Shown here: positions 1 through 64,000 of the stretch, one piece after another
Numbering within the stretch: position 1 is the stretch's first letter
Layout: each line of letters starts with the position of its first letter
Source: Thermoplasmata archaeon
Lineage (GTDB): Archaea > Thermoplasmatota > Thermoplasmata > Lutacidiplasmatales > UBA184
Reading direction: 5' to 3'
Assembly (NCBI GenBank): GCA_027315165.1
Contig: DAHUYN010000007.1
Location: forward strand, 10,260 to 74,259
Length of the DNA stretch: 64,000 nt
Made by a program: the position numbers and the translations under genes
The notes under the pieces: generated by a model
What the model was told of the DNA's origin: nothing
The model's input: the letters and a program-made list of their open reading frames with translations, nothing else
Databases searched by the model: none

Positions 1-240
1 GGCTCGACGAGCGGATGCGACGGGAGGACGCCCGCCACCGCTCCTCGGGGACGAGCGCGAGGTCCTCGGAGGAGAGCCGCGAGATCCTCCGGCACGAGCT
101 CCGGCTCCCCCTCGACGTCTGACGGGTCCGCCAGCGCGGGACGCGGGCGCCGCCCTCGTCCTCGCGCAGGACGGCAGGGTCTCGCGAGGTCACGCCGGCT
201 TCCGCGCGAGGCTATATCGAAGCGGGGGACTCAAGACGCC

Positions 241-1032
241 ATGCGCGAGCTCCTCGCCCACGTCCAGTTCCGCGGCACGATCCGGGAGCGGTCGGTCGAG
301 CCGTACCTCCGGCTGCTCGCCCATCTGCGCGACAAGCGGCGCATCAAGGGCGTTCTCCTCGACATCTCGAGCGGCGGCGGTGGCGATATCCCGTCGACCG
401 ACTTCTACCTCGCCGTCAAGCGCCTCGACCGCGTCAAGCCCGTCGTCGCGTCGATCGGGGCGATCGGCGCGTCGGGCGCCTACATGGCCGCGCTCGGCGC
501 CCGCCGGGTCTACGCCTACCCCGACTCCGAGGTCGGCTCGATCGGGGTCGTCTACCCGCACCTCGCCCTCCGGGGCCTCCTCGCCAAGCTCGGCGTCGAG
601 GTCGAGCTCCTCCACGAGGGGCGGCACAAGGACGCCTACCAGGGGCTGAGACCGCTCACCGACGAGGAGCGAGGGAAGCTGCAGGCCGTCGCGCACGACA
701 GCTACGGCTCGTTCGTCGCGCTCGTCGCCAAGGAGCGTCACAAGAGCCCCGAGGAGATCCTGCCGCTCGCGACCGGCGAGTTCTGGTCCGGCGCCACGGC
801 GCTCCGGCTCGGCCTCGTCGATGCGCTCGGCGACCGGACCGAGGCGCTCGAGGAGCTCGGCCGCCTCACGGGGGTCCCCGTTGGCAAGGCCGTCTCGGTC
901 CAGCCTCCACGGCCGTTCTTCGACCGGCTGTTCTCGAGCGGGATGTCCTCGGTCGGCGGCGGCCTCTCGACCGCGCTCCGGGACGGCGTCGAGGACGCTC
1001 TCTACGAGTCGCTCGTCGGGCTGCGTCGATAG
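241..1032 (+). CDS. sppA: signal peptide peptidase SppA (S49 family, short 36K type)
   Basis: 263-aa ORF with an S49 peptidase-like core (VVASIGAIGASGAYMAALGA... catalytic Ser/Lys region). Its length fits archaeal SppA. Confidence 0.75.
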   Translation: MRELLAHVQFRGTIRERSVEPYLRLLAHLRDKRRIKGVLLDISSGGGGDIPSTDFYLAVKRLDRVKPVVASIGAIGASGAYMAALGARRVYAYPDSEVGSIGVVYPHLALRGLLAKLGVEVELLHEGRHKDAYQGLRPLTDEERGKLQAVAHDSYGSFVALVAKERHKSPEEILPLATGEFWSGATALRLGLVDALGDRTEALEELGRLTGVPVGKAVSVQPPRPFFDRLFSSGMSSVGGGLSTALRDGVEDALYESLVGLRR

Positions 1033-1090
1033 GCGCGCCGTCCCCGCCCCGGCGCGAGGGATAAATACCCCGCCCTCGTGGTAGGTCCCG

Positions 1091-1255
1091 ATGGCCCCTG
1101 ACTCCCAGAAGAGCGGCTTCCACTCCGCCGCCGGTCTCATCCAGTACTACGACATGGAGGAGACGCGGGCGCTCAAGATCGACCCGTACATCGTCCTCAC
1201 GCTCGGCATCGGGGCCGCGATCCTCGTCGAGGTCCTGAACTGGAAGCTCGCCTGA
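1091..1255 (+). CDS. secG: Sec61-beta / SecG-family small translocon subunit
   Basis: 54-aa ORF translated by hand: MAPDSQKSGFHSAAGLIQYYDMEETRALKIDPYIVLTLGIGAAILVEVLNWKLA. It has the conserved IQYY...single C-terminal TM of archaeal Sec61beta. It is absent from the supplied ORF track because it is under 60 aa. Confidence 0.6.
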   Translation: MAPDSQKSGFHSAAGLIQYYDMEETRALKIDPYIVLTLGIGAAILVEVLNWKLA

Positions 1256-1292
1256 GCGGGCCGTAGCGGCCGCCCGCAACGACCCGACGCCG

Positions 1293-3857
1293 TCAGCGGC
1301 GCGTCCGTCGCGGTCCTCGTCGGCGTCCCCGACGGACCGCCGCGACGACCGCGAGCAGAACCCCGATCGCGGCGAGCGCACCGACGCCCAGCCACAGGCC
1401 CGACGGGAGCAAGCTCGAGGTCGCGGCGCCGCCGCCCGCCGGCGGGGTCGCGTGGGTCCCGCCCCCGGGCGGAGAGCCGGTGCCGTTCGCCGGCGCGGCG
1501 AGGACCGTGAGGGTGAGCGTCGCGTTCGCGTCGTAGCCGAGGGCATCGTGCACCTCGAGCGAGACGTTCCACGTTCCGACGCCGAGCGTGGGGGTCGCCG
1601 TCGCGGCCGTCGACGCACCGCCGGCCCATGACCAGTCGTACGTGTACGGCGCCTCGCCGCCGAAGACCGAGGCGGCGAGCTGCGGCGCGAACGGCGCCTC
1701 ACCGGCGGTCTCGCCGGTGCTGATCCCCGCCGAGAGCGACGGTAGGACGACGACCTGCCCGCGCTGGTCGACGGACCGGCCGAGCGAGTCGGTGACGCTC
1801 GCGACGACGTCGTACGTCCCCGGGCCGGCGTAGGTGTGGAAGAGCGTGCCGCTCCCGTACGCCTGACCCCCGTCCCCGAAGGAGACCTGGACCGGCGAGG
1901 GGTCGGCGCCGCCGGTCACGCTCACCTCGAACGTCGCCGTGAACGGAGCCTCCCCGGTGGCCGAGGACGGAGTGAGGCGGAGGCCGAGCACCGGGAGCGG
2001 CATCGCGACGACGGTCGCGTACGGGACGTCGGCGAGGATCAGCTCGCCGTTCGCGAGAAGCGACCCGGCGAGGTCCGAGGCGGCGCCGTCGACCGGCCCG
2101 GCTCCGGCGGCGACGCACGCGGCGGCCGCGCATCGGAGCAGGGTGAGGTTGCCGGTGGCTCCCGGCGCGGGGACGACGTCGAACGACACCGTCCAGGAGT
2201 CCCCGGGCAAGAGGACGTTCTCCGAGGGGACGGCGCTCCAGTTCCAGCCGACCCCGACGACGCCGGAGCGGTTCGAGACCGACGGCGTCTGCTCGCAGGA
2301 GGCGTTCGGCGCGCCGGGCGCGGCCGAGCAGACCGCCGAGTACGCCGGGGCCGCCGCGAGCGCCACGTCGGGTCCGAGAAGGAGCGAGAGGAACGGAGCG
2401 GGTCCCGGCGTCACCATCGCGGCGCCGGGAGGTCCCAGGCTCACGTTCGCGATCGCCGAGACGAGGCCGGGGTCCGCGACCGAGCTCGAGTAGTTGCGGT
2501 AGGTCATCGAGCCCGCGGTCCCGTTGCACGAGGCGAACGTCGGCCCGTCCCAGCTGCCGCCCGTCGCGAGCGCCAGGTCGCAGCCGGCTTTGAGGATGGA
2601 CGCCGAATCGTTCGCGGGTATGCTCGCGTTCGTCGTCGACGGCCAGCCCTTCGAGTGGGGGTCGGTCGGCGTATCCCAGACGTCGAGGGCGTCGATCACG
2701 CAGCGCCCGAGGGCGGAGTGGGTGCAGTCGGACGAGGCCGCGGCGAGGGCCGCGATCGAGTGGCTCGCGTTCCCGTCCTGGCTCGAAACCCATCCCTCGC
2801 AGTTGGGGCTCGCCCCCGTCGTGAAGGTGTAGATCGGCTCGCAGGTCGATCCCGAGCAGTTGGTGGAATAGTAGTAGGTCGCGGGAGAGCCGCAGTAGTC
2901 CACCGGGTAGCCGGGGTCGCGGGGCGCTGTCGATCCGAGCAGGACGAGCACGTGCTGGGCGTTCGCGCTCCAGTTCAGGCCCGCCCCCTCGAGCGCCCCG
3001 TAGAGCGCCGTGATCTCGGAGGAGGCGAGGAAGTTGTCGGAGAGGTCGGAGTCGGGGAGGGTCATCGAGGGTCGGTCGAGCACCCCCGAGCTGGCGTTGA
3101 GGAGCGTCGCGTTCACCGCATTCGGGAACGACGAGGCCGTCGTGAAGTTCCCGACGTCGACGTGGAAGGGGAAGCCGTCGCCGTCGTCGAAGGACGTGAG
3201 CGTCGCGAAGTAGTCGACGAGACCGAACGTCAGCTCGTCGGTGGGGTGGGCAGCGGCGAGCGCGGAGACGACGGTCCCGGAGTATGACGCGAACGTCGGG
3301 TCCAGGCTCGACTCCTCGCAGAGCGGCTTGCCGTTCGACTGCCCGCACGCGTCGCGGCCGGGGTCGGCGGCGCTCGCGTCGTACGCGCCGTCGTACGGGG
3401 TCGTCTCGAGGAGGAACAGCACCTGGACGCGGCCCGAGACGTTCCCGGTGACGGCGTTCCCCGTGCCGCTGCCGTAGGAGGTCGTGAGGGAGACCCGGGC
3501 GGCGCCGGTACCGGCCGGGCAGGTCGGCCACGTCGTCGGGCAGACCGTGGCGGGCGCCACGCCGACCGAGACCGAGGCGTTCGGCGTCGCGGTATCGGGT
3601 GACGACCCCGCCGCGCGGGCGTCGGGGACCCCCGCGACGAGCGCGAGGCCCGTCGACCCTCCCGGCCGGGCGGGGGCCCCGAAGCCGGGGACCGTCGCGA
3701 TGCCGCCCACCAGGAGGAGCACCGGGACGAGGAGCGCGGCCGCGAGAGTGGCGCGACCGGGTCGGGGCTCCCGGTCAGGCAGAGCGCGGGACCGCGGACG
3801 GTCGGCGCCCTCGCGGCGAGGGCACATGGGAGGCCGGTACGGGCCCCGGGATATCAA
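1293..3857 (-). CDS. cell-surface glycoprotein with N-terminal signal/TM, a PKD-like domain and a C-terminal TM anchor with a basic tail
   Basis: 854-aa ORF. The N-terminal hydrophobic segment is LLVPVLLLVGGIATV. The body is long and Ser/Thr/Gly/Ala-rich with many N-x-S/T sequons. A PKD-like block reads FTATFEVSVTGG...GDGGQAYGSGTLFHTYAGPGTYDVVASVTDSLG. The C-terminus is LWLGVGALAAIGVLLAVVAAVRRGRRRGPRRTRR. The exact start is uncertain; MCPRR is an internal alternative. Confidence 0.6.
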   Translation of the reverse strand: MISRGPYRPPMCPRREGADRPRSRALPDREPRPGRATLAAALLVPVLLLVGGIATVPGFGAPARPGGSTGLALVAGVPDARAAGSSPDTATPNASVSVGVAPATVCPTTWPTCPAGTGAARVSLTTSYGSGTGNAVTGNVSGRVQVLFLLETTPYDGAYDASAADPGRDACGQSNGKPLCEESSLDPTFASYSGTVVSALAAAHPTDELTFGLVDYFATLTSFDDGDGFPFHVDVGNFTTASSFPNAVNATLLNASSGVLDRPSMTLPDSDLSDNFLASSEITALYGALEGAGLNWSANAQHVLVLLGSTAPRDPGYPVDYCGSPATYYYSTNCSGSTCEPIYTFTTGASPNCEGWVSSQDGNASHSIAALAAASSDCTHSALGRCVIDALDVWDTPTDPHSKGWPSTTNASIPANDSASILKAGCDLALATGGSWDGPTFASCNGTAGSMTYRNYSSSVADPGLVSAIANVSLGPPGAAMVTPGPAPFLSLLLGPDVALAAAPAYSAVCSAAPGAPNASCEQTPSVSNRSGVVGVGWNWSAVPSENVLLPGDSWTVSFDVVPAPGATGNLTLLRCAAAACVAAGAGPVDGAASDLAGSLLANGELILADVPYATVVAMPLPVLGLRLTPSSATGEAPFTATFEVSVTGGADPSPVQVSFGDGGQAYGSGTLFHTYAGPGTYDVVASVTDSLGRSVDQRGQVVVLPSLSAGISTGETAGEAPFAPQLAASVFGGEAPYTYDWSWAGGASTAATATPTLGVGTWNVSLEVHDALGYDANATLTLTVLAAPANGTGSPPGGGTHATPPAGGGAATSSLLPSGLWLGVGALAAIGVLLAVVAAVRRGRRRGPRRTRR

Positions 3858-3933
3858 TTCGACCTGGCGGTACGCCGATCTTGAGCGCTGCGACCCCTTG
3901 TACGACGCGACGTCCGCGTCGGGACCGCGCCGA

Positions 3934-4923
3934 TCAGGCGGTGCCGCCCGCGACCGCGAGCGGTCCGAGCCCGGGGAGGAACCGGGCGACGCCCTCCCGG
4001 CCGAGGAGGAAGACCTTCGACTCCGGGGACTCGTCGAGGATCGGGTAGCCGACGCGCGCGGCGAGCGCGCGCGCGAACGTCCCGACCTCCTCGTGCGTCG
4101 GCACGTGCGGGCGCCCGAGCCGCTGGCGGGAGCGGCCCATGTACACGTAGCCCTTCGGTTCGATGAAGTCGGGGCGCGCGAGAAGGTCGAGCTCGGCGTA
4201 CTGCTCGCTCCACCCGAGATTCCAGCCGCGGACGAGGGTGTGTCGGAGCACGCGGCGCGTCCGGAGCCCCCGGAGGATCCCGAGCGACTCGACCAGCCGG
4301 TCCCAGGCGTGCGGGTCGGTCGGCATCGTGAGGCGCTGGAAGACCTCGCGGTTCGGCGCGGTCACCGACAGGTAGAGCTGCGTCGGCAGCGGGTCGAGGG
4401 CGCGGAGCCCGTCCGGGTTCGTCCCGTTCGTCACCAGGAACGTCGTGATGCCGCGCTCGTGGCAGAGCTCGAGGAACCGGTTCATCTTCGGGTAGAGCGT
4501 CGGCTCGCCGGTGAGGGAGATCGCGATGTGCCGGGGGCTCTGCGACGCCGCCCAGCGCTCCTTCGAGACGCTCGCCTCTCCCTTGAACCCGGAGAGGATC
4601 CGGCGCTGCGCCTCGATCGACCGCTCGAGCAGCCCCTCGGGGTCGTCGTACTCCTCCATCACGGAGTCGTTCTCCCAGCCCTGGTTGCGCCAGCAGAAGC
4701 GACAGTGGAGGTTGCACGAGTCGATCGCCGGCGACATCTGCAGGCACCGGTGCGACTCGATCCCGTAGAACCGGCCCTTGTAGCAGTCGCGTCCCTCGAC
4801 GAGCGACTGACGGGTCCAGTAGCAGAGCTTGACGGCGCTGTGCCGGCCGATGAGCTGGTAGCCCTGCCCGGACAGCTCGGTCGCGAGGTCCTGGTCGCCC
4901 ATCGCGGCGGCTTCGACCGCCAC
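3934..4923 (-). CDS. taw1: tRNA 4-demethylwyosine synthase Taw1/TYW1 (radical SAM)
   Basis: 329 aa with the radical-SAM CxxxCxxC motif (CNLHCRFCW) and a Taw1-like overall sequence (GEPTLYP, FLVTNGT). Confidence 0.85.
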   Translation of the reverse strand: MAVEAAAMGDQDLATELSGQGYQLIGRHSAVKLCYWTRQSLVEGRDCYKGRFYGIESHRCLQMSPAIDSCNLHCRFCWRNQGWENDSVMEEYDDPEGLLERSIEAQRRILSGFKGEASVSKERWAASQSPRHIAISLTGEPTLYPKMNRFLELCHERGITTFLVTNGTNPDGLRALDPLPTQLYLSVTAPNREVFQRLTMPTDPHAWDRLVESLGILRGLRTRRVLRHTLVRGWNLGWSEQYAELDLLARPDFIEPKGYVYMGRSRQRLGRPHVPTHEEVGTFARALAARVGYPILDESPESKVFLLGREGVARFLPGLGPLAVAGGTA

Positions 4924-5048
4924 CGAGCCATAACGCTTCCGGGAGCCGGGCCCGCCGGTGTGGGACGGGCGCGCGTCCCGAGCGTCCCGGCACGCGCCCG
5001 ACGCCGTTCGGGGCGGCCGCCCCGGTCCGATAAGTAGTACCAGGGCGG

Positions 5049-5672
5049 ATGGCGCCGCCCGTGCAGGCGCCTTCCGAGAGCTCGGTCGAGTCGGCGCTCC
5101 TCCTCGTCGGGATCTTCGTCCTCGTCCTCGGCCGGCGCAGCTATGCGATGGTCCGTGGGACCCCCTACTCGCCGACGCGGATCTACGGGTTCGCCGCCTT
5201 CGCCCTCGTCGTCTACCTCCTGTTCGCGGCGAGCACGTTCGTCCTCGCCTACGCCGAGCTGGGGCTCCTCACCGTCGCGCTCGCCGCCCCGTACGTGCTC
5301 GTCGTGGTCGCTAGCGCGGCGCTCGCTCGGCCGCACGTCCATCGCGTGGTCCGCTTCGAGACGCGCGTCGACGGCCTCACCTACTACCGCATCCCCTGGC
5401 TCGTCCCCGCCGCCTACCTCGCGCTGTTCGCGGCCCGCTTCGCGCTCGAGGTGCTCCTCTTCGGCACGCCGTCGCTGTTCGTCTCGGGGGCGGGCCCGAC
5501 GGCCCCGAGCGGGACGCTCGCGCTCCTCGTCGTCTTCGACCTTCTCTACGGCGCGAGCCTCGGCCTCCTGGTCGGACGCAGCCAGGGGATCGTCGACGCG
5601 TTCCGCGAGCGGGGTCCCGCGAGCGCGCCCCCGGCGCCTCGCGCCCCGTCCGGCGGGGCCGCCTCGCCCTGA
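5049..5672 (+). CDS. integral membrane protein of unknown function (4-5 TM, DUF1453/CcdC-like?)
   Basis: 207-aa ORF with several hydrophobic helices and a Pro/Ala-rich C-terminal tail. No recognisable catalytic motif. Confidence 0.45.
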   Translation: MAPPVQAPSESSVESALLLVGIFVLVLGRRSYAMVRGTPYSPTRIYGFAAFALVVYLLFAASTFVLAYAELGLLTVALAAPYVLVVVASAALARPHVHRVVRFETRVDGLTYYRIPWLVPAAYLALFAARFALEVLLFGTPSLFVSGAGPTAPSGTLALLVVFDLLYGASLGLLVGRSQGIVDAFRERGPASAPPAPRAPSGGAASP

Positions 5673-5693
5673 CGGGGAGTGCCGGTCGTCGGG

Positions 5694-7763
5694 CTACGGC
5701 AGCCGGACCCAGCGGAGCGAGAGCGAGTTGAGCACGACCGTGGTCGAGGAGAGGGCCATCGCGATGGCGCCCGTGATCGGCAGCACGTTGTAGACCCCGA
5801 AGCCGAGGAGGGGCACGAGCGCGCCCGCGGCGATCGGCAAGAGCACGGAGTTGTAGCCGAGGGCCCAGGTGAGATTGCCCCGGACCTTGGCGACGGTGCG
5901 CCGCGCGAGCTTGAGCCCCCGCGGCACGCCGAGGAACTCCGGACGGACCAAGAGGATCTGACCGGCCTCCTTGGCGACATCGCTGCCGGTCCCGATCGCG
6001 ATCCCGACGTCCGCGGCCGCGAGCGCCGGGGCATCGTTGACCCCATCTCCGACGAACGCCACCGAGTGGCCCTCGGCGCGGTACCGGGCCACGAGCGCGA
6101 GCTTCCCCGCGGGGGTCGTCCCCGCGTGGACCTTCTGGATCCCGAGGAGCGAGGCGACGGCCCGGGCCGGCGCCTCGGCGTCGCCGGTGACCATCACCGT
6201 CTCGATCCCCATCGCGCGGAGCGCGTCGACCGCGGCCCTTGAGGTCGGACGGACCGGGTCGGCGAACTCGAGAAGGCCGACCGCGCGGCCGTCCGCGAAC
6301 GCGACCGACCCCGAGCGGCCGGCGGCCGCCATCGCGGCGCGGGCCCGCTCGAGTCCCGAGAGGTCCGCGCCCTCCGCCTCGGCGACCGCGGCGGAGACGA
6401 CGCGCACCGTCCGCCCGTCGACGCGACCCGCGACGCCCCGCCCGGGCTCGACGGTCACGCCGATGGGCGCCGGCAGCGCGATCGAGCGGCGGCCGGCCGC
6501 GGTGACGACCGCGCGGGCGAGCGGATGCTCCGAGCCCTGCTCGACGGTCGCGGCGAGCCGGAGGAGCTCGGTCTCCGAGGTCCCCGGCGCGGGCGAGAGG
6601 CCGACGAGCTCGGGCGCCCCCTCCGTGAGCGTGCCGGTCTTGTCGGTGAGCACGATGTCCGCGGTCGCCGCCCGGGTCAGCGCGTCCTCGCCCCGGAACA
6701 GCACGCCGGCCTCGGCCGCGCGTCCCGTGCCGACGACGATCGCCGCCGGTGTGGCGATCCCGAAGGCGCACGGGCAGGCCGTGATCACGACGGAGACGAA
6801 GACGAGCACCGTGACCGTGAGCCCGGCGGCCGCGACGAGGCCCCAGAGCAGCGCTGCGACGACGCCGAGCGTGAGGATCGCCGGGACGAAGGCGGCCGCG
6901 ATCCGGTTCGCGAGCCGCTGGAGCGGGACCCGGCTCGTCTCCGCCTCGTTGAGCAGCTGGCCGACCTGGGCGAGGAAGGTGTCGCCGCCCGTCGCGACCG
7001 CCTCGACCTCGACGAGCCCCTCCCCGTTCACCGAGCTCGCGAGGACCCGGTCCCCCGGGGCCTTCGGACGCGGCATCGGCTCGCCGGTGAGGATCGATTC
7101 GTCGACGGAGCTCCGCCCCTCGACGACGACCCCGTCGACCGGGAACCGCTCGCCGGGCCGCACCCGGAGCCGGTCCCCGACCGCGACCTCTCCGACCGGT
7201 ACCCGCTCCTCGCGTCCGTCACGGAGACGGTTCGCGACGGTCGGGAGGAGCTCGGAGAGCCGACGGAGCGCCCCGGTCGCGCGATGCCGCGTGAGGTGCT
7301 CGAGGTAGTTCCCGGTGAGGATCAGCGCGATGATCAGCGACGAGGCGTCGAAGTAGTAGAGCGCCGGCAGGCGACCGGGGAGCGCGAGCGCCGCGACGCT
7401 GTAGGCGTAGGCGGCCGTCGTCCCGACGGCGATGAGCGTGTCCATGTTCCCCGTCCGAGATCGAAGGGAGTCGTAGGCGCCCCGGTAGAACGACCGACCG
7501 GGGTAGAACTGGACCCCCGTCGCCGCGGCGGCCGCGACGTACGGCGCCCAGGCGAACGGTACGTACGTCGCGACGAGGGCGACGAGCGCGAGCGGCCAGG
7601 CCAGGGCGAGCTCGCGCTTGAGCCGCGCGACCCGCTCCGCCGGGGCGGCGAACGAATCGCGGCAACTGCTCGCGCAGAAGTAGTAGGTCCGATTGTCGCG
7701 GAACAGCGTGAGCGTCGCCGAGCCCTCGTCGACGTACATGCCGCAGACGGGGTCGGTGGCCAT
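5694..7763 (-). CDS. copA: copper-translocating P1B-type ATPase with an N-terminal TRASH/YHS metal-binding domain
   Basis: 689 aa. N-terminal CGMYVDEG...YYFCASSC (TRASH), a CPC transmembrane metal site ([13 protein letters not shown]), the phosphorylation motif DKTGTLT, and [10 protein letters not shown]. Confidence 0.9.
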
Positions 7764-7800
7764 CGGCGGCTCGGGGCGGGGTCGTCCGACCGGGCGCGCG

Positions 7801-7962
7801 CTACGGGCGGCGCCGGCGCGCCTCGTACGTGCGGCGGCACCCCTCGGCGCAGAAGTAGACCGTCTTGCCGTCGTAGGTACCCTGGGCCGGCGCCTTCTCC
7901 GTGTCGACCATCATCCCACAGACCGGGTCCTTCACCTTCATCGGTCGGCTCCGAGGGAGCAT
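7801..7962 (-). CDS. small TRASH/YHS-domain metal-binding protein (copper chaperone-like)
   Basis: C-terminal part of ORF 7801..8457: M(LPRSRPM)[39 protein letters not shown]. It is a CGMxV...YFC...GC TRASH fold, sits immediately upstream of copA on the same strand, and a shorter start at 7941 is also possible. Confidence 0.6.
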
Positions 7963-8040
7963 CGCGAGGGCCGATTTAACCTGCCGCTGGTGCGAGGGAC
8001 CGAAAAACCTCTTAGCCCCCGCGAACGCTCGAACGCTGGC

Positions 8041-8364
8041 ATGGTGCGGTCGGTCGACGCGGCGACGCTGGCGCGAGAGCTCGGCCGGGACCCGAGGGCG
8101 GCCGTGCTCCTCGACGTCCGGGACCACGACGAGCGCGCCTACGCGGCGATCGAGCCGTCGCTGTTCATCCCGATGCACGAGGTCCCGCGGCGCCTCCACG
8201 AGCTCCCGCGGGAGGCCCGGATCGTCGTCTACTGCCACCACGGGAGCCGCTCGGAGATGGTCGCGAGCTTCCTCGAGGGGCAGGGGTTCGCCCGCGTCGA
8301 GAACCTGCGCGGCGGGATCGACGGCTGGGCCGCCCACGTCGACCGGGCGATGCCCCGATACTGA
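8041..8364 (+). CDS. rhodanese-domain protein (single-domain sulfurtransferase)
   Basis: 107-aa segment (internal ATG of ORF 7693..8364) with the rhodanese fold signature LLDVRDHDERAY...IVVYCHHGSRS (active-site Cys loop CHHGSRS). Confidence 0.65.
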   Translation: MVRSVDAATLARELGRDPRAAVLLDVRDHDERAYAAIEPSLFIPMHEVPRRLHELPREARIVVYCHHGSRSEMVASFLEGQGFARVENLRGGIDGWAAHVDRAMPRY

Positions 8365-8428
8365 GGCCCGCCCGCTCGTCGACGACGGGCCGTCCGGGCC
8401 CCGCCGTCCGGGCCTCGCCGTCGGGGCC

Positions 8429-8755
8429 TCAGGCCGGCGGCTCCGCCCGCTCCTCAAAGAGGTCGACGAAGCCCCGCATCCGCCAGTAGGTGACGAGGAA
8501 CTCGTGCCCCCGGGGCGTGACGTCGAACACCGGGTGGCCGTCGCGCTCGCTCCGCGTCATCAAGCCGAGCCGCACGAGGCGGTCGATGGCGACCCGCAGG
8601 CGGTCGACGGGCATTCCGGCGCCGTAGGAGACCCGCGTGATGCGCGCGGTCCCGTGGTAGCGCCGGACGACCTCGAGGATCGTCGCGTAGAGGTCCGTCT
8701 GCTCGCGACGACGGGGCGCGACCGGCCCCTCCGAGCCCTCGAGCGCCGGCGGCAT
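8429..8755 (-). CDS. winged-helix DNA-binding protein (putative transcriptional regulator)
   Basis: 108 aa. Helix-turn-helix-like ILEVVRRYHGTARITRVSYGAGMPVDRLRVAIDRLVRLGLM followed by a wing. It lies 8 nt downstream of the bactofilin-like gene on the same strand. Confidence 0.5.
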   Translation of the reverse strand: MPPALEGSEGPVAPRRREQTDLYATILEVVRRYHGTARITRVSYGAGMPVDRLRVAIDRLVRLGLMTRSERDGHPVFDVTPRGHEFLVTYWRMRGFVDLFEERAEPPA

Positions 8756-8762
8756 GGGTCGG

Positions 8763-9983
8763 TCAGAGGGGGAACGGCGGGAGCGAGGGGATCCGCACCG
8801 GCGGCTCGTCGACCCTCACGCCACGGCCGAGGGTGAGGTTCGTCACGTACTCGATCCGGCCCACGTGCGCGTCGCGCCCGACGTCGACCGAGTCCGCGAC
8901 GATGCGGCGGACCTCGGCGTCGGCGCCGACCTCGACGGAGCGGCCCCAGACCTCGCCGACGTGGCAGCGCCGGCCGAGCTCGACCGTACCGCCGACGAGC
9001 GGACCCTGCACCTCGGAGCCCCGGCCGATCTCGATCGAGTCGGCGCGGAGGCCGCCCTCGGTCGACACCGAGCCGCCGAGCTCGGCGGAGCCCGAGACGC
9101 GGGCGACGCGCGCGCGCATCGCCCCGCCGACCACGAGGCTGCCGGCGGCGAGGGCCCCGCCGACCTCGAGGACGCCCCCGACCTCGAGGGTCCCGCTGAG
9201 GGTGAGGTCCCCCGAGACCTCGAGGACCCCGCCGACCTCGGCGTCGGTCCCGCGGAGGGCCCCGCGCACCTGCGCGAAGCCGCCGACCTCGACCCGCTCG
9301 ACCGCGAGCTCGCCGTTTCCGTCGAGCCGGCCTCCGACCTCGAGGCGCCGGCCGGACGCCGGCCCGAGCTGGACGGTCCCGCCGACCTCGAGCGTGCCGA
9401 ACGTGAGCGGCTTCGTCGAGACGAAGCTGCCCCCGACCTCGATCGTCTCGGAGACGCTCCCGCCCCCGACGACGGCCTTTCCGCCCGCCGAGAGCCGCTC
9501 GAGCGCCGCGTCGGCGAGCTCCGCCGAACCCCCGACCTCGACGGAGCGGGCCCGGGTCCGGCCGCGGACCTCGAGGACGCCTCCCACGCTCACCGAGTCG
9601 GCCTCGAGGTCCGCCGTCGACCGGAAGGTCCCTCCGACCTCGACGTCCCGCAACGACGACGGCGCGGAGAGCTCGAGGCTCCGGTCGACCTCGACGCGCC
9701 CCGCGGTGAGGGGCCCGCGGATCTGCACGCTCGCGTCGTCCGCCCGAAGCTCTTCCTGCACCGTGACGGAGCTCTCGGCGAGAAGGCGACCGCTCTCGAC
9801 CTCGAGACGACGGCACTCGAACGGGGAGAGAAGGTGGGCGCTCCCTTCGAAGGTCGCTCGCCCCGCGACGACGATGCGGCCGCTCGCGTCGGCCGAGACC
9901 TCGACGTCGCCCTCCGCGACGAGGTCGCCGGCGACCTGTCCGAGCGCCGAGCGGGAGCCGCGGCCCAGATGGATGTCGCTCAT
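8763..9983 (-). CDS. bactofilin-like (polymer-forming cytoskeletal, beta-helix repeat) protein, unusually long
   Basis: The real start is taken at MSDIHLGRG (ATG near 9983) inside ORF 8763..11129. About 400 aa of tandem V-E-V-G-G / L-E-V-G-G beta-helical repeats typical of the bactofilin DUF583 fold. The upstream part of the ORF is Arg-rich junk overlapping the UDG gene. Confidence 0.6.
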   Translation of the reverse strand: MSDIHLGRGSRSALGQVAGDLVAEGDVEVSADASGRIVVAGRATFEGSAHLLSPFECRRLEVESGRLLAESSVTVQEELRADDASVQIRGPLTAGRVEVDRSLELSAPSSLRDVEVGGTFRSTADLEADSVSVGGVLEVRGRTRARSVEVGGSAELADAALERLSAGGKAVVGGGSVSETIEVGGSFVSTKPLTFGTLEVGGTVQLGPASGRRLEVGGRLDGNGELAVERVEVGGFAQVRGALRGTDAEVGGVLEVSGDLTLSGTLEVGGVLEVGGALAAGSLVVGGAMRARVARVSGSAELGGSVSTEGGLRADSIEIGRGSEVQGPLVGGTVELGRRCHVGEVWGRSVEVGADAEVRRIVADSVDVGRDAHVGRIEYVTNLTLGRGVRVDEPPVRIPSLPPFPL

Positions 9984-10159
9984 CGTATCCCCCAAGCCCC
10001 CGAGATTAGAAGACGGTAGTTCACCCCTCGTGAGCACCGGAACGTCGCCCGGAGCGGGCCCGGACGACCGGCGCGTCCCGGTCGAGGCTTGCGGCGCGAG
10101 ACCCGGGGGGTCCGACCGCGACCGACCGAGCCAAATGCCCCTGCCGTCCTCCCCCTCGG

Positions 10160-10483
10160 ATGGCTCCCAGGGCCGGGGCGGTCCGCGAACGGGTCGGTCC
10201 GCTCGACGACGCCGCCGCCGAGGCGAACCGTCGCCTCGCCGAGCTGGGCTGGCCCGTCGTGGTCGAGACCGGGCGCGCGGGAGGCCGGGTCCTCCGGCTT
10301 CGATATGTCGGGGCGCGCGACCGTCGCTCGAGAGACGACACCGCCCGACTCGAGATCCCCGCGGCGGAGCCGGGAGCGGCGGCCGAGGTCGTCCTCGAAG
10401 AGGTCCGACGTCGCGGCTGGGACGCGCGACCCCGGCCGACGCTCCGCAGCCCCCGCTCGTCGGTCTGGTGCGACCCTCCCTGA
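10160..10483 (+). CDS. hypothetical small protein
   Basis: 107-aa ORF with protein-like composition (ANRRLAELGWPVVVETGRAGGRVLRLRYVG...AAEVVLEEVRRRGWD), located between the bactofilin-like gene and udg. No homology recognised. Confidence 0.3.
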   Translation: MAPRAGAVRERVGPLDDAAAEANRRLAELGWPVVVETGRAGGRVLRLRYVGARDRRSRDDTARLEIPAAEPGAAAEVVLEEVRRRGWDARPRPTLRSPRSSVWCDPP

Positions 10484-10526
10484 CCGTCCGCGGAGCGGTT
10501 ATCTCCGCGGACCCTCTCCGCCGCCG

Positions 10527-11219
10527 ATGCCGGGGGCCTCGTCGCTCGCCGCGCTGACGGCCGAGCTCGTCGCCTGTCGCCGCTGCCCGCGCCTCGTCGC
10601 CTTCCGCGAGCGGGTCGCGCTCGAGAAGAAGCGGGCCTTCGCGTCCGAGACCTACTGGGGACGGCCGGTCCCCGGCTTCGGCGACCCCGAGGCGCGCCTC
10701 GTCGTCGTCGGGCTCGCCCCGGCGGCCCACGGCTCCAACCGGACGGGTCGGGTCTTCACGGGGGACCGCTCGGCGGCGTTCCTCGTTCGGAGTCTCTACG
10801 ATGCGGGGTTCGCGAGCCAGCCGACCTCCGAGCGCCGCGGGGACGGCCTCCGGTACCGCGACGCCTACGTCACGGCCGCCGTGCGGTGCGTCCCGCCGGA
10901 CAACCGGCCCCGGCCCGACGAGTGGGGCCGATGCCGGGGCTTCCTCGAGGGCGAGTTCGCCTTGCTGTCGAACGCGCGCGCCTACCTGGCGCTCGGTGGG
11001 TTCGCCTTCGACGCGACCCTCGACGCCGCGGCCCAGGTCCATCGGGTCCCCCGACCCCGGGCGACCTTCGCCCACGGGGCCTGCGTCCCGCTCGGCCCGG
11101 GCAAGCCGCTCGTCCTCGGTTCCTACCACCCGAGCCCGCAGAACACGAACACCGGTCGGCTCTCCCCGGCGATGCTCCGATCGGTCCTCGAGCTCGCGCG
11201 GGCCTCCTACACGAGATAG
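10527..11219 (+). CDS. udg: uracil-DNA glycosylase superfamily protein, Fe-S type (family 4/5; the GLAPA motif suggests UDGb)
   Basis: Internal ATG of ORF 10089..11219. CRRCPRL Fe-S Cys motif near the N-terminus, GLAPAAHGSNRTGRVFTGD, and a C-terminal GSYHPSPQN (HPS motif). Confidence 0.8.
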   Translation: MPGASSLAALTAELVACRRCPRLVAFRERVALEKKRAFASETYWGRPVPGFGDPEARLVVVGLAPAAHGSNRTGRVFTGDRSAAFLVRSLYDAGFASQPTSERRGDGLRYRDAYVTAAVRCVPPDNRPRPDEWGRCRGFLEGEFALLSNARAYLALGGFAFDATLDAAAQVHRVPRPRATFAHGACVPLGPGKPLVLGSYHPSPQNTNTGRLSPAMLRSVLELARASYTR

Positions 11220-11261
11220 CGCGGGCCGGCAACGTTAACCCCGTCCACCCGTCCCCCCGGC

Positions 11262-13232
11262 GTGGGCCACTTCGAGCTGCTCGAGCGCGACGGCCTCGCG
11301 CGCCTGGGCCGGCTCGAGACCCCGCACGGCCCCATCGAGACCCCGGCGCTCCTGCCCGTGGTCCACCCGGACCCCGCCCGGCAGCCCGTCGCCCCCTCCG
11401 AGCTCCGCCGCCGGTTCGGCCTCAACGCCGTGATCACCTCCTCGTACATCACCTACCGGACCCCGGAGCTCCGCCGCGTCGCCGAGGAGACCGGGATCCA
11501 CGGGCTCCTCAAGTTCGACGGGCCCGTGATGACCGACTCGGGGGCCTTCCAGCAGCACGCCTACGGCCGTGTCGAGGTGACCGCGGAGGAGATCCACGCC
11601 TTCCAGCGACGGATCGGGAGCGACATCCCGACGGTCCTCGACATCTTCGTCGAACCGGAGGCGACCGAGGCCGAGGCCGAGCGCGGGGTCGAGGAGACGC
11701 TCACGAGAGCCCGCGCCGCGCGCGAGCTCACACGAGGGCTCCTCGCCGTGCCCGTGCAAGGCGGCCGGTTCGCCGAGCTCCGGCACCGGTCCGCGGCCGG
11801 CGCGAGCGAGCTCGCCGACGTCCTCGCGGTCGGCGGGGTCGTGCCGCTCCTCGAGCGGTACCGGTACGCCGACCTCGCGCGCGCGCTCGTCGCCGCGAGG
11901 CCGGCGCTCGCGCCCGAGTGCGCCGTCCACCTCTTCGGCGCCGGGCACCCGATGGTCTTCGCGTTCGCGGCGTTGTTCGGCGTCGACCTGTTCGACTCCT
12001 CCTCCTACCTCAAGTTCGCCCGACGCGGGGACCTGTTGTTCGCGCACGGGACCGTGCCGGTCGACGGGCTTCGGGAGGCGACCTGCCGCTGCCAGCTCTG
12101 CGCCGAGATGCCGCTTCCCGAGGTCGCGAAGCGGCCGGCCCTCGAGCGGGAGCGGCGCCTCGCCGAGCACAACCTCCTGATGTGCGCCCAAGAGGTCGCG
12201 GAGGTCCGCCAGGCGATCCGCGACGGGAACCTCTGGGAGCTCGCCGAGCGGCGTGCGTCGGCCCACCCGGCCCTGCTCGCCGGCCTCAAGGCCGCGGTGC
12301 GGGGGGTCCGCGTCTTCCTCCCGGCGGAGCCCGAGAGCCGGACCAGCTTCCGCTACGTCGGCGCGACGAGCGGGCTCCGGCCCTCGGTGATCCGCTTCCT
12401 CGCCCACGCCGAACGCTGGAGGTCGGGGAAGGGGCCGTTCCGCGACCACGACTGGGTCCCGCTGCACCCGGCGACGCTCTCGAGGACGCCGACCGAGGAC
12501 CGGTCGGGTCGGCCGCTCTGGTGGGGGGTCCTCTCGAGCTTCGGCCCGGTCCCGCTCGAATTGACCGACCTCTATCCTCTCGGCTGCTACGTCGGGCCGG
12601 ACGAGTTCGACGAGGCCGGCCTCCGACGGCTCTCCGAGGCGGCGGCCCGGCCTCCCCGCCCCGACGTGCTCGAGGGCGTCGACTGGGACGCCGACCGCGA
12701 CTGGGCCCCGCGCTGGGAGGCGCGGCTCCGGGTCGCCCTTCTCGAGTACGCCTACGGCGCGGCCGCGTCCAAGACCCTCGAGGCGGGCGGGCTCTCCGTC
12801 GAGCGCTCGCGCCGCAGCGGTCGGCCGCGCGCCTACCTCTCGGCGAACGCGAGGGCGTTCATCCTGGGCCCGGACGGGCTGCCCCGGCCGACCTGGCGCG
12901 GCGCCGCGCTCCTCCACGCGGCGCTCCCCCGACCGGCGCGGCGGATCGTCGTCGACGCCGAGGCCGCCCCGTTCGTCGCCGAGGGCCGGAGCCTCTTCTC
13001 CCGCTTCGTTCGAGGAGGGGACTCCTCGCTCATCCCCGGGGCGAGCGCGCTCCTCGTCGATCCGGACGACCGCCTCCTCGCCGTCGGCCGGCTGCTCTTG
13101 GCTCCGCACGAGATGGGCCGGCTCACCCGCGGCGTCGCGGTCCGCGTGACGGCGCACGCGCGCCGGCCCGAGGAGCTTGCGCCCCCCGAGCCGGAGGCGC
13201 CGTCCCCCGGGCCCCCCTCCGACGAACCTTAA
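11262..13232 (+). CDS. tgtA: archaeosine tRNA-guanine transglycosylase (ArcTGT) with C-terminal PUA-type domains
   Basis: 656 aa. The N-terminal TIM-barrel TGT region (VMTDSGAFQQ, zinc site CRCQLC) is followed by long C-terminal domains as in archaeal TgtA. Confidence 0.85.
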   Translation: MGHFELLERDGLARLGRLETPHGPIETPALLPVVHPDPARQPVAPSELRRRFGLNAVITSSYITYRTPELRRVAEETGIHGLLKFDGPVMTDSGAFQQHAYGRVEVTAEEIHAFQRRIGSDIPTVLDIFVEPEATEAEAERGVEETLTRARAARELTRGLLAVPVQGGRFAELRHRSAAGASELADVLAVGGVVPLLERYRYADLARALVAARPALAPECAVHLFGAGHPMVFAFAALFGVDLFDSSSYLKFARRGDLLFAHGTVPVDGLREATCRCQLCAEMPLPEVAKRPALERERRLAEHNLLMCAQEVAEVRQAIRDGNLWELAERRASAHPALLAGLKAAVRGVRVFLPAEPESRTSFRYVGATSGLRPSVIRFLAHAERWRSGKGPFRDHDWVPLHPATLSRTPTEDRSGRPLWWGVLSSFGPVPLELTDLYPLGCYVGPDEFDEAGLRRLSEAAARPPRPDVLEGVDWDADRDWAPRWEARLRVALLEYAYGAAASKTLEAGGLSVERSRRSGRPRAYLSANARAFILGPDGLPRPTWRGAALLHAALPRPARRIVVDAEAAPFVAEGRSLFSRFVRGGDSSLIPGASALLVDPDDRLLAVGRLLLAPHEMGRLTRGVAVRVTAHARRPEELAPPEPEAPSPGPPSDEP

Positions 13233-13267
13233 GCCTCCCCGGTCGCATCCTGGGCCGGGCCCGATTC

Positions 13268-13504
13268 GTGACGAAGACGTTCCTGCTCCTGCAGTTCGAC
13301 AGCGAAGGAGCCCCGTACTCGAGGGTCGCCGACATCCTCGAGGACCTCGGGTTCCGCGCGCTCGGCGAGGGGTACGACTTCGTCTACGAGTGGGGGCGGC
13401 CCGTCACGGTCGGCGAGTCCCTCGGCTTCGCCGACCGCATCCAGGCCGCGCTCGCGGGGACCCGCGTCCGCTTCCGCGTCGAGTCGAGCGACGAGGAAGG
13501 CTGA
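13268..13504 (+). CDS. hypothetical small protein (about 78 aa, GTG start)
   Basis: Tail of the artefactual ORF 10886..13504: VTKTFLLLQFDSEGAPYSRVADILEDLGFRALGEGYDFVYEWGRPVTVGESLGFADRIQAALAGTRVRFRVESSDEEG. The composition looks globular and the ORF lies between tgtA and kae1 on the same strand. Confidence 0.4.
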   Translation: MTKTFLLLQFDSEGAPYSRVADILEDLGFRALGEGYDFVYEWGRPVTVGESLGFADRIQAALAGTRVRFRVESSDEEG

Positions 13505-13541
13505 CCGGCGACCTTTTCCGCTCGGCTCCGCTGCGATCGCA

Positions 13542-14558
13542 ATGGTGATCCTCGGCATCGAGTCGACGGCCCACACCGCCTCCGTCGGCATCGTCACCGA
13601 GCAGGCCGAGGTCCTCGGCCTCGCCACCGACATGTACCGCCCGACGGCGGGCGGCATCCACCCGAGAGAGGCGGCGAACCACCACGTCGCCGTTCTTCCC
13701 GGCCTCGTCCTCGACGCGCTCGAGCGCGCCCACGTCCGACCGAGCGAGATCGACGCCGTCGCCTTCGCGCAGGGTCCGGGCCTCGGCCCGTGCCTGCGCG
13801 CCGGCGCCACGGTCGCGAGGACGCTCGCGCTCGGCTGGGACCGGCCCCTCGTCCCCGTGAACCACTGCGTCGCCCACGTCGAGATCGCCCGCGTCCTCTC
13901 CGGGCTCGACGACCCGATGCTCCTCTACGCGAGCGGCGGCAACACGCAGGTCATCGCGCACCACTCGGGGCGGTACCGGGTCTTGGGCGAGACCCTCGAC
14001 ATCGGCATCGGGAACTTCCTGGACAAGCTCTGGATCGCCCTCGGCGGGACGTTCCCGGGCGGGCCGGCGCTCGAGAAGGAGGCGCGCTTGGGGGCCGAGC
14101 TGCTCTCCCTCCCCTACTCGGTCCACGGCATGGACGTCGCGTTCAGCGGCCTCTACACGGCCGCGCTCGCCCACCGCGCGTCGGGGGCCGCGCGCCCGGA
14201 CCTCGCCTACTCGGTCGAGGTCACCGCCTACTCGATGCTCACGGAGATCACCGAGAGGGCCCTCGCCCACCGGCATCGGGAGCGGGTCGTCCTCGGCGGC
14301 GGCGTCGCCTGCAACGAACGGCTGCGCACGATGGTCAAGACGATGGTCGAGGGGCGGAACGGGACGATGTTCGCGCCGCCTCCCTCGCTGTGCGTCGACA
14401 ACGGGGCGATGATCGCCTGGACCGGGCATCTCGCGCTCTCGAGCGGGCTCTCGGTCCCCGTCGAGGCCTCGGCCGTCCAGCCGCGGCAGCGGACCGACCT
14501 CGTCCCCGCGCCGTGGCGGAGCGGCGGAGCCCTCGGCGTCCGCCCGGCCCCGGTCTAA
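13542..14558 (+). CDS. kae1: tRNA N6-adenosine threonylcarbamoyltransferase Kae1
   Basis: 338 aa with Kae1/TsaD ASKHA-fold motifs (ILGIESTAHT, HCVAHVE metal site, ASGGNTQ). Confidence 0.9.
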   Translation: MVILGIESTAHTASVGIVTEQAEVLGLATDMYRPTAGGIHPREAANHHVAVLPGLVLDALERAHVRPSEIDAVAFAQGPGLGPCLRAGATVARTLALGWDRPLVPVNHCVAHVEIARVLSGLDDPMLLYASGGNTQVIAHHSGRYRVLGETLDIGIGNFLDKLWIALGGTFPGGPALEKEARLGAELLSLPYSVHGMDVAFSGLYTAALAHRASGAARPDLAYSVEVTAYSMLTEITERALAHRHRERVVLGGGVACNERLRTMVKTMVEGRNGTMFAPPPSLCVDNGAMIAWTGHLALSSGLSVPVEASAVQPRQRTDLVPAPWRSGGALGVRPAPV

Positions 14559-15541
14559 TCGACGCGCAGGCCCAGCCAGGTCAGGCGCTCGCTGCCCGCG
14601 TGGTGCGTCTCGAGCGCGACCTCGGGCGTGATCGCGACCCGCGGCTGCGGCGCGCCGTACGGCGCTCCGTCCCCCGGGACCGCGCCCGCCGTCGCGAGCC
14701 GCGGGCCTTCGACGCCGCCGCCGATGGCGGCGGTCGCGCTCGAGTGGTAGTCGATCTCGATCGTGTGACCCGTGCCGTAGAGCTTGCCGAGGCAGGACGG
14801 CGTCGTCGCGCCCGTGCCGTCGAGCTTGTTGAGCGCGAGGCTCGGCCCGGCCGAGCTCGGCTGGTTGTCGACGAACAGCGTGAGCGTGTGGCTCGCGTCG
14901 GCGGGGAGCCCGAGGAGGTCGTTCGAGGTGTAGTCGATCGTGTGCGTCGAGTAGGAGCTGTTGACGTAGGCCGAGACGTAGGAGGCCTGCCAGACCTGGA
15001 AGAACTCGCCGAGCGTGTAGGTGTACGCCCACGCCGACTCGACCGAGATCGCCGTCGCGGGGCGACCGGCGCTCGCGGGGGTCGTGTGGATCGGCAGCGT
15101 GCACGTGTAGCTCGAGAAGTTCGAGCTGACGCCGATCGCGGGCGGGAGCGGCACGCGGCCCCCGCTCACCAGGATCGTGAGCTCGGGGTAGGTCTGGTAC
15201 ACCGGCGTGTCGCCGGGGCACCAGCTCGTCGAAAAGCCGCTCGCGGTCGTGTTCGCCGCCGGGAACGCCGGCGAGCCGCTCTGGGCGGGGATCGGCTGGA
15301 ACTCGAGGCACGGCGGCTGGAACAGCACGCCCGCGCCGTAGGCGACGAGGAGCACGACGGCCACGATGGCGACGGCCGCGGCGAGCGGCAGGACGGCGCG
15401 ACGCCAGCCGGTCGCGGGCGTTCGAGGCCGCTTGCCCCGACCGTCCTTCCGCCGCTCCTCGCGGCGCCGCTCGCGCCGCTCCTCGGTCGTCAGCTCGGCG
15501 GCCGGTCGGTCGTCGGCGGTCTTGAGGCGGCGCTTGGCCAC
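14555..15541 (-). CDS. membrane-anchored extracellular protein of unknown function
   Basis: 328 aa. A highly basic N-terminal cytoplasmic region is followed by a single TM (VLPLAAAVAIVAVVLLVAYGA) and a Ser/Thr/Tyr-rich extracellular domain with N-x-S/T sequons. Confidence 0.5.
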   Translation of the reverse strand: MAKRRLKTADDRPAAELTTEERRERRREERRKDGRGKRPRTPATGWRRAVLPLAAAVAIVAVVLLVAYGAGVLFQPPCLEFQPIPAQSGSPAFPAANTTASGFSTSWCPGDTPVYQTYPELTILVSGGRVPLPPAIGVSSNFSSYTCTLPIHTTPASAGRPATAISVESAWAYTYTLGEFFQVWQASYVSAYVNSSYSTHTIDYTSNDLLGLPADASHTLTLFVDNQPSSAGPSLALNKLDGTGATTPSCLGKLYGTGHTIEIDYHSSATAAIGGGVEGPRLATAGAVPGDGAPYGAPQPRVAITPEVALETHHAGSERLTWLGLRVD

Positions 15542-15544
15542 GGC

Positions 15545-15578
15545 GGCGCGAGTGGGGCACTCCCCTTAAGCTCGCGCC
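15545..15578. promoter_or_regulatory. nested palindrome (GGCGCGAG...CTCGCGCC with an inner GGGG-cact-CCCC and CTTAAG) in a divergent promoter region
   Basis: 8-bp perfect inverted repeat arms separated by 18 nt, immediately upstream of the minus-strand membrane-protein gene start (15541) and 20 nt before the GGR TATA box. Confidence 0.3.
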
Positions 15579-15597
15579 ACCCGGCGCCCCGCGACCC

Positions 15598-15605
15598 TAT
15601 ATCCT
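15598..15605 (+). promoter_or_regulatory. TATA-like box (CTATATCC) for the leaderless GGR gene
   Basis: 23 nt upstream of the ATG at 15628. Confidence 0.4.
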
Positions 15606-15627
15606 AGGCGCGACGCTCGGGGGAACG

Positions 15628-16878
15628 ATGCGACGGACCGAGGTGCTCGTCGTCGGCGCCGGCCCCGCCGGCTCGACGATCGCCGAGCGGCTCTCGCGCC
15701 AGGGCCACGACGTCGTCGTGCTCGAAGAGCACGCCCGCGTCGGGCACCCGGTCCAGTGCGCCGGCCTCGTCTCGGACCGGGCGCTCTCGCTCGCCGGGAG
15801 CCGCGCGATGGTCCGGACGCCGGTGCACGGCGCCACGGTCCTCTCGCCGGCGCTCCGCGCCGTCTCGTTCAAGGCCCCCGTGCCGAGGGCGTTCGTCATC
15901 GACCGGGCCGCCCTCGACGTCCATCTCGCCGACCGCGCCGCTCGCGCCGGGGCCACGTTCGAGACCGGCGTCCGGTTCGACGGCGTCGCGGGCCGCCAGG
16001 ACGGGCTCACGCGGATCGCCGCGAGCGATGCCGACGGGGGGGCCCGAGAGTACGAGGCCCGGCTCGTCGTCGGCGCCGACGGCGTGGCGAGCGCCGTCGC
16101 GCGGGCGTTCCGCCTCCGGCGCCCGGTCGAGATCCTGCCGGCGTTCGAGGCGGAGTTCGCCGAGAGCCCGGGCGACCCGGACGAGGTCGAGGTCCACCTG
16201 GGCCGCACGGTCTCGCCCGGCCTCTTCGGCTGGTGGATCCCCGACGGAGCGGGCGGCGCGCGCATCGGCGTCGCGGTGACGCCCGGCGCGACGACGGCCC
16301 GCGCGTACTTCGACCGCCTGGTCGCGCGGATCGAGGCCCGGCACGGCCGGCCCCTCCGCAGCCCGCTCAGCCTCGTCGCCTCGGGGATCCCGATCGGGAC
16401 CGTCCCGAGGCTCTACGGCGACGGCGTGCTCCTCGTCGGAGACGCGGCGGCCCAGGTCAAGCCGCTGTCCGGCGGAGGGATCTTCACGGGGATGCGCGCC
16501 GCCGAGCTCGCCGGTGAGGTGGCGCACGAGGCGCTCGTCGCGGGGGACGCCTCGGCGGCGCGCCTCGCCCGGTACGAGGCGCTCTGGCGGCACGAGCTCG
16601 GCGAGGAGTTCCAGCGCGCGCTCTACCTCCGTCGCCTCTTCCTGAGGCTCTCCGACGCGGAGTTCGAGAGGCTCCTCGAAGCGCTCCAGGGCTCAGAGAT
16701 GAAGGCGTCGATCGTCGCGTTCGGCGACATCGACTTCCCCACACACGTCGCGGGACAGCTCCTGCGTCAGTCGCCGTCCCTGGTGCGCCTCTTCCCGAAG
16801 GCCCTCGGCGCCTGGCTCGGCGGCCGTGGGCCGCTCGCCCCGGACCTCGAGCCGGGTCCCGGCCGCCAGGCGACGTAG
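15628..16878 (+). CDS. geranylgeranyl reductase family (digeranylgeranylglycerophospholipid reductase-like, FAD-dependent)
   Basis: 416 aa. N-terminal FAD motif VLVVGAGPAGS and GGR-like middle region. This is the archaeal lipid-saturating enzyme family. Confidence 0.8.
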   Translation: MRRTEVLVVGAGPAGSTIAERLSRQGHDVVVLEEHARVGHPVQCAGLVSDRALSLAGSRAMVRTPVHGATVLSPALRAVSFKAPVPRAFVIDRAALDVHLADRAARAGATFETGVRFDGVAGRQDGLTRIAASDADGGAREYEARLVVGADGVASAVARAFRLRRPVEILPAFEAEFAESPGDPDEVEVHLGRTVSPGLFGWWIPDGAGGARIGVAVTPGATTARAYFDRLVARIEARHGRPLRSPLSLVASGIPIGTVPRLYGDGVLLVGDAAAQVKPLSGGGIFTGMRAAELAGEVAHEALVAGDASAARLARYEALWRHELGEEFQRALYLRRLFLRLSDAEFERLLEALQGSEMKASIVAFGDIDFPTHVAGQLLRQSPSLVRLFPKALGAWLGGRGPLAPDLEPGPGRQAT

Positions 16879-17561
16879 CCGCCCGCCGCGGCGAGCACGA
16901 TCGCCGCCGCCAGGATCGCCCAGAGCACCGGCGGGTACGGGTTCTGCCGAACGAGGACCGCCGTCTCCGGCACCACCCCCGAGACGCCGAGGGCGCTCAG
17001 GTTGAGCGTCGACGCGCCGCCCGGCGCCGACGTCGCCGCGGACCACGCCGCCGCCGAGAAGAAGCCTCGCGACTCGAAGAGATAGCTCGTCCCGTTCGCC
17101 GCGAACGTGACCGAGAGGCGGAGCGCGTAGGTCCCGACGGGGGCCGCCGCGTCGGTCGAGACCCCGACCGACTCGCCGACGGAGGCGCCGCTGTCGAGGG
17201 ACGCGACGAGCAACGTCACCGAAGGGCCGCTCGAGCCCGCGGCCGAGAGCGTCGGCACGTCGCTCGGGAGCGGGCCCGTCGCGTTGCCCGGGTAGGCGTT
17301 GAACTCGTACCAGGCGACCGTCAGGCGGAGCCCCAAGAGCGGGGCCTGGAGCGGGTCGGAGAGAATGAGCGCGAGGCTCCCCGACGCGCCCGGCGCCAGG
17401 ACCGGGGCGGAGAGACCCGAGAGGAGGAGCGAGCCGTCCGCGACGGGAAGCACCGGCGGCGACGTGGCCTCGGCCGATGCGAGGACGCTCGGGGCGACGA
17501 GGACCGCGAGGAGGACGAGCGCAGCCGGGGCGTTCCCCCGGAGGGCCCTAGGCCGGCCCAC
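16767..17561 (-). CDS. secreted/membrane-anchored protein (signal peptide, C-terminal TM), unknown function
   Basis: 264 aa with an N-terminal signal-like LVLLAVLVAPSVLASA, N-x-S/T sequons, and a C-terminal TM LWAILAAAIVLAAAGGYVAW. It overlaps the 3' end of the GGR gene by about 110 nt (convergent). Confidence 0.45.
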   Translation of the reverse strand: MGRPRALRGNAPAALVLLAVLVAPSVLASAEATSPPVLPVADGSLLLSGLSAPVLAPGASGSLALILSDPLQAPLLGLRLTVAWYEFNAYPGNATGPLPSDVPTLSAAGSSGPSVTLLVASLDSGASVGESVGVSTDAAAPVGTYALRLSVTFAANGTSYLFESRGFFSAAAWSAATSAPGGASTLNLSALGVSGVVPETAVLVRQNPYPPVLWAILAAAIVLAAAGGYVAWRPGPGSRSGASGPRPPSQAPRAFGKRRTRDGD

Positions 17562-18453
17562 GCGGCTCCTCCGCGTACCGGCCCGTTCGGTGGAGGGTGA
17601 GGAGCCGTTCGATCCGCTCGACGACCTGGGCCCGCCCCCCGCGGCCGGAGGCGCCGGCGAAGCGGACCGCGCCGGGGACGGGGCTCGTGAACGCGAGGTC
17701 GGCCGACTTGGCGAGGGCCCGTGCGAGCGCGAGCGGCCGCCGCGTCCGCTCCGCCGCCTCGACGTCGGCGCGGAACTCCTCGTGTCGGGTGAGCACCGCG
17801 ACGACGTAGCCGATCACCGGGTCCCAGCGCATCAGCCGCGCCAGGGTCCGCAGGTAGGTGAGGTAGCGGCCGTCGAGGCTCAGGAGATGGCCGACCTCGT
17901 GGGCCAGGACGGCGTCGCGCTCCTCGGGGGTCAGCCGCCGCAGCAGCTCCCGCGAGAGCAGGATGACCTCGTGCCGTCGCGGCCGTCCGTGCGGGCCGAC
18001 CTCGACGAGCGCGAAGGAGAACGCCTCGAGCCGACCGGAGTCGAACGTCCGCAGGGAGATCCGCCGCGAGGGCATCGGCAGGCTGCCCGGCCACGGGAGC
18101 GGCGTCGGGCGGAGCACGGTGAGCAGGCCGCGCCCGACGACCTGGTTGAGGAGGAAGACGGCGGTGAGCAGGCCGAACGCCCCGACGGCGCCCTCGAGCC
18201 AGACCGGCAGCGCCGCGGGCGCGAAGAGCCCGAGCGGCCGCTCCGCGAGCGAGACGACCGCGGCGAGGCCGCCGTGGGTGAGGACCCAGGCGAGCGTCGT
18301 CGTCGCGAGGACCGCCCAGAGGGCGAGGAACACGGACGCCACCCGCAGCAGGACCGGGGCGCGGGCGCGGCGCAGCGCGACCGCGAAGGTCCCGGCCAGC
18401 GCCGCCCACAGCGCGACCGGGACGACCAGGAGCTCGGCTACGGGAGGGCCCAT
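17548..18453 (-). CDS. M48/M56-family membrane zinc metallopeptidase (BlaR1-like, without a sensor domain)
   Basis: 301 aa with 4 N-terminal TM helices, then an HEXXH zinc site (AHEVGHL) in an M56/M48-like context. It lies directly downstream of a BlaI-family repressor gene. Confidence 0.7.
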   Translation of the reverse strand: MGPPVAELLVVPVALWAALAGTFAVALRRARAPVLLRVASVFLALWAVLATTTLAWVLTHGGLAAVVSLAERPLGLFAPAALPVWLEGAVGAFGLLTAVFLLNQVVGRGLLTVLRPTPLPWPGSLPMPSRRISLRTFDSGRLEAFSFALVEVGPHGRPRRHEVILLSRELLRRLTPEERDAVLAHEVGHLLSLDGRYLTYLRTLARLMRWDPVIGYVVAVLTRHEEFRADVEAAERTRRPLALARALAKSADLAFTSPVPGAVRFAGASGRGGRAQVVERIERLLTLHRTGRYAEEPRGPA

Positions 18454-18456
18454 CCG

Positions 18457-18828
18457 CTAGGGGGAACCCGCTCGGAGCTTAAGGCGGCGCCGCCCTTGGC
18501 GACCCCCGCCCGGGCCCTTCCGGGCCAGCTCCTCGTTGAGATGGACGACGCCGACGGGGCCGAACAGTTCGACGACCCCCTCGAGGAGGCTGCGCAGGTA
18601 GCGCCGCTCGAAGTCCGCGGCCCGATAGACGAACCGCTCTCCGCCCCGGCACGCCTCGCGCCGTCGGCGGACCATCCCCTTCTGGTGGAGCCGCGCGAGG
18701 ATCGTCGCGACGGTCGTGTAGGCGACGTCGATCCCGCGGCGGTCGAGCTCCTCCCGCACCGCGCGGGCCGGAGCCTCCGAGAGCGCCGACAGCGCGAGGA
18801 GCACCTCCGACTCAAGCGGACCGAGCAT
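18457..18828 (-). CDS. BlaI/MecI/CopY-family winged-helix transcriptional repressor
   Basis: 123 aa. The N-terminal HTH is LGPLESEVLLALSALSEAPARAVREELDRRGIDVAYTTVATILARLHQKGMVRRR, characteristic of Penicillinase_R/BlaI. Confidence 0.75.
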   Translation of the reverse strand: MLGPLESEVLLALSALSEAPARAVREELDRRGIDVAYTTVATILARLHQKGMVRRRREACRGGERFVYRAADFERRYLRSLLEGVVELFGPVGVVHLNEELARKGPGGGRQGRRRLKLRAGSP

Positions 18829-18905
18829 GGGCCGACCGGACGCCGCGCCCAGCGGGGCGTCCCGCTATAATCGTGCGGTTGGAATCGCACATACTTGCTC
18901 CCCCA

Positions 18906-18916
18906 AGGGTATATGG
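18906..18916 (+). promoter_or_regulatory. BRE/TATA-like element (AAGGGTATATGG) upstream of the CBS-CGL-cysS operon
   Basis: The only A/T-rich patch in the divergent intergenic region between blaI-like and CBS. It is 22 nt upstream of the candidate GTG start at 18938. Confidence 0.4.
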
Positions 18917-18937
18917 GCATCTCCGAATGGGCCGGGC

Positions 18938-20341
18938 GTGCCGGCGCCAAGGGAGAGGACCCCCGAGTCGATCCTGGACCTGATCGGCAACACGCCCGTC
19001 GTCCCCCTGCGTCGCGTCGGTCGCCACCTGCCGTACAAGATCCTCGCCAAGCTCGAGTTCCTCAACCCGGGCGGCTCGGTCAAGGACCGGATCGGCGTCC
19101 GGATGGTCGCGGAGGCGGAGCGGGACGGCCGGTTGGCGCCGGGGGCCACGATCGTCGAGGCGACGAGCGGCAACACGGGGGTCGGCCTCGCCCTCGTCGC
19201 GGCGGTCCGGGGCTACCGGATGGTCTTCGTCCTCCCCGACAAGATGAGCACCGAGAAGATCCGGCTCCTCCGGGCCTTCGGGGCACGGGTCGTCGTGACG
19301 CCGAGCCAGCTCCCCCCGGATCACCCGATGAGCCACTACTCGGTCGCGCGCCGGCTCGCCAAGGAGATCCCTGGCGCCTACTACCCCAACCAGTACGAGA
19401 ACCCCGGCAACCCCGATGCGCACTACGAGACGACCGGGCCCGAGATCGACCGACAGGGCGGTCCCGAGCTCGGCGCGGTCATCGCGACGATCGGTACCGG
19501 CGGGACCGTGAGCGGCATCGGCCGCTACTTCAAGGAGCACCGGCCCTCGGTGCGCGTCGTCGCCGTCGACCCGAAGGGCTCCGTCCTCGGCCCGTACTTC
19601 CGCACGAAGAAGCTCGGCCCCGCGACGCCGTACCTCGTCGAGGGGATCGGAGAGGACATGATCCCGAGGACCGTCCACTTCCAGTACCTCGACGAGTTCG
19701 TCGAGGTCGACGACCGGGAGTCGTTCCAGATGGCGCGCCGGCTCGCGCGCGAGGAGGGGCTCTTCGTCGGCGGCTCCTCCGGCTCCGCGGTCGCCGGGGC
19801 CCTGCGGTGGCTCGCGACCCGCCCGCTCCCCGAAGGAGCCACGGTCGTCGTGATCCTGCCCGACTCGGGGGACCGGTACCTCTCCAAGTTCTACTCCGAC
19901 GACTGGCTCCGCGAGAAGGGCCACCTCGACGCGGACGCGACCGCCGGCGACCTCCTCGAGGCCAAGGAGTTCCACCCGCCCCTCGTCTTCGTCGAGCGGA
20001 CCACCGTCGTGCGCGAGGCGCTCGCGCTCCTGCGCCAGCACGGGATCTCGCAGCTACCGGTGCTCGCCGGCCACGACAACGTCGGCTCCGTCTACGAGGA
20101 CGAGATCCTCCGCGCCATCCTCGAGGACCACACCGTCCTCGAGCGGACCGTCACGACCGTCCTCGGACCCCGCTTCGGAGAGGTCACGCGCGACGCGCCG
20201 ATGGGCGAGCTCGTCCGACGGCTCCGCGAGGAGCGCGCCGTCCTCGTGCGCGACCCCGGGTCGGGGGCGCTCGTCGGCCTCCTCACCCGGCACGACCTTC
20301 TCTCCTACCTCTCCCACAAGGGATCCGACCATGCGCTTTGA
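18938..20341 (+). CDS. cystathionine beta-synthase (PLP fold-type II catalytic domain plus C-terminal CBS-pair)
   Basis: ORF frame 18827..20341. PLP-binding SVKDRIG lysine motif, a cysteine synthase/CBS core, and a C-terminal tandem CBS domain. The start is uncertain: GTG at 18938 is about 22 nt downstream of a TATA-like GTATATGG (leaderless), and ATG 18827 is the alternative. Confidence 0.85.
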   Translation: MPAPRERTPESILDLIGNTPVVPLRRVGRHLPYKILAKLEFLNPGGSVKDRIGVRMVAEAERDGRLAPGATIVEATSGNTGVGLALVAAVRGYRMVFVLPDKMSTEKIRLLRAFGARVVVTPSQLPPDHPMSHYSVARRLAKEIPGAYYPNQYENPGNPDAHYETTGPEIDRQGGPELGAVIATIGTGGTVSGIGRYFKEHRPSVRVVAVDPKGSVLGPYFRTKKLGPATPYLVEGIGEDMIPRTVHFQYLDEFVEVDDRESFQMARRLAREEGLFVGGSSGSAVAGALRWLATRPLPEGATVVVILPDSGDRYLSKFYSDDWLREKGHLDADATAGDLLEAKEFHPPLVFVERTTVVREALALLRQHGISQLPVLAGHDNVGSVYEDEILRAILEDHTVLERTVTTVLGPRFGEVTRDAPMGELVRRLREERAVLVRDPGSGALVGLLTRHDLLSYLSHKGSDHAL

Positions 20342-21476
20342 CACGAAGCTGATCCACGCGGCCCAACCGCCCGACCCCCTCACGGGGGCGGTGAACGCGC
20401 CAATCTACCTCTCGAGCACGTTCGCGCAGTCCGCGCCGAACGTGAGCAAGGGCTACGTCTACGGCCGGTCGGGGAATCCGACGCGCACCGTCCTCGAGTC
20501 GGCGCTCGCGGCGGTCGAGTCCGGCACCCGCGGCCTCGCCTTCTCCTCGGGTCTCGGGGCGCTCACGACCCTCCTCGAGCAGTTCCCGACGGGCTCGCGC
20601 CTCGTCGCGGGGGACGACCTCTACGGCGGCACCTACCGGCTCTTCGAGCACCACCGACGGCAGTTCGGCCTCGTCGTCGACTACGTCGACACGACCCAAG
20701 CCTCGATTGTGCGCGACGCGCTCGACGCGGCGAAGACGGACCTCCTGTATCTGGAGTCGCCGACGAACCCGCTCCTGCGGCTCACCGACCTCAAGAGCGC
20801 CGCCCGGCTCGCGCACGCGCGCGGAGCGCTCGTCGCCGTCGACAACACGTTCGCCTCGCCGGCCCTGCAGCGGCCGATCGAGCTCGGCGCCGACCTCGTG
20901 CTCCACTCGACGACGAAGTACCTCGGCGGCCACTCGGACATCATCGGCGGCGCGCTCGTCGTCGCGGACGCGAAGCTCGGCGAGCGGTTCGCCTGGCTGC
21001 AGAACGCCGTCGGGGCGGTGCCGAGCCCGGTCGACTGCTTCCTGGTCCTCCGCGGGCTCCACACCCTCGGGATCCGGATGCGCGCCCACAGCGCGAGCGC
21101 GAAGGCCGTCGCGGAGGTCCTCGAGGGCCACCCCAAGGTCGCGCGCGTCCACTACCCCGGGCTCGCGAGCCACCCGCAGCACCGTCTCGCGCGACGCCAG
21201 ATGGACGGCTTCGGAGGGATGGTCAGCGTCGAGCTCGCGGGCGGGTTCGGCGCGGCGCGGCGGTTCCTCAAGCGGCTCGCGGTCTTCACGCTCGCCGAGA
21301 GCCTCGGCGGCGTCGAGTCGCTCGTCGACCACCCGGCGTCGATGACCCACGCGTCGGTCCCGAAGGCCGAGCGGGAGGCCCACGGGGTCACCGACGGCCT
21401 CCTCCGGCTCTCCTGCGGCATCGAGGACCCGGCCGACCTCGCGGACGACGTGCGGAACGCGCTCAGAGGAGCGTAG
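20331..21476 (+). CDS. cystathionine gamma-lyase / gamma-synthase family (Cys/Met-metabolism PLP enzyme)
   Basis: 381 aa. The Cys_Met_Meta_PP family lysine region is TTKYLGGHSDIIGG. It overlaps the CBS gene by 11 nt. Confidence 0.85.
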   Translation: MRFDTKLIHAAQPPDPLTGAVNAPIYLSSTFAQSAPNVSKGYVYGRSGNPTRTVLESALAAVESGTRGLAFSSGLGALTTLLEQFPTGSRLVAGDDLYGGTYRLFEHHRRQFGLVVDYVDTTQASIVRDALDAAKTDLLYLESPTNPLLRLTDLKSAARLAHARGALVAVDNTFASPALQRPIELGADLVLHSTTKYLGGHSDIIGGALVVADAKLGERFAWLQNAVGAVPSPVDCFLVLRGLHTLGIRMRAHSASAKAVAEVLEGHPKVARVHYPGLASHPQHRLARRQMDGFGGMVSVELAGGFGAARRFLKRLAVFTLAESLGGVESLVDHPASMTHASVPKAEREAHGVTDGLLRLSCGIEDPADLADDVRNALRGA

Positions 21477-21478
21477 CC

Positions 21479-22924
21479 GTGCGGCGGTTCCGCCTCTACG
21501 ACACGCGGACGCGACAGACGCGGCCGTTCGTGCCGCTCACGCCGCCCCGGGTCGGGCTGTTCTTCTGCGGGCTCACCCCGTACGCCGACGCGCACATCGG
21601 CCACGCGAAGGGGGCCGTCACGTTCGACGTCCTGGTCCGCGCGCTCCGGCGCTGGGGGTACCGGCCGTTCTACCTCCAGAACGTGACGAACCTCGACGAC
21701 CGGCTGATCGCCCGAGGCGCCGAGGAGGGCGTCGACCCGATGACGCTCGCCGACCGCCACTTCCGCCGCTGGCTCGAGGCGATGGAAGAGCTCCGCGTGA
21801 CGACGGTGAACTACTACCCGCACGCGACGGACTACCTGCCCGAGATCCTCGCGCAGGTCGGCGCGCTCGTCGACAAGGGCTTTGCCTACGTCTCCGACGG
21901 GAGCGTCTACTACTCCGTCGCGAAGTTCCCCCACTACGGAGAGCTCTCGGGCCAGCGGTCGGAGGCGCTGCGCCCCGGCGCGCGCCTCGAGGTCGACCCG
22001 AGCAAGCGCTCGCCGGAGGACTTCGTCCTGTGGAAGGCGGCCACGCCGGGAGAGCCGACGTGGGAGAGCCCGTGGGGCCCGGGCCGCCCGGGCTGGCACA
22101 TCGAGGACACGGCGATCACCGCGCGCCTGCTCGGGAACCGCTACGACATCCACGGCGGAGGCCTCGACTTGGCCTTCCCCCACCACGAGGCGGAGATCGC
22201 GCAGGCCGAGGCGGCGACCGGCGAGGCGCCGCTCGTGAACTTCTGGATGCACGTCGGCCTCCTCACGCTCAAGGGCGAGAAGATGTCCAAGTCCCTCGGC
22301 AACGTCGTCTCGCTCGACGAGAACCTCGAGACGTTCGGCGGAGAGGTCGTCCGGTTCTACTACCTCAACGTCCACTACCGCGGCCCCCTCGACTACGTGC
22401 CGGGGAAGAGCCTCGAGGAGGCTCGAGAGGCCTACGAAACGCTCTCGGCCCCGAGCGCGGCGCTCGACGCCGCCCTCGGCGCTGCGCCCCCCGACGGGGG
22501 CGAGGAGCTGCCCGAGGCCCTCGCGCTCGAGGCGGCCGCGAAGGTCGAGCGGCTCGACGAGCTCCTCGCCGACGACTTCCGCACGCGCGAGGCGATCGCC
22601 GAGCTGTTCACCTGGGGGCGCACCGTCTCGAGCTCGCTCGAGCGGGCCGAGCCCCTCTCGGCCGCCGCGCTCGCCCAGCTCGCCCTCCCCTACGACTGGG
22701 GCCGCGAGGTCCTCGGCCTGTTCGAGCCCCTGCGCGAGGGCCCGGGCGCCGACGCCCTGCGCGGCGCCGTCGCGGCGGCGATCTCGGCCCGGGCCCGCGC
22801 CAGGGCGCGGGGCGACTACGGAGAGGCGGACCGGATCCGCTCCGAGCTGGCCGCCGCCGGGCTCGTCCTCGAGGACCGAGCCGGTCGGACCTCCTGGCGG
22901 GCCGCGCGGGTGGGCCCGCGATGA
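21479..22924 (+). CDS. cysS: cysteinyl-tRNA synthetase
   Basis: 481 aa class I aaRS with HIGH (HIGHAKG) and KMSKS motifs. The zinc/cysteine-binding architecture is typical of CysRS. Confidence 0.9.
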   Translation: MRRFRLYDTRTRQTRPFVPLTPPRVGLFFCGLTPYADAHIGHAKGAVTFDVLVRALRRWGYRPFYLQNVTNLDDRLIARGAEEGVDPMTLADRHFRRWLEAMEELRVTTVNYYPHATDYLPEILAQVGALVDKGFAYVSDGSVYYSVAKFPHYGELSGQRSEALRPGARLEVDPSKRSPEDFVLWKAATPGEPTWESPWGPGRPGWHIEDTAITARLLGNRYDIHGGGLDLAFPHHEAEIAQAEAATGEAPLVNFWMHVGLLTLKGEKMSKSLGNVVSLDENLETFGGEVVRFYYLNVHYRGPLDYVPGKSLEEAREAYETLSAPSAALDAALGAAPPDGGEELPEALALEAAAKVERLDELLADDFRTREAIAELFTWGRTVSSSLERAEPLSAAALAQLALPYDWGREVLGLFEPLREGPGADALRGAVAAAISARARARARGDYGEADRIRSELAAAGLVLEDRAGRTSWRAARVGPR

Positions 22925-23961
22925 GGGGCTTCGGGTTCACCGAGCACGGAGGGCTCGAGCGACTCGGGTTCGTCGACGTCCCCGAGCCGGTGCCGGGTCC
23001 CGGAGAGGTCCGGGTCGCGCTCCGCGCCGCCGCGTTCAACCGGCTCGACCGGTTCGTCCTCGCCGGCATTCCGGGCGTACCCGTCGAGAGGCCGCACGTC
23101 CTCGGCTCGGATGGCGCCGGTGTCGTCGACCGGGTCGGCCCCGGGGTCACCGAGGTCGCCGAGGGTACGCCCGTGCTCCTCAACCCGGGGATGTGGGACG
23201 GTACCTGCGACGCCTGTGCCCGACACGACGAGGCGCTCTGTCGCAACTACCGGATCGTCGGCGAGCACACCCAGGGGACCGCCGCCCCCTCCGTGGTCGT
23301 CCCGGCCCGCAACGTTCACCCAAAGCCGGCCCGGCTCGGCTTCGTCGAGGCGGCCGCGGCCCCGCTCGTGTACGAGACCGCCTGGCGCGCCCTCGTCACG
23401 GTCGCCGCCGTCCGGCCGGGCGAGACCGTCGCCGTGATCGGCGCGGGCGGCGGGACGACGATCGCGGCGCTCCAGGTGGCGCGCGCGAGGGGCGCCCGGG
23501 TCGTCGTCGTCACGCGCTCCGCCCCAAAGGCCGAGAGGGCCCTCGCGCTCGGCGCCGAGGCGGCGCTCGTCACCGACGACGACCACCCCCACGACCGGCT
23601 CCTGTGGGAGTGGAGCGGACGCAAGGGCGTCGAGGTCGTGTTCGACTCCGTCGGTCGGAGCACGCTCCCGCGCTCGGTCAAGGCGCTCGCCCGCGGGGGC
23701 CGTGTGGTCGTGATCGGCGCGACGAGCGGCCCGATTGCGGAGATCGACCTCCGCACGCTGTTCTGGCGACAGGCCTCGATCCGGGGGAGCACGATGGCCT
23801 CGAAGGCCGAGTTCCTCGAGGTCCTCGGCGAGCTCGCGCGCGGCTCCCTCGTCCCCGTCGTCGACTCCGTCCACGACCTCGACAACGCCGTCGCGGCGTT
23901 CGAGCGCTTCGAATCGGCCGACCGGTTCGGGAAGGTCGTCCTGCAGATCCCGGCGCTCTAG
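22921..23961 (+). CDS. zinc-type alcohol dehydrogenase / quinone oxidoreductase (MDR superfamily)
   Basis: 346-aa ORF. The ATG at 22921 overlaps the cysS stop (ATGA). GroES-like N-terminal domain plus a Rossmann NAD(P) motif VIGAGGGTTIAALQVA. Confidence 0.75.
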   Translation: MRGFGFTEHGGLERLGFVDVPEPVPGPGEVRVALRAAAFNRLDRFVLAGIPGVPVERPHVLGSDGAGVVDRVGPGVTEVAEGTPVLLNPGMWDGTCDACARHDEALCRNYRIVGEHTQGTAAPSVVVPARNVHPKPARLGFVEAAAAPLVYETAWRALVTVAAVRPGETVAVIGAGGGTTIAALQVARARGARVVVVTRSAPKAERALALGAEAALVTDDDHPHDRLLWEWSGRKGVEVVFDSVGRSTLPRSVKALARGGRVVVIGATSGPIAEIDLRTLFWRQASIRGSTMASKAEFLEVLGELARGSLVPVVDSVHDLDNAVAAFERFESADRFGKVVLQIPAL

Positions 23962-24051
23962 CGAGGCGTCGCGGGGCCGCGGACCCGCCCGCCCTCGGCC
24001 TCGGGGGCGACGGTCCGGGGGCCGGGCGGCCGCGAACCCACTGCCCGATGG

Positions 24052-24059
24052 TTTTTATA
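24052..24059 (+). promoter_or_regulatory. TATA box (TTTTTATA) for a leaderless transcript of the giant surface-protein gene
   Basis: An A/T octamer in otherwise 70% GC DNA, 26 nt upstream of the GTG start at 24085. Confidence 0.5.
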
Positions 24060-24084
24060 CCGGGAGTCCGCCTTAATTGCGAGC

Positions 24085-27000
24085 GTGGACCGTTTTCGGC
24101 GTACCCTCCCCACTCGCGGAGGGACGCGGCCCTCCTCTGGTCGAACGCTGCTGCCGCTGCTCCTCGGGCTGCTCGTGCTCGCCTCGCTCGGGCTCTCGTT
24201 CGCGGCGGTCCCGATGGCGCGCGCGGGGGCGGTGCCCTCCCCTCCGCTCGCCGCATCGGTCGCTCCCGCGGCGACCCTGCACGGGGACCTCATCGTCTCC
24301 GCGGCGAACTCGCCGTTCGTGATCTCCCCCGCCACGACCGGCAGCGCCCTCTACGCGCAGCAGGGGAACGTCACCGTCCTCGCGGGCGGCACCCTCATCG
24401 TCCGCGGTGAGACCCTCGACTTCGTCCAGTTCGTCGCCGACACGGGGACCCTCGCGAACCGGGTCGCCCACCTCTACCACTTCTCCGTCCAGGGGACGGT
24501 CTCGCTCGACAACTCGACGGTGACGACCGACACGGGCGTCATCAACGCCTACACGAAGCTCCTGTTCAACGTGAGCGCGGGCGGCAACGTCACGCTCGCC
24601 TCGAGCACCCTCGCCTTCCCCGGCTGGCTCGAGGTCAGTGGCGCCGGGGCCTCGATGACGCTCGAGAACAGCGCCATCACGCCGAACGCGGCGATCTCGC
24701 AGCTCAACGAGAACGTCTCGATCCTCGGCGACACCGTCTACGGCCCGTCGATCTCGGTCTCCGCGGGCGCGGCGCTGAACCTGTTCAACAGCACGGTCAG
24801 CGCGACGTACAAGGACAACCTCCTCTCCAGTGGCGTCCCCGGTCCGCTGCCCGTCACCGACGCGGGCCACTTCGCGCTCAACGTCTCGGGCGGCCAGACG
24901 CTCTCGAGCTGGCCGACCCCGACGGACTCCGAGAACGTGTCTCGCGCAATGCTCTACCCGACGTTCGCCGGCGGCACGATCTCGCTCACCTACTCGTCGA
25001 CCTCGGCAAGCGTCTCGACGGGCAGCACCTTCGGGTTCGCCGGGAACACCTACGCGCTCCCGACGATCGCCTTCGCCCCCGGAGGCGGCCTCGTCAACCT
25101 CTCGCTCCCCGCGAACGCCGTCACGGCGCTCAACGCGGCGGGGCCCCTCGGCTGGCTCGAGGCGACCGGCTCCTTCGACCAGGCCGGAACGATCCAGCTC
25201 GCGCTCGCGACGACGGGCCTCGCGTCGACGGTCGTCGTCGACTCGGCCACCGTCGCGCTCACGCCGGTGCTCTCCTACAACGTCACCGCGAGCGGCGCGG
25301 GCACGACGATCACCGCCGCCGACAGCAGCCTCGACCTCAACTGGAACCTCACGCCGGGCACCCCGGTCGCCTCGGGGATGCCGCCGACGCCCTGGTCGTC
25401 GAACAAGCTCCTGCTCAGCGGCGGCGCCGCCGCCTTCCTCGCGAGCGTCACGATCCCCGCGGGGCGCAGCTCCGTCTTCTTCGCGACCTCCGCGGTCCTC
25501 CCCGATGCCTCGAGCTCCGCCTACTTCTACCGGTGGGCCGCGATCCCCGTCACCTCGAACTCCGGGGTCGCGATCCCGGACGCGCAGGCGACCGCCTTCT
25601 ACTCCTACGACGCCTCCCAGAGCAGCAACGCGACGGCCACGGCCCTCAACAACCTCGCCTCGGCCGACCCCGCCCTCGCGACCTACGTCCAGCTCTGGGA
25701 CACCGTCCACGGGATCCCCGGCTACGGCCAGAGCGGGCCCAACGGCGATGCCTACCTCCTCCTCGCCTCGTCGGTCGTTGCCGAGCCGACGCTCCCCGAC
25801 GGGACGTACCTCGGCGGCTACCACGTCGCGCTCACCCTCTCCGGCGGCGGACAGGGCTCGACGCAGTGGGGCTACGTCTCCGTGATGCCGTACCCGATCG
25901 GGATGGCGCCGGCGACCCCGGACGTCCAGGCACCGTTCGTCTACACGAACTACGTCCCCGCGCTCGCCTTCACCTCGACGAGCCTCGTCGTCAACGGCCA
26001 GCCCGAGGCGAACGCGACGGTCGCGATCGGCCAGGTGATCACCTTCTCGAGCACGGTGACGAACGTCGGGACGGGCCCCGTCCAGTCGTTCACCGTGAAC
26101 CTCTCCTACGTCCTCCCGAGCCCGCTCGTCCCCCACCTCGTGGCCCCGACGCAGTCGTTCGGCCCTCTCGCGGTCGGCGCGCAGCAGACCGTTTCGCTCA
26201 GCTGGGTCGTCAACGAGTCGGTCACGGGCGACCACGGCTACTTCCACAACAACTTCGTCCTCACGACCTCCTGGAACGGGGGCGTCGCCCCGAACGGCGG
26301 CGTCGCGACGGACACGGTCTCGGTGCGGATCGCGCCGGCGTTGATCGCCGTCGCGTTCACGCCGCCGACCGGTGCCCTCTCGATGAACGTCGGCTACCCG
26401 GCGAACGGGAGCGTCATCTTCAACGGCTCGGGCGCCGCGGTCGTGAACATCACCGCGGTCGCGAGCGACGGCACGGAGTACCTCCTCACCTCCGCCGCCG
26501 AGACGAGCGGGTCGTTCAACCTCCCGCTCTACGTCCTCTCGAACATGCCGTCGGGGACCTACTCGATCGTCATCAACGCCACCTACAACGACCGCTCGGC
26601 GACGGCGACGATCCCCAACTCGTTCACGGTCGCGGGGGCTCCGGCGCCGGCGACGCCGTTCTGGCAGCAGAAGCTCTTGGGCCTCGAGGTCCTCTACTGG
26701 ATCCTCATCGCCGTCGCGGTCCTCGCGGGGATCCTCGCCTTCCTCTTCCTCGCGCGGCGGACGGCGCGCGGCAAGCTCGTCGAGTGCGGCGAGTGCGGCG
26801 CGCTGATCCCCGAGAACGCGACGCAGTGCCCGCAGTGCGGCGCCGAGTTCGAGCAGGACCTCGTCCGGTGCAGCCGATGCGGCGCGACGATCCCGGCGAA
26901 CTCCGCGGTCTGCCCCGAGTGCGCCGCCCAGCTCCTCGGCTCGCCCGACCAGGAGGCCCGCGACCCCGAGCGGCAGGGCTTCGCCGACGTGGTCGAGCGG

Positions 27001-27462
27001 TTCCGGCTCGAGGCCAAGAAGGAGCTCGGGGACAACTACAGCGAGGGGGCGTTCTGGGACTGGTGGAAGCGCCAGCCGACCTACCTCTCGTTCAGCCAGT
27101 ACCGGCTCCAGCAGTCGCAGGGGACGCGCGCCGGCATGAGCGCTCCGCAGGAGAGCACGACGACCTCGACGGAGGCCCCCACGGCCCCGACGACGGCCCG
27201 GCCGCCGCGAGGCGGCGGTGGGGCCGCGACCGCCGCCCCGATGCGGGCGCGACCCGCTGCCACCGCCCCGCCCGCGTCGACGACGGCCTCACGGAGCGCC
27301 CCGGCGACCGCGAGAGCGGCTCCGACGCCGGCCCCGGCGCCCGCGGCCCCGGCCCCGGCGGCCGCCTCCGGCGGCCCCGCGATGAAGCCGTGCTCGAACT
27401 GCGGCAAGGAGATCCCGCCGGACTACCTCGTCTGTCCGTTCTGCGGCGCGGTGACGCAGTAG
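24085..27462 (+). CDS. giant N-glycosylation-rich surface protein (beta-helix-like repeats) with one TM and a cytoplasmic tail carrying double zinc ribbons
   Basis: 1125 aa with a GTG start 26 nt after a TTTTTATA box. It has a signal peptide and about 840 aa of NxS/T-rich repeats (NVTLASSTLAF, NSTVSATY). The single TM is WILIAVAVLAGILAFLFLA. The cytoplasmic tail contains CGECG..CPQCG, CSRCG..CPEC and a terminal CSNCG..CPFCG. Confidence 0.65.
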   Translation: MDRFRRTLPTRGGTRPSSGRTLLPLLLGLLVLASLGLSFAAVPMARAGAVPSPPLAASVAPAATLHGDLIVSAANSPFVISPATTGSALYAQQGNVTVLAGGTLIVRGETLDFVQFVADTGTLANRVAHLYHFSVQGTVSLDNSTVTTDTGVINAYTKLLFNVSAGGNVTLASSTLAFPGWLEVSGAGASMTLENSAITPNAAISQLNENVSILGDTVYGPSISVSAGAALNLFNSTVSATYKDNLLSSGVPGPLPVTDAGHFALNVSGGQTLSSWPTPTDSENVSRAMLYPTFAGGTISLTYSSTSASVSTGSTFGFAGNTYALPTIAFAPGGGLVNLSLPANAVTALNAAGPLGWLEATGSFDQAGTIQLALATTGLASTVVVDSATVALTPVLSYNVTASGAGTTITAADSSLDLNWNLTPGTPVASGMPPTPWSSNKLLLSGGAAAFLASVTIPAGRSSVFFATSAVLPDASSSAYFYRWAAIPVTSNSGVAIPDAQATAFYSYDASQSSNATATALNNLASADPALATYVQLWDTVHGIPGYGQSGPNGDAYLLLASSVVAEPTLPDGTYLGGYHVALTLSGGGQGSTQWGYVSVMPYPIGMAPATPDVQAPFVYTNYVPALAFTSTSLVVNGQPEANATVAIGQVITFSSTVTNVGTGPVQSFTVNLSYVLPSPLVPHLVAPTQSFGPLAVGAQQTVSLSWVVNESVTGDHGYFHNNFVLTTSWNGGVAPNGGVATDTVSVRIAPALIAVAFTPPTGALSMNVGYPANGSVIFNGSGAAVVNITAVASDGTEYLLTSAAETSGSFNLPLYVLSNMPSGTYSIVINATYNDRSATATIPNSFTVAGAPAPATPFWQQKLLGLEVLYWILIAVAVLAGILAFLFLARRTARGKLVECGECGALIPENATQCPQCGAEFEQDLVRCSRCGATIPANSAVCPECAAQLLGSPDQEARDPERQGFADVVERFRLEAKKELGDNYSEGAFWDWWKRQPTYLSFSQYRLQQSQGTRAGMSAPQESTTTSTEAPTAPTTARPPRGGGGAATAAPMRARPAATAPPASTTASRSAPATARAAPTPAPAPAAPAPAAASGGPAMKPCSNCGKEIPPDYLVCPFCGAVTQ

Positions 27463-27476
27463 CGCGACCGCCGGTG

Positions 27477-27498
27477 CCGAGCGCGCGAGGGCGCTCGG
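27477..27498 (+). terminator. GC-rich hairpin (CCGAGCGC-gcgagg-GCGCTCGG) immediately after the giant surface-protein gene
   Basis: An 8-bp perfect stem with a 6-nt loop, 15 nt after the stop codon. No oligo-T tract follows, so its terminator function is uncertain. Confidence 0.25.
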
Positions 27499-27507
27499 TG
27501 CCCAACC

Positions 27508-27515
27508 CTTTAATC
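27508..27515 (+). promoter_or_regulatory. TATA-like box (CTTTAATC) upstream of ahcY
   Basis: Located 24 nt upstream of the ATG at 27539. It is preceded by a GC hairpin (27477..27498) that follows the upstream gene. Confidence 0.4.
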
Positions 27516-27538
27516 CCCCGTCGCTCACTTGCGGCGGG

Positions 27539-28774
27539 ATGACGGCGGGAGACCTCGCGCGCGGCCGGCTCAAGATCTCGTGGGCTCAAGATCACATGCG
27601 GATCCTCTCGGGGATCCGCGAGCGCTTCGAGAAGGAGCTCCCCCTCAAGGGGCTCACCGTCTCCTGCGTCCTGCACGTCGAGGCGAAGACCGCCGCCCTC
27701 GCGCTCGCGCTCCGCTCGGCCGGGGCCGAGGTGCACCTCGCGGCCGGCAACCCGCTCTCGACGGATGACGACGTCGTCGCCGCGCTCGTCGACAAGGGCG
27801 TCCACACGCTCGCCCGGAAGGGGGAGTCGACGGAGGAGTACCGGGCCGCGGTCCAGGCGATGCTCGCCGCCGACCCCGACGTGATCATCGACGACGGGGC
27901 CGACCTCGTCGCGCTCGCGACGACGGCGCGCGCGGACCGGGGCAAGATCCGCGGCTCCACCGAGGAGACGACGACGGGCGTGACGAGGCTGCGGGCGCTC
28001 GAGCGCTCGGGCCGCCTCCGCTTCCCGGCGATCGACGTCAACGACGCCGAGATGAAGCATCTCTTCGACAACCGCTACGGCTGCGGCCAGTCGGTCCTCG
28101 ACGGCATCTTCTCGGCGACGAACCTCCTCATCGCGGGCCGCGTGGCCGTCGTCGCCGGCTACGGCTGGTCCGGCAAGGGGATCGCCTCGAGGCTCCGCGG
28201 CCTCGGCGCCGACGTGATCGTGACCGAGGTCGACCCGGTCCGCGCCCTCGAGGCGCGGCTCGAGGGCTTCCGCGTGATGCCGATGCTCGACGCCGCGCGC
28301 GAGGCCGACCTCGTCGTCACGGTGACGGGGAACCGCGACATCGTCCGCCAAGAGCACTATCGCGTCATGAAGGACGGCTGCCTCCTCTCGAACGCCGGCC
28401 ACTTCGATGTCGAGATCTCCAAGCCCGACCTCGAGGGGCTCGCCGTCGCGCGGCGCATCGTGCGCCCCGGCGTCGAGGAGTTCACGTTCGCCGACGGCCG
28501 TCGCGTCCACCTGCTCGGCGAGGGCCGCCTCATCAACCTCGCCGCGGGCCAGGGACATCCCGTCGAGATCATGGACCTCAGCTTCTCGCTCCAGGCCCTC
28601 TGCGCCGAGCACGTCGCGCTCCACGGCTCCGAGCTCGAGCCTCGCGTCTACCCCGTCCCGCCCGAGATCGACCGGCGCGTCGCCTTCGCCGCGCTCGAGC
28701 CGCTCGGCGCGGCCCTCGAGACCGTGACCGAGGCGCAGCGTAAATACGCCGAGAGCTGGGAGGAGGGAACGTGA
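27539..28774 (+). CDS. ahcY: adenosylhomocysteinase
   Basis: 411 aa. SAH hydrolase NAD-domain and catalytic motifs (TTTGV, GYGWSGKG, HFDVEI). Confidence 0.9.
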   Translation: MTAGDLARGRLKISWAQDHMRILSGIRERFEKELPLKGLTVSCVLHVEAKTAALALALRSAGAEVHLAAGNPLSTDDDVVAALVDKGVHTLARKGESTEEYRAAVQAMLAADPDVIIDDGADLVALATTARADRGKIRGSTEETTTGVTRLRALERSGRLRFPAIDVNDAEMKHLFDNRYGCGQSVLDGIFSATNLLIAGRVAVVAGYGWSGKGIASRLRGLGADVIVTEVDPVRALEARLEGFRVMPMLDAAREADLVVTVTGNRDIVRQEHYRVMKDGCLLSNAGHFDVEISKPDLEGLAVARRIVRPGVEEFTFADGRRVHLLGEGRLINLAAGQGHPVEIMDLSFSLQALCAEHVALHGSELEPRVYPVPPEIDRRVAFAALEPLGAALETVTEAQRKYAESWEEGT

Positions 28775-29169
28775 GCGACGTCAAGCTGCCCGAGGAGCTG
28801 CGCTACACCAAGAGCCACGAGTGGGTGCGCCTCGAGGGCGACCTCGTCGTCATCGGGATCACCGACCACGCGCAGCAGGAGCTCACCGACATCGTCTTCG
28901 TCGACCTCCCCAAGGTCGGCGCGAACGTCGCCGAGGGGAAGCCCGCCCTCGTCCTCGAGTCGGTCAAGACCGTCGCCGACGTCTACGCGCCCGTCGCCGG
29001 GACCGTCGCCGAGGTGAACGGGGAGCTCGCCAAGCACCCCGAGCTCATCAACCAGGACCCGTACGGCCGCGGCTGGATCTACCGGCTCCGCCCGTCCGGC
29101 CCCGTCGCGCTCGACCGGTTCCTCGACGCCGCCGGCTACCGGACCCACGTCCTCGGCGCGGCCCACTAG
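28771..29169 (+). CDS. gcvH: glycine cleavage system H protein
   Basis: 132 aa with the lipoyl-lysine motif ESVKTV and an overall GcvH fold sequence. Overlaps the ahcY stop. Confidence 0.85.
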   Translation: MSDVKLPEELRYTKSHEWVRLEGDLVVIGITDHAQQELTDIVFVDLPKVGANVAEGKPALVLESVKTVADVYAPVAGTVAEVNGELAKHPELINQDPYGRGWIYRLRPSGPVALDRFLDAAGYRTHVLGAAH

Positions 29170-29180
29170 CGCGATCGGCG

Positions 29181-31091
29181 CTACCGGCCCTCGAAACGGG
29201 GACGGCGGCGCTCGAGGAACGCGCGCATCCCCTCCGTCCGGTCGGCCGTCGCGAAGGTGTGGCCCGCCGACTCGCCCTCGAGCCGGAGCGACCCATCGAG
29301 GGTCCCGTCGATCCCGCGGTTGATGACCGACTTCACCCAGGAGACCGCGAGAGGGGCTCGCGAGGCGATCGTCTCGGCGAGGGCCTGGGCGTCGGCGCGG
29401 GCGGTCGCGGCCGGCAGGACGCGCGTGACGATGCCGAGCTCGTGCGCCTCCGCGGCCGAGAACGGCTGCGCCGTGAAGATGACGAGCTTCGCGGCCGCGC
29501 GCCCGACGAGCCGCGTGAGGCGGCTCGCGCCGCCGAACCCGGGGTGGATCCCGACGGAGACCTCGGGGAGCCCGAGCTTGGCCGTGTCGGCGGCGAGGAG
29601 GAGGTCGGTCGACAGCGCGATCTCTAGGCCGCCCCCGAGGGCGAATCCCTCGACGAGCGAGAGCACCGGCGCCGGGAACTCCTCGATCGCCTTGCACACT
29701 TCTTGGCCCTGGAAGCCGAACGCGCGGCCCTCGACGACGGTCTTCGTCGCCATCTCGGCGATGTCGGCCCCGGCGGAGAAGTAGGGCCCCGCGCCCGCGA
29801 GGACGACGGCGCGCACGCTCGGGTCCTCTCGTAGGGCCGCGAACGTCGCGCCCAGCTGTCGGACGACCTCACCGTTGAGGGAGTTCATCACCGCGGGACG
29901 GTCGAGAAGGACCCAGGTGACGCCGTTGCGGCTCTCCGTCCGCACGTAGCGGATCGGCCATCGGGCCTCCGAGGCCCCGGCGCGGCGGACGAGCTCCGCC
30001 GAGATCGGGAACGCCTCGGGACCGTAGCGGCGGCCGAACTCCCGGACGCGCTCGAGCCCGGCGACGACGCCGACCTCGTTGAGGAGCGCGAACGGACCCT
30101 TCGTCCACCGCAGGCCGACGAGCGCGCCCGTCTCGACCGCCTCGGCCGTGGCCCCGCCCTCCTCGACAAGGCGGGTGGCGATGCCGATCAAAAGGCCCTC
30201 GAACCGCGCCTTCACTAGGCCGACGCGCTCCGGCTCGACCTGGCCGTCGCGCCAGGCCCACGGCTTGGCGGCCGCGACCTGCTCCTCGAGCATCTCCGCG
30301 GGCTCGTAGGCGGGCCCGAACGCCGCCTCGAGGGATTCCATCGCGTGGAGCGCGATCGGGAGCCCGGTGAGGTTCATCACCTCGAACGGCCCGTTCGTCG
30401 AGCCGGTGAGGTCGCGTCCGACGCTCTCGATCGTGGCGAGCGACGCGACCCCCTCCTCCGCCAGGCGGACGGCCTCGTTCATGAACGGGACGAAGAAGCG
30501 GTTCACCGCGAAGCCGGGCGAATCCGCGACGGCGATCGGGACCTTCCGCAGCCGGTAGCCGAACGCCTCGAGGACGCCGAGCGTCTCGGGGTCCGTCGTC
30601 TCGCCCCCGACGATCTCGAGCAGCTTGTTCACCGCCGCCGGGTAGAAGAAGTGCAGTCCGGCGAACCGCGCCGGCTCCGGGAGCTCTCGCGCGAGGCGCG
30701 TCACCGAGAGCGACGAGGTGTTCGTCGCGACGATCGCCTCCGGGTCGAGGAGCGGCCCGACCTCGCGGAACAGGGCCTGCTTGACCTTCTCCTCCTCGAA
30801 GACGGCCTCGATGACGAGCCGCGCCCCGCGGAGCGCTTGCGCGAGGTCGGTCGTGAAGGTGATGCGGCCGAGGACCTCGGCCCGCTGGGCCTCGGTCATC
30901 TTCTGGCGCTGCACGGCGCCGTCGAGGGTGCGCTCGAGCAGCGAGCGGCCCCGGGCCAGCTGCGCCTCGGTCAGGTCCCGGACGACGACCGGGAACCCGG
31001 CCTGCGCGGCGGACTGGGCGATCCCGTTGCCCATGTTGCCCGATCCGAGGACGGCGATGCGGTGCGGAGGGTGCAGCTGCTCCAACTTCAT
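29181..31091 (-). CDS. fused 3-hydroxyacyl-CoA dehydrogenase / enoyl-CoA hydratase
   Basis: 636 aa. The N-terminal NAD-binding HCDH region is VLGSGNMGNGIAQ, and the C-terminal half is crotonase fold. The domain order is HCDH then ECH, as in archaeal fused beta-oxidation/3HP-4HB-type enzymes. Confidence 0.85.
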   Translation of the reverse strand: MKLEQLHPPHRIAVLGSGNMGNGIAQSAAQAGFPVVVRDLTEAQLARGRSLLERTLDGAVQRQKMTEAQRAEVLGRITFTTDLAQALRGARLVIEAVFEEEKVKQALFREVGPLLDPEAIVATNTSSLSVTRLARELPEPARFAGLHFFYPAAVNKLLEIVGGETTDPETLGVLEAFGYRLRKVPIAVADSPGFAVNRFFVPFMNEAVRLAEEGVASLATIESVGRDLTGSTNGPFEVMNLTGLPIALHAMESLEAAFGPAYEPAEMLEEQVAAAKPWAWRDGQVEPERVGLVKARFEGLLIGIATRLVEEGGATAEAVETGALVGLRWTKGPFALLNEVGVVAGLERVREFGRRYGPEAFPISAELVRRAGASEARWPIRYVRTESRNGVTWVLLDRPAVMNSLNGEVVRQLGATFAALREDPSVRAVVLAGAGPYFSAGADIAEMATKTVVEGRAFGFQGQEVCKAIEEFPAPVLSLVEGFALGGGLEIALSTDLLLAADTAKLGLPEVSVGIHPGFGGASRLTRLVGRAAAKLVIFTAQPFSAAEAHELGIVTRVLPAATARADAQALAETIASRAPLAVSWVKSVINRGIDGTLDGSLRLEGESAGHTFATADRTEGMRAFLERRRPRFEGR

Positions 31092-31206
31092 GGGGACGTT
31101 CCGAGGCTTTTGGCCGGTCGCCCCACTCGGGCACGGGTCTTAATCCTTCACTCGTGCGACGGCGGCGCAGGGCAAGGGTCCTAAGCGGGCGGGGGTACCG
31201 CGCCCC

Positions 31207-32076
31207 GTGACCCCGACCCTCCCGGAGCCCGCGACCCTCGCCCGGCTCCATCGCGCCTTCGTCGTCGCGCTCGGCGGCTACGCGCTCGAGTTCGCGGGCG
31301 GCGTCCTCGTGACGCACGAGCGGATCCCCGTCCCGATCTTCAACTTCGTCGACGAGGTCTCCGTCGCCGCCGAGCGGCAGACCGCCTTCTTCGAGCGGGC
31401 CCTCGACCACTACTTCCAGCGGGCGCTCCGCCCGGCGTTCCGGGTGGTGCCGCCGGTCGCCGACCACGTCGACCGGACGCTCCGCCGCTTCGGCTTCCGG
31501 CCCTCTCCCGAGCCGAGGGTCGTCCTCGTCGCCGAGCGGGGAACGGGGGGCCCCGAGGTCCCGGCCGACGTCGACGTGCGTCGGGCGGGCGACGCGGAGG
31601 TCGCTCAGGTCGCCGCCTTCTGGACCCACGACCGCGAGCGGGACGAGTTCCTGAGGTCCCTCGAGGTCGCGACGGGCCACCCGAACCCCGGAGAGCGGCT
31701 CGTCCCCGTCCTCGCGCGGCGGTCGGGCGCGCCCGTCGCCGCGGCGCTCGTCTTCACGAGGGGGAGCCTCGCCGAAATCCACGCCGTCTCGACGAGCCCC
31801 GCCGAGCGGGGCCAGGGCGTCGCGACGCACGTGGTGCGACGCCTCCTCAACGGGCCCGAGTCCGAGGGGGCGACGCACGTCGCGATCGCCTCGACGACGC
31901 CGAGGCTCTCGAGACGCCTCGCGCCGCTCGGGTTCACCGAGGCGATGCGCCAGGTCGAGTACGTCCTGCCGGCGGACGCGAGGCTCGAGCTCCCCGACCC
32001 GGGTCCTCCGACACCGCCCCGATGGCGGCCGCCCCGATCGCCTAGTCGCGCCCGCGCCGGACCTGGTCGAGCTTGA
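31207..32076 (+). CDS. GNAT-family acetyltransferase-like protein
   Basis: 289 aa. The C-terminal half has a GNAT acetyl-CoA-binding pattern (VSTSPAERGQGVATHVV). The N-terminal half is uncharacterised. The 3' end overlaps ppsA (convergent). Confidence 0.55.
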   Translation: MTPTLPEPATLARLHRAFVVALGGYALEFAGGVLVTHERIPVPIFNFVDEVSVAAERQTAFFERALDHYFQRALRPAFRVVPPVADHVDRTLRRFGFRPSPEPRVVLVAERGTGGPEVPADVDVRRAGDAEVAQVAAFWTHDRERDEFLRSLEVATGHPNPGERLVPVLARRSGAPVAAALVFTRGSLAEIHAVSTSPAERGQGVATHVVRRLLNGPESEGATHVAIASTTPRLSRRLAPLGFTEAMRQVEYVLPADARLELPDPGPPTPPRWRPPRSPSRARAGPGRA

Positions 32077-34408
32077 GCCGCTGCTCGAGCGAGGCGATCG
32101 TGCGGATCGTCGACAGCACGGTGTCGTGGTTCAGCGAGATCGAGTCGATCCCCTTCCGCACGAGGAACTCGGCGAACTCGGGGTAGACGCTCGGCCCCTG
32201 GCCGCAGATGCCGACGGTGCGGCCCTCCGCGTGCGCCCCCTCGATGAGCATCTCGATCGCCTTGAGGACCGCCGGGTCCCGCTCGTCGAAGTAGCCCATC
32301 CGGCCGAGCGTCTCCGAGTCCCGGTCGGCGCCGAGCACGAGCTGCGTGAGGTCGTTCGAGCCGATCGAGAAGCCGTCGCAGTGCTGAGAGAACTCGCGGG
32401 CGAGGAGCACCGTCGACGGCACCTCGGCCATGAGGTAGAGCTGGAAGTCGCGGGAGCGGCGCAGCCCCTTGTCCCGGAGCATCTGGGCGATCTCCTCGAG
32501 CTCCCAGGTGTTGCGGACGAACGGGAGCATCACGTGCGCGTTCTTGAGACCCCGCTCGGTCCGGACCCGGTGGATCGCCTCGAGCTCGAGCAGGAAGGCG
32601 GGCCGGTAGACCGGGGAGATGTAGCGAGAGCAGCCCCGCCACCCGATCATCGGGTTCTCCTCCTGGGGCTCGTACGGCTCGCCGCCCGGCATCCCGCGGT
32701 ACTCGTTCGTCTTGAAGTCGGAGGTCCGGATGATGACGGGCCGCGGGTGGAACGCCTGGCAGACCTGCGCGAGGCCGTCCGCGAGCCGTTCGACGAGCTC
32801 GGCGGAGCGTCCCGCCTTGATCAAGGCCAGCGGATGCTCGCGCACGTGCGCGGTGAAGATGAACTCGATCCGCAGCAGGCCCACGCCCTGGACCGGGAGG
32901 CGGGCGTACTCGGCGGCCTTCTCGGGGACGCCGACGTTGACGTAGATCTTCGTCGCGGTGACCGGTGCCCCGTGGTGGCTCGAGTCGGCCCCCGCCGAGC
33001 CGCCCGTCGCGGCCGGCGGCGGCGTCGCGGCCCGGGCCTTCTCGAGGCCCTTGTAGACGTGTCCCGTCTTCCCGTCGACCGAGACCTCGGAGCCGTCGGC
33101 GATCGCCTTCGTGGCCGTCCGGGTGCCGACGACGCAGGGGACCCCGAGCTCCCGCGAGACGATCGCCGCGTGACAGGTTATCCCGCCCTCGTCGGTGACG
33201 ATCGCCGCCGCCCGGGTCATCGCCGGGACCATGTCGGGCGTCGTCATCGTCGTCACGAGGACCTCGCCCGGCTTCAGCCGGTCGAGCTCGGCGGCGGCGA
33301 GGAGGAGACGGGCCGTCCCGCCCGCGATCCCCGGGCTCGCCCCGAACCCCTTGACGAGCGGTCCCGGCGAGGACGAGGAGCCGCCCGAGGCCCGTGCCGG
33401 GGCGACCGCGGCCGGCGCGGAGGCGCCGGCCCCCGAGCCGGGGGAGGTACCCGAGGGGAGCGTCGTCACGGGCCGGGCCTGGACGATGTAGAGCGACTTC
33501 GCATCGGCGCACCACTCGACGTCCATCGGGCGACGGTAGCGCGACTCGATCACGCGGGCGAGCGACGCGAGCCTCAGGATCCGCTCGTCCGGGAGCTTCT
33601 GGACTCCCCGCTCGGCGGCCGGCACCGGCTCGCGGAGGTTCCCGCCCCCCTCGGCGCGGACGAGCCGGACGGACTGCTCGGAGAGCTGTTTCTGGACGAT
33701 CTGCTGGGTCGCGCCGTCGACGACGTAGTGGTCGGGCGTGACCTCGCCGCCGACGATCGCCTCGCCGAGCCCCCAGCCCGCCTCGATGATCATGTGGTTC
33801 TCACCCGTGTTGGGGTCGCGCGTGAAGAGGATGCCGCTCACGACGGAGTTGACCATCTTCTGGACGAGCACCGCGAGCCGGACGGTCGAGTGGTCGAAGC
33901 CCTTGCGCGCGCGGTAGACGAGGACGCGGGGCGTGAACAGCGAGCCCCAGCACCGTCGGATCGCCGCGAGGACCTCGTCCGTGCCGGCGACGTTGAGGTA
34001 GGTCTCCTGGAGCCCGGCGAACGAGGCCCCCTCGAGGTCCTCCGCGGTCGCCGACGAGCGGACGGCGGAGAACTCGACCTCGTGACGACGCGCGTACGCC
34101 TCGAAGGCGCCCGCGACGGCGGTGCGGAGCTCGTCCGGGAACTCCGTCGACTCGAAGGCGTCGCGGATGCGTCGCGAGACGGCGTCGACGCTCTCCGGTC
34201 GCTGGAGGTCGAGGGTCGCGAGCGCGTTCGGGATCTCCAGCTTGAGCACCGTCGCGTCAACGAACGCCTGGTAGGTCTCCGTCGTCACGACGACGCCGGG
34301 GGGGACGGGCAGCCCCTGGCGGATCATCTCACCGAGCTTGCCGGCCTTCCCTCCGACGAGGGGGAGGTCGGCGTCCGAGACGTCGGCGAGGTCGACGACG
34401 AGCGCCAC
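32042..34408 (-). CDS. ppsA: phosphoenolpyruvate synthase (pyruvate, water dikinase)
   Basis: PEP-utilizing enzyme mobile domain with catalytic His (GGITCHAAIVSRELGVPCVVG), an N-terminal ATP-grasp region and a C-terminal PEP-binding TIM barrel. The GTG start at 34408 sits 8 nt downstream of the trm5 stop; the longest ORF extends to 34501. Confidence 0.85.
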   Translation of the reverse strand: MALVVDLADVSDADLPLVGGKAGKLGEMIRQGLPVPPGVVVTTETYQAFVDATVLKLEIPNALATLDLQRPESVDAVSRRIRDAFESTEFPDELRTAVAGAFEAYARRHEVEFSAVRSSATAEDLEGASFAGLQETYLNVAGTDEVLAAIRRCWGSLFTPRVLVYRARKGFDHSTVRLAVLVQKMVNSVVSGILFTRDPNTGENHMIIEAGWGLGEAIVGGEVTPDHYVVDGATQQIVQKQLSEQSVRLVRAEGGGNLREPVPAAERGVQKLPDERILRLASLARVIESRYRRPMDVEWCADAKSLYIVQARPVTTLPSGTSPGSGAGASAPAAVAPARASGGSSSSPGPLVKGFGASPGIAGGTARLLLAAAELDRLKPGEVLVTTMTTPDMVPAMTRAAAIVTDEGGITCHAAIVSRELGVPCVVGTRTATKAIADGSEVSVDGKTGHVYKGLEKARAATPPPAATGGSAGADSSHHGAPVTATKIYVNVGVPEKAAEYARLPVQGVGLLRIEFIFTAHVREHPLALIKAGRSAELVERLADGLAQVCQAFHPRPVIIRTSDFKTNEYRGMPGGEPYEPQEENPMIGWRGCSRYISPVYRPAFLLELEAIHRVRTERGLKNAHVMLPFVRNTWELEEIAQMLRDKGLRRSRDFQLYLMAEVPSTVLLAREFSQHCDGFSIGSNDLTQLVLGADRDSETLGRMGYFDERDPAVLKAIEMLIEGAHAEGRTVGICGQGPSVYPEFAEFLVRKGIDSISLNHDTVLSTIRTIASLEQRLKLDQVRRGRD

Positions 34409-34416
34409 CGACCCCC

Positions 34417-35436
34417 CTAGCTCCGACGCTCGAAGGTGTAGGCGACGAGGTCGGCCTTCGGGGAGTACGGATGGACGGTGTGGCGCTCCTGCAGCACCCA
34501 CGCGCCGACGCCGCCCAGACGGGCGGTCAGCTCGTCGGGCCGAGCGTCGGCACCGCCTCGCTCGGTGACCTCGTAGTAGTGGAACCGCCCGCCAAGCTCC
34601 ACGGCGGTTCCGACCGATGCGAGGTACTTAATCCCTTCGTGGGGGAGATTGAGGATGACGGTCCGGGCGAGACCCGGCGCCTCTAGGAACGCCGCGACGT
34701 CCCCCTCAACGGGACGCACGATCGCGCCGACGCCGAGGCGGGCGACGTTCTCCTCGAGGAGCCGGATCGCCTCGGGGTTCGAGTCGACGGCGACGACCTC
34801 CCGGGCGAGCCCGGCGGTCGCGACCGTCAGCGCGAACGGGCCGACCCCGCAGCAGAGGTCGAGGACCCGGGCGCCTCGCGGGACCTGTCCGGCCACGAGG
34901 CAGTGCTCTCGGGCGAGTCGGGGCGAGAAGTAGGCCCGCTCGAGGTCGACCACGAGGGAGAGGCCGTTCTCCTTGTGGCGGGTCCGCCACGGCCCCACGC
35001 CCGCGAGCCGGACCAGGCGCCGCTGGCGGGCGGTGCCGTGGACGCCCTCGTCGAGGCCCACGACACGCGCCCCGGGGACGAACCGGAGCAGGGCGTCGCC
35101 GATCTCCCGCCCGTGGGCCACGAGCTCGTCGGGGAGTCGCACGAGCACGACGTCCCCGATCACGTCGAAGGAACGCGGCAGCTTCTCCGCGAGCTCGGCC
35201 GGCAGCGACAGCAGGTCGTGGTAGCTGCGCGGGCCGCGCGCGGCGTACCGGGGGAACTCGGCCTCGACGAGCCGTCCCGCGGCGGGGGGCTCGAGAGGGA
35301 CGTCGACGAGCGGGAAGACGACCTCCGCCCCCTCGTGCCCGACGCCGAGCTCGGTCGAGAGGAGGCGGTGGTCCCGCAGGAAGCGGCGCACGCCCTCCGC
35401 CTCGTCGCGAGCGACCCGCCAGCCGGGGGCCTTCAT
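34417..35436 (-). CDS. trm5: tRNA (guanine37-N1)-methyltransferase Trm5 / Taw2-like class I SAM methyltransferase
   Basis: Real start MKAPGWRVARDE (ATG at 35436) inside ORF 34417..35619. Met-10-like domain with the SAM motif VLDLCCGVGPFAL and the NLP motif ILNLPHEG. Confidence 0.75.
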   Translation of the reverse strand: MKAPGWRVARDEAEGVRRFLRDHRLLSTELGVGHEGAEVVFPLVDVPLEPPAAGRLVEAEFPRYAARGPRSYHDLLSLPAELAEKLPRSFDVIGDVVLVRLPDELVAHGREIGDALLRFVPGARVVGLDEGVHGTARQRRLVRLAGVGPWRTRHKENGLSLVVDLERAYFSPRLAREHCLVAGQVPRGARVLDLCCGVGPFALTVATAGLAREVVAVDSNPEAIRLLEENVARLGVGAIVRPVEGDVAAFLEAPGLARTVILNLPHEGIKYLASVGTAVELGGRFHYYEVTERGGADARPDELTARLGGVGAWVLQERHTVHPYSPKADLVAYTFERRS

Positions 35437-36794
35437 CGCGCGCGGGCCGTGCCCCGGCCGGCGAGAAGGTCGAACACGTCCCGGCCCGCGACCGTCCCGA
35501 GGGTCCCCAACGCGGCGGCCCGCTCGCCGAACTTCGTGCCGGAGCCGCCGGTCGCGGGCACGCCCGCGCCGACGAGCAGGAACGGGACGGGGTCGTCCGC
35601 GTGCCCCTTGAGGACGCACGGCGTCGCGTGGTCGGCCGTCACGGCGAGCCGGCAGCGTCCGAGGTCGACCCCCTCGAGGAACGGTCCGAAGAAGGAGCGG
35701 TCGAGCGCCTCGACGATCTCCTTCTTGCGGAGCGCGTCGCCGTCGTGACCGGGCTCGTCCGGCCCCTTGAGGTGGACGTAGACGAACGGGTGGGTCCGAA
35801 GGGCCTCGAGCGTCACGCGCGCCCGCTCGCGGAGCGCTGCGTCCCGGTCCGCGCCCATCGGGCCGACGAACAGGTCCGTGAGACCGAGGACCCTCGCGAT
35901 CCCGCGCTCGACGGGCATCTCGGTCACCGCGGCCCCGGGGACGTGGTGCCGGGCCTCGAAGGTGGGCCCCGGCGTCCCCGAGAGGCTGCCGGCGTTGCGG
36001 ACCAAGAGCGCGTTCGCGACCTTGCGGCCCCGTAGCGCCCGGCGGGCGTTCACGGGGTGGCCGGCGAGAACCGGGGCGGCCCGTTCGAGGAACCGGTTGA
36101 CCGCGGTGGCGGTCCTCGCGGCCGACGGTCCGTCGGCGAGCGGGTGGACCTCGAGGAGGCGCGGCGTCTCGACCGAGACCGCGCGTCCCATCCCGCCGAC
36201 CCTCTCGTAGAACGGGTCCGCGTTCGAGACCTCCGGCGAGAGCGAGACCCCGCTACGGGGGTGGAGCCAGAGGACCCCGCGATGGCCGACCGTCGCGCGG
36301 ACCTCGGCCTGGATCCCGTCGGGGCCGAGAAGGTCGGCCTCGGTGAGCGCGCGAGCGAGCTCGCGCGCCTCCTCGGTGCCGAGCGAGCGCCCGACTCGCG
36401 AGTCGAGGATCGCCCCGGCCCCGTCGGAGGTGGCGAAGTTCAGACGGAGGGCCACGTCGACGGGCGAGAGCGGGACCCCGACCCCGAGCGCCTCGAGGAC
36501 CCCGCGCCCGGGCGAGTCGGTCACGGGGTCGAAGCCGAGCAGCGCGTAGACGCCCGCGTCGGACTCCGGCGCCACGCCGGGCCCGACGACCGAGACGACC
36601 CCGAGCTGACCGAGGGCGGCGAGACGGTCGAGGTTCGGTGTCGCCGCCGCCTCGACGGGGCTGAGGCCGCCCGTGGCCGGGTGGGGACGGTCGCCGAGGC
36701 CGTCCAGGATGATGAGCGCGAGCGCGGGGGGCGCGGGGCCGTTCCGGCTCGCCGGTGCGGTCGTCGCCAAGGTCGGAGGGAGCGGCGGACGCAT
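35433..36794 (-). CDS. apgM: 2,3-bisphosphoglycerate-independent phosphoglycerate mutase, archaeal ApgM type
   Basis: ALIILDGLGD N-terminal metal site and an AlkP-superfamily core. ATG at 36794, with a possible leaderless TTG at about 36770; the upstream Arg-rich extension is rejected. Confidence 0.8.
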   Translation of the reverse strand: MRPPLPPTLATTAPASRNGPAPPALALIILDGLGDRPHPATGGLSPVEAAATPNLDRLAALGQLGVVSVVGPGVAPESDAGVYALLGFDPVTDSPGRGVLEALGVGVPLSPVDVALRLNFATSDGAGAILDSRVGRSLGTEEARELARALTEADLLGPDGIQAEVRATVGHRGVLWLHPRSGVSLSPEVSNADPFYERVGGMGRAVSVETPRLLEVHPLADGPSAARTATAVNRFLERAAPVLAGHPVNARRALRGRKVANALLVRNAGSLSGTPGPTFEARHHVPGAAVTEMPVERGIARVLGLTDLFVGPMGADRDAALRERARVTLEALRTHPFVYVHLKGPDEPGHDGDALRKKEIVEALDRSFFGPFLEGVDLGRCRLAVTADHATPCVLKGHADDPVPFLLVGAGVPATGGSGTKFGERAAALGTLGTVAGRDVFDLLAGRGTARAR

Positions 36795-36796
36795 AG

Positions 36797-36802
36797 TTAT
36801 AA
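36797..36802. promoter_or_regulatory. palindromic TATA box TTATAA shared by divergent genes (apgM on the minus strand, zinc-ribbon membrane protein on the plus strand)
   Basis: The sole A/T patch in the 34-nt divergent gap, 27 nt upstream of the GTG at 36829 and abutting the apgM ATG at 36794. Confidence 0.35.
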
Positions 36803-36828
36803 GGAGCACTCCGCTCGCTCGGCCGTCC

Positions 36829-37890
36829 GTGCAGCCGACGCGGGGCATTAAGGGCTTCTTGGCGAGCCGTCCCGGGCTCGTCGTTCTCGGTCTCATCGCC
36901 GTCGGCGCGATGGTCGGAAGCTTCCTCTACCTCGGGCCGTTCATCGCGATCCCGACGCTCCTCCTCTTCGGTCTGGCGATCCCGATCTACGCGGGCTGGA
37001 AGCGCCCGCGGGTCCTCGTCCTCTTCGGGATCGTCGTGCTGCTCGCCGCCGCCCCCCTCGCGACGCTCGCCGACAACCAGGCGATCCGCGCCCCGTCCCC
37101 CGCCTACGCGAGCTCGACGGCGGCGCCGTACGGGAACGGGGGCTCGGTCCTCCAGGGGGCGCTGGCGACGCCGTACACGGGCCTACCGGGCGGCGTCTAC
37201 GAGTTCACCGCCACGGTGCACCCGGAGTACTCGCCCACGAACGCCTCGACGCCGCTCTGGGTGGAGCTGTTCGTCTCGACCTGCCCGGGCGCGACCGGGA
37301 ACTCCTCCCCCAACTGCGGCAGCGGCTACCCGTTCCTGCTCGAGAACGAGTCGCTCCCCGCGAACCTGACCGCGCCGCACTCGGTCTCCTTCAACGTGAC
37401 CCTCAACGGGACGAACATCTGGTGGTGGCAGATGGCGGCCGTTGTCGAGACCCCTGCGAACTCGGGGAACCTCACCTGGATCTTCCTCGACGTCTCCAAC
37501 GGCTACGGGGCCGTGCAGGGTCCTGTCACCGGCGACTTTGCCGCGACCTACGGCGTCATCCTGCTGCCGATCACCGAGGTGATGTTCCTCTACTCGGGGA
37601 CCGTCTTCCTGGTGGGCCTGCTCGTCTACATGTTCCTCAAGGCCCGGGAGGCCCGCCGGCGGCGCCCCCCGATCACGTCGGGCGGAGCGCCGGCGGGCGG
37701 CCCCGCCGCCGGGGGCGGGAGCTCCGAGACGGCCTCCGCGAGCGCCTCCCCGAGCCCCTCTCCGGAAGCGGCGTGCCCGAACTGCGGGGCCGTCGTCTAC
37801 CCGAGCGAGAGCGCCTGCTGGAAGTGCGGGGCCAAGCTTCCGGCGCCGGACGCGACCCCACCCTCGTCGGCGCCGCTCAAGGGCGCGTAG
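36829..37890 (+). CDS. membrane glycoprotein with N-terminal TM helices, an extracellular N-glycosylated domain, a second TM and a cytoplasmic C-terminal zinc ribbon
   Basis: GTG start 27 nt downstream of a palindromic TTATAA box. TM helices LVVLGLIAVGAMVGSFLYLGPFIAIPTLLLFGLAIPIY. Extracellular NAS/NSS/NES/NLT/NVT/NGT sequons. A TM VMFLYSGTVFLVGLLVYMFL. The terminal ribbon is CPNCGAVVYPSESACWKCGAKL. Confidence 0.5.
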   Translation: MQPTRGIKGFLASRPGLVVLGLIAVGAMVGSFLYLGPFIAIPTLLLFGLAIPIYAGWKRPRVLVLFGIVVLLAAAPLATLADNQAIRAPSPAYASSTAAPYGNGGSVLQGALATPYTGLPGGVYEFTATVHPEYSPTNASTPLWVELFVSTCPGATGNSSPNCGSGYPFLLENESLPANLTAPHSVSFNVTLNGTNIWWWQMAAVVETPANSGNLTWIFLDVSNGYGAVQGPVTGDFAATYGVILLPITEVMFLYSGTVFLVGLLVYMFLKAREARRRRPPITSGGAPAGGPAAGGGSSETASASASPSPSPEAACPNCGAVVYPSESACWKCGAKLPAPDATPPSSAPLKGA

Positions 37891-37986
37891 ACGCGGCGCG
37901 CGAGCCTTCTTTCTTCGCGCCGGGGCGCCCGCCCGTGGGGGTGGCGGGCCGCCCCCGCCGCTCAGGACCGGGCCGAAGGGCCCGGC

Positions 37987-40149
37987 TCAGGTGAACGTCG
38001 TCGCCTGGTTCAGGATCGAGAGCGGCATCTGGTCGTTGTAGACGTACAGGTCGACCAGCGTGCTCGCGACCGAGACGCTCAGCGTGAACGGACCGTTGGA
38101 AGGCGCCTGCCAGGTGAGCGTGAGCCAGACGATCCCACCCGTCCCCGACACCGTCGAGGTCGCGGTGACGCCGACGCCGTTGTAGAGCGCGAGCGTGCCG
38201 TTCACGCGGAGCGAGGCGACGACCGCCGTCCCGGCGGGCCCGTTGTCGCGGACGCCGACGTAAACGGTCGTCGGGCGCGTGTGGCTGAGCCCGAGCAGGG
38301 TCACCTGGGCCAGGCCGACGTCGGCGAGGGCGCGGCCGCTCGACGAGGAGCTCGAGAGACCCGCCATGTAGCCGATGAGATTGTAGAGGAGGGCCGCGCC
38401 GGCCTGACCCGTCCCGAACGAGCTGCCCGAGGGGAGGGGCGTCGTGAGGAGCGCCGGGTCGGCGGCGAGGCCGACGCTGTGGCCCGTGCCGACATCCCCG
38501 ACGACGTTGGTGCCGGCCTTGAGGAAGGCGGTTCCGGTGACGCCCTGGGAGAAGTAGTCGTACGGGACGAACTGGCTCGAGGTCGAGAGCGTCTTGTTCA
38601 GCGTGAGCGTGGCCGGGACGCCGTCGGACCGGAGCCCGATCGCGCCGGAGCCGGCGTAGGCGACCGACGCCGTCGCGTTCGGCACGGTGACGCACGTCCC
38701 CGAGCTCGTCCACTTCGCGCCGACCAGGGAGAAGTAGGCGCTCGTGTAGCTCGTGCAGGTGGTCAGCCCGAAGGCGAAGGCGCCCGTGAGGAGGAACGAC
38801 GGCCCGCTCGCGCCGGTGATCTTCGCCTGCTCGGTCGTGCTCGGGGCCTTCGGGCAGCCGCTCGCCCAGTTGCTCCCGAAGTTGATCAGGACGAGCCCGT
38901 AGCTGTTGAACGTCGTCGAGGCGGGCAGGCCCGTCGTGCAGGCGACGAACATCGAGGTGAACGGCACGCCGGCGGCCGTGAGCTCCTGCGCGAGATACGC
39001 GCTCGAGTTGTACGAGGTCCGGACGCCGTTGAGGACGTTGTGCGCGACGAACAGGATCCTCGGGAAGACGGTCAGGTTCAGGGTCGCGGTCGTGACGGTG
39101 GTCCCGCCCGTGGTCGTGACGGCCTCGAGGAGGTAGCTGCCCGGGAGGGACGGCGTCCAGGTCGCCGTCACGACGGCCGTCGAGCCGGCCGGGACCGACC
39201 CGGTCACGTTCGAGAACGCCGCGCCGTTCGCCAGGAAGGAGACGGTCACGCTCGCCCCGGCGCCGCCGGCGGCGACGTAGTCGCTGAGCAGGACCGGCAC
39301 GCCCTTGACGGGGGCCGTCGTGTTCGCGCCGAGCGTCGAGGTGAACGCGCTCGCCGACGCCTCGATCGTCACGGTGAAGGCGATGCTGTTGCGGATCCCC
39401 GAGGCGTCGGTGGCGTTGACGAACAGGTAGAACGTCCCGGTCGAGCTCGTGGTCCCCGAGGCGACGTTGTAGGACCAGAGCCCCGTCACCGCGGAGAAGG
39501 TCATCGCAACCAGGCCCGTGCCCGGAATACCGGGGAGGAGCGAGAGGTTCGCGTAGACCGAGTGGGTGTTCAGCGTCGGGTCCGTGATCTGGACGCTGAC
39601 CGAGAAGGCCTCGCCGACCTGCGGCGTCGTCGGGGAGATCAGGACGCGCACGAACGTCGGGGCCGCGGCGAGCGTCTGGCCGGGGAGCGTCACGCGGAAG
39701 AGCAGCTGCGTCGAGGTGACGACGGAGATCGTGAGGTTCTCCGCCGCGGGGAGCGCGGCGCTCGTCACGTCCGCGTACCAGCTCTGGCCGAGGTTCCAGC
39801 TCGTCGAGCCGTTGAGACCGGAGGCGACGGTGAACGGCGAGGGGAACGCTGTCGGAGCGCCGGAGGCGTAGAGGTAGACCAAGGCCGTCGTCGGGACGGT
39901 CGGCCCGGCGAGGTGCAGCACGTTCACGCCGACGATCTGGGTACCCGCGGCGTTGTAGACGAGCCGGGCGGAGAACTGGTCCGCCGGCTGCGGCGACGGC
40001 GTCGGGAACGTGCTCACGAAGAAGAAGATCGACGAGAACAGCGTCACCGTGAGGCCGAGGAGCAGGATCGTCCCGACCACGTCCGATACGCCACGGCGCT
40101 TCCACCGGCGGGACGACCGTCGGGTCCCCCCGAACCCTCGTGCTGTCAA
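37987..40149 (-). CDS. large secreted/surface glycoprotein with an archaeal class III (type IV pilin-like) signal peptide
   Basis: Frame of ORF 37987..40332. N-terminus ...RRSSRRWKRRG|VSDVVGTILLLGLTVTLF matches the prepilin-peptidase motif [KR]G-[VA]S-x-V-[IV]-x-T-[IV]-L-[LI]. There are dozens of NxS/T sequons and no C-terminal TM. Proposed TTG start at 40149, with a GGAGAG SD and a TATA box upstream. Confidence 0.65.
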   Translation of the reverse strand: MTARGFGGTRRSSRRWKRRGVSDVVGTILLLGLTVTLFSSIFFFVSTFPTPSPQPADQFSARLVYNAAGTQIVGVNVLHLAGPTVPTTALVYLYASGAPTAFPSPFTVASGLNGSTSWNLGQSWYADVTSAALPAAENLTISVVTSTQLLFRVTLPGQTLAAAPTFVRVLISPTTPQVGEAFSVSVQITDPTLNTHSVYANLSLLPGIPGTGLVAMTFSAVTGLWSYNVASGTTSSTGTFYLFVNATDASGIRNSIAFTVTIEASASAFTSTLGANTTAPVKGVPVLLSDYVAAGGAGASVTVSFLANGAAFSNVTGSVPAGSTAVVTATWTPSLPGSYLLEAVTTTGGTTVTTATLNLTVFPRILFVAHNVLNGVRTSYNSSAYLAQELTAAGVPFTSMFVACTTGLPASTTFNSYGLVLINFGSNWASGCPKAPSTTEQAKITGASGPSFLLTGAFAFGLTTCTSYTSAYFSLVGAKWTSSGTCVTVPNATASVAYAGSGAIGLRSDGVPATLTLNKTLSTSSQFVPYDYFSQGVTGTAFLKAGTNVVGDVGTGHSVGLAADPALLTTPLPSGSSFGTGQAGAALLYNLIGYMAGLSSSSSSGRALADVGLAQVTLLGLSHTRPTTVYVGVRDNGPAGTAVVASLRVNGTLALYNGVGVTATSTVSGTGGIVWLTLTWQAPSNGPFTLSVSVASTLVDLYVYNDQMPLSILNQATTFT

Positions 40150-40204
40150 GGTCTCTCCGAACCCGAGACCGGGTCGGTACGACCGTAAACATGGCGGGCC
40201 TCGG

Positions 40205-40211
40205 TATTTAG
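40205..40211 (-). promoter_or_regulatory. TATA box (CTAAATAC on the minus strand) for the class III signal-peptide glycoprotein gene
   Basis: About 55 nt upstream of the proposed TTG start (40149). A GGAGAG SD-like sequence sits 3 nt before the TTG. Confidence 0.35.
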
Positions 40212-40440
40212 ACGTTCTCGCGGGCCCGCGGACCCCCCGCGGCGTCTCGTTCGTGGCTCCGCGCCGCGACCCACACGTATGCGCACCGGCCGCGCGCCGT
40301 CCGGGGCGACCGGCGCGACCCCGGTTATACACAGGTCCGGCCGCGACCGGCCCGAGTTTCGACGAGCCCCGGATTTGTTCGACACGTCAGCCGGGACCCG
40401 CGCCGGGGGGTCCCGGCGTCTCTCGCCGCAACACGTGGGA

Positions 40441-40452
40441 TTTGTTTAAGTA
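40441..40452 (+). promoter_or_regulatory. TATA-like box (TTTGTTTAAGTA) for the RHH/FtsZ-like operon
   Basis: About 29 nt upstream of the GTG at 40481. Confidence 0.45.
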
Positions 40453-40456
40453 GGTG

Positions 40457-40476
40457 GGCGCGGCATAGCTCGCGCC
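40457..40476 (+). promoter_or_regulatory. palindromic candidate operator (GGCGCG-gcatagct-CGCGCC) between the TATA box and the RHH gene start
   Basis: A 6-bp perfect inverted repeat with an 8-nt spacer, positioned over the predicted TSS. RHH proteins typically autoregulate through such palindromes. Confidence 0.35.
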
Positions 40477-40480
40477 AGTC

Positions 40481-40984
40481 GTGTTCGACAAACCCACCCC
40501 TCGGCCCCCGGAGCGCTCTCCCGAGCCCTCCGGCCGCCGGGTCGGCCCCGAGGACGAGCGGATCGCGCTGCGGTGCAACCGCAGAGAGCTCCAGCTCCTG
40601 GACTCGTTCGTCGCCAGCGGCGAGTTCCGAAGCCGGTCCGAGCTCATGCGGAGCGCGCTCCAGGAGTTCCTCAGGGCGCGTGCGTCCGAGGCGGTCTCCG
40701 CCCCGGCCGCCGCCCTGCCGCCGGGCCTCGTCGAGGTCCCGGTGCGCCTGCGCCGAGAGGAGGTCGAGGCCTTCACGACCTACGCCGAGCAGGTGGCGAA
40801 CGGGCAACCGCTCGCCGACCTGCTGGCGACGGTGCTCCGCCGCGGTGAGGTGGAGCTGAAGGTCTCCGAGCTCGCGAAGCGGGCCCGCCAGCAGCGGACA
40901 GAGGCCGACGAGGCGCGAGCCTCGTTGAGCGAGCTGTCGCGCAGTGGCGAGGACCTCGCGCGTCGGGGGGTCGTGGGCCGGTAG
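40481..40984 (+). CDS. ribbon-helix-helix (CopG/MetJ-like) DNA-binding protein with a C-terminal coiled-coil
   Basis: 167 aa with a GTG start. RHH core IALRCNRRELQLLDSFVASGEFRSRSELMRSALQEFL (beta strand plus two helices), then a helical charged region (ELKVSELAKRARQQRTEADEARASLSELSRS). Confidence 0.6.
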   Translation: MFDKPTPRPPERSPEPSGRRVGPEDERIALRCNRRELQLLDSFVASGEFRSRSELMRSALQEFLRARASEAVSAPAAALPPGLVEVPVRLRREEVEAFTTYAEQVANGQPLADLLATVLRRGEVELKVSELAKRARQQRTEADEARASLSELSRSGEDLARRGVVGR

Positions 40985-41013
40985 GCCGCGGGGGAGAGGA
41001 CACGCTACCAGGG

Positions 41014-41928
41014 GTGGGAGCGACGTACGAGAACGAGCTGGAGGAACGCGGGGCAGAACGAACACCGGAGCGGACCGACGAGGGCTTCGAGGACATCGTC
41101 TTCGAGGCGCCGCGGCTCGGCCACGACATCCGGTTCATCTTCGCCGCCGTCGGCGGCGGCGCGGTCCGCATCGGCCGTGAGGTCGCGAATCACCACCTCA
41201 AGTACGTCGAGACCGTGGCGATCAACTGCGACGCCCAGGTCCAGGACCTCGAGGAGTACGACCGCCGGGTCTACCTCGGTCCGCACGATGGCACGGCCGG
41301 CGACACGCGCGGCTCCCCCTCGGAGGGCGGCCAGATCGCCCGCGCCGCGATGCCCGCCCTCGAGCGGATCTTCGACGGCGCCACGTTCGTCACCGTCCTC
41401 TGCAGCCTTGGCGGCGGCTCCGGCACCGGAGCGCTCCCCTACGTCATCGAGGCCGCCGTGCGCTCCGCGCGCGTCGTCACGGTCTTCGCCGTCAAGCCGT
41501 TCAAGGTCGAGGGCGACCGCCGCGCCGTCGCCGACCGCGCGCTCGCCCGGCTCCACTTCGTCGAGCCGTTCGTCGAGAAGCAGGAGTTCGGGGCCGCCCG
41601 CCTCCAGATCCTCGACAACGAGTCGCTCCACACGAAGGGCCGGACGATGCTCTTCAAGGACGTGAACCTCCACTGGGGCCGCGTGATCGCGACGCACATC
41701 GACCGGTCGTTCATCGGTCCGTCCGAGCACGAGCTCGCCAAGTTCCACGAGAACCACCCGGTGCCGGCCCCGACGCTCGCCACGAGCCTCGAGCTGCCGC
41801 GCCCCGCGGCCCTCGACCCGATGGCGCTCCCGCCTCTCCTCCCGCAGGCGGGCTGGGCGCCCGAGGCGCCGTCCGAGACGGAGCTCACCTTCGAGGTCGA
41901 CCGTCCCGGCGGCCCGGGTCTCTCGTAG
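41014..41928 (+). CDS. FtsZ/tubulin-superfamily GTPase-domain protein, truncated form (N-terminal GTP-binding domain only)
   Basis: 304 aa. G-box IRFIFAAVGGGAVRIG, AINCDAQVQDL (compare FtsZ AVNTDAQAL), tubulin signature LGGGSGTG, and VFAVKPFKVEGDRRAVADRALARL (compare FtsZ VVTKPFNFEGKKRMAFAEQGI). No recognisable T7 loop or C-terminal domain follows. Confidence 0.65.
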   Translation: MGATYENELEERGAERTPERTDEGFEDIVFEAPRLGHDIRFIFAAVGGGAVRIGREVANHHLKYVETVAINCDAQVQDLEEYDRRVYLGPHDGTAGDTRGSPSEGGQIARAAMPALERIFDGATFVTVLCSLGGGSGTGALPYVIEAAVRSARVVTVFAVKPFKVEGDRRAVADRALARLHFVEPFVEKQEFGAARLQILDNESLHTKGRTMLFKDVNLHWGRVIATHIDRSFIGPSEHELAKFHENHPVPAPTLATSLELPRPAALDPMALPPLLPQAGWAPEAPSETELTFEVDRPGGPGLS

Positions 41929-41992
41929 GGGCGGCGCGGCCCCGGACGCCGACCGCGCGCAACCTTAAGTGCGGAGCCGACTCGGAGCGGCG

Positions 41993-42157
41993 ATGGACGC
42001 GCGGCTCACGGTCGGCCTCGGCACCTTCGTGCTGCCGGCCGCGCTGATCGGGGTCACCGTCTGGAAGTTCTCCTCGAACCCCCTGGCCGTGCTCGCCCTG
42101 CTCGCGGTGATGCTCGTCGGCGGCTTCTACCTGCTGAGCTACACGGGCTCGGAGTAG
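41993..42157 (+). CDS. small 2-TM membrane protein (about 54 aa)
   Basis: MDARLTVGLGTFVLPAALIGVTVWKFSSNPLAVLALLAVMLVGGFYLLSYTGSE, directly downstream of the FtsZ-like gene on the same strand. Confidence 0.35.
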   Translation: MDARLTVGLGTFVLPAALIGVTVWKFSSNPLAVLALLAVMLVGGFYLLSYTGSE

Positions 42158-42197
42158 GGCGAGGGTCCGCGGCGAGAGGCCGCGACCGACGGCCGGC

Positions 42198-42980
42198 CTA
42201 CTGGTACATCCCCGGGATCGCGGGCGGCCCTTCCGTCGTAGGCTCCGCCGTGCGGGGCCGGTTCTTCATGGCGGCGCGGAGCGCCCGCTCGATCACCTCG
42301 GCCTGGGAGCGGAGAGGGCCGGTGTCGATCGACAGCTCGGGGAGGAACCGGTCGAGCATCTCGATCAGCGCGGCGCCCGCGCGGTGGTCGGGGAACCCCT
42401 CGGGCCCCTGCGAGCTCGTGAGAAGCACGGCGACGGGCACCGAGCGGTGGATCCCCTTGACGAGCAGCGCGCCCGAGACGCCGCCGATGACCCCGTCGTC
42501 GAGCGACCGGGCGCCCGCGACGCGGAACGTCGTCGCGAGGCTCGGGTCCGGTCGCGAGAGGACCACCCACACGCTCTCGGTCGGCTCGGCGGGGGCCTCC
42601 TCCTCGACCGGATGCGGCACGACGCCCTCGAGGCAGACGACCATACGGCACCCCTTCGCCTCCGCGGCGGTGAGGATCGTCTCGGCGATCGACGCCGAGG
42701 CGCCGGCGGAGGTGGGGAACTCCGAGACGACGAGCCCGAGGTTCGGCCGACCGTAGACGCGTACGGCCGGCTGGACGTGCCCGGACTGGACGAGCGCGAT
42801 CGGCGGGGCATCCGGCGAGTCGAGGAACCCGACGCGGGGCAGGTTCAGCGTGCGGACGATGTAGTGGGCCGCGACGGTCGTCGCGAGCCCGGCGCTGGGA
42901 AAGCTCGTGAGGAGGACCGCGCCCTTGGCGAGGGCCGGGGCGCCGGGCTCGTCGATCCAGCGGAACGGTGCGGCCGTCAT
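42198..42980 (-). CDS. PAC2-family (proteasome assembly chaperone-like) protein
   Basis: 260 aa. N-terminal LLTSFPSAGLATTVAAHYIV pattern and length fit the archaeal PAC2/COG1938 family. The assignment rests on motif resemblance only. Confidence 0.5.
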   Translation of the reverse strand: MTAAPFRWIDEPGAPALAKGAVLLTSFPSAGLATTVAAHYIVRTLNLPRVGFLDSPDAPPIALVQSGHVQPAVRVYGRPNLGLVVSEFPTSAGASASIAETILTAAEAKGCRMVVCLEGVVPHPVEEEAPAEPTESVWVVLSRPDPSLATTFRVAGARSLDDGVIGGVSGALLVKGIHRSVPVAVLLTSSQGPEGFPDHRAGAALIEMLDRFLPELSIDTGPLRSQAEVIERALRAAMKNRPRTAEPTTEGPPAIPGMYQ

Positions 42981-43070
42981 CGGCGCGAGGTAGGTTCGAC
43001 AGTACTAAGCCCTTCGGAGCGCGTCAGCGCCGCGCAAAGGCCCAAGTACTCGCCGCCCGGTGACCGCGCT

Positions 43071-44102
43071 GTGGGGCTGCCGTTCCGGGACCTCGTCCGG
43101 CCGCAGGAGCTCACCTGGGAGGCTCTCTCAGGGCGTACCCTCGCCGTCGACGGCTACAACGCGATCTACCAGTTCCTCGCGACGATCCGTCAGGCCGACG
43201 GCCGGCCGTTCTCCGACGCGAACGGCCAGGTCACGAGCCACCTGATGGGCGTCCTCTACCGGACGACCTCGCTCCTCTCGAGCGGGGTCCGCCCGGTCTG
43301 GGTGTTCGACGGCAAGCCGCCCGAGCTCAAGTCGGCGACGCTGCGCGCGCGCTTCCAGGCCAAGCAACGGGCCGAGGCCGCGTGGGAGGAGGCGCTCTCC
43401 CGTGGAGACCTCGAGACGGCCCGCAAGAAGGCCGCGATGACCTCCCGCCTCACGCGCCCGATGGCCGAGGAGGCGAAGGCGCTCCTCGGCGCCCTCGGCG
43501 TTCCCTCGGTCCAGGCCCCGTCGGAGGGCGAGGCGCAGGCGGCCCACATGGCGGCCCGCGGCCTCGTCTGGGCGACGGCGAGCGAGGACTACGACGTCCT
43601 CCTCTTCGGCGCGCCGAGGCTCGTGCGGGGGCTCGCGGCTCGCGGCCAGCGGGGCCAGTCCCCGGGCGCCCAGGTGATCGACCGCGACGCGCTCCTCCGG
43701 GAGCTCGGGATCGATGGCGAGGAGCTGATCCTCGTCGGACTCCTCGTCGGCACCGACTTCAACGAGGGGGCTCGAGGCTACGGTCCGAAGCGGGCCCTCA
43801 AGCTCGCGCAAGAGCACCTCGGCTGGGAGCCGTCCCTCCGCAAGGCCGGCCTCGTTCCGGCCGAGGTCGCACCGGTCGCCGACCTGTTCCGCCACCCCGA
43901 GGTCGCCGAGGTCGAGCTCCCGACGTTCCGACCCGCCAACGAGGCGCTCGTGCGGCGGCTCCTCGTCGACGGCCACGGGTTCGCCGAGGAGCGGGTCCGC
44001 GGGGCCCTCCGCCGGGCCGAGCGCGCTCCGGCGGAGGCGCCGGCGAACGCGCCCCGAGGCCACCAGGCGCTCCTCGACGCCTTCGCGGAGGGAGACCCAT
44101 GA
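43071..44102 (+). CDS. fen: flap endonuclease 1
   Basis: GTG start inside ORF 42384..44102. The N-terminal LAVDGYNAIYQFLATIRQ is diagnostic of archaeal/eukaryal FEN-1, followed by the XPG-I region and a helix-hairpin-helix. Confidence 0.9.
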   Translation: MGLPFRDLVRPQELTWEALSGRTLAVDGYNAIYQFLATIRQADGRPFSDANGQVTSHLMGVLYRTTSLLSSGVRPVWVFDGKPPELKSATLRARFQAKQRAEAAWEEALSRGDLETARKKAAMTSRLTRPMAEEAKALLGALGVPSVQAPSEGEAQAAHMAARGLVWATASEDYDVLLFGAPRLVRGLAARGQRGQSPGAQVIDRDALLRELGIDGEELILVGLLVGTDFNEGARGYGPKRALKLAQEHLGWEPSLRKAGLVPAEVAPVADLFRHPEVAEVELPTFRPANEALVRRLLVDGHGFAEERVRGALRRAERAPAEAPANAPRGHQALLDAFAEGDP

Positions 44103-45598
44103 AACGGTTCGAGTCGGTGCCGAATTTCTCCGAGGGACGCGACCCGGCGAAGGTCGAGGCGATCGCCAACGAGGCGCGCGGCGTCGCCGGCGTGACCGTG
44201 CTCGACGTCGAGAGCAACGCCGACCACAACCGCTCGGTGATCTCGCTCGTCGGCGAGGGCCCCGCGCTCGTCGAGGCGACGCTCCGGATGGTCCGGAAGG
44301 CCGTCGCAACGATCGACCTCACCCAGCACAAGGGCGAGCATCCCCGGATGGGGGCGGTCGACGTCATCCCGTTCGTGCCCCTCGGGGACGCGACGCTCGA
44401 GGAGGCGGTGCGGCTCTCGGAAAGCCTCGCCGAGCGGGTCTGGAAGGAGGTCGGGCTCCCGGTCTACCTCTACGGGGCGGCCGCCCGGCGTCCCGAGCGC
44501 AGCGACCTCGCCGTCGTCCGCAAGGGCCAGTTCGAGGGGATCCGCGACACGATCGCCTCCGACAAGGCCCGGGCGCCCGACTACGGCGAGCCGCGCGTGC
44601 ACCCGACGGCCGGCATCGTCGCGATCGGCGCGCGTCCCGTCCTCATCGCCTACAACGCCTACCTGTCGACCCCGGACGTCGCGATCGCCAAGCGGATCGC
44701 GCACGCCGTGAGGGGGCGCGACGGCGGTCTCGTCGAGGTCAAGGCCCTCGGCTTCGAGATCCTCGAGCGGCATCGGGCGCAGGTCTCGATGAACCTCACC
44801 GACTACCGTCGGACCCCCGTCCACCGCGCCCTCGAGGCGGTCCGCCGGGAAGCGGAGCGGTTCGGGGTCCTCGTCGAGGAGTCGGAGGTCGTCGGGCTCA
44901 TCCCCGAGGACGCCCTCTTCGACGCCGCCGAGCACTACCTGCAGCTCCACGGGTTCGACCGGGCCCAGGTCCTCGAGAGAAAGCTTCGCGCCGCCGCCGC
45001 CGGGCCCCTCGGGCCGGAGGCCGCGACGCTCGCCTCGACGAGCCTCGAAGCGTTCGCCGGCCGCCTCGCGGCCCGCACCCCGACGCCCGGCGGCGGGAGC
45101 GCCGCCGCGGCCGCCGGGGCGTTCGGCGCCGCTCTCGGCGAGATGGTCTTGGCCTACTCCGCCCCCGCGACGGGCCCGGACGCCGAGCTCGCCAGCGGCT
45201 CGGCCGAGCTGGCGCGGCTGCGCTCGGCGCTCCTTGGGGCCGTCGACGAGGACAGCGCCTCCTTCGAGGCGGTCCGGGCGGCCCGCCGACGTCGCAAGGA
45301 GGCTCCCGACGACCCCGAGGCCGCGCGCTCGTGGAAGGCGGCGCTGCGTCGGTCGGCCGAGGTCCCGCTCGAGACCGCGCAGGCGGCCGTGTCGGCGCGC
45401 GACCTCCTCGAGCGTCTGGCGGGCCGCGTCAAGCCGACGATCGCGAGCGACCTCAGCACGGCCCTCGCGCTCCTCGAGGCCGCGCGGACCGGCGCCCTCG
45501 CCAATGTCCGCATCAACCTCGAGGAGATCGACCGCGCGGGCGAGCCGGCGAGCGACCTCCACGCCGCCGTCGGGCGGCTGTCGTCGCGCCCGAGGTGA
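44099..45598 (+). CDS. ftcD: bifunctional glutamate formimidoyltransferase / formimidoyl-THF cyclodeaminase (FtcD-like)
   Basis: 499 aa, with the ATG overlapping the fen stop (ATGA). The N-terminus MKRFESVPNFSEGRD is the formiminotransferase domain. The C-terminus TPTPGGGSAAAAAGAFGAALGEMV is the cyclodeaminase domain. Confidence 0.8.
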   Translation: MKRFESVPNFSEGRDPAKVEAIANEARGVAGVTVLDVESNADHNRSVISLVGEGPALVEATLRMVRKAVATIDLTQHKGEHPRMGAVDVIPFVPLGDATLEEAVRLSESLAERVWKEVGLPVYLYGAAARRPERSDLAVVRKGQFEGIRDTIASDKARAPDYGEPRVHPTAGIVAIGARPVLIAYNAYLSTPDVAIAKRIAHAVRGRDGGLVEVKALGFEILERHRAQVSMNLTDYRRTPVHRALEAVRREAERFGVLVEESEVVGLIPEDALFDAAEHYLQLHGFDRAQVLERKLRAAAAGPLGPEAATLASTSLEAFAGRLAARTPTPGGGSAAAAAGAFGAALGEMVLAYSAPATGPDAELASGSAELARLRSALLGAVDEDSASFEAVRAARRRRKEAPDDPEAARSWKAALRRSAEVPLETAQAAVSARDLLERLAGRVKPTIASDLSTALALLEAARTGALANVRINLEEIDRAGEPASDLHAAVGRLSSRPR

Positions 45599-45610
45599 TC
45601 CGGCGGAGCC

Positions 45611-46321
45611 GTGAGCGCACGCGAGGGGTCCCGGCCCTACGTTCACCTCAACTGCGCCGTCTCCGCCGACGGACGGTTGGCCTACGCGCACGGCCGACGG
45701 GCGCTCCTCTCCGGCCCGGAGGACCTTCGACGCGTGCAGGAGCTTCGGAGCCAGCTCGACGCGATCCTCGTCGGGATCGGTACGGTGCTCGCCGACGACC
45801 CCTCGCTCCGGGTGCACTGGGAGCTGCTCGACCGGCCGCGGGGCCACGAGCCCCTGCGCGTCGTGCTCGACTCGACCGGTCGGACGCCGACGACGGCCCG
45901 CGTCCTCGGCCCGCCGGGCGCGACCCTCGTCGCGACGGCCGCGCGCTGCCCCCGCACGTTCCCGACGCCCGTCGAGGTCTTTCGCGCGGGCGAGGACGAG
46001 GTCGACCTGCCTTCGCTCCTCGCCGAGCTCGCGCGCCGGGGGATCGCCTCGCTCCTCGTCGAGGGCGGCGCGCGGGTCCTGGCCGCGTTCCTGCGGGCGG
46101 GGCTCTACGACGTCCTCACCGTCTACACCGCGCCCGTCGTGATCGGCGGCACGACGGCGCCGCCGATGGTCAGCGGCGTCGAGACGACCGGGGCGGGCGA
46201 GGCCGTCGCGCTCTCGCTCGAGGAGGCCCGACCGCTCGGGGCCGGAGTGCTCCTCCGATACGTTCGTGGGATCGAGCCCGACACGGGCCGGGCGCCCGGC
46301 CGCCGCTCACTACCCTTATAG
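45611..46321 (+). CDS. RibD C-terminal-domain reductase (2,5-diamino-6-ribosylamino-pyrimidinone 5'-phosphate reductase-like)
   Basis: 236 aa of DHFR-like RibD_C fold (YVHLNCAVSADGRLA, GIGTVLADDPSL, LLVEGGARV). Confidence 0.75.
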   Translation: MSAREGSRPYVHLNCAVSADGRLAYAHGRRALLSGPEDLRRVQELRSQLDAILVGIGTVLADDPSLRVHWELLDRPRGHEPLRVVLDSTGRTPTTARVLGPPGATLVATAARCPRTFPTPVEVFRAGEDEVDLPSLLAELARRGIASLLVEGGARVLAAFLRAGLYDVLTVYTAPVVIGGTTAPPMVSGVETTGAGEAVALSLEEARPLGAGVLLRYVRGIEPDTGRAPGRRSLPL

Positions 46322-46352
46322 CGAGGGGCCCCTCACCGCCCCCGAGGGAGCC

Positions 46353-47318
46353 ATGAAGCTCGTGCACTTCGTCGTCGCCGACCAGTTCCACTTCGGGATG
46401 GTCACCGACGCCAACGAGTACATCGACCTCGACACGGCCTGCCGCGACTACCTCGGGGTCAACCCGGTCAAGGGGGCCGACCCCAGCCGGTTCCGCGACA
46501 TGCGCGCGTTCTTTGCGGGCGGCACCGACTCCGTCGAGCTCACGCGCAAGATCCTCGAGTACATCGACCGGCGCCGCAAGGCCGGCTGGACGCCGAGGGC
46601 CGCGACCGGGGCCCGCTTCCTCTTCAAACCCGAGGAGGCGATCCGCCTCCAGGCCCCCGTCCTCAACGGGGCCAAGATCTACTGCCTCGCGCAGAACTCC
46701 CGGAGCCACCTCGCCGAGCAGGGGAAGCCGCTCCCGGCGCGCCCGTACCTCTTCACGAGGTTCTTCAACAGCCTCGTCGGCCCCTCGGAGCCGCTCCTCC
46801 TCCACGCCGTCGGGACGTTCCCGGACGTCGAGCTCGAGCTCGCGGCCGTCATCGGCAAGCGTGGCAAGCACATCGCGGCCGCCGACGCCTACCAGCACGT
46901 GGCCGGCTACACGATCGCGCTCGACATGGGCTACCGCGATTTGCAGTACCCGCCCGGCGCGACGACGACCGACTGGGTGATGGGCAAGGGGTTCGACTCG
47001 ACGATGGCCGTCGGCCCGTGGGTGGTCCCGAAGGAGGAGGTCGGCGACCCGTACCCCCTCAAGATGGAGCTCACGGTCGGCGGCGAGCGTCGGCAGGCGG
47101 GCGACACGACCGACTACGTGTTCCGGCTCCCCGAGATCATCGCGCACCTCTCCCAAGGGATCACGCTCGAACCGGGCGACGTCCTGTCGCTCGGGACGTT
47201 GGGCGGCCTCCCCGGCTTCGAGTTCGGGAAGGAGAGCCGCAAGCTGAAGGCCGGCGACGTCATCGAGGGCTCGATCGAGCGGATCGGCGGGATCAAGATC
47301 CCGGTGCGGGCGGAATAA
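46353..47318 (+). CDS. fumarylacetoacetate hydrolase (FAH) family protein
   Basis: Real start MKLVHFVV inside ORF 46266..47318. The FAH-fold metal-binding region is ELELAAVIGKRG...GYTIALDMGYRDLQ. Confidence 0.8.
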   Translation: MKLVHFVVADQFHFGMVTDANEYIDLDTACRDYLGVNPVKGADPSRFRDMRAFFAGGTDSVELTRKILEYIDRRRKAGWTPRAATGARFLFKPEEAIRLQAPVLNGAKIYCLAQNSRSHLAEQGKPLPARPYLFTRFFNSLVGPSEPLLLHAVGTFPDVELELAAVIGKRGKHIAAADAYQHVAGYTIALDMGYRDLQYPPGATTTDWVMGKGFDSTMAVGPWVVPKEEVGDPYPLKMELTVGGERRQAGDTTDYVFRLPEIIAHLSQGITLEPGDVLSLGTLGGLPGFEFGKESRKLKAGDVIEGSIERIGGIKIPVRAE

Positions 47319-48561
47319 CGGCCTCGCCGCGCAGGACGAGGAACAGCCCGAGCGGCGTCGGCACTGTCCGACGGTCGCCGGGGCCGCCAACGACCTCGGC
47401 GCCGCCGAGGCGCGCCTCGACGCGGTCCGCGAGCTCGACGACGACGCGGTCCCCCGCGCCCGACGGGAGCACCGCGTCGACGAGAGGGTCGAAGGCGTCG
47501 AGCGCCGCGCGGTCGAGCGACACGACGCGGAGGCCGCTCCCGCCGTGGAGCGAGCCCGGGAGCCGGATCAGACGGTGGATGTCCGTCGTCACGGGCGCGT
47601 CGGTCTCCCCCTGGACGGTGACGGCCGCGCGCGTGAAGACGACCTGGACGAGCTCTTTCGGGACCTCGCCACGGAACACCTCGAGCGAGAGCGACGCCCG
47701 GATCCTCTCGGCGTGGCCGTGGGAGAGGAGCGCGCGCGCGAGGCGCCGGGCCGAGTCGGCCGGGATCCCCGAGGCGACCATCTCGGCGACCGCGGGCTTT
47801 GGGCCCTCCCGCTCCCATCGCTCGAGCAGCGCCAGGACCGCACGGGTCGTCCGCCCCCGCCAGCCGGGCGCGTCCGGGGGCGGGAGGCGCTTGTACGAGG
47901 GCGAGCTCCGCCGGCGGACGGGGGCCTCCTCCGACTCGCCTCCGCCGACGAGGACGACCGGCGCGCTCGCGTCCTCGCGCCGCTGCTCGACCACCTGCGT
48001 CGCGTCGAAGCCGACGCCCATCACGTACTCGACGAGCTCGCGGCGCTCGGGGCTCGTGAGCGAGAGGAAGCGCCCGTCCCGGACATGGACGTGGTAGCCC
48101 CGGCCCCCGGAGAAGACGAGGCGCGTCTCCTCGGGAGGGATCCCGAAGTCGCCGTAGAGGAAGTCGTCGAGCAGCGCGGCGACGCGCTCCTTGACGAGGG
48201 CGAGCTGCTCGGCGTAGCGGAGCCCCCCGGCCCCTCGCAGGTGGTCGGCGTCGAGGTCGAAGATCAGGTCGGCGCCGAGCCACTCCTTCGCCGCCATCTG
48301 AGGGTGGTCCGGGACGCGGTAGTACGCCGAGGAGTAGTAGACGTGCCGCGGAACCTCCCGCTCGAGGTAGTGGTGGAACTCCTCGGAGGTGCGGAAGCTC
48401 GCGTGCCGGCGCATCAGCGTCTCCGTCGCGAACGGGAACGCCGCGAACTCCCGTCGCGCGAAGCGCTCGGGCGGCTCGACGACCGTCGAGCGGTAGTACC
48501 GCGCGAACTCGGCCCTCGCGAACGCGAGCGAGGGGCCGTCGAGCTGGGCGATCTTCCCCAA
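47293..48561 (-). CDS. priS: DNA primase small (catalytic) subunit PriS
   Basis: 422 aa with the Prim-Pol catalytic motifs DLIFDLDADHL and SGGRGYHVHV. Confidence 0.85.
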   Translation of the reverse strand: MGKIAQLDGPSLAFARAEFARYYRSTVVEPPERFARREFAAFPFATETLMRRHASFRTSEEFHHYLEREVPRHVYYSSAYYRVPDHPQMAAKEWLGADLIFDLDADHLRGAGGLRYAEQLALVKERVAALLDDFLYGDFGIPPEETRLVFSGGRGYHVHVRDGRFLSLTSPERRELVEYVMGVGFDATQVVEQRREDASAPVVLVGGGESEEAPVRRRSSPSYKRLPPPDAPGWRGRTTRAVLALLERWEREGPKPAVAEMVASGIPADSARRLARALLSHGHAERIRASLSLEVFRGEVPKELVQVVFTRAAVTVQGETDAPVTTDIHRLIRLPGSLHGGSGLRVVSLDRAALDAFDPLVDAVLPSGAGDRVVVELADRVEARLGGAEVVGGPGDRRTVPTPLGLFLVLRGEAVIPPAPGS

Positions 48562-48563
48562 GG

Positions 48564-49148
48564 CTACTCCGCGGGGTCGCTCCCCTCCGCCTCGAGCGGC
48601 GAGGCGAGCGCGTCGGCCTGCGCCTGGTTGCGCTTGAGGCGCGCCAGGAGGTGGAAGACGGCGGAGTGCTCGCTCCCGCGAAGGAGGAGCTCGATCGCGC
48701 GCGTCGCCCGCTCGAGCTGCTTGTCGTCGCCGATCACCGCGACGCTGCTCCCGAAGACGCTCACCGAGGCGCCGGAGAGCTCCTCGATCCGGCTTCGAGC
48801 CCGGCCGCGGACCCCGATGAGCCTCGAGCGGATCCGCCAGAGGCCGGCCTTCTCTCGCTTGCCGGTGACGCGCTTGATGTCGATGATCCCCAGGTAGGTT
48901 CCCTCGCGGAGGAGGCGCGCCGCCCGCTCTGGAGAGAACCCGCGACCGATCGCCAGGACCATGTCGCGGGCCCGGAGCGCCCCGTCCGGGTCCCCCTCGT
49001 CGAGGGAGCGGACCTGGACCTCCCCGTCCTCCGGGGCGATGCGGACCTCGGTCCGGGTCTCCCTCTCGATCGAGCGCTTCGTGGACCCGCCGGGGCCGAT
49101 CACGGCGCCGAGACGCTCCTCGGGGATCCGCACGTAGAGGACCGGCAT
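48564..49148 (-). CDS. KH-domain RNA-binding protein (two type I KH domains, Dim2/Pno1-like)
   Basis: 194-aa tail of ORF 48564..50006, with the ATG overlapping the rio1 stop. It has GAVIGPGGSTKRSIE and GRVIGVRG-type GXXG loops. Confidence 0.7.
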   Translation of the reverse strand: MPVLYVRIPEERLGAVIGPGGSTKRSIERETRTEVRIAPEDGEVQVRSLDEGDPDGALRARDMVLAIGRGFSPERAARLLREGTYLGIIDIKRVTGKREKAGLWRIRSRLIGVRGRARSRIEELSGASVSVFGSSVAVIGDDKQLERATRAIELLLRGSEHSAVFHLLARLKRNQAQADALASPLEAEGSDPAE

Positions 49149-49930
49149 CAGGCCTCCTGCGGGCCCACGGAGGGCCCGCCGATGGCCTCGAAGAGCTCTT
49201 CGGACGTCACCTCGACCCCGAGGCGGCGGAAGTACCGCGCAAAGTTCGTCACGTCCCGCTCGAGCAACCCCCGCGCCGCGGGATGGGTCGCCTCGACGGC
49301 CTGCGCGACGTCGATGAGGATCGGCCGGTCCTCGAGGAGCAGGACGTTGTAGGGGGAGAGGTCGCCGTGGACGAGCCGGGCCTCCACCGTCATCCGTTTC
49401 AGCTCGAGGACGAGCTCGTCGTAGAAGGCATCGGGGTCGGCGACGACCGCTTCCTGCAGGAGCGGGGCGGCGAGCCCCCCGGCCCCGATGAACTCCATCA
49501 CGAGGACGTTGCGGAGGTAGCCGTACGGCTCGGGGACCCGCACCCCCGCGGCCCGCAGCCGGCGCAGGATCGTGTGCTCGCGGCGCGTCCAGCCGTAGAT
49601 CAGCCGCCGGAAGTTCCCCTCGCTCGCCTCCCGTCGGAGCTCCTCGAGCGCGTGCAGGGGAATGCGGCGGAACACCGCGTTGCCGACGCGATAGATCTTC
49701 ACGGCGCGGAACCCGTCGCCCGCCGTCGCCCGGAAGACGCCTCCCTCCTTGCCGGTCGAGATCGGGTAGTCGATCGCCTCGAACTGGCCCTGGGTCACGA
49801 GGCGCGAGACCGTGAGGAGCGTCGGATGGTCGAAGAACTCGTCGAGCAGCTTGCGCGACGCGTCCTCGCGGCGGCGGTCCTCGAACCGCTCCTTGCGGCG
49901 AGGGAAGAGGAGCTCGGCGGGGTGGGGCAT
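49148..49930 (-). CDS. rio1: RIO-type serine/threonine protein kinase (Rio1)
   Basis: 260-aa C-terminal part of ORF 49148..50842. Kinase catalytic loop LVHGDLSPYNVL and metal-binding IDVAQAV. The N-terminal extension of the ORF is rejected. Confidence 0.85.
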   Translation of the reverse strand: MPHPAELLFPRRKERFEDRRREDASRKLLDEFFDHPTLLTVSRLVTQGQFEAIDYPISTGKEGGVFRATAGDGFRAVKIYRVGNAVFRRIPLHALEELRREASEGNFRRLIYGWTRREHTILRRLRAAGVRVPEPYGYLRNVLVMEFIGAGGLAAPLLQEAVVADPDAFYDELVLELKRMTVEARLVHGDLSPYNVLLLEDRPILIDVAQAVEATHPAARGLLERDVTNFARYFRRLGVEVTSEELFEAIGGPSVGPQEA

Positions 49931-50050
49931 CGGCGCGGTAGCGCGGCCCGGGGCCTTTAGGTCGCCGGTCCTCGCGGGGCCGAGGGGAGGGGCCCGGTGG
50001 CGCCAACGTAACCGCGAGTATATCCGCCCGCGGACCGCTCTCCGGGGACG

Positions 50051-50623
50051 ATGCGGCTCCCCCTCTCGGTCGACGCGCCCGGTACGGCCGCGAAGCGCCC
50101 CACCCTCCGCGAGGCGCCCGCGACGTCGCCGCCCCCGTTCCCGCCCGGCCGGCGCCTCGAGGCCCCCGCCGACTACGACCGGGTCTTCTCCGTCGTGCGG
50201 GCCGCCGTGCGACAGGCCCTCGGGATCGAGCGACCCGGCCTCGGGCTGGCCCTCTCGGACCTGCCGCCCGGGCTCGGCGCCTACTGGCAGGTGACGGGGA
50301 ACATCATCGTCATGAACGAGGGGCTCGTTCGCACGATGGCGACGCACGCGAGGTCGTCGCTCGAGTTCAACTCGTTCGTCTTCGTCATCCTCGCCCACGA
50401 GTACCTCCACGCCCTGGGCTATCTCGACGAGGCGGAGGTCCGCCGCGTCACGGCCCTCGTCACGCGCACGGTCCTCGGCGCGGACCATCCCGCGACGACG
50501 ATGGCCGAGGGGGACCTCTGGCGGATGTTCCCGTTCCTGGCCTACGCGCCCCCGGGCACGGGCCGTCGCTTCACCCTCGTCCGCGGCTTCGACCGCGCGT
50601 CGACGGACACCTACATCCGGTAG
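50051..50623 (+). CDS. hypothetical protein with an HEXXH zinc-metallopeptidase-like motif
   Basis: 190 aa with FVFVILAHEYLHALGY preceded by GNIIVMNEGLV (SprT/Wss1-like arrangement). No TM. It lies upstream of the nfeD-stomatin pair. Confidence 0.4.
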   Translation: MRLPLSVDAPGTAAKRPTLREAPATSPPPFPPGRRLEAPADYDRVFSVVRAAVRQALGIERPGLGLALSDLPPGLGAYWQVTGNIIVMNEGLVRTMATHARSSLEFNSFVFVILAHEYLHALGYLDEAEVRRVTALVTRTVLGADHPATTMAEGDLWRMFPFLAYAPPGTGRRFTLVRGFDRASTDTYIR

Positions 50624-50684
50624 TCCCGGCCCGTCGGGACCCGGACGAAACCTTATCAGACGGCAGCGGGTCTGCCGCGCACGC

Positions 50685-51146
50685 ATGGTCCTGCTCATCG
50701 GCGTGGCCTTGGTCGTCGCGGGCGCCTTCCTGTTCTCCATCGAGCTGATCCATCCCGGCGCTCTCCTGCTCATCCCCGGCAGCGTCCTGCTCGTCGCGGG
50801 GTCGATCGCCCTCCTGTTCGACGAGTCGGTGATCCTGACCATCCCCGGGCTCCTCGCGATCGTGGTCGGCGTCCTGCTCGCGACCTACGTGCAGATCCAG
50901 TACTACCTCCGCGTCGCCCCGACGCACCGGCCGATGTCGACGACGGCCCGCGGCCTCGCGGGCGCCGAAGGCATCGTCATCGCGCCGGTCGTCCCCGACA
51001 CGCTCTCGGGGAAGGTCCGGCTCGGCTCGGAGGTCTGGTCGGCCCGCTCGAACCGGGCGATCGCCGCCGGGACCCGGGTCCGGGTCGTGACCGGCGAGGG
51101 CGTCGCGGTCACGGTCCTGCCCGTCGAGGAATCGACGGCCGGCTGA
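50685..51146 (+). CDS. NfeD-family membrane protein (short form, stomatin operon partner)
   Basis: 153 aa with N-terminal TM helices and a C-terminal OB-fold-like beta region (GKVRLGSEVWSARS...RVRVVTGEGVAV). Confidence 0.7.
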   Translation: MVLLIGVALVVAGAFLFSIELIHPGALLLIPGSVLLVAGSIALLFDESVILTIPGLLAIVVGVLLATYVQIQYYLRVAPTHRPMSTTARGLAGAEGIVIAPVVPDTLSGKVRLGSEVWSARSNRAIAAGTRVRVVTGEGVAVTVLPVEESTAG

Positions 51147-51158
51147 GGGGAGGAAACG

Positions 51159-52427
51159 ATGGACCCGACGGAGCTCGCGCTCCTGATCATCCTGCTTCTC
51201 GTCATCGCGCTCGTCGTCGCGACGCGCGGCATCTGGACGGTCCAGCCGTACCAGCAGGGGCTCGTCACGCTGCTCGGCTCCTACAAGCGGATGATCGACC
51301 CGGGGGCCCACTGGATCAACCCGATCGCCCGCGTGCAGAAGATCGACCTCCGAACGCAGGTCCTCGAGATCCCGCGGCAGGAGGTCATCACGAAGGACAA
51401 CTCGCCGACCAACGTCGACGCGATCATCTACATCAAGGTCGTCGACGCCCCCCGCGCGATCTTCCAGGTCCAGGACTACCACATCGCGACCGTCGCGTTG
51501 GCCCAGACGACCCTTCGGTCGATCATCGGGGACATGGAGCTCGACGAGATCCTCTACAACCGCGAGCGGATCAACACGAGGCTCCGCGACATCCTCGACG
51601 AGGCGACGGACCGCTGGGGCGTCCGCGTCGAGGCCGTCGAGATCAAGGAGGTCGACCCGGTCGGCCCCGTCAAGTCCGCGATGGAGGAGCAGACCGCCGC
51701 CGAACGCCAGCGACGGGCCGCGGTCCTTCGCGCGGACGGGGAGAAGCGCTCCGCGATCCTCGTGGCCGAGGGGCAGAAGCGCTCCCGCATCCTCGCCGCC
51801 GAAGGGGTCCGGCAGTCGAAGATCCTCGAGGCCGAGGGCGGCCGGGTGGCGACGATCCTCGAGGCGCAGGGGGAGTCGCAGCGGCTGCGGATCCTCTCCC
51901 TCGGGGCCGGCACGCTCGACGCGAAGTCGCTCACGGTCCTCTCGCTCGACACGGTCGCCAAGATCGGTGACGGCCAGGCCACGAAGATCCTGTTCCCGCT
52001 CGAGTTCACGCGGCTCGTCGAGGGTGCCTCGGAGTACCTGGGCACCGCTCGGACGGTGCCCGACCGGTCCCTCTCGAACCTGGACGAGCTCCAGCGCGTG
52101 GTCGGCTCGATCGACGACGTCTTGGGCCCGATCCCTCGCCAGCAGGAGCTGATGTCGGAGATCAAGTCGATCGAGGACGAGATCAAGGCCGAGTCGGACG
52201 AGTCGACGGCGATGGTCGCACCCGGGAGCCACGCCGGGAAGGAGTCCGCCGGCCTCTTCGCTCCGCCCGCGGAGCTCGCCCAGCCGGCCGTCGCGCCTCC
52301 GACGGCGCCGGCGACGGGGACCGAGACCGCTCGGCCCGCGCCGTCGGGGACGCCTTCGACGCTGCCCGCGGCGTCGGCGCCGATCTTCGCGCCGGACCCG
52401 AAGCGCCGCGCGCCGCCGCCGCCCTGA
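51159..52427 (+). CDS. stomatin/prohibitin-family (SPFH, band 7) membrane protein
   Basis: 422 aa with an N-terminal TM, the SPFH domain (VQPYQQGLVTLLGSYKRMIDPGAHWINP...TKDNSPTNVDAIIYIKVVD), and a coiled-coil plus Ala/Pro-rich tail. Confidence 0.85.
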   Translation: MDPTELALLIILLLVIALVVATRGIWTVQPYQQGLVTLLGSYKRMIDPGAHWINPIARVQKIDLRTQVLEIPRQEVITKDNSPTNVDAIIYIKVVDAPRAIFQVQDYHIATVALAQTTLRSIIGDMELDEILYNRERINTRLRDILDEATDRWGVRVEAVEIKEVDPVGPVKSAMEEQTAAERQRRAAVLRADGEKRSAILVAEGQKRSRILAAEGVRQSKILEAEGGRVATILEAQGESQRLRILSLGAGTLDAKSLTVLSLDTVAKIGDGQATKILFPLEFTRLVEGASEYLGTARTVPDRSLSNLDELQRVVGSIDDVLGPIPRQQELMSEIKSIEDEIKAESDESTAMVAPGSHAGKESAGLFAPPAELAQPAVAPPTAPATGTETARPAPSGTPSTLPAASAPIFAPDPKRRAPPPP

Positions 52428-52463
52428 CGGGCCGGGCCCGCTGCGGTCGGCCCGAGGGCTCGC

Positions 52464-54077
52464 GTGAGGGTGATGCCTCCTCGCCTCTCCTCACGCACCG
52501 GGGCCGCGCTCGCGGCGGTGGCGATCGTCGTCCTCCTCGTTGTCACGGTCCCGGTGCCGACGGCGAGCGCCGCCTGTCCGAGCCCGGTCGCGGACCCGAC
52601 GACGACGACCCCGCTGCACCACATCTTCCTGATCATCAAGGAGAACCACGCCTTCGAGAACTACTTCGGCGAGCTCCCGGGGGTCGTCGGATACCCGCCG
52701 AACGGCTCGTTCCCGGCCGTCCTCGGGGGGCCCGCCACCGTCCACCCGTTCCCGATCCCCGGCAGCTCGACCCCGGACCTTCCCCACGACCGGGCCACGG
52801 AGGTCGCAGCGTGGGACGGTGGACGCAACGACCTGTTCGTCGCGCAGGCGCGGGCCGACGGCTACGCGAACGCGAACGACACGGTCGGCTACTACGGCCC
52901 CACGCAGCTCGCCCCGTACTACGCACTCGCCCGGAACTACACGCTCTCGGACGAGTTCTTCAGCGGCGTGATGGGCCCGACGCTCCCCAATCGCCTCTTC
53001 GACCTCGCCGCGACGAGCGGTGGCTGGCTCAACGACTCTCCTCCGCCGCCCTCGGCGATGGAGTTCCCCACCGTCCTCGACCAGCTCTCCGGCGCGGGTC
53101 TTTCCTGGGCCTACGACTACACCGGAGCGAACCGCTCCTACGTCCCCGCGCTCTACCTGCCGTCGATCGCCGACGTGCCGTGCCGCGCCGCGCTCGTCGT
53201 CCCGATCTCCGAGCTCTCGTCGCAGCTGGACGGACCCGCTCCGCCCGCCGTGACGGTCATCGACCCCTCGGGGTTCCTCTCGTACTCCGAGCACCCGCCC
53301 GCGAACGTCACGCTCGGCGCGGAGTGGACCGCGAGGCTCCTCGAGACGATCTTCTCGAGCCCCGTCGCGAGCTCGTCGGCGGCGTTCGTCTACTACGACG
53401 AGGCGGGCGGCTACTGGGACCCGGTCTCGCCGCCGGTCCGGGACGCCGTCGGGGACGGCTTTCGCGTGCCGCTCCTGACCATCTCGCCGTGGACGCCCGC
53501 CGGCGCGATCGACACGACGCCGACCGACCCGGCGAGCCTGCTCCATCTCATCGACGAGAACTTCGGGCTTCCCGCGCTGAACGCCCGCGTCGCCGCTTCC
53601 GTCGTCCCGGGCGACTGGTTCAACTTCTCCCGTCCCCCTCGCAGCTACGAGGGTCCCTCGTCGACGCTGCCGCCGTCGGGCCTCACGGTCGGGACGCCGG
53701 CCCTGTCGAGGCCGGCGATCGAGGGCGCTCGTCCGCCGCTCGGCCCCGTGGGCCCGGCGGCGCCGCCGGCCCTGGCCCTCGCCGCAGGGTCGCGAGGAAG
53801 TGGTCCCCGAGCGCCCGGAACGGCCACACCGAGCCGACGCGCCGGTCCCACCGGGCGAGCGTCTCGAACCGGCGCGAGAACCGCTCCGCATAGGCGACGA
53901 GGTCCGAGGGCGGCAACAGGACCGGCACCCCTTCGAGCCGTTCGAGCGAGAACGCCGGGGCGCACCGTCGCGCGAACTCCCACGCCGAGTAGGCAAAAAC
54001 GTCGATACAGAAGCGCGAGGCGCCGACCCGGATCGGGTTCTTGGCCCGGCCGAACGCCCGCCCCGGCTGCCCCGTGA
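52464..54077 (+). CDS. secreted phosphoesterase-family protein (phospholipase C / acid phosphatase AcpA family)
   Basis: Signal peptide/TM at the N-terminus, then HHIFLIIKENHAFENYFG (PF04185-like motif) and a conserved family core extending to about 53650. The last roughly 140 codons are low-complexity and overlap the convergent methyltransferase gene. Confidence 0.7.
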   Translation: MRVMPPRLSSRTGAALAAVAIVVLLVVTVPVPTASAACPSPVADPTTTTPLHHIFLIIKENHAFENYFGELPGVVGYPPNGSFPAVLGGPATVHPFPIPGSSTPDLPHDRATEVAAWDGGRNDLFVAQARADGYANANDTVGYYGPTQLAPYYALARNYTLSDEFFSGVMGPTLPNRLFDLAATSGGWLNDSPPPPSAMEFPTVLDQLSGAGLSWAYDYTGANRSYVPALYLPSIADVPCRAALVVPISELSSQLDGPAPPAVTVIDPSGFLSYSEHPPANVTLGAEWTARLLETIFSSPVASSSAAFVYYDEAGGYWDPVSPPVRDAVGDGFRVPLLTISPWTPAGAIDTTPTDPASLLHLIDENFGLPALNARVAASVVPGDWFNFSRPPRSYEGPSSTLPPSGLTVGTPALSRPAIEGARPPLGPVGPAAPPALALAAGSRGSGPRAPGTATPSRRAGPTGRASRTGARTAPHRRRGPRAATGPAPLRAVRARTPGRTVARTPTPSRQKRRYRSARRRPGSGSWPGRTPAPAAP

Positions 54078-54918
54078 GGCCGTAGCCGGCCAGCTCGAAG
54101 AGGCACCAGCGGTTGTAGACACCGGCGAAGAACGGGGCGCCGGCGGGGAGGAGCGCCTCGAGCGCCGAGACGACCGGATCGAGGCTCACCTCGGCGTTGA
54201 GCGCCCCGTACGTCGAGTAGGCGCCGTCGAAGCTGCCGGCGCCGAGCTCGTCGACGAGGCCCCCCAGGTCCGCGGCCCGCCGCTTCGAGGTCGTGAGCCG
54301 CTCGCGAACGCCGGCGGCGCGGGCCTTCTCCTCGACGACGCGGAGCATCCGCTCGGAGATGTCGACGGCGAGGATCTCGTGGCCCTCCTCGAGCAGCGGG
54401 AGCGTCTCCATCCCCGAGCCGCAGCCGACCTCGAGGAGCCGACGGCGACCCGAGAACAGCGGGCGCATCCTCGAGAGCGACCGGTCGCGGAGGAGGCGGT
54501 TCATCCGGTTCCCGAGGATGTGCCGGTCGTAGTCGTCGGCGACGTTGTCGAACTCGGCCTCGAGCCAGCGGCGATATCGCGCCTCCGCGCCGGGCTCGAC
54601 GCCGGCCCCGAGGTCGACCCGGAGCACGCGCGCGGGGCTCTCGTAGAAACGGGCGAACGCCTCGTCGCCGTACTTCGTCCGGAACCTCTCGAGGATGCTG
54701 CGGCGCTCGGTCGGGTCCGCGACGAGGACGAGGGGTCCCGAGGCGGCGCCGTCGGCGAAGCGGAGCGTCACACGACCCTCGCGCAGGGCGTCGACCGGCC
54801 ATCGAGAGGCCCGGTCGCCGGCCACGAGGAAGACCTTGGACCCCTCGCGGACGAACCCGAGCGGGACCTCGCGGCCCGTCGCGAGGAGCCAGAGGTGTTC
54901 CTTCGAGGCGCCGGCCAT
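53683..54918 (-). CDS. fusion protein: DUF385-like (deazaflavin-dependent nitroreductase-family) N-domain plus class I SAM-dependent methyltransferase
   Basis: The N-terminal HLWLLATGREVPLGFVREGSKVFLVAGDRASRWPVDALREGRV resembles the DUF385 split-barrel. The middle has MTase motif I LEVGCGSGMETL and motif II ILAVDISERM. Confidence 0.65.
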   Translation of the reverse strand: MAGASKEHLWLLATGREVPLGFVREGSKVFLVAGDRASRWPVDALREGRVTLRFADGAASGPLVLVADPTERRSILERFRTKYGDEAFARFYESPARVLRVDLGAGVEPGAEARYRRWLEAEFDNVADDYDRHILGNRMNRLLRDRSLSRMRPLFSGRRRLLEVGCGSGMETLPLLEEGHEILAVDISERMLRVVEEKARAAGVRERLTTSKRRAADLGGLVDELGAGSFDGAYSTYGALNAEVSLDPVVSALEALLPAGAPFFAGVYNRWCLFELAGYGLTGQPGRAFGRAKNPIRVGASRFCIDVFAYSAWEFARRCAPAFSLERLEGVPVLLPPSDLVAYAERFSRRFETLARWDRRVGSVWPFRALGDHFLATLRRGPGPAAPPGPRGRAADERPRSPASTGPASRP

Positions 54919-55390
54919 CCGCGGACGGAGCCCCGCACACGGAGATAGAGTTGCCGGGGCGTCGCTCGCCCGCTCGAAGCCGAGAGCTCCTCAGCCGTTG
55001 AGCGGAGAGACCGTGCCGGTGAGCCAGGACGGGACCGCGGCGATCTGCGCCTCGGAGAGAAGAACGTGCTCGGGGAACACGCCGGTGCCGAACGGCCTCG
55101 AGAGGTGGGTCTTCCGGCCGAAGTAGAGCGCGTAAGCGTGGGGGTCGTTGGCGACGAGCGGGAACCGGTCCTCCGAGGCGACGACCGTCGCGCCCGCCGG
55201 CACCCTCGACGCGAGCGAGGCGGGGCCGTGAGGTTCCCCGACGGCGCGAGCGACACATCGTAGCCGAGGGGCGTGTTCGTCGACAACGCCGGGTCGAGCG
55301 GGCACGCGAGCCGGTTCAACGCGACGAGCGCGACGGCCGCGCGCGCGGGGCCGGAACGGGCGTCGGGTCGGTCGAGGCCTCCGCCAACGC

Positions 55391-56383
55391 CTATCCCCCC
55401 GGCCCCGCGAGCCCGACCTCGTCCGGGCGCGCCGGGTCCGCTCCCGCGTCCTCTCGGGGCGGCCCCGTCACGCGCGCCCACGTCGCCTCCGGCGCTCCGC
55501 CGCGCAGGGTCTCGGCGAGGGCCCTCAGGCGTGCCGCGGCCTCCGCGAGGAGCAGCGTCGGGGCTCCGACGGGTTCCCGCGACAGGGCCCGCAGCAGCGT
55601 CCGCGAGCCCCACGAAGGCTCGCGCAGCGCGAGCCCCGCGAACCCGAGCGGAGGCTCCCCCGGCTCCCGGCTGAGCTGGCGGTGTCCCGAGAGGATGCGC
55701 GCCCGCTGCGCCACGAGCGCACGGAACGATCCCGGCAACGTGATCTCGACCTCGGCGTCGCGCGCGTACAAGAGCGAGCCTCGACGACGCCGCAGGGTCC
55801 GGGCGAGGTAGGCGCCGTCGTTCACGACCCCGACCGGCAGCTCCGGGAGCGCGTCGAGCGGCAGGGCCAGAAGCTCGTCCGACAGGTGGTTGCCGCCCCC
55901 GCCGGCGAGAAGGTGCTCGTGGAAGCGGTCGTGGAGCGCCCACAGCAGCCGGAGCGCGCTCGCGAGCGGGCCCCGCTCGTCGGTCGGGACGACCGGACGC
56001 CCCATGATGCCGAACGGTCCGCTCGGCGCCGACTGCGCGGCCCCGACAAGCGCGAGGACGGCGCCCGGGCGGGCCCTCGCGTCGCCGTTGAGGAGGATCA
56101 ACAGGTCCCCCGAGGCACGGCGGAAGACCTCGGCGAGCGCGGCGGACTTGCCGCGCCGTCCGGTCTCGACGACGACCTGGACCCGCGGGTCCGACTCGGC
56201 GGCGCGGCGCGCGTGCGAGACGGTCGCGGCGCCGTCGGGCGAGACCACGACCCAGATCGCCTCCCAGTCCGCACCGGGCGGCATCGCCTGGCCGGTGAGC
56301 GAGCGGACCGCCTCGGCGATGCGCGACCCCTCCTCGAAGCCGACGACGCCGCCGACGAGGCGGCGATACACCGTCGAGGTCAT
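55391..56383 (-). CDS. family 2 glycosyltransferase
   Basis: Internal start MTSTVYRRLVGG, with the ATG overlapping the upstream gene stop. GT-A fold signatures VVSPDGAATVSHARRAA, GKSAALAEVF and the DxD-like LLNGDA. Confidence 0.75.
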   Translation of the reverse strand: MTSTVYRRLVGGVVGFEEGSRIAEAVRSLTGQAMPPGADWEAIWVVVSPDGAATVSHARRAAESDPRVQVVVETGRRGKSAALAEVFRRASGDLLILLNGDARARPGAVLALVGAAQSAPSGPFGIMGRPVVPTDERGPLASALRLLWALHDRFHEHLLAGGGGNHLSDELLALPLDALPELPVGVVNDGAYLARTLRRRRGSLLYARDAEVEITLPGSFRALVAQRARILSGHRQLSREPGEPPLGFAGLALREPSWGSRTLLRALSREPVGAPTLLLAEAAARLRALAETLRGGAPEATWARVTGPPREDAGADPARPDEVGLAGPGG

Positions 56384-57333
56384 TCCGAGGCGGGTGCCGT
56401 CCAGGACGGCACGCCGTACTGCCGGCGCAGCTCCTCGTAGCGGTCGGAGAGGAAGGCCATCCGCCCCCACGCCGTCACCGTCCGGAACTGGCGCTCGGGT
56501 CGAGCCTGCCGTCGGAAGCGCGCGTTTCGGACGAGGCCCTGGAGCTGAAGGTAGGCGGCGACCGGCAGGAACGCGAGGGCACTCAGCAGGCGGACGCCCG
56601 TCGGGACGGTCAGGTCCTTCGAGGGACCGGAGGTGTCGGGAAGCTGCCATCGGTCGTAGAGTCGAGGGAGCTCGGACCGCATCCACCGCCCGTGCGCGAG
56701 CAGCTCACGGTACTCGGCCTCGCCGAGCATCGGGCGGGCCGAGAGCGCCTCCCGCGCGAAGAGGAGACCCTTCGGCTCGGCGAACGCGGCGCGCGCGGCC
56801 GGCTCGTCGAGGACCAGGTTGAGGCAGGCGGGCGCGGCGCGGGAGCGGCCGCGGACCGACGCGAGGCGGATCCGAAGGTAGGCGACGGCGAGGACCCACC
56901 AGAGCGAGCCGCGGCGGGTGACGAGCAGGAGGTCGAGGTCGTCCCCCTCCATCGGCTCGCCAAAAGCGGTCGAGCCGGTGACGCACAGGCACAGCACCCA
57001 GCGGTGGATCGGGGCCAGCTCCTCGCGCGTGAGGCGGTGGGCCTGCTCGAGGTAGCCACGGCCGCGGTCCTTTCGGGCCCGTCGCGCCGCCTCGGCCGGT
57101 TGAAGCTGGCTCGAGAAGGCGATGCCGTCCACCACCGGCGTCGGAGGCGTGCGCGACCGAAGCCACGCCTCGAGCTCGGAGGGCCGACGGGGCGCGCCGT
57201 CCGGCAGGAGCGTCGCGAGCTCGTCGAGCGCCACGCCCGTCCCATGGAGGCGGGCGACCTCGAGGAGCGCGGCGACACGCTGCTCGGTCGGTTCCTCCGA
57301 GGGATACGGCGGAGACGGAGGGTCCCCGTCCAT
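56380..57333 (-). CDS. nucleotidyltransferase-domain protein (Pol-beta superfamily), unknown substrate
   Basis: 317-aa C-terminal segment of the 1054-aa ORF, starting at MDGDPPSPPYPS. A TAAATATC box lies 21 nt upstream. The NTase motif is GSTAFGEPMEGDDLDLLLV (hG[GS]x9-13Dh[DE]h). Confidence 0.55.
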   Translation of the reverse strand: MDGDPPSPPYPSEEPTEQRVAALLEVARLHGTGVALDELATLLPDGAPRRPSELEAWLRSRTPPTPVVDGIAFSSQLQPAEAARRARKDRGRGYLEQAHRLTREELAPIHRWVLCLCVTGSTAFGEPMEGDDLDLLLVTRRGSLWWVLAVAYLRIRLASVRGRSRAAPACLNLVLDEPAARAAFAEPKGLLFAREALSARPMLGEAEYRELLAHGRWMRSELPRLYDRWQLPDTSGPSKDLTVPTGVRLLSALAFLPVAAYLQLQGLVRNARFRRQARPERQFRTVTAWGRMAFLSDRYEELRRQYGVPSWTAPASE

Positions 57334-57355
57334 CGGCCGTGGAAGCACGGCGGGG

Positions 57356-57363
57356 ATATTTAG
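57356..57363 (-). promoter_or_regulatory. TATA box (TAAATATC on the minus strand) for the nucleotidyltransferase-GT2 unit
   Basis: 21 nt upstream of the ATG at 57333, giving a leaderless transcript. Confidence 0.4.
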
Positions 57364-57446
57364 GCGCGAGGCGGCTCTCACGCCCCGAGACCGCCGGCGG
57401 CGCCGGCTCCACCGCCCCCGGTCCCCGTCGGCCCGAAGCTCCGCCT

Positions 57447-57665
57447 CTAGGACGAGCGTTTCTCGCGGGCGAGGGCCGCCACGATGGCCGGGATCTCGTA
57501 GTCGAGGTTCTCGACGACCTTGTCCCCGACGGGTCGCCGTTGGAGGACCACGCCGGCCCGGCTGACCAGGAAGAGGTACGACCGGTGCTTCATGTCCACG
57601 CCGAAGCAGACCCCGTGGTTCGAGAAGAGGTACTTGAGGAAGAGGCGCTCGGAGTAGATCTTCAT
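57447..57665 (-). CDS. PqqD-family-like small protein (candidate peptide-binding chaperone / RiPP recognition element)
   Basis: 72 aa: MKIYSERLFLKYLFSNHGVCFGVDMKHRSYLFLVSRAGVVLQRRPVGDKVVENLDYEIPAIVAALAREKRSS. The pattern HG..FG.D.K...Y..L...AG matches the PqqD beta-hairpin consensus (dGg.vllD...g.Y..LN..Ga). It lies 6 nt downstream of the propeller-protein gene. Confidence 0.45.
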   Translation of the reverse strand: MKIYSERLFLKYLFSNHGVCFGVDMKHRSYLFLVSRAGVVLQRRPVGDKVVENLDYEIPAIVAALAREKRSS

Positions 57666-57671
57666 CGGGGG

Positions 57672-58826
57672 TCACCGTCCGTCCGGGAGCGTCAGCGACG
57701 CCATCGCCCCGACGCTGTACCCCGTCGTCTCGTTGAGATCCCCCTGCCCGACGAGGAGCAGCGTCATCGGGCCGAGCCACGGCGCCCAGCCCGCGAACTG
57801 GACCTGGCCGCCGGCGAACGAGGCGGGGAGCTGCGACGAGAGGTCCGTGACGACGCCGAGGTCCGGTGAGACGAGTACGAGCTGGGGCGTCGAGCCGGTG
57901 GCGCCGCCGCTCCCCTTTCCGACGACGACCCATCCCGTCGGGGTCGAGACGACGCCGCTGGCCCATCGGTCGAAGGTCGGGGGAAGCGCCGGTCCTTGCC
58001 GCACCGTCGTGCCGTCGACGACGACGAGAGCCGCCGGAGCCCCGCCCCCGACGAGCCAGGCCGACCCGTTCCAGTCGGCTCCGAAGACACCGCCCGTCGC
58101 GAACGGGGTGGCAACGAGGAGGTCGGTGTACCGTCCGCCCGCGAGAGCTCCGAAGACGCCCTTCCCTCCGACGAGCCATCCGGTGCCGTTCCAGACGAGC
58201 AGTTGGATGAACCCGCCTCGCGGGTTGTGGGGCAGGAGGCCGGTGAGGTCGGTCGCCGTCCCGCCGCTCCACGCGACCATCGACGCGCCGCTCGAGCTGT
58301 TGCCCGCGAGAAGCCAGGCGGTCCCGTTCCAGCCGACCGCCCAGATCCCTCCGTCGTGGAAGTACGACGCCACGCGGGGGGTCAGGTTCTCCAAGAGGTC
58401 GCCGTGGAGGGCGTAGAGGACGCCGCCGCTCGTCGCCCCCCAGGTCGCCTCTCCCGAGAGCATCCAGGCGCTCCCGTTCCAGACGGTGCCGAAGACGCCC
58501 CCGTGCCGGAACGCCTCGGCGACGGTCGGCGTGACGTTCGTCACGACGCCGAGATCGGTGAACGCGGCGAGCTCCGGGTCCGTCTGGTCGATCGCCTTGT
58601 TCCACGCCGAGATCCCGGCGAGGAAGCCGCCCGAGCCGTTGTAGCCGAAGCCCTGGATCGCGCCCGGATGGAACGTCCCGACGAGGAGCGGCGTGAGGTC
58701 GGCGACGCGAGGAGCGGCGACGGGCGAGACCGAGGCGGCGCGCTCGTTGCCGGCGATCGCCCCCGCGAGCGCGGCGGCGACGAGAACGACCACGAGGAGG
58801 CTCGTCGAGGCTTCTCGAGAGACCAT
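57672..58826 (-). CDS. secreted repeat protein (beta-propeller-like; WNG[ST]AW tandem repeats)
   Basis: 384 aa with the signal peptide LLVVVLVAAALAGAIAG and at least 6 repeats of about 45 aa centred on G(V/I)FG..WNGSAW(L/M)..G. The repeat core doubles as an N-glycosylation sequon. Confidence 0.6.
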   Translation of the reverse strand: MVSREASTSLLVVVLVAAALAGAIAGNERAASVSPVAAPRVADLTPLLVGTFHPGAIQGFGYNGSGGFLAGISAWNKAIDQTDPELAAFTDLGVVTNVTPTVAEAFRHGGVFGTVWNGSAWMLSGEATWGATSGGVLYALHGDLLENLTPRVASYFHDGGIWAVGWNGTAWLLAGNSSSGASMVAWSGGTATDLTGLLPHNPRGGFIQLLVWNGTGWLVGGKGVFGALAGGRYTDLLVATPFATGGVFGADWNGSAWLVGGGAPAALVVVDGTTVRQGPALPPTFDRWASGVVSTPTGWVVVGKGSGGATGSTPQLVLVSPDLGVVTDLSSQLPASFAGGQVQFAGWAPWLGPMTLLLVGQGDLNETTGYSVGAMASLTLPDGR

Positions 58827-58924
58827 CGACCGGGGGAGGGGCGGCCTCGGAAAAGCTTCGCGGCGGCCCGGAGCCGGCCGGGGACGGGCACACGCTTAAC
58901 TCGCTCGAAGCCCTCGTGCGCAGG

Positions 58925-59716
58925 ATGGCCGACCCGATCGTGACGACCCGGCGGGGGAGCGTTCTCGAACTGCGCCTGAACCGACCCGAACGGCTCAACG
59001 CCTTGGACGTGCCGACGTTCCGGGCCCTTCGGACCGCCCTCGAGGACGCCGCGCTCGACCGGTCCGTCCGCGCCGTCCTCCTCACGGGCGAGGGGCGGGC
59101 CTTCTGCGCGGGGGGCGACGTGCAGACAATGGACGAGCATCGAGAGCGGGGCGAGCTGCCCCGGCTGTTCCACGAGCTCACCGGCGAGCAGGAGCGCTCG
59201 GTGCGCGAGATCCTCCAGATGCCAAAGCCGGTCGTCGCCGCGCTCCCCGGCGTCGCGGCCGGCGGCGGGCTCTCGCTGGCCCTCGCCGCCGACTGGCGGA
59301 TCGCGGCCCCCTCCGCGGTGCTCGTCCCGGCGTTCCCCGCTCTCGGAGCGGTCCCCGATGGCGGTCTCACGTACTTCCTGCCCCACTTCCTCGGCCTCGG
59401 GCTCGCGCAGGAGCTCTTGTTCACGAACGCCCGCGTGCCGGCAGAGCGCGCGCGCGAGCTCGGCCTCGTGCACGAGGTCGTGGCCTCCGAGCGCCTCGGC
59501 GCCCGCGCCTGGGAACGCGCCGAGGAGCTCGCCCAGGGCCCCACGTTCGCCTACGGCTGGATGAAGCACCTTCTCGTCTCGGCGTTCTCCGAGAGCCTCG
59601 AGACACAGCTCCAGCTCGAGCGCCGCGGCGCGGTCGCGGCGGCCGAGAGAGGCGAGCTCCCCGAGGGGATCAGCGCGTTCCGCGGGAAGCGTCCGCCGAA
59701 GTTCCCGCCGCCCTGA
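58925..59716 (+). CDS. enoyl-CoA hydratase/isomerase (crotonase family)
   Basis: The crotonase oxyanion-hole/active-site pattern is AFCAGGDV...PVVAALPGVAAGGG. ATG at 58925; a GTG at 58916 is also possible. Confidence 0.8.
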   Translation: MADPIVTTRRGSVLELRLNRPERLNALDVPTFRALRTALEDAALDRSVRAVLLTGEGRAFCAGGDVQTMDEHRERGELPRLFHELTGEQERSVREILQMPKPVVAALPGVAAGGGLSLALAADWRIAAPSAVLVPAFPALGAVPDGGLTYFLPHFLGLGLAQELLFTNARVPAERARELGLVHEVVASERLGARAWERAEELAQGPTFAYGWMKHLLVSAFSESLETQLQLERRGAVAAAERGELPEGISAFRGKRPPKFPPP

Positions 59717-60329
59717 GGGCGAGCGAACCTTCCGGCCAGGGCCGGTCGCGCAGCGCCTCGAGCCGCGACCGAGCGCGGGGCCATTCGCGCGCGACGAGGC
59801 TGTAGATGGCGCTCGAGCGGACGTAGCCGTCGGGCATCACCATGTGGTCGCGGAGGACGCCCTCGCGCTCGGCGCCGAGTCGCTCGAGCGCGGCCTGCGA
59901 GCTGAGGTTCCGCAGGTCCGTCTTGAACTGGACCCGGTTCGCGCCCTCGACCTCGAAGGCGTGGCGCAGGAGGAGGAGCTTGGCCTCGGTGTTCACCGGG
60001 GTGCGCCGGAACGGACGGCCGTACCAGGTCCCGCCGATCTCGAGCCGCTTGTGCTCGCGGTCGATCTCGAGGTAGCGGGTCATCCCGATCGGAGGGCCAT
60101 GGCCGGCGAGCTCGACCGCGAAGACGAGGTCGGTGCCGCGGGCCTCCCGCTCGAGCAGCGTGTCGATCAGCCGCGCCATCGAGGGGGCGTCCGGGCACGC
60201 CGGGTACGGCAGGTAGCGCCAGACGTCGGCGTCGTCGCCCCAGCGCGCGAGGCCGTCCGCCTGGCTGCGCTCGAGCGGGACGAGGTCGACCCAGCGGCCC
60301 GCGAGCCGCACGGGCGCTCGCAGCTCCAT
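59670..60329 (-). CDS. GNAT-family N-acetyltransferase (RimJ/RimL-like)
   Basis: 219 aa with Acetyltransf_3-type features (WYGRPFRRTPVNTEAKLLLLRHAFE). Overlaps the 3' end of the ECH gene. Confidence 0.7.
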   Translation of the reverse strand: MELRAPVRLAGRWVDLVPLERSQADGLARWGDDADVWRYLPYPACPDAPSMARLIDTLLEREARGTDLVFAVELAGHGPPIGMTRYLEIDREHKRLEIGGTWYGRPFRRTPVNTEAKLLLLRHAFEVEGANRVQFKTDLRNLSSQAALERLGAEREGVLRDHMVMPDGYVRSSAIYSLVAREWPRARSRLEALRDRPWPEGSLALRAAGTSADASRGTR

Positions 60330-60413
60330 CGCGACGGGGAAGGCCCCGAACCGTCCATAACGCCGCCGCTCCGACGACTGGGACGCCCTCGCACGGCTCG
60401 GGCCGCGCGAGGG

Positions 60414-60421
60414 TTAAATAA
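60414..60421 (+). promoter_or_regulatory. TATA box (TTAAATAA) of the nuo operon
   Basis: About 55 nt upstream of the nuoA ATG. A GAGGGG Shine-Dalgarno-like element lies 7 nt before the ATG. Confidence 0.45.
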
Positions 60422-60475
60422 GGTCGGAAGGTCGAGGCCGCCGGCGGTGGCGGGGAGGGCCACGCGAGGGGTACT

Positions 60476-60841
60476 ATGGAAGCCGGAACCGTCACGTTCC
60501 TCGCCTTCGTCGCCGTCGCCTCCGTCTTCGGCGGCGGCTCGCTCTACGCGAACCGGATGCTCGGAGCGCGTGCCCGTCGCTCCTACCTGCAGAAGACGAC
60601 CTACGAGTGCGGCGAGGAGGCGGAGGGGGAGGCGCAGATCGACTTCCCGACGCAGCACTACACCTTCGCGATCGTCTTCGTCGCCGTCGACGTTCTCGGC
60701 TTCGTTCTCGCTCTCTGGGGCCTCACGTTCCGCGGCATCAACTCGGCCTACGGGCCGACCCTGATCGCCTTCGGGTTCACCGCCCTCGCGCTCGCCGGCA
60801 TCTACTACGCCCTCCAGGGGGAGCGCAGGTGGGTCCTGTGA
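60476..60841 (+). CDS. nuoA: NADH-quinone oxidoreductase subunit A
   Basis: 121 aa with 3 TM helices and the conserved YECGEE motif. Confidence 0.85.
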
Positions 60842-61440
60842 GCACGCCCGTCGTGACGCCGAGGCCGCCGCCCGCGCCGACCGGCCCCGAGCTGCCGATG
60901 GCCTCGCAGCCGGCCGTGCCCTTCCTGGAGATCGAGACCCTTCGCGCGCGGGAGTTCCTCCCGGCGGCGAAGGAAGCGCTCTCGGCGATGGTCCAGGAGC
61001 AGGCCCAGGGCAAGCTGATCCGCCCGGTCTTCAACTGGGCGGGCCGCAACTCGCTCTTCCCGCTCCACTGGGGCCTGGCCTGCTGTGCGATCGAGTTCGC
61101 GGCCGCGTTCGGGGCGCGCTGGGACGCCGAGCGGTTCGGCGTGCTCCCGCGCTCCTCCCCGCGCCAGAGCGACCTCCTGATCGTCAACGGCACCGTCACC
61201 TGGAAGGTGGCGCACAAGCTGATCACGCTCTACGAGCAGATGCCGGAGCCGAAGTGGGTCATCGCGATGGGCAACTGCGCCACGGGCGGCGGCCCGTTCC
61301 GGACCGCCTACTCCGTCGTCCCGGGCGTTAACAAGCTCGTGCCCGTCGACGTCTACATCGCGGGGTGCCCTCCGCGCCCCGAGGCCCTGCTCGACGGGAT
61401 CCTGACGCTAGAGACGCTCATCCGGGAGCGCGGCGAGTAG
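60838..61440 (+). CDS. nuoB: NADH-quinone oxidoreductase subunit B (20 kDa, N2 cluster)
   Basis: GTG overlapping the nuoA stop. Conserved WGLACCAIE and GNCATGGG...IAGCPPRPE cysteine motifs. Confidence 0.9.
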
Positions 61441-61471
61441 GCCCGAGGGCCTGAGCCATCGTGAGGGGCAG

Positions 61472-61948
61472 TTGAAGCCGGAGGAGTTGAAGGACAACCT
61501 GGCCGAGCTCCTCGGCCCGAGGCTCCTCGCGGTCGAGCCGTTCGCGGGGATGGCCGGCCGGGTCCGCTTCGAGCGGACCGCCGCGCTCGAGCTCTTCCGG
61601 CACGTCCGCGAGGTGCTCGGCTACCGGCATCTCTCGATGGTCGGCGGGATCGACTGGGTCGACCACCGGGAGGTCTTCTACGTCGCCTGGTCCGACGAGC
61701 GCAAGGAGTACGTCCTCCTGTCGACGGACGTCCCCGCCGACGACCCCCACCTCGAGAGCGCGGCCCCCGTGTGGACGGCCGCGGTCTGGCACGAGCGAGA
61801 GGCGTTCGAGCTCGTCGGGATCCTCTTCGACCACCACCCGGACCTGCGCCGGCTGCTCACCCCCGAGGGCTACGCGTTCCATCCGCTCCTCCGCTCGTTC
61901 AAGCTCCACGAGCCCGAGGACCTGGAGGTGAAGACCCGGAATGTCTGA
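61472..61948 (+). CDS. nuoC: NADH-quinone oxidoreductase subunit C (30 kDa)
   Basis: 158 aa with the NuoC signature region AAVWHEREAFELVGILF. Confidence 0.85.
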   Translation: MKPEELKDNLAELLGPRLLAVEPFAGMAGRVRFERTAALELFRHVREVLGYRHLSMVGGIDWVDHREVFYVAWSDERKEYVLLSTDVPADDPHLESAAPVWTAAVWHEREAFELVGILFDHHPDLRRLLTPEGYAFHPLLRSFKLHEPEDLEVKTRNV

Positions 61949-63086
61949 GATGTGGGTCAACATGGGGCCGCAGCACCCCATGACGCATGGGCTGTGGAAC
62001 CTCAAGGTCCGGATCGACGGGGAGATCATCGTCGACGCCGACCCCGAGATGGGCTACCTCCATCGCGGGATCGAGAAGATCAGCGAGGACCGCCACTACA
62101 ACGAGGTCGTCACGCTGATGGACCGGACCTGCTACGTCGCCGGCCTCAGCTGGGAGACGCTCTACATCACGGCCGCGGAGGCGGCGCTCCACATCGAGGT
62201 CCCCGAGCGGGCCCGGTGGATCCGGATGCTCACCGACGAGCTCCAGCGGATCGGCTCGCACGTGATGTGGTACGCCGCGTTCGTCCAGGACATCGGGCTG
62301 ATGACCCCGTTCCTCTACGGCATGCGGGACCGCGACCTGATCCTCGACCTCTTCCAGAGCTTCACCGGCGCGCGGATGACCTATGAGTACAACCGGGTCG
62401 GTGGGGTGCGGAACGACCTCCCCAACGGGTTCACGGACCGGGCACGCAAGGTGATGGACTGGCTGATGCCGCGGTTCGACGAGTACGACGCGCTCTGCCT
62501 CGGCTCGGACATCTTCCACCGCCGGTGCGACGACCTCGGCCGCCTCTCCGCGACCGAGTGCATCGACCTCGGGATCACCGGCCCGATGCTCCGCTCCGCG
62601 GGGCTCGCTCGCGACCTGCGCAAGGACCGGCCGTACCACCGCTACGACCAGGTCGACTTCGACGTCGCCACCGCGACCGCGGGCGACGTCACCGCGCGCT
62701 ACCTCGTCCGCATGGAGGAGCTTCGCCAGTCCGTGCGGATCGTCCGCCAGTGCCTCGACTGGCTCGACAAGCACCCGGGGTCGGTGCTCGCGCAGGAGCT
62801 TCCGCGATGGCTCGGGGCGCCCTACGCGCCGGTCGGCGCCGAGGGCTACCTCCTCAAGCGCCGGTATCCGAGCGGCACCGGGTTCTCGGCCGTCGAAGAG
62901 CCGCACGGCGAGGCGCAGGCCTACGTCGTCAACACCGGCGGGGAGCACCCGTACCGCGTGAAGTTCCGTTCGCCGGTCTTCGCGAACATGAGCGGCGCGA
63001 AGAGCTACCTCGTCGGCTACCACGTCGCCGACATCCCGCCGATCATGGGCAGCGTCGACATCTGCGTCGGGGAGGTCGACCGCTAG
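61941..63086 (+). CDS. nuoD: NADH-quinone oxidoreductase subunit D (49 kDa)
   Basis: 381 aa with the N-terminal NMGPQHPMTHG signature and a Ni-Fe hydrogenase large-subunit-like fold. Confidence 0.9.
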   Translation: MSEMWVNMGPQHPMTHGLWNLKVRIDGEIIVDADPEMGYLHRGIEKISEDRHYNEVVTLMDRTCYVAGLSWETLYITAAEAALHIEVPERARWIRMLTDELQRIGSHVMWYAAFVQDIGLMTPFLYGMRDRDLILDLFQSFTGARMTYEYNRVGGVRNDLPNGFTDRARKVMDWLMPRFDEYDALCLGSDIFHRRCDDLGRLSATECIDLGITGPMLRSAGLARDLRKDRPYHRYDQVDFDVATATAGDVTARYLVRMEELRQSVRIVRQCLDWLDKHPGSVLAQELPRWLGAPYAPVGAEGYLLKRRYPSGTGFSAVEEPHGEAQAYVVNTGGEHPYRVKFRSPVFANMSGAKSYLVGYHVADIPPIMGSVDICVGEVDR

Positions 63087-63090
63087 CGCG

Positions 63091-64000
63091 ATGGCGACGA
63101 CCCTCTATTCCGTCTCCGACGCCATCTCGAGCCTCCTCCTCGGCGCGGTCGGGTCGATCTTCCCCGAGCCCGTCCACGGTTGGCTCACCTCGACCGATGT
63201 CGTGACGGGGCTCGCGGTCCTGATCTTCTGCGCGATCCTCCTCGTGGCGAGCATGATCAACACGATCATGCTGATCTGGTTCGAGCGCAAGCTGTTGGGC
63301 CGGTTCATGGACCGGCGCGGCGCGATGCACGTCGGCTACGCGGGTCTCCTCCAGAACTTCGCGGACGGGCTCAAGCTGTTCCGCAAGAACACGTTCATGC
63401 CCCGGGAGGCCGACCGCCTGGGCTACTTCACGGGGCCGACCGCCTACATGGTCACCTCGATGATCCTCTTCGGGATCCTCCCCGTCTCCTCGGGGTGGAA
63501 CGGCGGCTCGCTTCCGCTGAGCCTCCTCCTCGCGCTCGCCGTCTTCTCCTTCGCGCCCCTGTTCATCTTCGTCAGCGCCTGGTCGAGCAACAACAAGTAC
63601 TCCCTGCTCGGCGGCATGCGATCGGCCGCCCAGATGATCGCCTACGAGGTCCCGATCCTCCTCGCGGTCGTCGCGGTCGTGATCCTCGCCGGGAGCTTCG
63701 ACCTCAACACGATCGTGCTCGAGCAGCAGAACTACTGGTTCTGGGGGCCGCTCGTCGTCGCGCTGTTCGTCTTCTTCGTCGGGATGCTCGCGGAGATGGA
63801 GCGCATCCCGTTCGACCTTCCCGAGGCCGAGGCGGAGCTCGTCGAGGGGTGGAACACCGAGTACGGCGGGATGCTGTTCGCCTTCTTCATGCTCGCCGAC
63901 TACGTCCGGGCCCTCATCGGCAGCCTCCTCGTCGTCCTCCTCTTCCTCGGGGGCTGGACGATGCCGAGCTACGTCCCCACCGCGCTCACGTCGTTCCCGC
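63091..64000 (+). CDS. nuoH: NADH-quinone oxidoreductase subunit H (ND1), 3'-truncated by the window end
   Basis: Polytopic membrane protein with the NuoH signatures MIWFERKLLGRFMDRRG and EAEAELVEGWNTEYGG. It continues beyond the window. Confidence 0.85.
   Translation, partial: MATTLYSVSDAISSLLLGAVGSIFPEPVHGWLTSTDVVTGLAVLIFCAILLVASMINTIMLIWFERKLLGRFMDRRGAMHVGYAGLLQNFADGLKLFRKNTFMPREADRLGYFTGPTAYMVTSMILFGILPVSSGWNGGSLPLSLLLALAVFSFAPLFIFVSAWSSNNKYSLLGGMRSAAQMIAYEVPILLAVVAVVILAGSFDLNTIVLEQQNYWFWGPLVVALFVFFVGMLAEMERIPFDLPEAEAELVEGWNTEYGGMLFAFFMLADYVRALIGSLLVVLLFLGGWTMPSYVPTALTSFP

Follow-up and report, generated by a model that had tools for sequence, protein, structure and literature searches.

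What is a very large protein, exposed at the surface of an archaeal cell, doing with zinc ribbons on its cytoplasmic side? The question is raised by a gene located at 24085..27462 of the window, by which we mean the whole 64,000-nt stretch of Thermoplasmata DNA analysed here; this gene and all of its features listed below lie on the forward strand.

The ORF list and the coding signal delineate a complete coding sequence of 1125 amino acids plus stop, starting with GTG. Its GC3 is 0.965 overall; in 300-nt windows, as far as that beginning at 27235, in-frame GC3 (0.88–0.99) always exceeds that of the two other frames, including at the junction between transmembrane (TM) helix and tail. Because GC3 is best in a single frame across this junction, no frameshift is present. 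The ORF is thus real, uninterrupted and strongly coding, with the coordinates originally assigned to it, and the scenario in which its C-terminal part would be a separate gene created by a frameshift is excluded, the coding signal being continuous in one frame. Indeed, the fused architecture of ectodomain, TM helix and tail is retained in at least 145 representative homologues. A database protein (P0001) is 100% identical to the 1125-aa product, with an annotated start 30 codons later. The GTG start is supported by an archaeal TATA-box-like element read in the sequence, TTTTTATA, at 24051..24058, i.e. 27–34 nt upstream; a relative (L086) has the similar TTTTATAC at an equal distance from its start. 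This arrangement implies a promoter belonging to the gene itself and an mRNA with little or no leader. Its neighbours in the window are housekeeping genes (cysS, ADH, ahcY, gcvH), the surface-protein family is represented by one copy per locus, and the synteny around the gene is kept in close relatives.

On which side of the membrane the cysteine-rich region lies can be assessed from several features. Kyte–Doolittle hydropathy in 19-residue windows revealed two strongly hydrophobic stretches (window starts 18–29 and 862–876), plus one marginal window at 442. The first belongs to a signal peptide (aa 1–48; 24085..24228) with a basic n-region, a hydrophobic core and the ending PMARA|GA, for which the A-x-A motif predicts cleavage after PMARA. 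The second corresponds to a single TM helix (aa 866–893; 26680..26763; AlphaFold helix 869–893), followed by RRTARGK: four basic residues flank the helix on this side, versus a net charge of about zero on the other. Composition is split along the same line, charged residues amounting to 5.8% of the ectodomain versus approximately 19% of the tail, with 0 versus 12 cysteines and 19 versus 2 sequons, respectively. By hydropathy, A-x-A motif and composition, the protein thus resembles type I membrane glycoproteins: it has a signal peptide, just one TM helix, placed close to the C-terminus, and a basic cytoplasmic flank. The original prediction had named a cysteine-rich tail outside the cell as the outcome that would overturn it; this was not borne out, as both the positive-inside rule and the split in composition point inward, in agreement with the proposed type I topology. 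From this strong indirect evidence we infer that the tail lies in the cytoplasm. A substrate of the PGF-CTERM/archaeosortase type was considered as well and rejected, as the sequence preceding the helix (...APAPATPFWQQKLLGLEVLYW) lacks a PGF motif and the helix ends 232 residues short of the C-terminus.

These 232 residues form the tail, which holds all 12 cysteines of the protein (901/904/915/918, 929/932/943/946 and 1103/1106/1117/1120) in three zinc ribbons, each of the form CxxC-x10-CxxC. Three ribbon units had been proposed, and three there are; the spacings of 10, 10 and 11 given for them, however, are in fact the same in all three, namely 9 in the CGECG-x-CPQCG notation. The match to the Pfam family DZR suggested as a check was obtained above the gathering cut-off: with the tail alone as query, DZR (PF12773) scored 46.6 bits (cut-off 27.3; E = 3.8e-12) and Zn_Ribbon_1 (PF13240) 62.6 bits over three stretches (cut-off 25; E = 2.3e-17), and both cut-offs were also passed with the whole protein. 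All 12 cysteines are invariant across 25 full-length homologues and each ribbon knuckle is modelled by AlphaFold as short paired strands (pLDDT 85–93); zinc binding by the three ribbons is predicted. The likeness to DZR and Zn_Ribbon_1, two adjacent ribbons and a third single one above gathering cut-offs, concerns Pfam families that describe a motif and not a function, and the surface-protein family differs in always adding a helical domain of approximately 60 aa.

From the membrane inwards, the tail begins with the double zinc ribbon (aa 896–950; 26770..26934; GKLVECGECG...CPQCG / CSRCG...CPECA), identified by DZR and with hairpin knuckles at pLDDT 85–89. A three-helix domain comes next (aa 955–1012; 26947..27120), with AlphaFold helices at pLDDT 94–97 and the invariant motif ELGxNYSEGAFWDWWKRQ. 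It found no Pfam family at E ≤ 10 among the matches listed and no sequence or fold match in the PDB; this approximately 60-aa domain therefore appears to be new and, as far as the listed matches go, absent from Pfam. It is followed by a disordered tether rich in Ala, Pro and Thr (aa 1013–1098; 27121..27378; net charge +5; pLDDT 47–57), the sequence and length of which vary, and the protein ends with the third zinc ribbon (aa 1099–1125; 27379..27459; KPCSNCGKEIPPDYLVCPFCGAVTQ; pLDDT 93), in which the best Zn_Ribbon_1 stretch spans 1103–1122. Neither a helix–turn–helix nor an enzymatic output domain was found in the tail.

The large NxS/T-rich ectodomain is likewise as announced, albeit with a mature length of approximately 815 aa instead of 840. 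Its 19 NxS/T sequons compare with 10.0 ± 2.8 in shuffled sequences (p = 0.0018), and it is predicted from them to be N-glycosylated. The membrane-distal N-terminal part (aa 65–250; 24277..24834) is modelled with pLDDT >90 as short repeated β-strands of solenoid-like appearance. This pattern is the sole hint of a β-helix: the whole protein has no Pfam match to right-handed β-helix families (PbH1/NosD-like), and none figures among the top fold matches. Close to the membrane, the AlphaFold strand pattern indicates Ig-like β-sandwich domains (aa 618–850; 25936..26634), which are weakly CARDB-like (PF07705 on aa 641–713: 16.5 bits versus a cut-off of 22.7); in distant family members, between one and five CARDB repeats are clear (E-values of 1e-10 to 5e-60 for the whole protein). 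Foldseek retrieved just generic tandem Ig-like arrays (TM-scores ≤0.15 on the query), and searches of the PDB and with Foldseek yielded no PDB sequence relative and no sequence or fold tie to a characterised S-layer protein; an S-layer identity of the protein thus found no support. Of 74 distant members, 38 were matched by an HMM of the ectodomain; the matches include their N-termini, which correspond to HMM positions 10–200 or so. That many distant members share the N-terminal ectodomain fits a single ancient lineage in which the Ig-like (CARDB) stalk varies.

Within the protein, conservation peaks in the tail. Majority fractions reach 0.89 in the double ribbon (the highest of any region), 0.85 in the C-terminal ribbon and 0.79 in the helical domain, with 0.47 in the tether and 0.46–0.60 in the ectodomain regions. 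Run against 1.84 billion proteins, a tail HMM retrieved 199 representative clusters with E-values below 1e-30, and 407 with E-values below 1e-10. The 199 clusters all end in the module composed of TM helix, double ribbon and three-helix domain, and their full-length proteins measure 1000–3800 aa; in the 145 members inspected, a TM helix precedes the double ribbon wherever upstream sequence exists, the exceptions being four N-terminally cut fragments. Every named member comes from a Thermoplasmatota metagenome-assembled genome (MAG), and all members are known from uncultured MAGs. Two tail layouts emerged. In the clade of the window, the third ribbon forms the very C-terminus, behind the disordered Ala/Pro/Thr tether; of 179 family tails, 82 have a terminal ribbon. 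Half of the family has instead a basic KKVV-like motif at the end of the tether, an ending whose ligand could be a lipid or a nucleic acid rather than a protein. Family mean net charges are −3 for the double ribbon and −2.3 for the helical domain. Some database homologues (P0027, P0048 and P0053) have frameshifted or truncated tails, which shows that assemblies are prone to errors in the GC-rich linker. Current records name these proteins merely ‘zinc ribbon domain-containing’ or ‘CARDB domain-containing’; the helical domain (ELGxxYSExxFWxWWKxQPxY) and the tail signature TM-GxGK[LM]VECGECG could serve as an annotation profile.

Surface-layer proteins anchored by a TM helix are known in archaea: SlaB of Sulfolobus also combines a β-helix ectodomain with a C-terminal TM helix. 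The protein described here is a variant of such TM-anchored archaeal surface proteins, with a zinc-ribbon tail that is new. Membrane-held adhesins of another domain of life offer a looser parallel, P1 of Mycoplasma pneumoniae (the cytadherence and gliding adhesin of wall-less bacteria) combining a giant ectodomain and a C-terminal TM helix with a proline-rich cytoplasmic tail tied to internal structures. This is an analogy only, as the two proteins are not homologous and P1 has no zinc ribbons, although the host of the surface protein may also lack a rigid wall. Among the TM-anchored surface proteins of archaea, the PySLP family of Pyrobaculum resembles it by a signal peptide, a huge sequon-rich ectodomain with Ig-like domains next to the membrane, and one TM helix at the C-terminal end; in both, lineages differ in protein length because Ig-like domains were gained or lost (bioRxiv 10.64898/2026.08.21.746120). 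However, the cytoplasmic tail of the known examples is very short and basic, whereas here it comprises 232 aa with three zinc ribbons and a folded helical domain, and is conserved above the ectodomain.

For the tail itself, the nearest comparison is with CdpC of Haloferax volcanii (HVO_0399, DUF7093), a membrane anchor of FtsZ1 which binds FtsZ1 through its C-terminal C4 zinc ribbon and has distant multi-zinc-ribbon homologues in all Thermoplasmatota classes (bioRxiv 10.64898/2026.07.16.738847). Compared by description, both proteins have a membrane-held zinc ribbon and a long disordered linker that leads to a small C4 ribbon at the C-terminus, the last two being represented here by aa 1013–1098 (pLDDT around 50) and aa 1099–1125 (pLDDT 93). 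CdpC is, however, a 346-aa peripheral protein with an amphipathic helix, a C3H N-terminal ribbon and no ectodomain, whereas the surface protein is attached by a TM helix, has C4 proximal ribbons and adds a helical domain to its double ribbon. Membership in the CdpC family was rejected: DUF7093 is absent from the 14 whole-protein Pfam matches at E ≤ 1 and from the best 25 of 34 tail matches at E ≤ 10, and the N-terminal amphipathic helix and C3H ribbon are not found.

We propose, and consider about evenly balanced, that the protein is a type I membrane glycoprotein of the exterior coat of a Lutacidiplasmatales-like Thermoplasmata archaeon, whose tail docks this coat to cytoplasmic machinery, both the docking to protein and the partner being inferred. 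A Sec-type signal peptide would export the N-glycosylated ectodomain of approximately 815 aa, which has few charges and no cysteine; its conserved distal solenoid-like head would be borne on a stalk of Ig-like domains, with the single C-terminal TM helix as anchor. At the inner membrane face, seven residues past the helix, the two-zinc double ribbon and the novel three-helix domain would form a compact module. From it, the flexible Ala/Pro/Thr tether of approximately 85 aa would extend, allowing the 25-aa ribbon at its end to capture a cytoplasmic protein, and the cell coat would thereby be physically coupled to cytoplasmic machinery. By analogy with the design of CdpC, an FtsZ/CetZ-type cytoskeleton is a candidate partner, while gene neighbourhoods in relatives suggest type-IV-pilus motors or KaiC-like ATPases as others. 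Of the two roles suggested at the outset, anchoring or coupling is the best-supported reading, the tail being conserved more strongly than the ectodomain; outside-in signalling found no support, and the tail has no enzymatic output domain. Binding of protein rather than nucleic acid is favoured because the double ribbon and helical domain are acidic family-wide. The best structural neighbours of single ribbons, although non-significant, were also protein-binding ribbons, namely RanBP2-type zinc fingers in their complex with Ran and the ribbon by which ArnA takes part in ArnAB. Several points weigh against the proposal: the neighbours of the gene in the window are housekeeping genes, the tail has no DUF7093 match among those listed and is attached by a TM helix in place of an amphipathic one, and the KKVV-like ending of half the family may have a ligand other than protein. 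No conserved partner gene was detected across the family, in close-relative as in distant loci.

An unlikely alternative is that the tail serves the protein itself, either by self-association or clustering on the cytoplasmic side that would set the spacing of the coat, or as a signal for biogenesis, retention or turnover (insertion, glycosylation, degradation). Zinc ribbons often mediate protein–protein contacts, homotypic ones included, and the lack of a conserved partner gene would suit this explanation, as would the single constant position at which ectodomains of very unequal length carry the tail. Short tails are also conserved in known TM-anchored archaeal S-layer proteins (bioRxiv 10.64898/2026.08.21.746120). 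However, a folded 230-aa module with a long tether and a terminal element exceeds known sorting and retention signals in elaboration, and the terminal ribbon is nearly as conserved as the double ribbon (0.85 versus 0.89), consistent with a specific binding site to which the tether gives access.

The neighbourhoods of distant relatives bring in a second, improbable explanation, in which the protein would assist a type-IV-pilus-like machine as an accessory: the ectodomain would be an external anchoring matrix or stator, and the tail would dock on PilB3/CdiPE-like or KaiC/ArlH-like ATPases. In four of six sampled distant members, the gene converges on an adjacent CdiP-like pilus-machinery cluster (T2SSE-T2SSF-T2SSF-T2SSE), an adjacency that persists in locus L087 where the upstream genes are different. 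At three of these four loci, a KaiC-like ATPase and a 330–360-aa protein without Pfam match precede the family gene on the same strand, with a gap of 18 nt in L090. The layout of the cluster is that of the CdiP machinery of Cuniculiplasma, for which anchoring of filaments in the exterior layer was proposed (PMC12448462). The window itself holds a second ribbon-tailed membrane protein adjoining a giant Pilin_N protein. However, neither the 64-kb window nor the flanking regions of approximately 80 close relatives contain such genes, and two other distant loci are devoid of the cluster. Moreover, gyrB/gyrA or gyrA lies upstream at three of the four loci as well, so that common descent of the gene order would be explanation enough; the adjacency could be lineage synteny.

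This second ribbon-tailed protein is similar in design to the first, as had been noted, with a TM helix, a low-complexity linker and a C-terminal ribbon; its start is not at 36829, the correct coordinates being 36673..37890. The window also includes a tubulin-family gene (40849..41928), 13 kb from the surface-protein gene.

Zinc ribbons are found in TFB, TFS, RNA polymerase subunits and ribosomal proteins, and a signalling or nucleic-acid output, which we regard as rather remote, is thus a further alternative: the ribbons would bind DNA or RNA as a nucleoid or mRNA tether, or regulated intramembrane proteolysis would release the tail as a zinc-ribbon transcription factor for outside-in signalling. 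Weak matches of this kind were obtained (RPA12, L40e, S26e, Zn_Ribbon_TF), the tether carries a positive net charge (+5), and basic KKVV-like repeats close the tail in half of the family. These matches are, however, generic ribbon matches below cut-offs, the acidity of the double ribbon and helical domain is at odds with such a ligand, the tail has no helix–turn–helix or enzymatic output domain, and no protease or regulator is conserved nearby in the close-relative and distant loci examined. Finally, an extracellular, disulfide-bonded stalk, or a second gene joined to the first through a sequencing frameshift, is extremely improbable, given the continuous coding signal, the fusion kept in at least 145 representative homologues, the basic residues on the tail side of the TM helix, a tail charge normal for a cytoplasmic protein and CPxCG-type motifs matching zinc-ribbon families above cut-offs.

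The proposed docking of the coat bears on the envelope of these archaea. Thermoplasmata are mostly devoid of an S-layer; cultured Thermoplasmatales have instead an unordered exterior protein layer, seen by cryo-tomography as a glycoprotein layer approximately 20 nm thick, whose proteins are unidentified and which was proposed as an anchor for filament machinery (PMC12448462). A widespread large surface protein with a tail constrained more than its ectodomain is a concrete candidate for this exterior layer, and the same protein would be the physical link from the layer to the cell interior. The CdpC finding that a membrane-tethered zinc ribbon binds FtsZ1 turns the role of the zinc-ribbon tails into a directly testable hypothesis. 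More speculatively, and with little likelihood for the specific version, the family could be a loosely integrin-like TM linker present in much of the Thermoplasmatota, the tail of which would bind FtsZ/CetZ or pilus-motor ATPases and so couple the exterior layer to the interior. If true, the exterior layer would be mechanically coupled to division, shape or filament anchoring in largely wall-less archaea, and the protein, with its new helical domain of approximately 60 aa, would be the first envelope-to-cytoplasm coupler of such kind described in archaea.

The ORF at 24085..27462 (+), its limits exactly those of the original prediction, encodes a protein of 1125 aa with a GTG start. Two strongly hydrophobic stretches were detected by hydropathy (windows starting at residues 18-29 and 862-876). 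The N-terminus resembles a Sec signal peptide, ending in ...PMARA/GA, and the TM helix formed by the second stretch is directly followed by RRTARGK (+4), the net charge of the preceding stretch being approximately zero. The ectodomain is devoid of cysteine and poor in charged residues (5.8%; K 0.4%, R 0.9%, E 1.4%, D 3.1%); it bears nearly all sequons, 19 in number where shuffling would give about half as many (P=0.0018). The tail is of cytoplasmic-like composition, with approximately 19% charged residues. All 12 cysteines lie C-terminal of the second hydrophobic stretch, as three CxxC-x10-CxxC units: the three double-Cys units initially proposed are indeed present, although their spacing is uniform and not x10/x10/x11 as first described. 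Pfam Zn_Ribbon_1 matched three stretches above cut-off (2.3e-17), and the anticipated DZR family also scored above its cut-off (3.8e-12). NCBIfam matches to S26e, L40e and PolD were sub-threshold and reflected a generic ribbon, and were dropped as annotation. Zinc ribbons of the CPxCG type require a reducing compartment. Thus, four independent lines (signal peptide, positive TM flank, ectodomain/tail composition split and CPxCG zinc-ribbon motifs) agree on a predicted N-out, C-in topology, as the original prediction had it, and we hold this anatomy and topology with high confidence.

The whole protein was modelled with AlphaFold2 from a 47-sequence alignment (mean pLDDT 80.6; residues 65-850 mostly >90). 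Residues 65-250 are predicted to adopt a regular short-strand pattern of solenoid-like appearance, followed by a mixed middle region, by membrane-adjacent beta-sandwich (Ig-like) domains (residues 618-850) and by the TM helix (869-893). Foldseek comparison of the full model with PDB and BFVD retrieved nothing beyond tandem Ig-like arrays of a generic kind (complement C5, transglutaminase, DUF11), which gave no confirmation of the beta-helix-like ectodomain initially suspected. Modelled separately, the tail displayed two pairs of ribbon knuckles (pLDDT 85-89), three helices forming a domain (94-97), approximately 85 disordered residues (around 50) and a terminal ribbon (93). Neither the tail model (Foldseek, PDB, E<=0.001) nor the tail and whole-protein profiles (PDB sequence search) gave a significant match, and the three-helix domain alone hit zero Pfam families, even at E<=10.

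The full-length query retrieved 47 homologues of about 1000-1600 aa, all named ones being Thermoplasmata MAGs, and ribbon Pfams were found in all but three entries (mostly partial). The genes of the window and their best matches indicate an uncultured Thermoplasmata archaeon, and the relatives include one record named Candidatus Lutacidiplasmatales and the AcS/SubAcS acid-soil MAGs, which belong to the order Lutacidiplasmatales (PMC9287336). Conservation along the alignment is strongest in the tail, where majority fractions are 0.89 in the double ribbon, 0.85 in the terminal ribbon and 0.79 in the helical domain; ectodomain regions reach 0.46-0.60 and the linker 0.47. An exhaustive HMM search of 1.84 billion representative proteins with a tail-core profile of 129 positions then yielded 199 clusters at E<1e-30 and 407 at E<1e-10; this was the informative search, word-indexed ones (with the tail alone or a diverse tail alignment) returning chiefly truncated contig-end fragments. 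Among the 145 members inspected, a TM helix is followed within a few residues by the double ribbon in every case with upstream sequence (signature [KR]xxGxGK[LM]VECGECG), the only exceptions being four N-terminally cut fragments. The full-length proteins among them span 1000-3800 aa and are sequon-rich, with clear CARDB repeats among relatives and, in some, MG2 or CarboxypepD_reg domains. A relative exists in at least 138 species (scan of one genome per GTDB species), and about 20 members bear a name, all of them from MAGs of Thermoplasmata, Thermoplasmatota, Methanomassiliicoccales, Ca. Natronoplasma or Ca. Lutacidiplasmatales and none from a cultured organism. An HMM of the window-clade ectodomain matched 38 of the 74 distant members, notably in the N-terminal 150-200 residues, and had no match in the remaining 36. 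These matches, together with the single copy found per locus, indicate that the common part exceeds a promiscuous tail. This pattern fits a single ancient lineage in which the distal head and the tail are conserved, while the Ig-like stalk ahead of the TM helix varies.

Two tail layouts dominate this family. That of the window (double ribbon, helical domain, linker, terminal ribbon) was found in 82 of 179 tails; in 91 others, a third ribbon lies directly behind the helical domain, and in 88 of these the linker terminates in a basic motif, for instance RRIVRRPVEKKVVPKK or KKVV repeats. Third and terminal ribbons co-occur in a single tail by scoring, and by eye in at least the database proteins P0103 and P0111. 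Each layout retains three ribbons, together with the helical domain and a flexible segment that closes in a conserved short element. A near-invariant QGxxRAGMxAPP (tail aa 1013-1021; window 27121..27147) opens the disordered linker at the site occupied by the third ribbon in the other layout, and may be a linear binding motif.

A folded module, a tether and a terminal ribbon, constrained more tightly than the exposed ectodomain, are what would be expected of a docking device. We propose that the folded module would be clamped at the inner membrane face, that the flexible tether would carry the strongly conserved terminal zinc ribbon, and that the tail would thereby dock onto a cytoplasmic protein, a mechanism which we put forward tentatively. 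The protein would be part of the exterior coat and would couple it to the cytoskeleton or division ring, or to a filament motor; to this coat-to-cytoplasm coupling as a whole we would give an even chance. Cultured Thermoplasmatales possess such a coat, an unordered layer approximately 20 nm thick with components yet to be identified (PMC12448462). A functional precedent for the succession of membrane ribbon, tether and terminal ribbon is CdpC (HVO_0399), the FtsZ1 membrane anchor of Haloferax volcanii, the zinc ligands of which are essential and for which distant multi-ribbon homologues are reported in all Thermoplasmatota classes (bioRxiv 10.64898/2026.07.16.738847). The tail was compared with CdpC through Pfam DUF7093 only, and this family was absent from the matches listed, so that the parallel is a 'works-like' argument.

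A divergent tubulin/FtsZ-family gene (40849..41928 (+); Pfam Tubulin 7.9e-13), approximately 13 kb from the ribbon-tail gene, encodes a candidate cytoskeletal partner of the tail. It is preceded by a small protein (40469..40984 (+)) with a weak, sub-threshold ribbon-helix-helix match. The same region encodes a second membrane protein (36673..37890 (+), 405 aa), with N-terminal TM helices, a sequon-rich loop of approximately 170 aa and, past the last TM helix, RRRR and a low-complexity linker leading to one C-terminal ribbon, CPNCG-x9-CWKCG, whose Pfam ribbon scores are under cut-offs. Convergent with it is a sequon-rich 781-aa protein (37987..40332 (-)) with the N-terminus of an archaeal type IV pilin (Pilin_N 7.5e-9). 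In the relative L002, a pair without Pfam matches (1068-3146 and 3166-4239) is alike in size, position and orientation, a resemblance by layout alone, and a tubulin-family gene lies past this unannotated pair.

In the window as in close relatives, the gene follows cysS and a zinc-type alcohol dehydrogenase gene and precedes adenosylhomocysteinase and gcvH, a housekeeping synteny with no obvious partner; no universal operon partner emerged across close and distant loci. The tail could instead mediate self-association or act as a biogenesis signal, which we consider rather unlikely. A role as a specific pilus-machine accessory is decidedly improbable. In four of six distant members sampled, a T2SSE-T2SSF-T2SSF-T2SSE cluster lies next to the gene in convergent orientation (L084, 6096-19733; L087, 6001-17448; L088, 4035-19098; L090, 4232-16788), the remaining loci showing nothing notable beside it. 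This layout is the same as the unusual two-ATPase, split-platform one of the CdiP pilus machinery of Cuniculiplasma (PMC12448462). At L084, L088 and L090, a KaiC-like ATPase and a 330-360 aa protein without Pfam match, N-terminally coiled-coil-looking by eye, precede the gene on the same strand, the gap ahead of it being merely 18 nt at L090. Pilus-cluster and KaiC-like genes were absent from the window and from the flanks of close relatives, and three of the four pilus-cluster loci also carry gyrB/gyrA or gyrA upstream. The association is therefore suggestive and not proof; the products of the pilus cluster, the KaiC-like ATPase and the 330-360 aa protein may be partners with which the tail functions.

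Nucleic-acid binding or proteolytic signalling seems more doubtful again. In the tail model, superposition was limited to individual ribbons, which aligned with those of RanBP2-type, ribosomal and ArnA proteins (Foldseek against PDB, not significant). The double ribbon is acidic family-wide (mean net charge -3), which argues against nucleic-acid binding by this membrane-proximal module.

With a third-position GC of 0.965, the ORF keeps the highest GC3 of the three frames in each 300-nt window through that starting at 27235, TM-to-tail junction included, so that the tail is not a separate fused gene; a frameshift artefact or an extracellular tail, the two objections initially envisaged, is hardly conceivable given this continuity and the topology lines. 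An element TTTTTATA lies 27-34 nt 5' of the GTG, and a comparable TTTTATAC is found at equal distance from the start of the relative at locus L086; together they argue for an own promoter, a leaderless or near-leaderless mRNA and the GTG start. Public annotation of the identical protein (P0001, 1095 aa) places the start 30 codons further on; this omits window 24085..24174 and would cost most of the signal peptide, including its basic n-region and part of its hydrophobic core. As it cuts into the signal peptide and ignores the TATA-like box upstream of the GTG, this later start is probably mis-called. Other long ORFs that overlap the gene, antisense or off frame, reach 724 aa; translations rich in Arg/Gly/Asp/Glu and a GC3 maximum confined to the + frame identify them as artefacts of 73% G+C (71-76% across the window), and the longest, 24073..26247 (-), was rejected accordingly. 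In three relatives (P0027, P0048 and P0053), the tail shifts frame or stops within the GC-rich Ala/Pro linker, most likely through assembly or gene-calling errors, and such homologues could pass for stand-alone zinc-ribbon proteins.

The ribbons are ordinary motifs of the DZR and Zn_Ribbon_1 families, and TM-anchored archaeal surface proteins share the ectodomain-TM design, although known ones place no more than a few basic residues in the cytoplasm (bioRxiv 10.64898/2026.08.21.746120). What is new is that a surface-type ectodomain is combined with a cytoplasmic tail both long and structured, the exceptional conservation of that tail, its unannotated helical domain and the wide spread of the family in Thermoplasmatota. 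No description of this architecture was found in literature searches, and database names are generic. We describe a solid, previously unremarked family, for which the function that we infer gives a testable hypothesis.

Follow-up and report, generated by a model that had tools for sequence, protein, structure and literature searches.

The gene pair described here looks like an offshoot, apparently undescribed, of the archaeal cdrS-ftsZ2 division locus; in this pair, a protein of the ribbon-helix-helix (RHH) type is encoded beside an FtsZ relative that lacks its rear half and that we refer to as half-FtsZ. We give about an even chance to the proposal that the pair derives from an archaeal cdrS-ftsZ-type division locus, in a form specific to Thermoplasmata, with half-FtsZ modulating division rather than polymerizing canonically. 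The pair lies in a 64-kb stretch of DNA from a soil Thermoplasmata archaeon, analyzed as a whole and hereafter called the window. Three genes, read from their open reading frames, lie on the + strand exactly where an earlier note on this DNA had placed them: a CdrS-like RHH gene (40481..40984, GTG start, 167 aa), the half-FtsZ gene (41014..41928, GTG start, 304 aa), and a small membrane gene (41993..42157, ATG start, 54 aa). They are followed by PAC2 and fen/XPG genes, in keeping with the housekeeping neighbors that the note had reported. The first two genes are separated by 29 nt containing a purine-rich, Shine-Dalgarno-like stretch identified by direct reading, GGGGGAGAGGA (40990..41000, +), and in locus L096 the corresponding RHH and short FtsZ genes overlap by 23 nt; the two genes presumably share one transcript. 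Within the 64-kb window we found no second FtsZ homologue, and a PADLOC search of the locus for defense and mobile elements returned zero matches.

The assignment of the 304-aa protein to the FtsZ/tubulin superfamily, as a member without the rear half, is supported by domain, profile, and structural comparisons, and the earlier description of a truncated FtsZ-like GTPase is thereby borne out. Residues 45-173 match the Pfam Tubulin model PF00091 at 50 bits (cut-off 33), and the protein scores 65.6 bits against TIGR00065 ftsZ, below the curated cut-off of 295.2, which is a whole-protein score. The closest solved structures are those of FtsZ (E = 2.6e-13), followed at a distance by the TubZ-type RepX (E = 0.003), and the PHROG matches are weak (PhuZ, E = 4e-5). 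In the alignment, the G-box GGGSGTG pairs with GGGTGTG of M. tuberculosis FtsZ, and across 35 family members the GGG, NCD, GS, SLGGGxGxG, PFxxExxRR, and LDNE motifs are invariant, as are all of the nucleotide-contacting loops T1-T6. [quoted passage not shown]

The rear half is missing. A domain search of the 304-aa protein gave no match to the FtsZ_C subdomain, the AlphaFold2 model (pLDDT 79) contains only the N-domain, H7, and a disordered tail, and Foldseek aligned approximately 200 columns of about 305 target residues to FtsZ N-domains with a TM of about 0.5. A comparison of the short FtsZs revealed that every short form stops after H7. The T7 loop, NxDxxD, is absent; its position is taken by F-I/L-x-P-x-E within a predicted helix, where E238 is the sole invariant acidic residue. 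Since P236-x-E238 is invariant just after H7, a residual T7-like function is possible. The family also carries an 8-residue insert before S6, and its H7 is shortened and then extended.

Half-FtsZ proteins are uniform in length (300-310 aa), which, together with their presence in 133 GTDB species and their invariant GTP-binding motifs, indicates a family under selection and not a pseudogene. They end in a conserved peptide, ETELTFEV in the window (41875..41898, +), in which E290, F293, and E294 are invariant and L291 and T292 nearly so in the family alignment, giving the consensus ExELTFEV. The short FtsZs of Methanomassiliicoccales carry PEAELIHAS, a motif of the same type. This peptide is a candidate short docking motif that may bind a partner. 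Regarding ancestry, BLAST of the short FtsZ against representatives was equivocal between an FtsZ1 and an FtsZ2 origin; for P0279, a less diverged form, the top solved relative is M. jannaschii FtsZ1 (160 bits) in a PDB that holds no FtsZ2, and PDB entry 9V7V is OdinFtsZ1. In current databases, half-FtsZ proteins carry the label “hypothetical protein” or that of a “cell division protein FtsZ,” and these labels mask the fact that they cannot be ordinary FtsZ.

The 167-aa partner is supported, at the level of profiles and structure prediction, as a putative DNA-binding protein of the RHH type that carries a long helix, much as the earlier note had read it. The Pfam RHH_1 match is weak (E = 0.004), and the top NCBIfam match is CdrS (NF058555, E = 1.2e-5) at 25 bits, far under the curated cut-off of 100 bits; the same model is the top NCBIfam match for all 36 partner proteins compared, each of them below the cut-off. 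Weak matches of the RHH domain also extend to ParD, RelB, and VapB antitoxin models. Family alignments place RHH repeat 1 at about aa 24-70, and, with the help of the distant partners, a second RHH-type repeat at about aa 85-125, after a variable linker; AlphaFold2 predicts a C-terminal helix of 50 residues (aa 111-161), and the family ends in an invariant GVVGR. Profile comparison with the Methanomassiliicoccales partners indicates collinear homology across both repeats (probability 92.8%, E = 4e-7), and repeat 2 of those partners matches RHH_1, RHH_8, CdrS, and NikR-RHH. Profile-profile comparison with hhalign detected no internal repeat within the window protein's own family, and the AlphaFold2 monomer (pTM 0.34) shows helices and no beta-ribbon, so the case for a doubled RHH protein rests on its distant homologues.

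The promoter region of the RHH gene contains a TATA-like box, TTTAAGTA (40446..40453, +), approximately 35 nt ahead of the GTG start, which corrects the previously suggested position of 40441. TTTAA.TA is invariant in an alignment of four promoters, and the position of TTTAAGTA marks it as a putative promoter element, from which the RHH transcript would probably have little or no leader. Two exact copies of TGTTCGACA, against 0.11 expected in the 64-kb window, lie about 105 bp apart on either side of this box and constitute a candidate operator, with the extended consensus tTGTTCGACACgtCag. The upstream copy (40376..40384, +) precedes the TATA box by about 70 bp, and the second (40482..40490, +) overlaps codons 1-4 of the RHH gene (GTG TTC GAC AAx = MFDK); a degenerate third copy lies at 40358. 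The GC-rich palindrome at 40457-40476, proposed in the earlier note as the operator, is not conserved in orthologous promoters, where the conserved elements are instead the TGTTCGACA sites at 40376 and 40482.

This arrangement recurs across orthologous loci: the TGTTCGACA pair is spaced 104-107 bp apart in 73 of 83, with variants at 126-127 bp, and GTGTTCGACAA opens the RHH gene in 69 of 79. Minus-strand copies are absent from the orthologous loci, in whose 1.1 Mb there are only 3 stray copies, and no conserved operator copies occur elsewhere within ±8 kb. In the Methanomassiliicoccales locus L092, too, a site of related sequence lies over the start codon (ATG TAT GAC), and other orders carry TGTATGACA or TGTCCGACA repeats on both sides of the TATA box or after it. 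The presence of TGTnnGACA repeats at the same promoter in distant relatives suggests that the RHH protein may autoregulate through this candidate operator. A wider regulon was considered and rejected: with one mismatch allowed, TGTTCGACA has 19 matches in the window against 5.35 expected, yet no such site is conserved outside the RHH promoter, including the one at 42993 in the PAC2/fen intergenic region, and codon bias is the likely cause of an enrichment without conservation.

The pair occurs in at least 133 Thermoplasmata species (GTDB), of which 80 loci were examined, as a single-copy chromosomal element with conserved core synteny. We found it across two orders of Thermoplasmata and in several lineages that are unplaced. 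Wherever upstream sequence exists among the 80 Thermoplasmata loci, the RHH gene lies upstream of the FtsZ-like gene on the same strand, and this order is repeated in the distant loci L006, L007, L088, L090-L092, L094, and L096. The pair is also kept where its genomic context has changed (L088, L092, L094, L096, L006, L007, L090, L091, and L067). Because the diverged homologous pairs of Methanomassiliicoccales sit in unrelated gene neighborhoods, the pair itself is the conserved unit. Of the trio, the pair persists across contexts and the membrane gene is absent in several lineages. The literature searched yielded no earlier account of a short FtsZ in either Thermoplasmata or Methanomassiliicoccales.

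The closest known relative of this arrangement was missed when the earlier note declared it unrecognized, namely the archaeal cdrS(RHH)-ftsZ2 locus (PMC7439475, PMC8406309, PMC8178401). In Euryarchaeota, cdrS, whose name abbreviates “cell division regulator short,” adjoins ftsZ2 and is co-transcribed with it (Darnell 2020, PMC7439475; Liao 2021, PMC8406309), and a “parD” gene, an RHH-type annotation, is often found beside ftsZ2 (PMC8178401). In both loci an RHH gene and an FtsZ-family gene share a strand, the former directly upstream of the latter; both pairs are apparently co-expressed, and both have candidate binding sites in their promoter regions. The two loci also differ. CdrS has one RHH domain in about 60 aa, whereas the window partner, at 167 aa, has a pair of RHH-type repeats together with a helix of 50 residues; FtsZ2 is full length and its GTPase activity is required for constriction of the division ring, whereas half-FtsZ has neither the C-terminal subdomain nor the T7 loop; the archaeal FtsZ tail carries a “GID” motif (PMC8178401), in place of which half-FtsZ has ExELTFEV; and, unlike those of cdrS-ftsZ2, the conserved sites of the window module are found only at its own promoter. 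With canonical FtsZ in general (FtsZ1 and FtsZ2), half-FtsZ has in common the N-domain fold, nucleotide loops, H7, disordered linker, and C-terminal peptide; the FtsZ_C subdomain and the NxDxxD T7 loop belong to the canonical proteins only.

Membership in the FtsZl1 and FtsZl2 families, which are likewise diverged FtsZ-superfamily proteins, was also considered. Makarova and Koonin (2010, PMC2875224) describe FtsZl1 (Tubulin_2) proteins as long, the founding member having 1,051 aa; these proteins contain a coiled coil plus a C-domain that is alpha-helical, and their T6-H7 elements and canonical C-terminal domain are unrecognizable. FtsZl2 is a proteobacterial family whose C-terminal region spans about 300 aa, and the abstract of that paper places one of the two families next to vWA, GTPase, and OmpA genes. 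Set against these descriptions, the window protein fits neither family: it has 304 aa, matches PF00091 and not PF13809, and has RHH, two-helix, PAC2, and fen genes as neighbors.

Under the proposal we favor, the RHH protein would bind the TGTnnGACA sites that bracket the TATA box, one of which covers the start of transcription and translation, and would autoregulate the two-gene transcript; its long helix may allow it to oligomerize, and the 105-bp spacing of the sites corresponds to about ten helical turns. With loops T1-T6 invariant, half-FtsZ would still bind GTP. The lower longitudinal interface is formed by the T7 loop together with the C-terminal subdomain, both absent from half-FtsZ, which would therefore be unable to extend canonical head-to-tail filaments. 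Its most likely role would be to modulate the division machinery in a GTP-dependent manner; it could, for instance, dock its intact nucleotide face onto canonical FtsZ filaments at the end where T7 is exposed and so block their further growth. Through its C-terminal peptide it would be held to a partner, perhaps, in some lineages, the neighboring two-helix membrane protein. The earlier note's alternative, a regulator or capper of the canonical FtsZ ring, is viable and is the mechanism we favor. A laboratory parallel exists: engineered bottom-face FtsZ mutants reportedly cap filaments and act as sub-stoichiometric poisons of FtsZ treadmilling. In those mutants, as in half-FtsZ, the top nucleotide face is intact and the bottom face is missing or defective, the combination behind their poisoning effect; they are, however, full-length point mutants, whereas half-FtsZ is natural, conserved, and devoid of the whole subdomain.

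Two other readings, each unlikely in our judgment, also accommodate part of the evidence. In the first, half-FtsZ would polymerize through a non-canonical interface, for example one using the extended H7 and the invariant P-x-E, giving a membrane-associated filament that acts independently of the Z-ring in shape or membrane remodeling. The AlphaFold2 model does predict an unusually long H7 with high confidence, the sequence after it is strongly conserved, a membrane protein lies beside the pair in some lineages, and Makarova and Koonin (PMC2875224) put forward the same idea for FtsZl1, which is also without a recognizable T7 or C-domain. Nevertheless, tubulin-family polymerization without the C-terminal domain has no known precedent, and the membrane partner is not universal. 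In the second, which we rate no differently, half-FtsZ would be a GTP-sensing co-regulator that alters DNA binding by the RHH protein without directly contacting the division ring, coupling the GTP level or growth state to expression. The tight coupling of the two genes, through a 29-nt gap or a 23-nt overlap, the confinement of the operator to the module's own promoter, and the possibility that the long helices of both proteins pair are consistent with such a switch. The tail peptide and linker, however, recall the partner-docking architecture of FtsZ and not a co-repressor; the FtsZ tail motif is common to both clades, but the partner's C-terminus is not conserved from one to the other; and no regulon outside the module was detected in the available sequence.

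A further reading, which we hold to be quite unlikely, would make the pair, with the membrane protein where present, a hitherto unknown GTP-switched bridge that links a specific site on the chromosome to the machinery of division or of the membrane. The doubled-RHH coiled-coil protein would hold TGTnnGACA DNA, and half-FtsZ would place its nucleotide face on the ends of canonical FtsZ filaments and its tail on a membrane or adaptor partner. Such an assembly would be a natural filament capper serving Thermoplasmata as a nucleoid-occlusion or positioning device.

The segregation logic of ParR/ParM or TubR/TubZ, invoked in the earlier note, finds little support, and we judge a DNA-segregation or positioning machine of the TubZRC/ParMRC kind improbable. 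Its RHH adaptor would sit on a TGTTCGACA centromere and capture the half-FtsZ motor filament through the C-terminal tail, with the two-helix protein as anchor. The module does resemble these systems in having a DNA-binding adaptor gene beside a cytoskeletal-family NTPase gene, repeats around its own promoter (cf. parC/ParR), and a flexible GTPase tail with a conserved end peptide, as in TubZ; a membrane protein also adjoins it in many lineages. Yet TubZ polymerizes with both tubulin domains, and all characterized tubulin-family filaments rely on a C-terminal subdomain and a T7 loop, neither of which half-FtsZ has; by the structural matches given above, half-FtsZ is far nearer FtsZ than TubZ/RepX. 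ParM is an actin-like ATPase, whereas the window NTPase has the tubulin/FtsZ fold, and TubR of pBtoxis is a winged-helix protein. TubZRC and ParMRC are carried by plasmids or phages with many iterated repeats; the window module, in contrast, is a single-copy chromosomal core locus, syntenic throughout the species counted above and with no mobile-element signature, its 2-3 sites all lie at its own promoter with none elsewhere in the 64 kb, and its membrane gene is dispensable in several lineages. Finally, the suggestion of a mobile-element or CopG plasmid remnant, in the form of a truncated ftsZ pseudogene with a CopG/ParD-type plasmid or toxin-antitoxin leftover, deserves virtually no credence despite the weak antitoxin-model matches and the short FtsZ-like protein, having already been refuted by a length of 300-310 aa throughout, catalytic-site motifs invariant in at least 133 species (core synteny; 80 loci examined) and in further diverged orders, and a conserved chromosomal position without PADLOC matches.

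FtsZ-based division is poorly understood in archaea, and we know of nothing established about it in the class Thermoplasmata, whose relatives in culture mostly lack a wall. Our findings suggest that half-FtsZ represents a natural experiment in which the nucleotide face was retained and the filament-extending face discarded. Should half-FtsZ cap or tune the filaments of canonical FtsZ, it would be the first of its kind among natural proteins, and through it the dynamics of the Z-ring and the polarity of filaments could be studied in archaea. The phylogenetically footprinted operator, TGTnnGACA, and the doubled CdrS-like protein likewise offer a directly testable archaeal autoregulatory circuit.

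The relationship of the small membrane gene to the pair is looser. Its 54-aa product has two hydropathy peaks, in agreement with the two-helix membrane protein that had been described, and an 81-sequence consensus identifies P15, T22, F26, N29-P30, G43, Y46-L47, and Y50 as conserved. The list of open reading frames extends the gene to 41969, and the ATG start is that used by 73 of 79 orthologues. A TATA-like box, CCTTAAGTG (41963..41971, +), lies 28 nt upstream of this ATG; TTAAGAG, TTTATGAG, or TTATAAG is found at the matching distance in the 45 loci listed, 27-33 nt upstream of the ATG across loci. This conserved TATA-like box, particular to the third gene, makes a single three-gene operon, as once proposed, doubtful; the pairing of RHH and half-FtsZ genes stands. 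The small gene is missing from the L067/L073 lineage and from the Methanomassiliicoccales loci examined, and in 6 of 79 loci it lies 190-690 nt away from the FtsZ-like gene. In L096 and L097, it is kept beside the short FtsZ gene despite a different genomic context.

The three open reading frames described in the earlier note were recovered on the forward strand at the positions proposed: a 167-aa protein of the ribbon-helix-helix (RHH) type (40481-40984), a 304-aa FtsZ-like protein (41014-41928) and a 54-aa membrane protein (41993-42157). The observation is real, and broader than first described. The module is most aptly classed as a previously undescribed form of the cdrS-ftsZ-type locus, centred on an FtsZ paralogue cut to its N-domain. 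The window has a G+C content of 73%. Genomes of Thermoplasmata assembled from metagenomes, Candidatus Lutacidiplasmatales and UBA184 among them, are its nearest relatives. Complete or near-complete genomes in which the pair of RHH and FtsZ-like genes is present include OY970259.1 (chromosome of 2.18 Mb) and JACIVX010000001.1 (1.78 Mb).

Membership of the 304-aa product in the FtsZ/tubulin superfamily, for which a profile search had been suggested, is borne out by a score of 50 bits against the Pfam Tubulin/FtsZ gathering threshold of 33 (residues 45-173). On TIGR00065 (ftsZ) it reaches 65.6 bits, far under the cut-off of 295; solved FtsZ structures match it at E = 2.6e-13, only over residues 44-180, and the TubZ-type RepX matches at E = 0.003. 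A word-indexed search returned 475 relatives, all of about 300-310 aa. An exhaustive profile search gave 21 clusters (50% identity) at E <= 1e-30, below which scores fall sharply from 138 to 110 bits, reaching canonical FtsZs. Among the nearest non-family matches are P0262 (826 aa) and P0264 (731 aa), each carrying two complete FtsZ units in tandem, with two G-boxes and two T7 loops per polypeptide. Scanning one genome per species placed the gene in at least 133 species; 80 loci were kept, 79 labelled Thermoplasmata and one "bacterium."

An alignment of 35 short FtsZs shows no variation in the nucleotide-contacting elements: GGG (T1), NCD (T2), GS (T3), SLGGGxGxG (T4), PFxxExxRR (T5) and LDNE (T6). 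Next come an H7-like HW..HIE segment and an invariant P-x-E, after which a variable, proline-rich stretch (about 50 residues) leads to a conserved C-terminal peptide, E-x-E-L-T-F-E-V/I. The AlphaFold2 model (mean pLDDT 79) folds residues 34-210 as an FtsZ N-domain and 214-247 as a single long helix, ahead of a disordered tail; in Foldseek about 200 of its columns align to many FtsZ structures over their N-terminal half, at a TM of about 0.5. Both the C-terminal subdomain and the NxDxxD T7 loop are absent from the short FtsZ. A pseudogene was ruled out because length is uniform and the active-site loops are invariant across many species. Databases label these proteins "hypothetical protein" or "cell division protein FtsZ"; literature searches found no published description of them, and FtsZl1 and FtsZl2 were rejected as their identity, being different proteins.

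Short FtsZs that are more distant, 260-300 aa long and with a large family in Methanomassiliicoccales, share the same end point after H7. These distant proteins are less diverged, scoring up to 229 bits on TIGR00065 and matching it to profile position 229 of 353. One of the Methanomassiliicoccales type, P0499 (261 aa), carries a precomputed Tubulin_2 match (PF13809) besides PF00091, a hint that its profile overlaps somewhat with those of Makarova and Koonin's FtsZ-like families. In every readable distant locus, a homologous two-repeat RHH gene lies directly 5' of the short FtsZ gene, while the other neighbours vary (among them IleRS with POR; NAD kinase with a Zn-ribbon protein; NDK, Sua5, MetAP and RNA polymerase). 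Since the PEAELIHAS-type tail motif of the Methanomassiliicoccales-type proteins is clearly related to ExELTFEV, the simplest reading is that the truncated FtsZ and its partner have one origin. Of the trio considered in the earlier note, it is the RHH-short FtsZ pair that is kept while neighbours change; the membrane gene is missing in several lineages.

The RHH partner is CdrS-like and seems to carry a doubled RHH. The 167-aa product matches RHH_1 weakly; in NCBIfam it matches the cell-division regulator CdrS best, at E = 1.2e-5 over residues 26-69. Its family, with 232 relatives of 165-167 aa, is better conserved than the FtsZ-like protein, and CdrS (NF058555) is the best match for all 36 members tested, with E-values down to 1.5e-7 and scores far below the curated cut-off. 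A first RHH at about residues 24-70 is followed by a variable linker and a second conserved block, VEVPVRLR-x-DEVE..Y..V.NG..L.D.LA..VRRG, whose pattern of strand, helix, loop and helix is that of an RHH. Profile comparison showed no internal repeat within the window's RHH family, and the AlphaFold2 monomer has helices at 34-46, 52-70, 92-104 and 111-161 with no ribbon built. The second block of the Methanomassiliicoccales partners matches RHH_1, RHH_8, CdrS and NikR-RHH models, and these partners are collinear with the window's protein over both blocks (probability 92.8%, E = 4e-7). The C-terminal helix of 50 residues is predicted with high confidence, and the last residues, GVVGR, are invariant in the family. 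In one Methanomassiliicoccales lineage, a divergently oriented gene directly upstream of the RHH gene encodes a 177-aa zinc-ribbon/DZR protein (L094:4832-5365 and L095:955-1488, both on the minus strand). Haloarchaeal CdrL and CdpC are likewise zinc-ribbon proteins linked to FtsZ, and by this analogy the 177-aa protein may be a further component of the module.

Among described arrangements, cdrS-ftsZ2 comes nearest; it is conserved across Euryarchaeota, and its CdrS is an RHH protein that regulates division genes (PMC7439475, PMC8406309). According to Pende et al., ftsZ2 often adjoins a gene annotated as "parD", a label of the RHH type (PMC8178401). The module shares this gene layout and a CdrS-like domain. 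However, its regulator is doubled and extended, its FtsZ is half a protein and the tail motif differs from the archaeal "GID" motif, and we therefore place it outside cdrS-ftsZ2.

At the promoter, the palindrome at 40457-40476 put forward as an operator is not conserved. A different motif, TGTTCGACA, has exactly two copies in the 64 kb where 0.11 would be expected; they lie at 40376 and 40482 and bracket an invariant TATA-like box, TTTAAGTA, at 40446 (+). The downstream copy forms the first four codons of the RHH gene (GTG TTC GAC AA), and a degenerate third copy lies at 40358. Spacing between the two copies is 104-107 bp in 73 of 83 orthologous loci and 126-127 bp in three, with a third copy at that distance in six; no minus-strand copies were found across these loci, and only three stray copies in 1.1 Mb. 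Between three and five copies of (G/T)TATGACA flank the TATA box in Methanomassiliicoccales, one of which also overlaps the start codon in L092 (ATG TAT GAC), and L096 has two TGTCCGACAAA copies between TATA box and ATG. The core common to all these promoters is TGTnnGACA, and no further conserved copies were found within ±8 kb. One-mismatch variants of TGTTCGACA are enriched in the window (19 observed versus 5.35 expected; for example 42993-43001, in the PAC2/fen intergenic region). This excess probably reflects TTC-GAC codon usage, since none is conserved in relatives beyond the RHH promoter. An inverted repeat with perfect 10-nt arms and an 8-nt spacer, GCCGGGACCC/GGGTCCCGGC (40390-40417), which is situated between the upstream copy and the TATA box, showed no conservation in a four-locus promoter alignment.

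Placement over the transcription start and spacing near whole helical turns fit an oligomeric autoregulating repressor, possibly acting by looping between candidate sites. The RHH protein would bind these footprinted sites and thereby autoregulate one transcript, with little or no leader, spanning both genes of the pair; a single transcript is suggested by the 29-nt gap between them, with its purine-rich stretch, and by their 23-nt overlap in L096.

The T7 loop and C-terminal subdomain form the lower longitudinal surface of FtsZ/tubulin filaments (see also PMC12583498). Lacking both, the short FtsZ, which would bind GTP, presents the upper nucleotide face alone and should thus be unable to extend a filament of the canonical kind. 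FtsZ mutants engineered to have a faulty bottom face are reported to cap filaments when present in sub-stoichiometric amounts (Du et al. 2018). By analogy, we favor the short FtsZ as a natural equivalent of these mutants, a capper that its tail peptide would tether to a partner. Alternatively, it could form a new kind of polymer, or act with the RHH protein as a co-regulator that senses GTP. Weakest is a TubZRC/ParMRC-like partition device, the segregation machine proposed in the earlier note, which is unlikely because the polymerisation half is missing, the protein resembles FtsZ rather than TubZ and the locus belongs to the chromosomal core and has few sites; the mobile-element remnant also considered there is refuted.

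The 54-aa product, with two hydrophobic segments, is treated as a lineage-restricted accessory because its gene has its own conserved TATA-like box 27-33 nt 5' of the ATG, lies at a variable distance (190-690 nt from the FtsZ-like gene in 6 of 79 loci) and is absent from L067/L073 and the Methanomassiliicoccales loci. Insertions of 370-690 nt separate the two genes in L030, L045, L051, L077 and L080, and in L096/L097 they still adjoin in a different genomic context.

The gene directly upstream of the module is on the minus strand (37987-40332). Its product, 781 aa long, bears an archaeal type IV pilin N-terminal domain (PF07790), and the gene keeps its synteny with the module in most Lutacidiplasmatales-like genomes. 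A PAC2 gene and then a fen/XPG gene lie 3' of the module. The order pilin, RHH, short FtsZ, two-helix membrane gene, PAC2, fen and FTCD is kept in these genomes, where synteny, taken alone, says little about functional linkage. Farther upstream, 36673-37890 (+) encodes a predicted membrane protein in which a Pro/Ala/Ser-rich linker precedes a terminal CPNC...CWKC zinc-ribbon-like motif.
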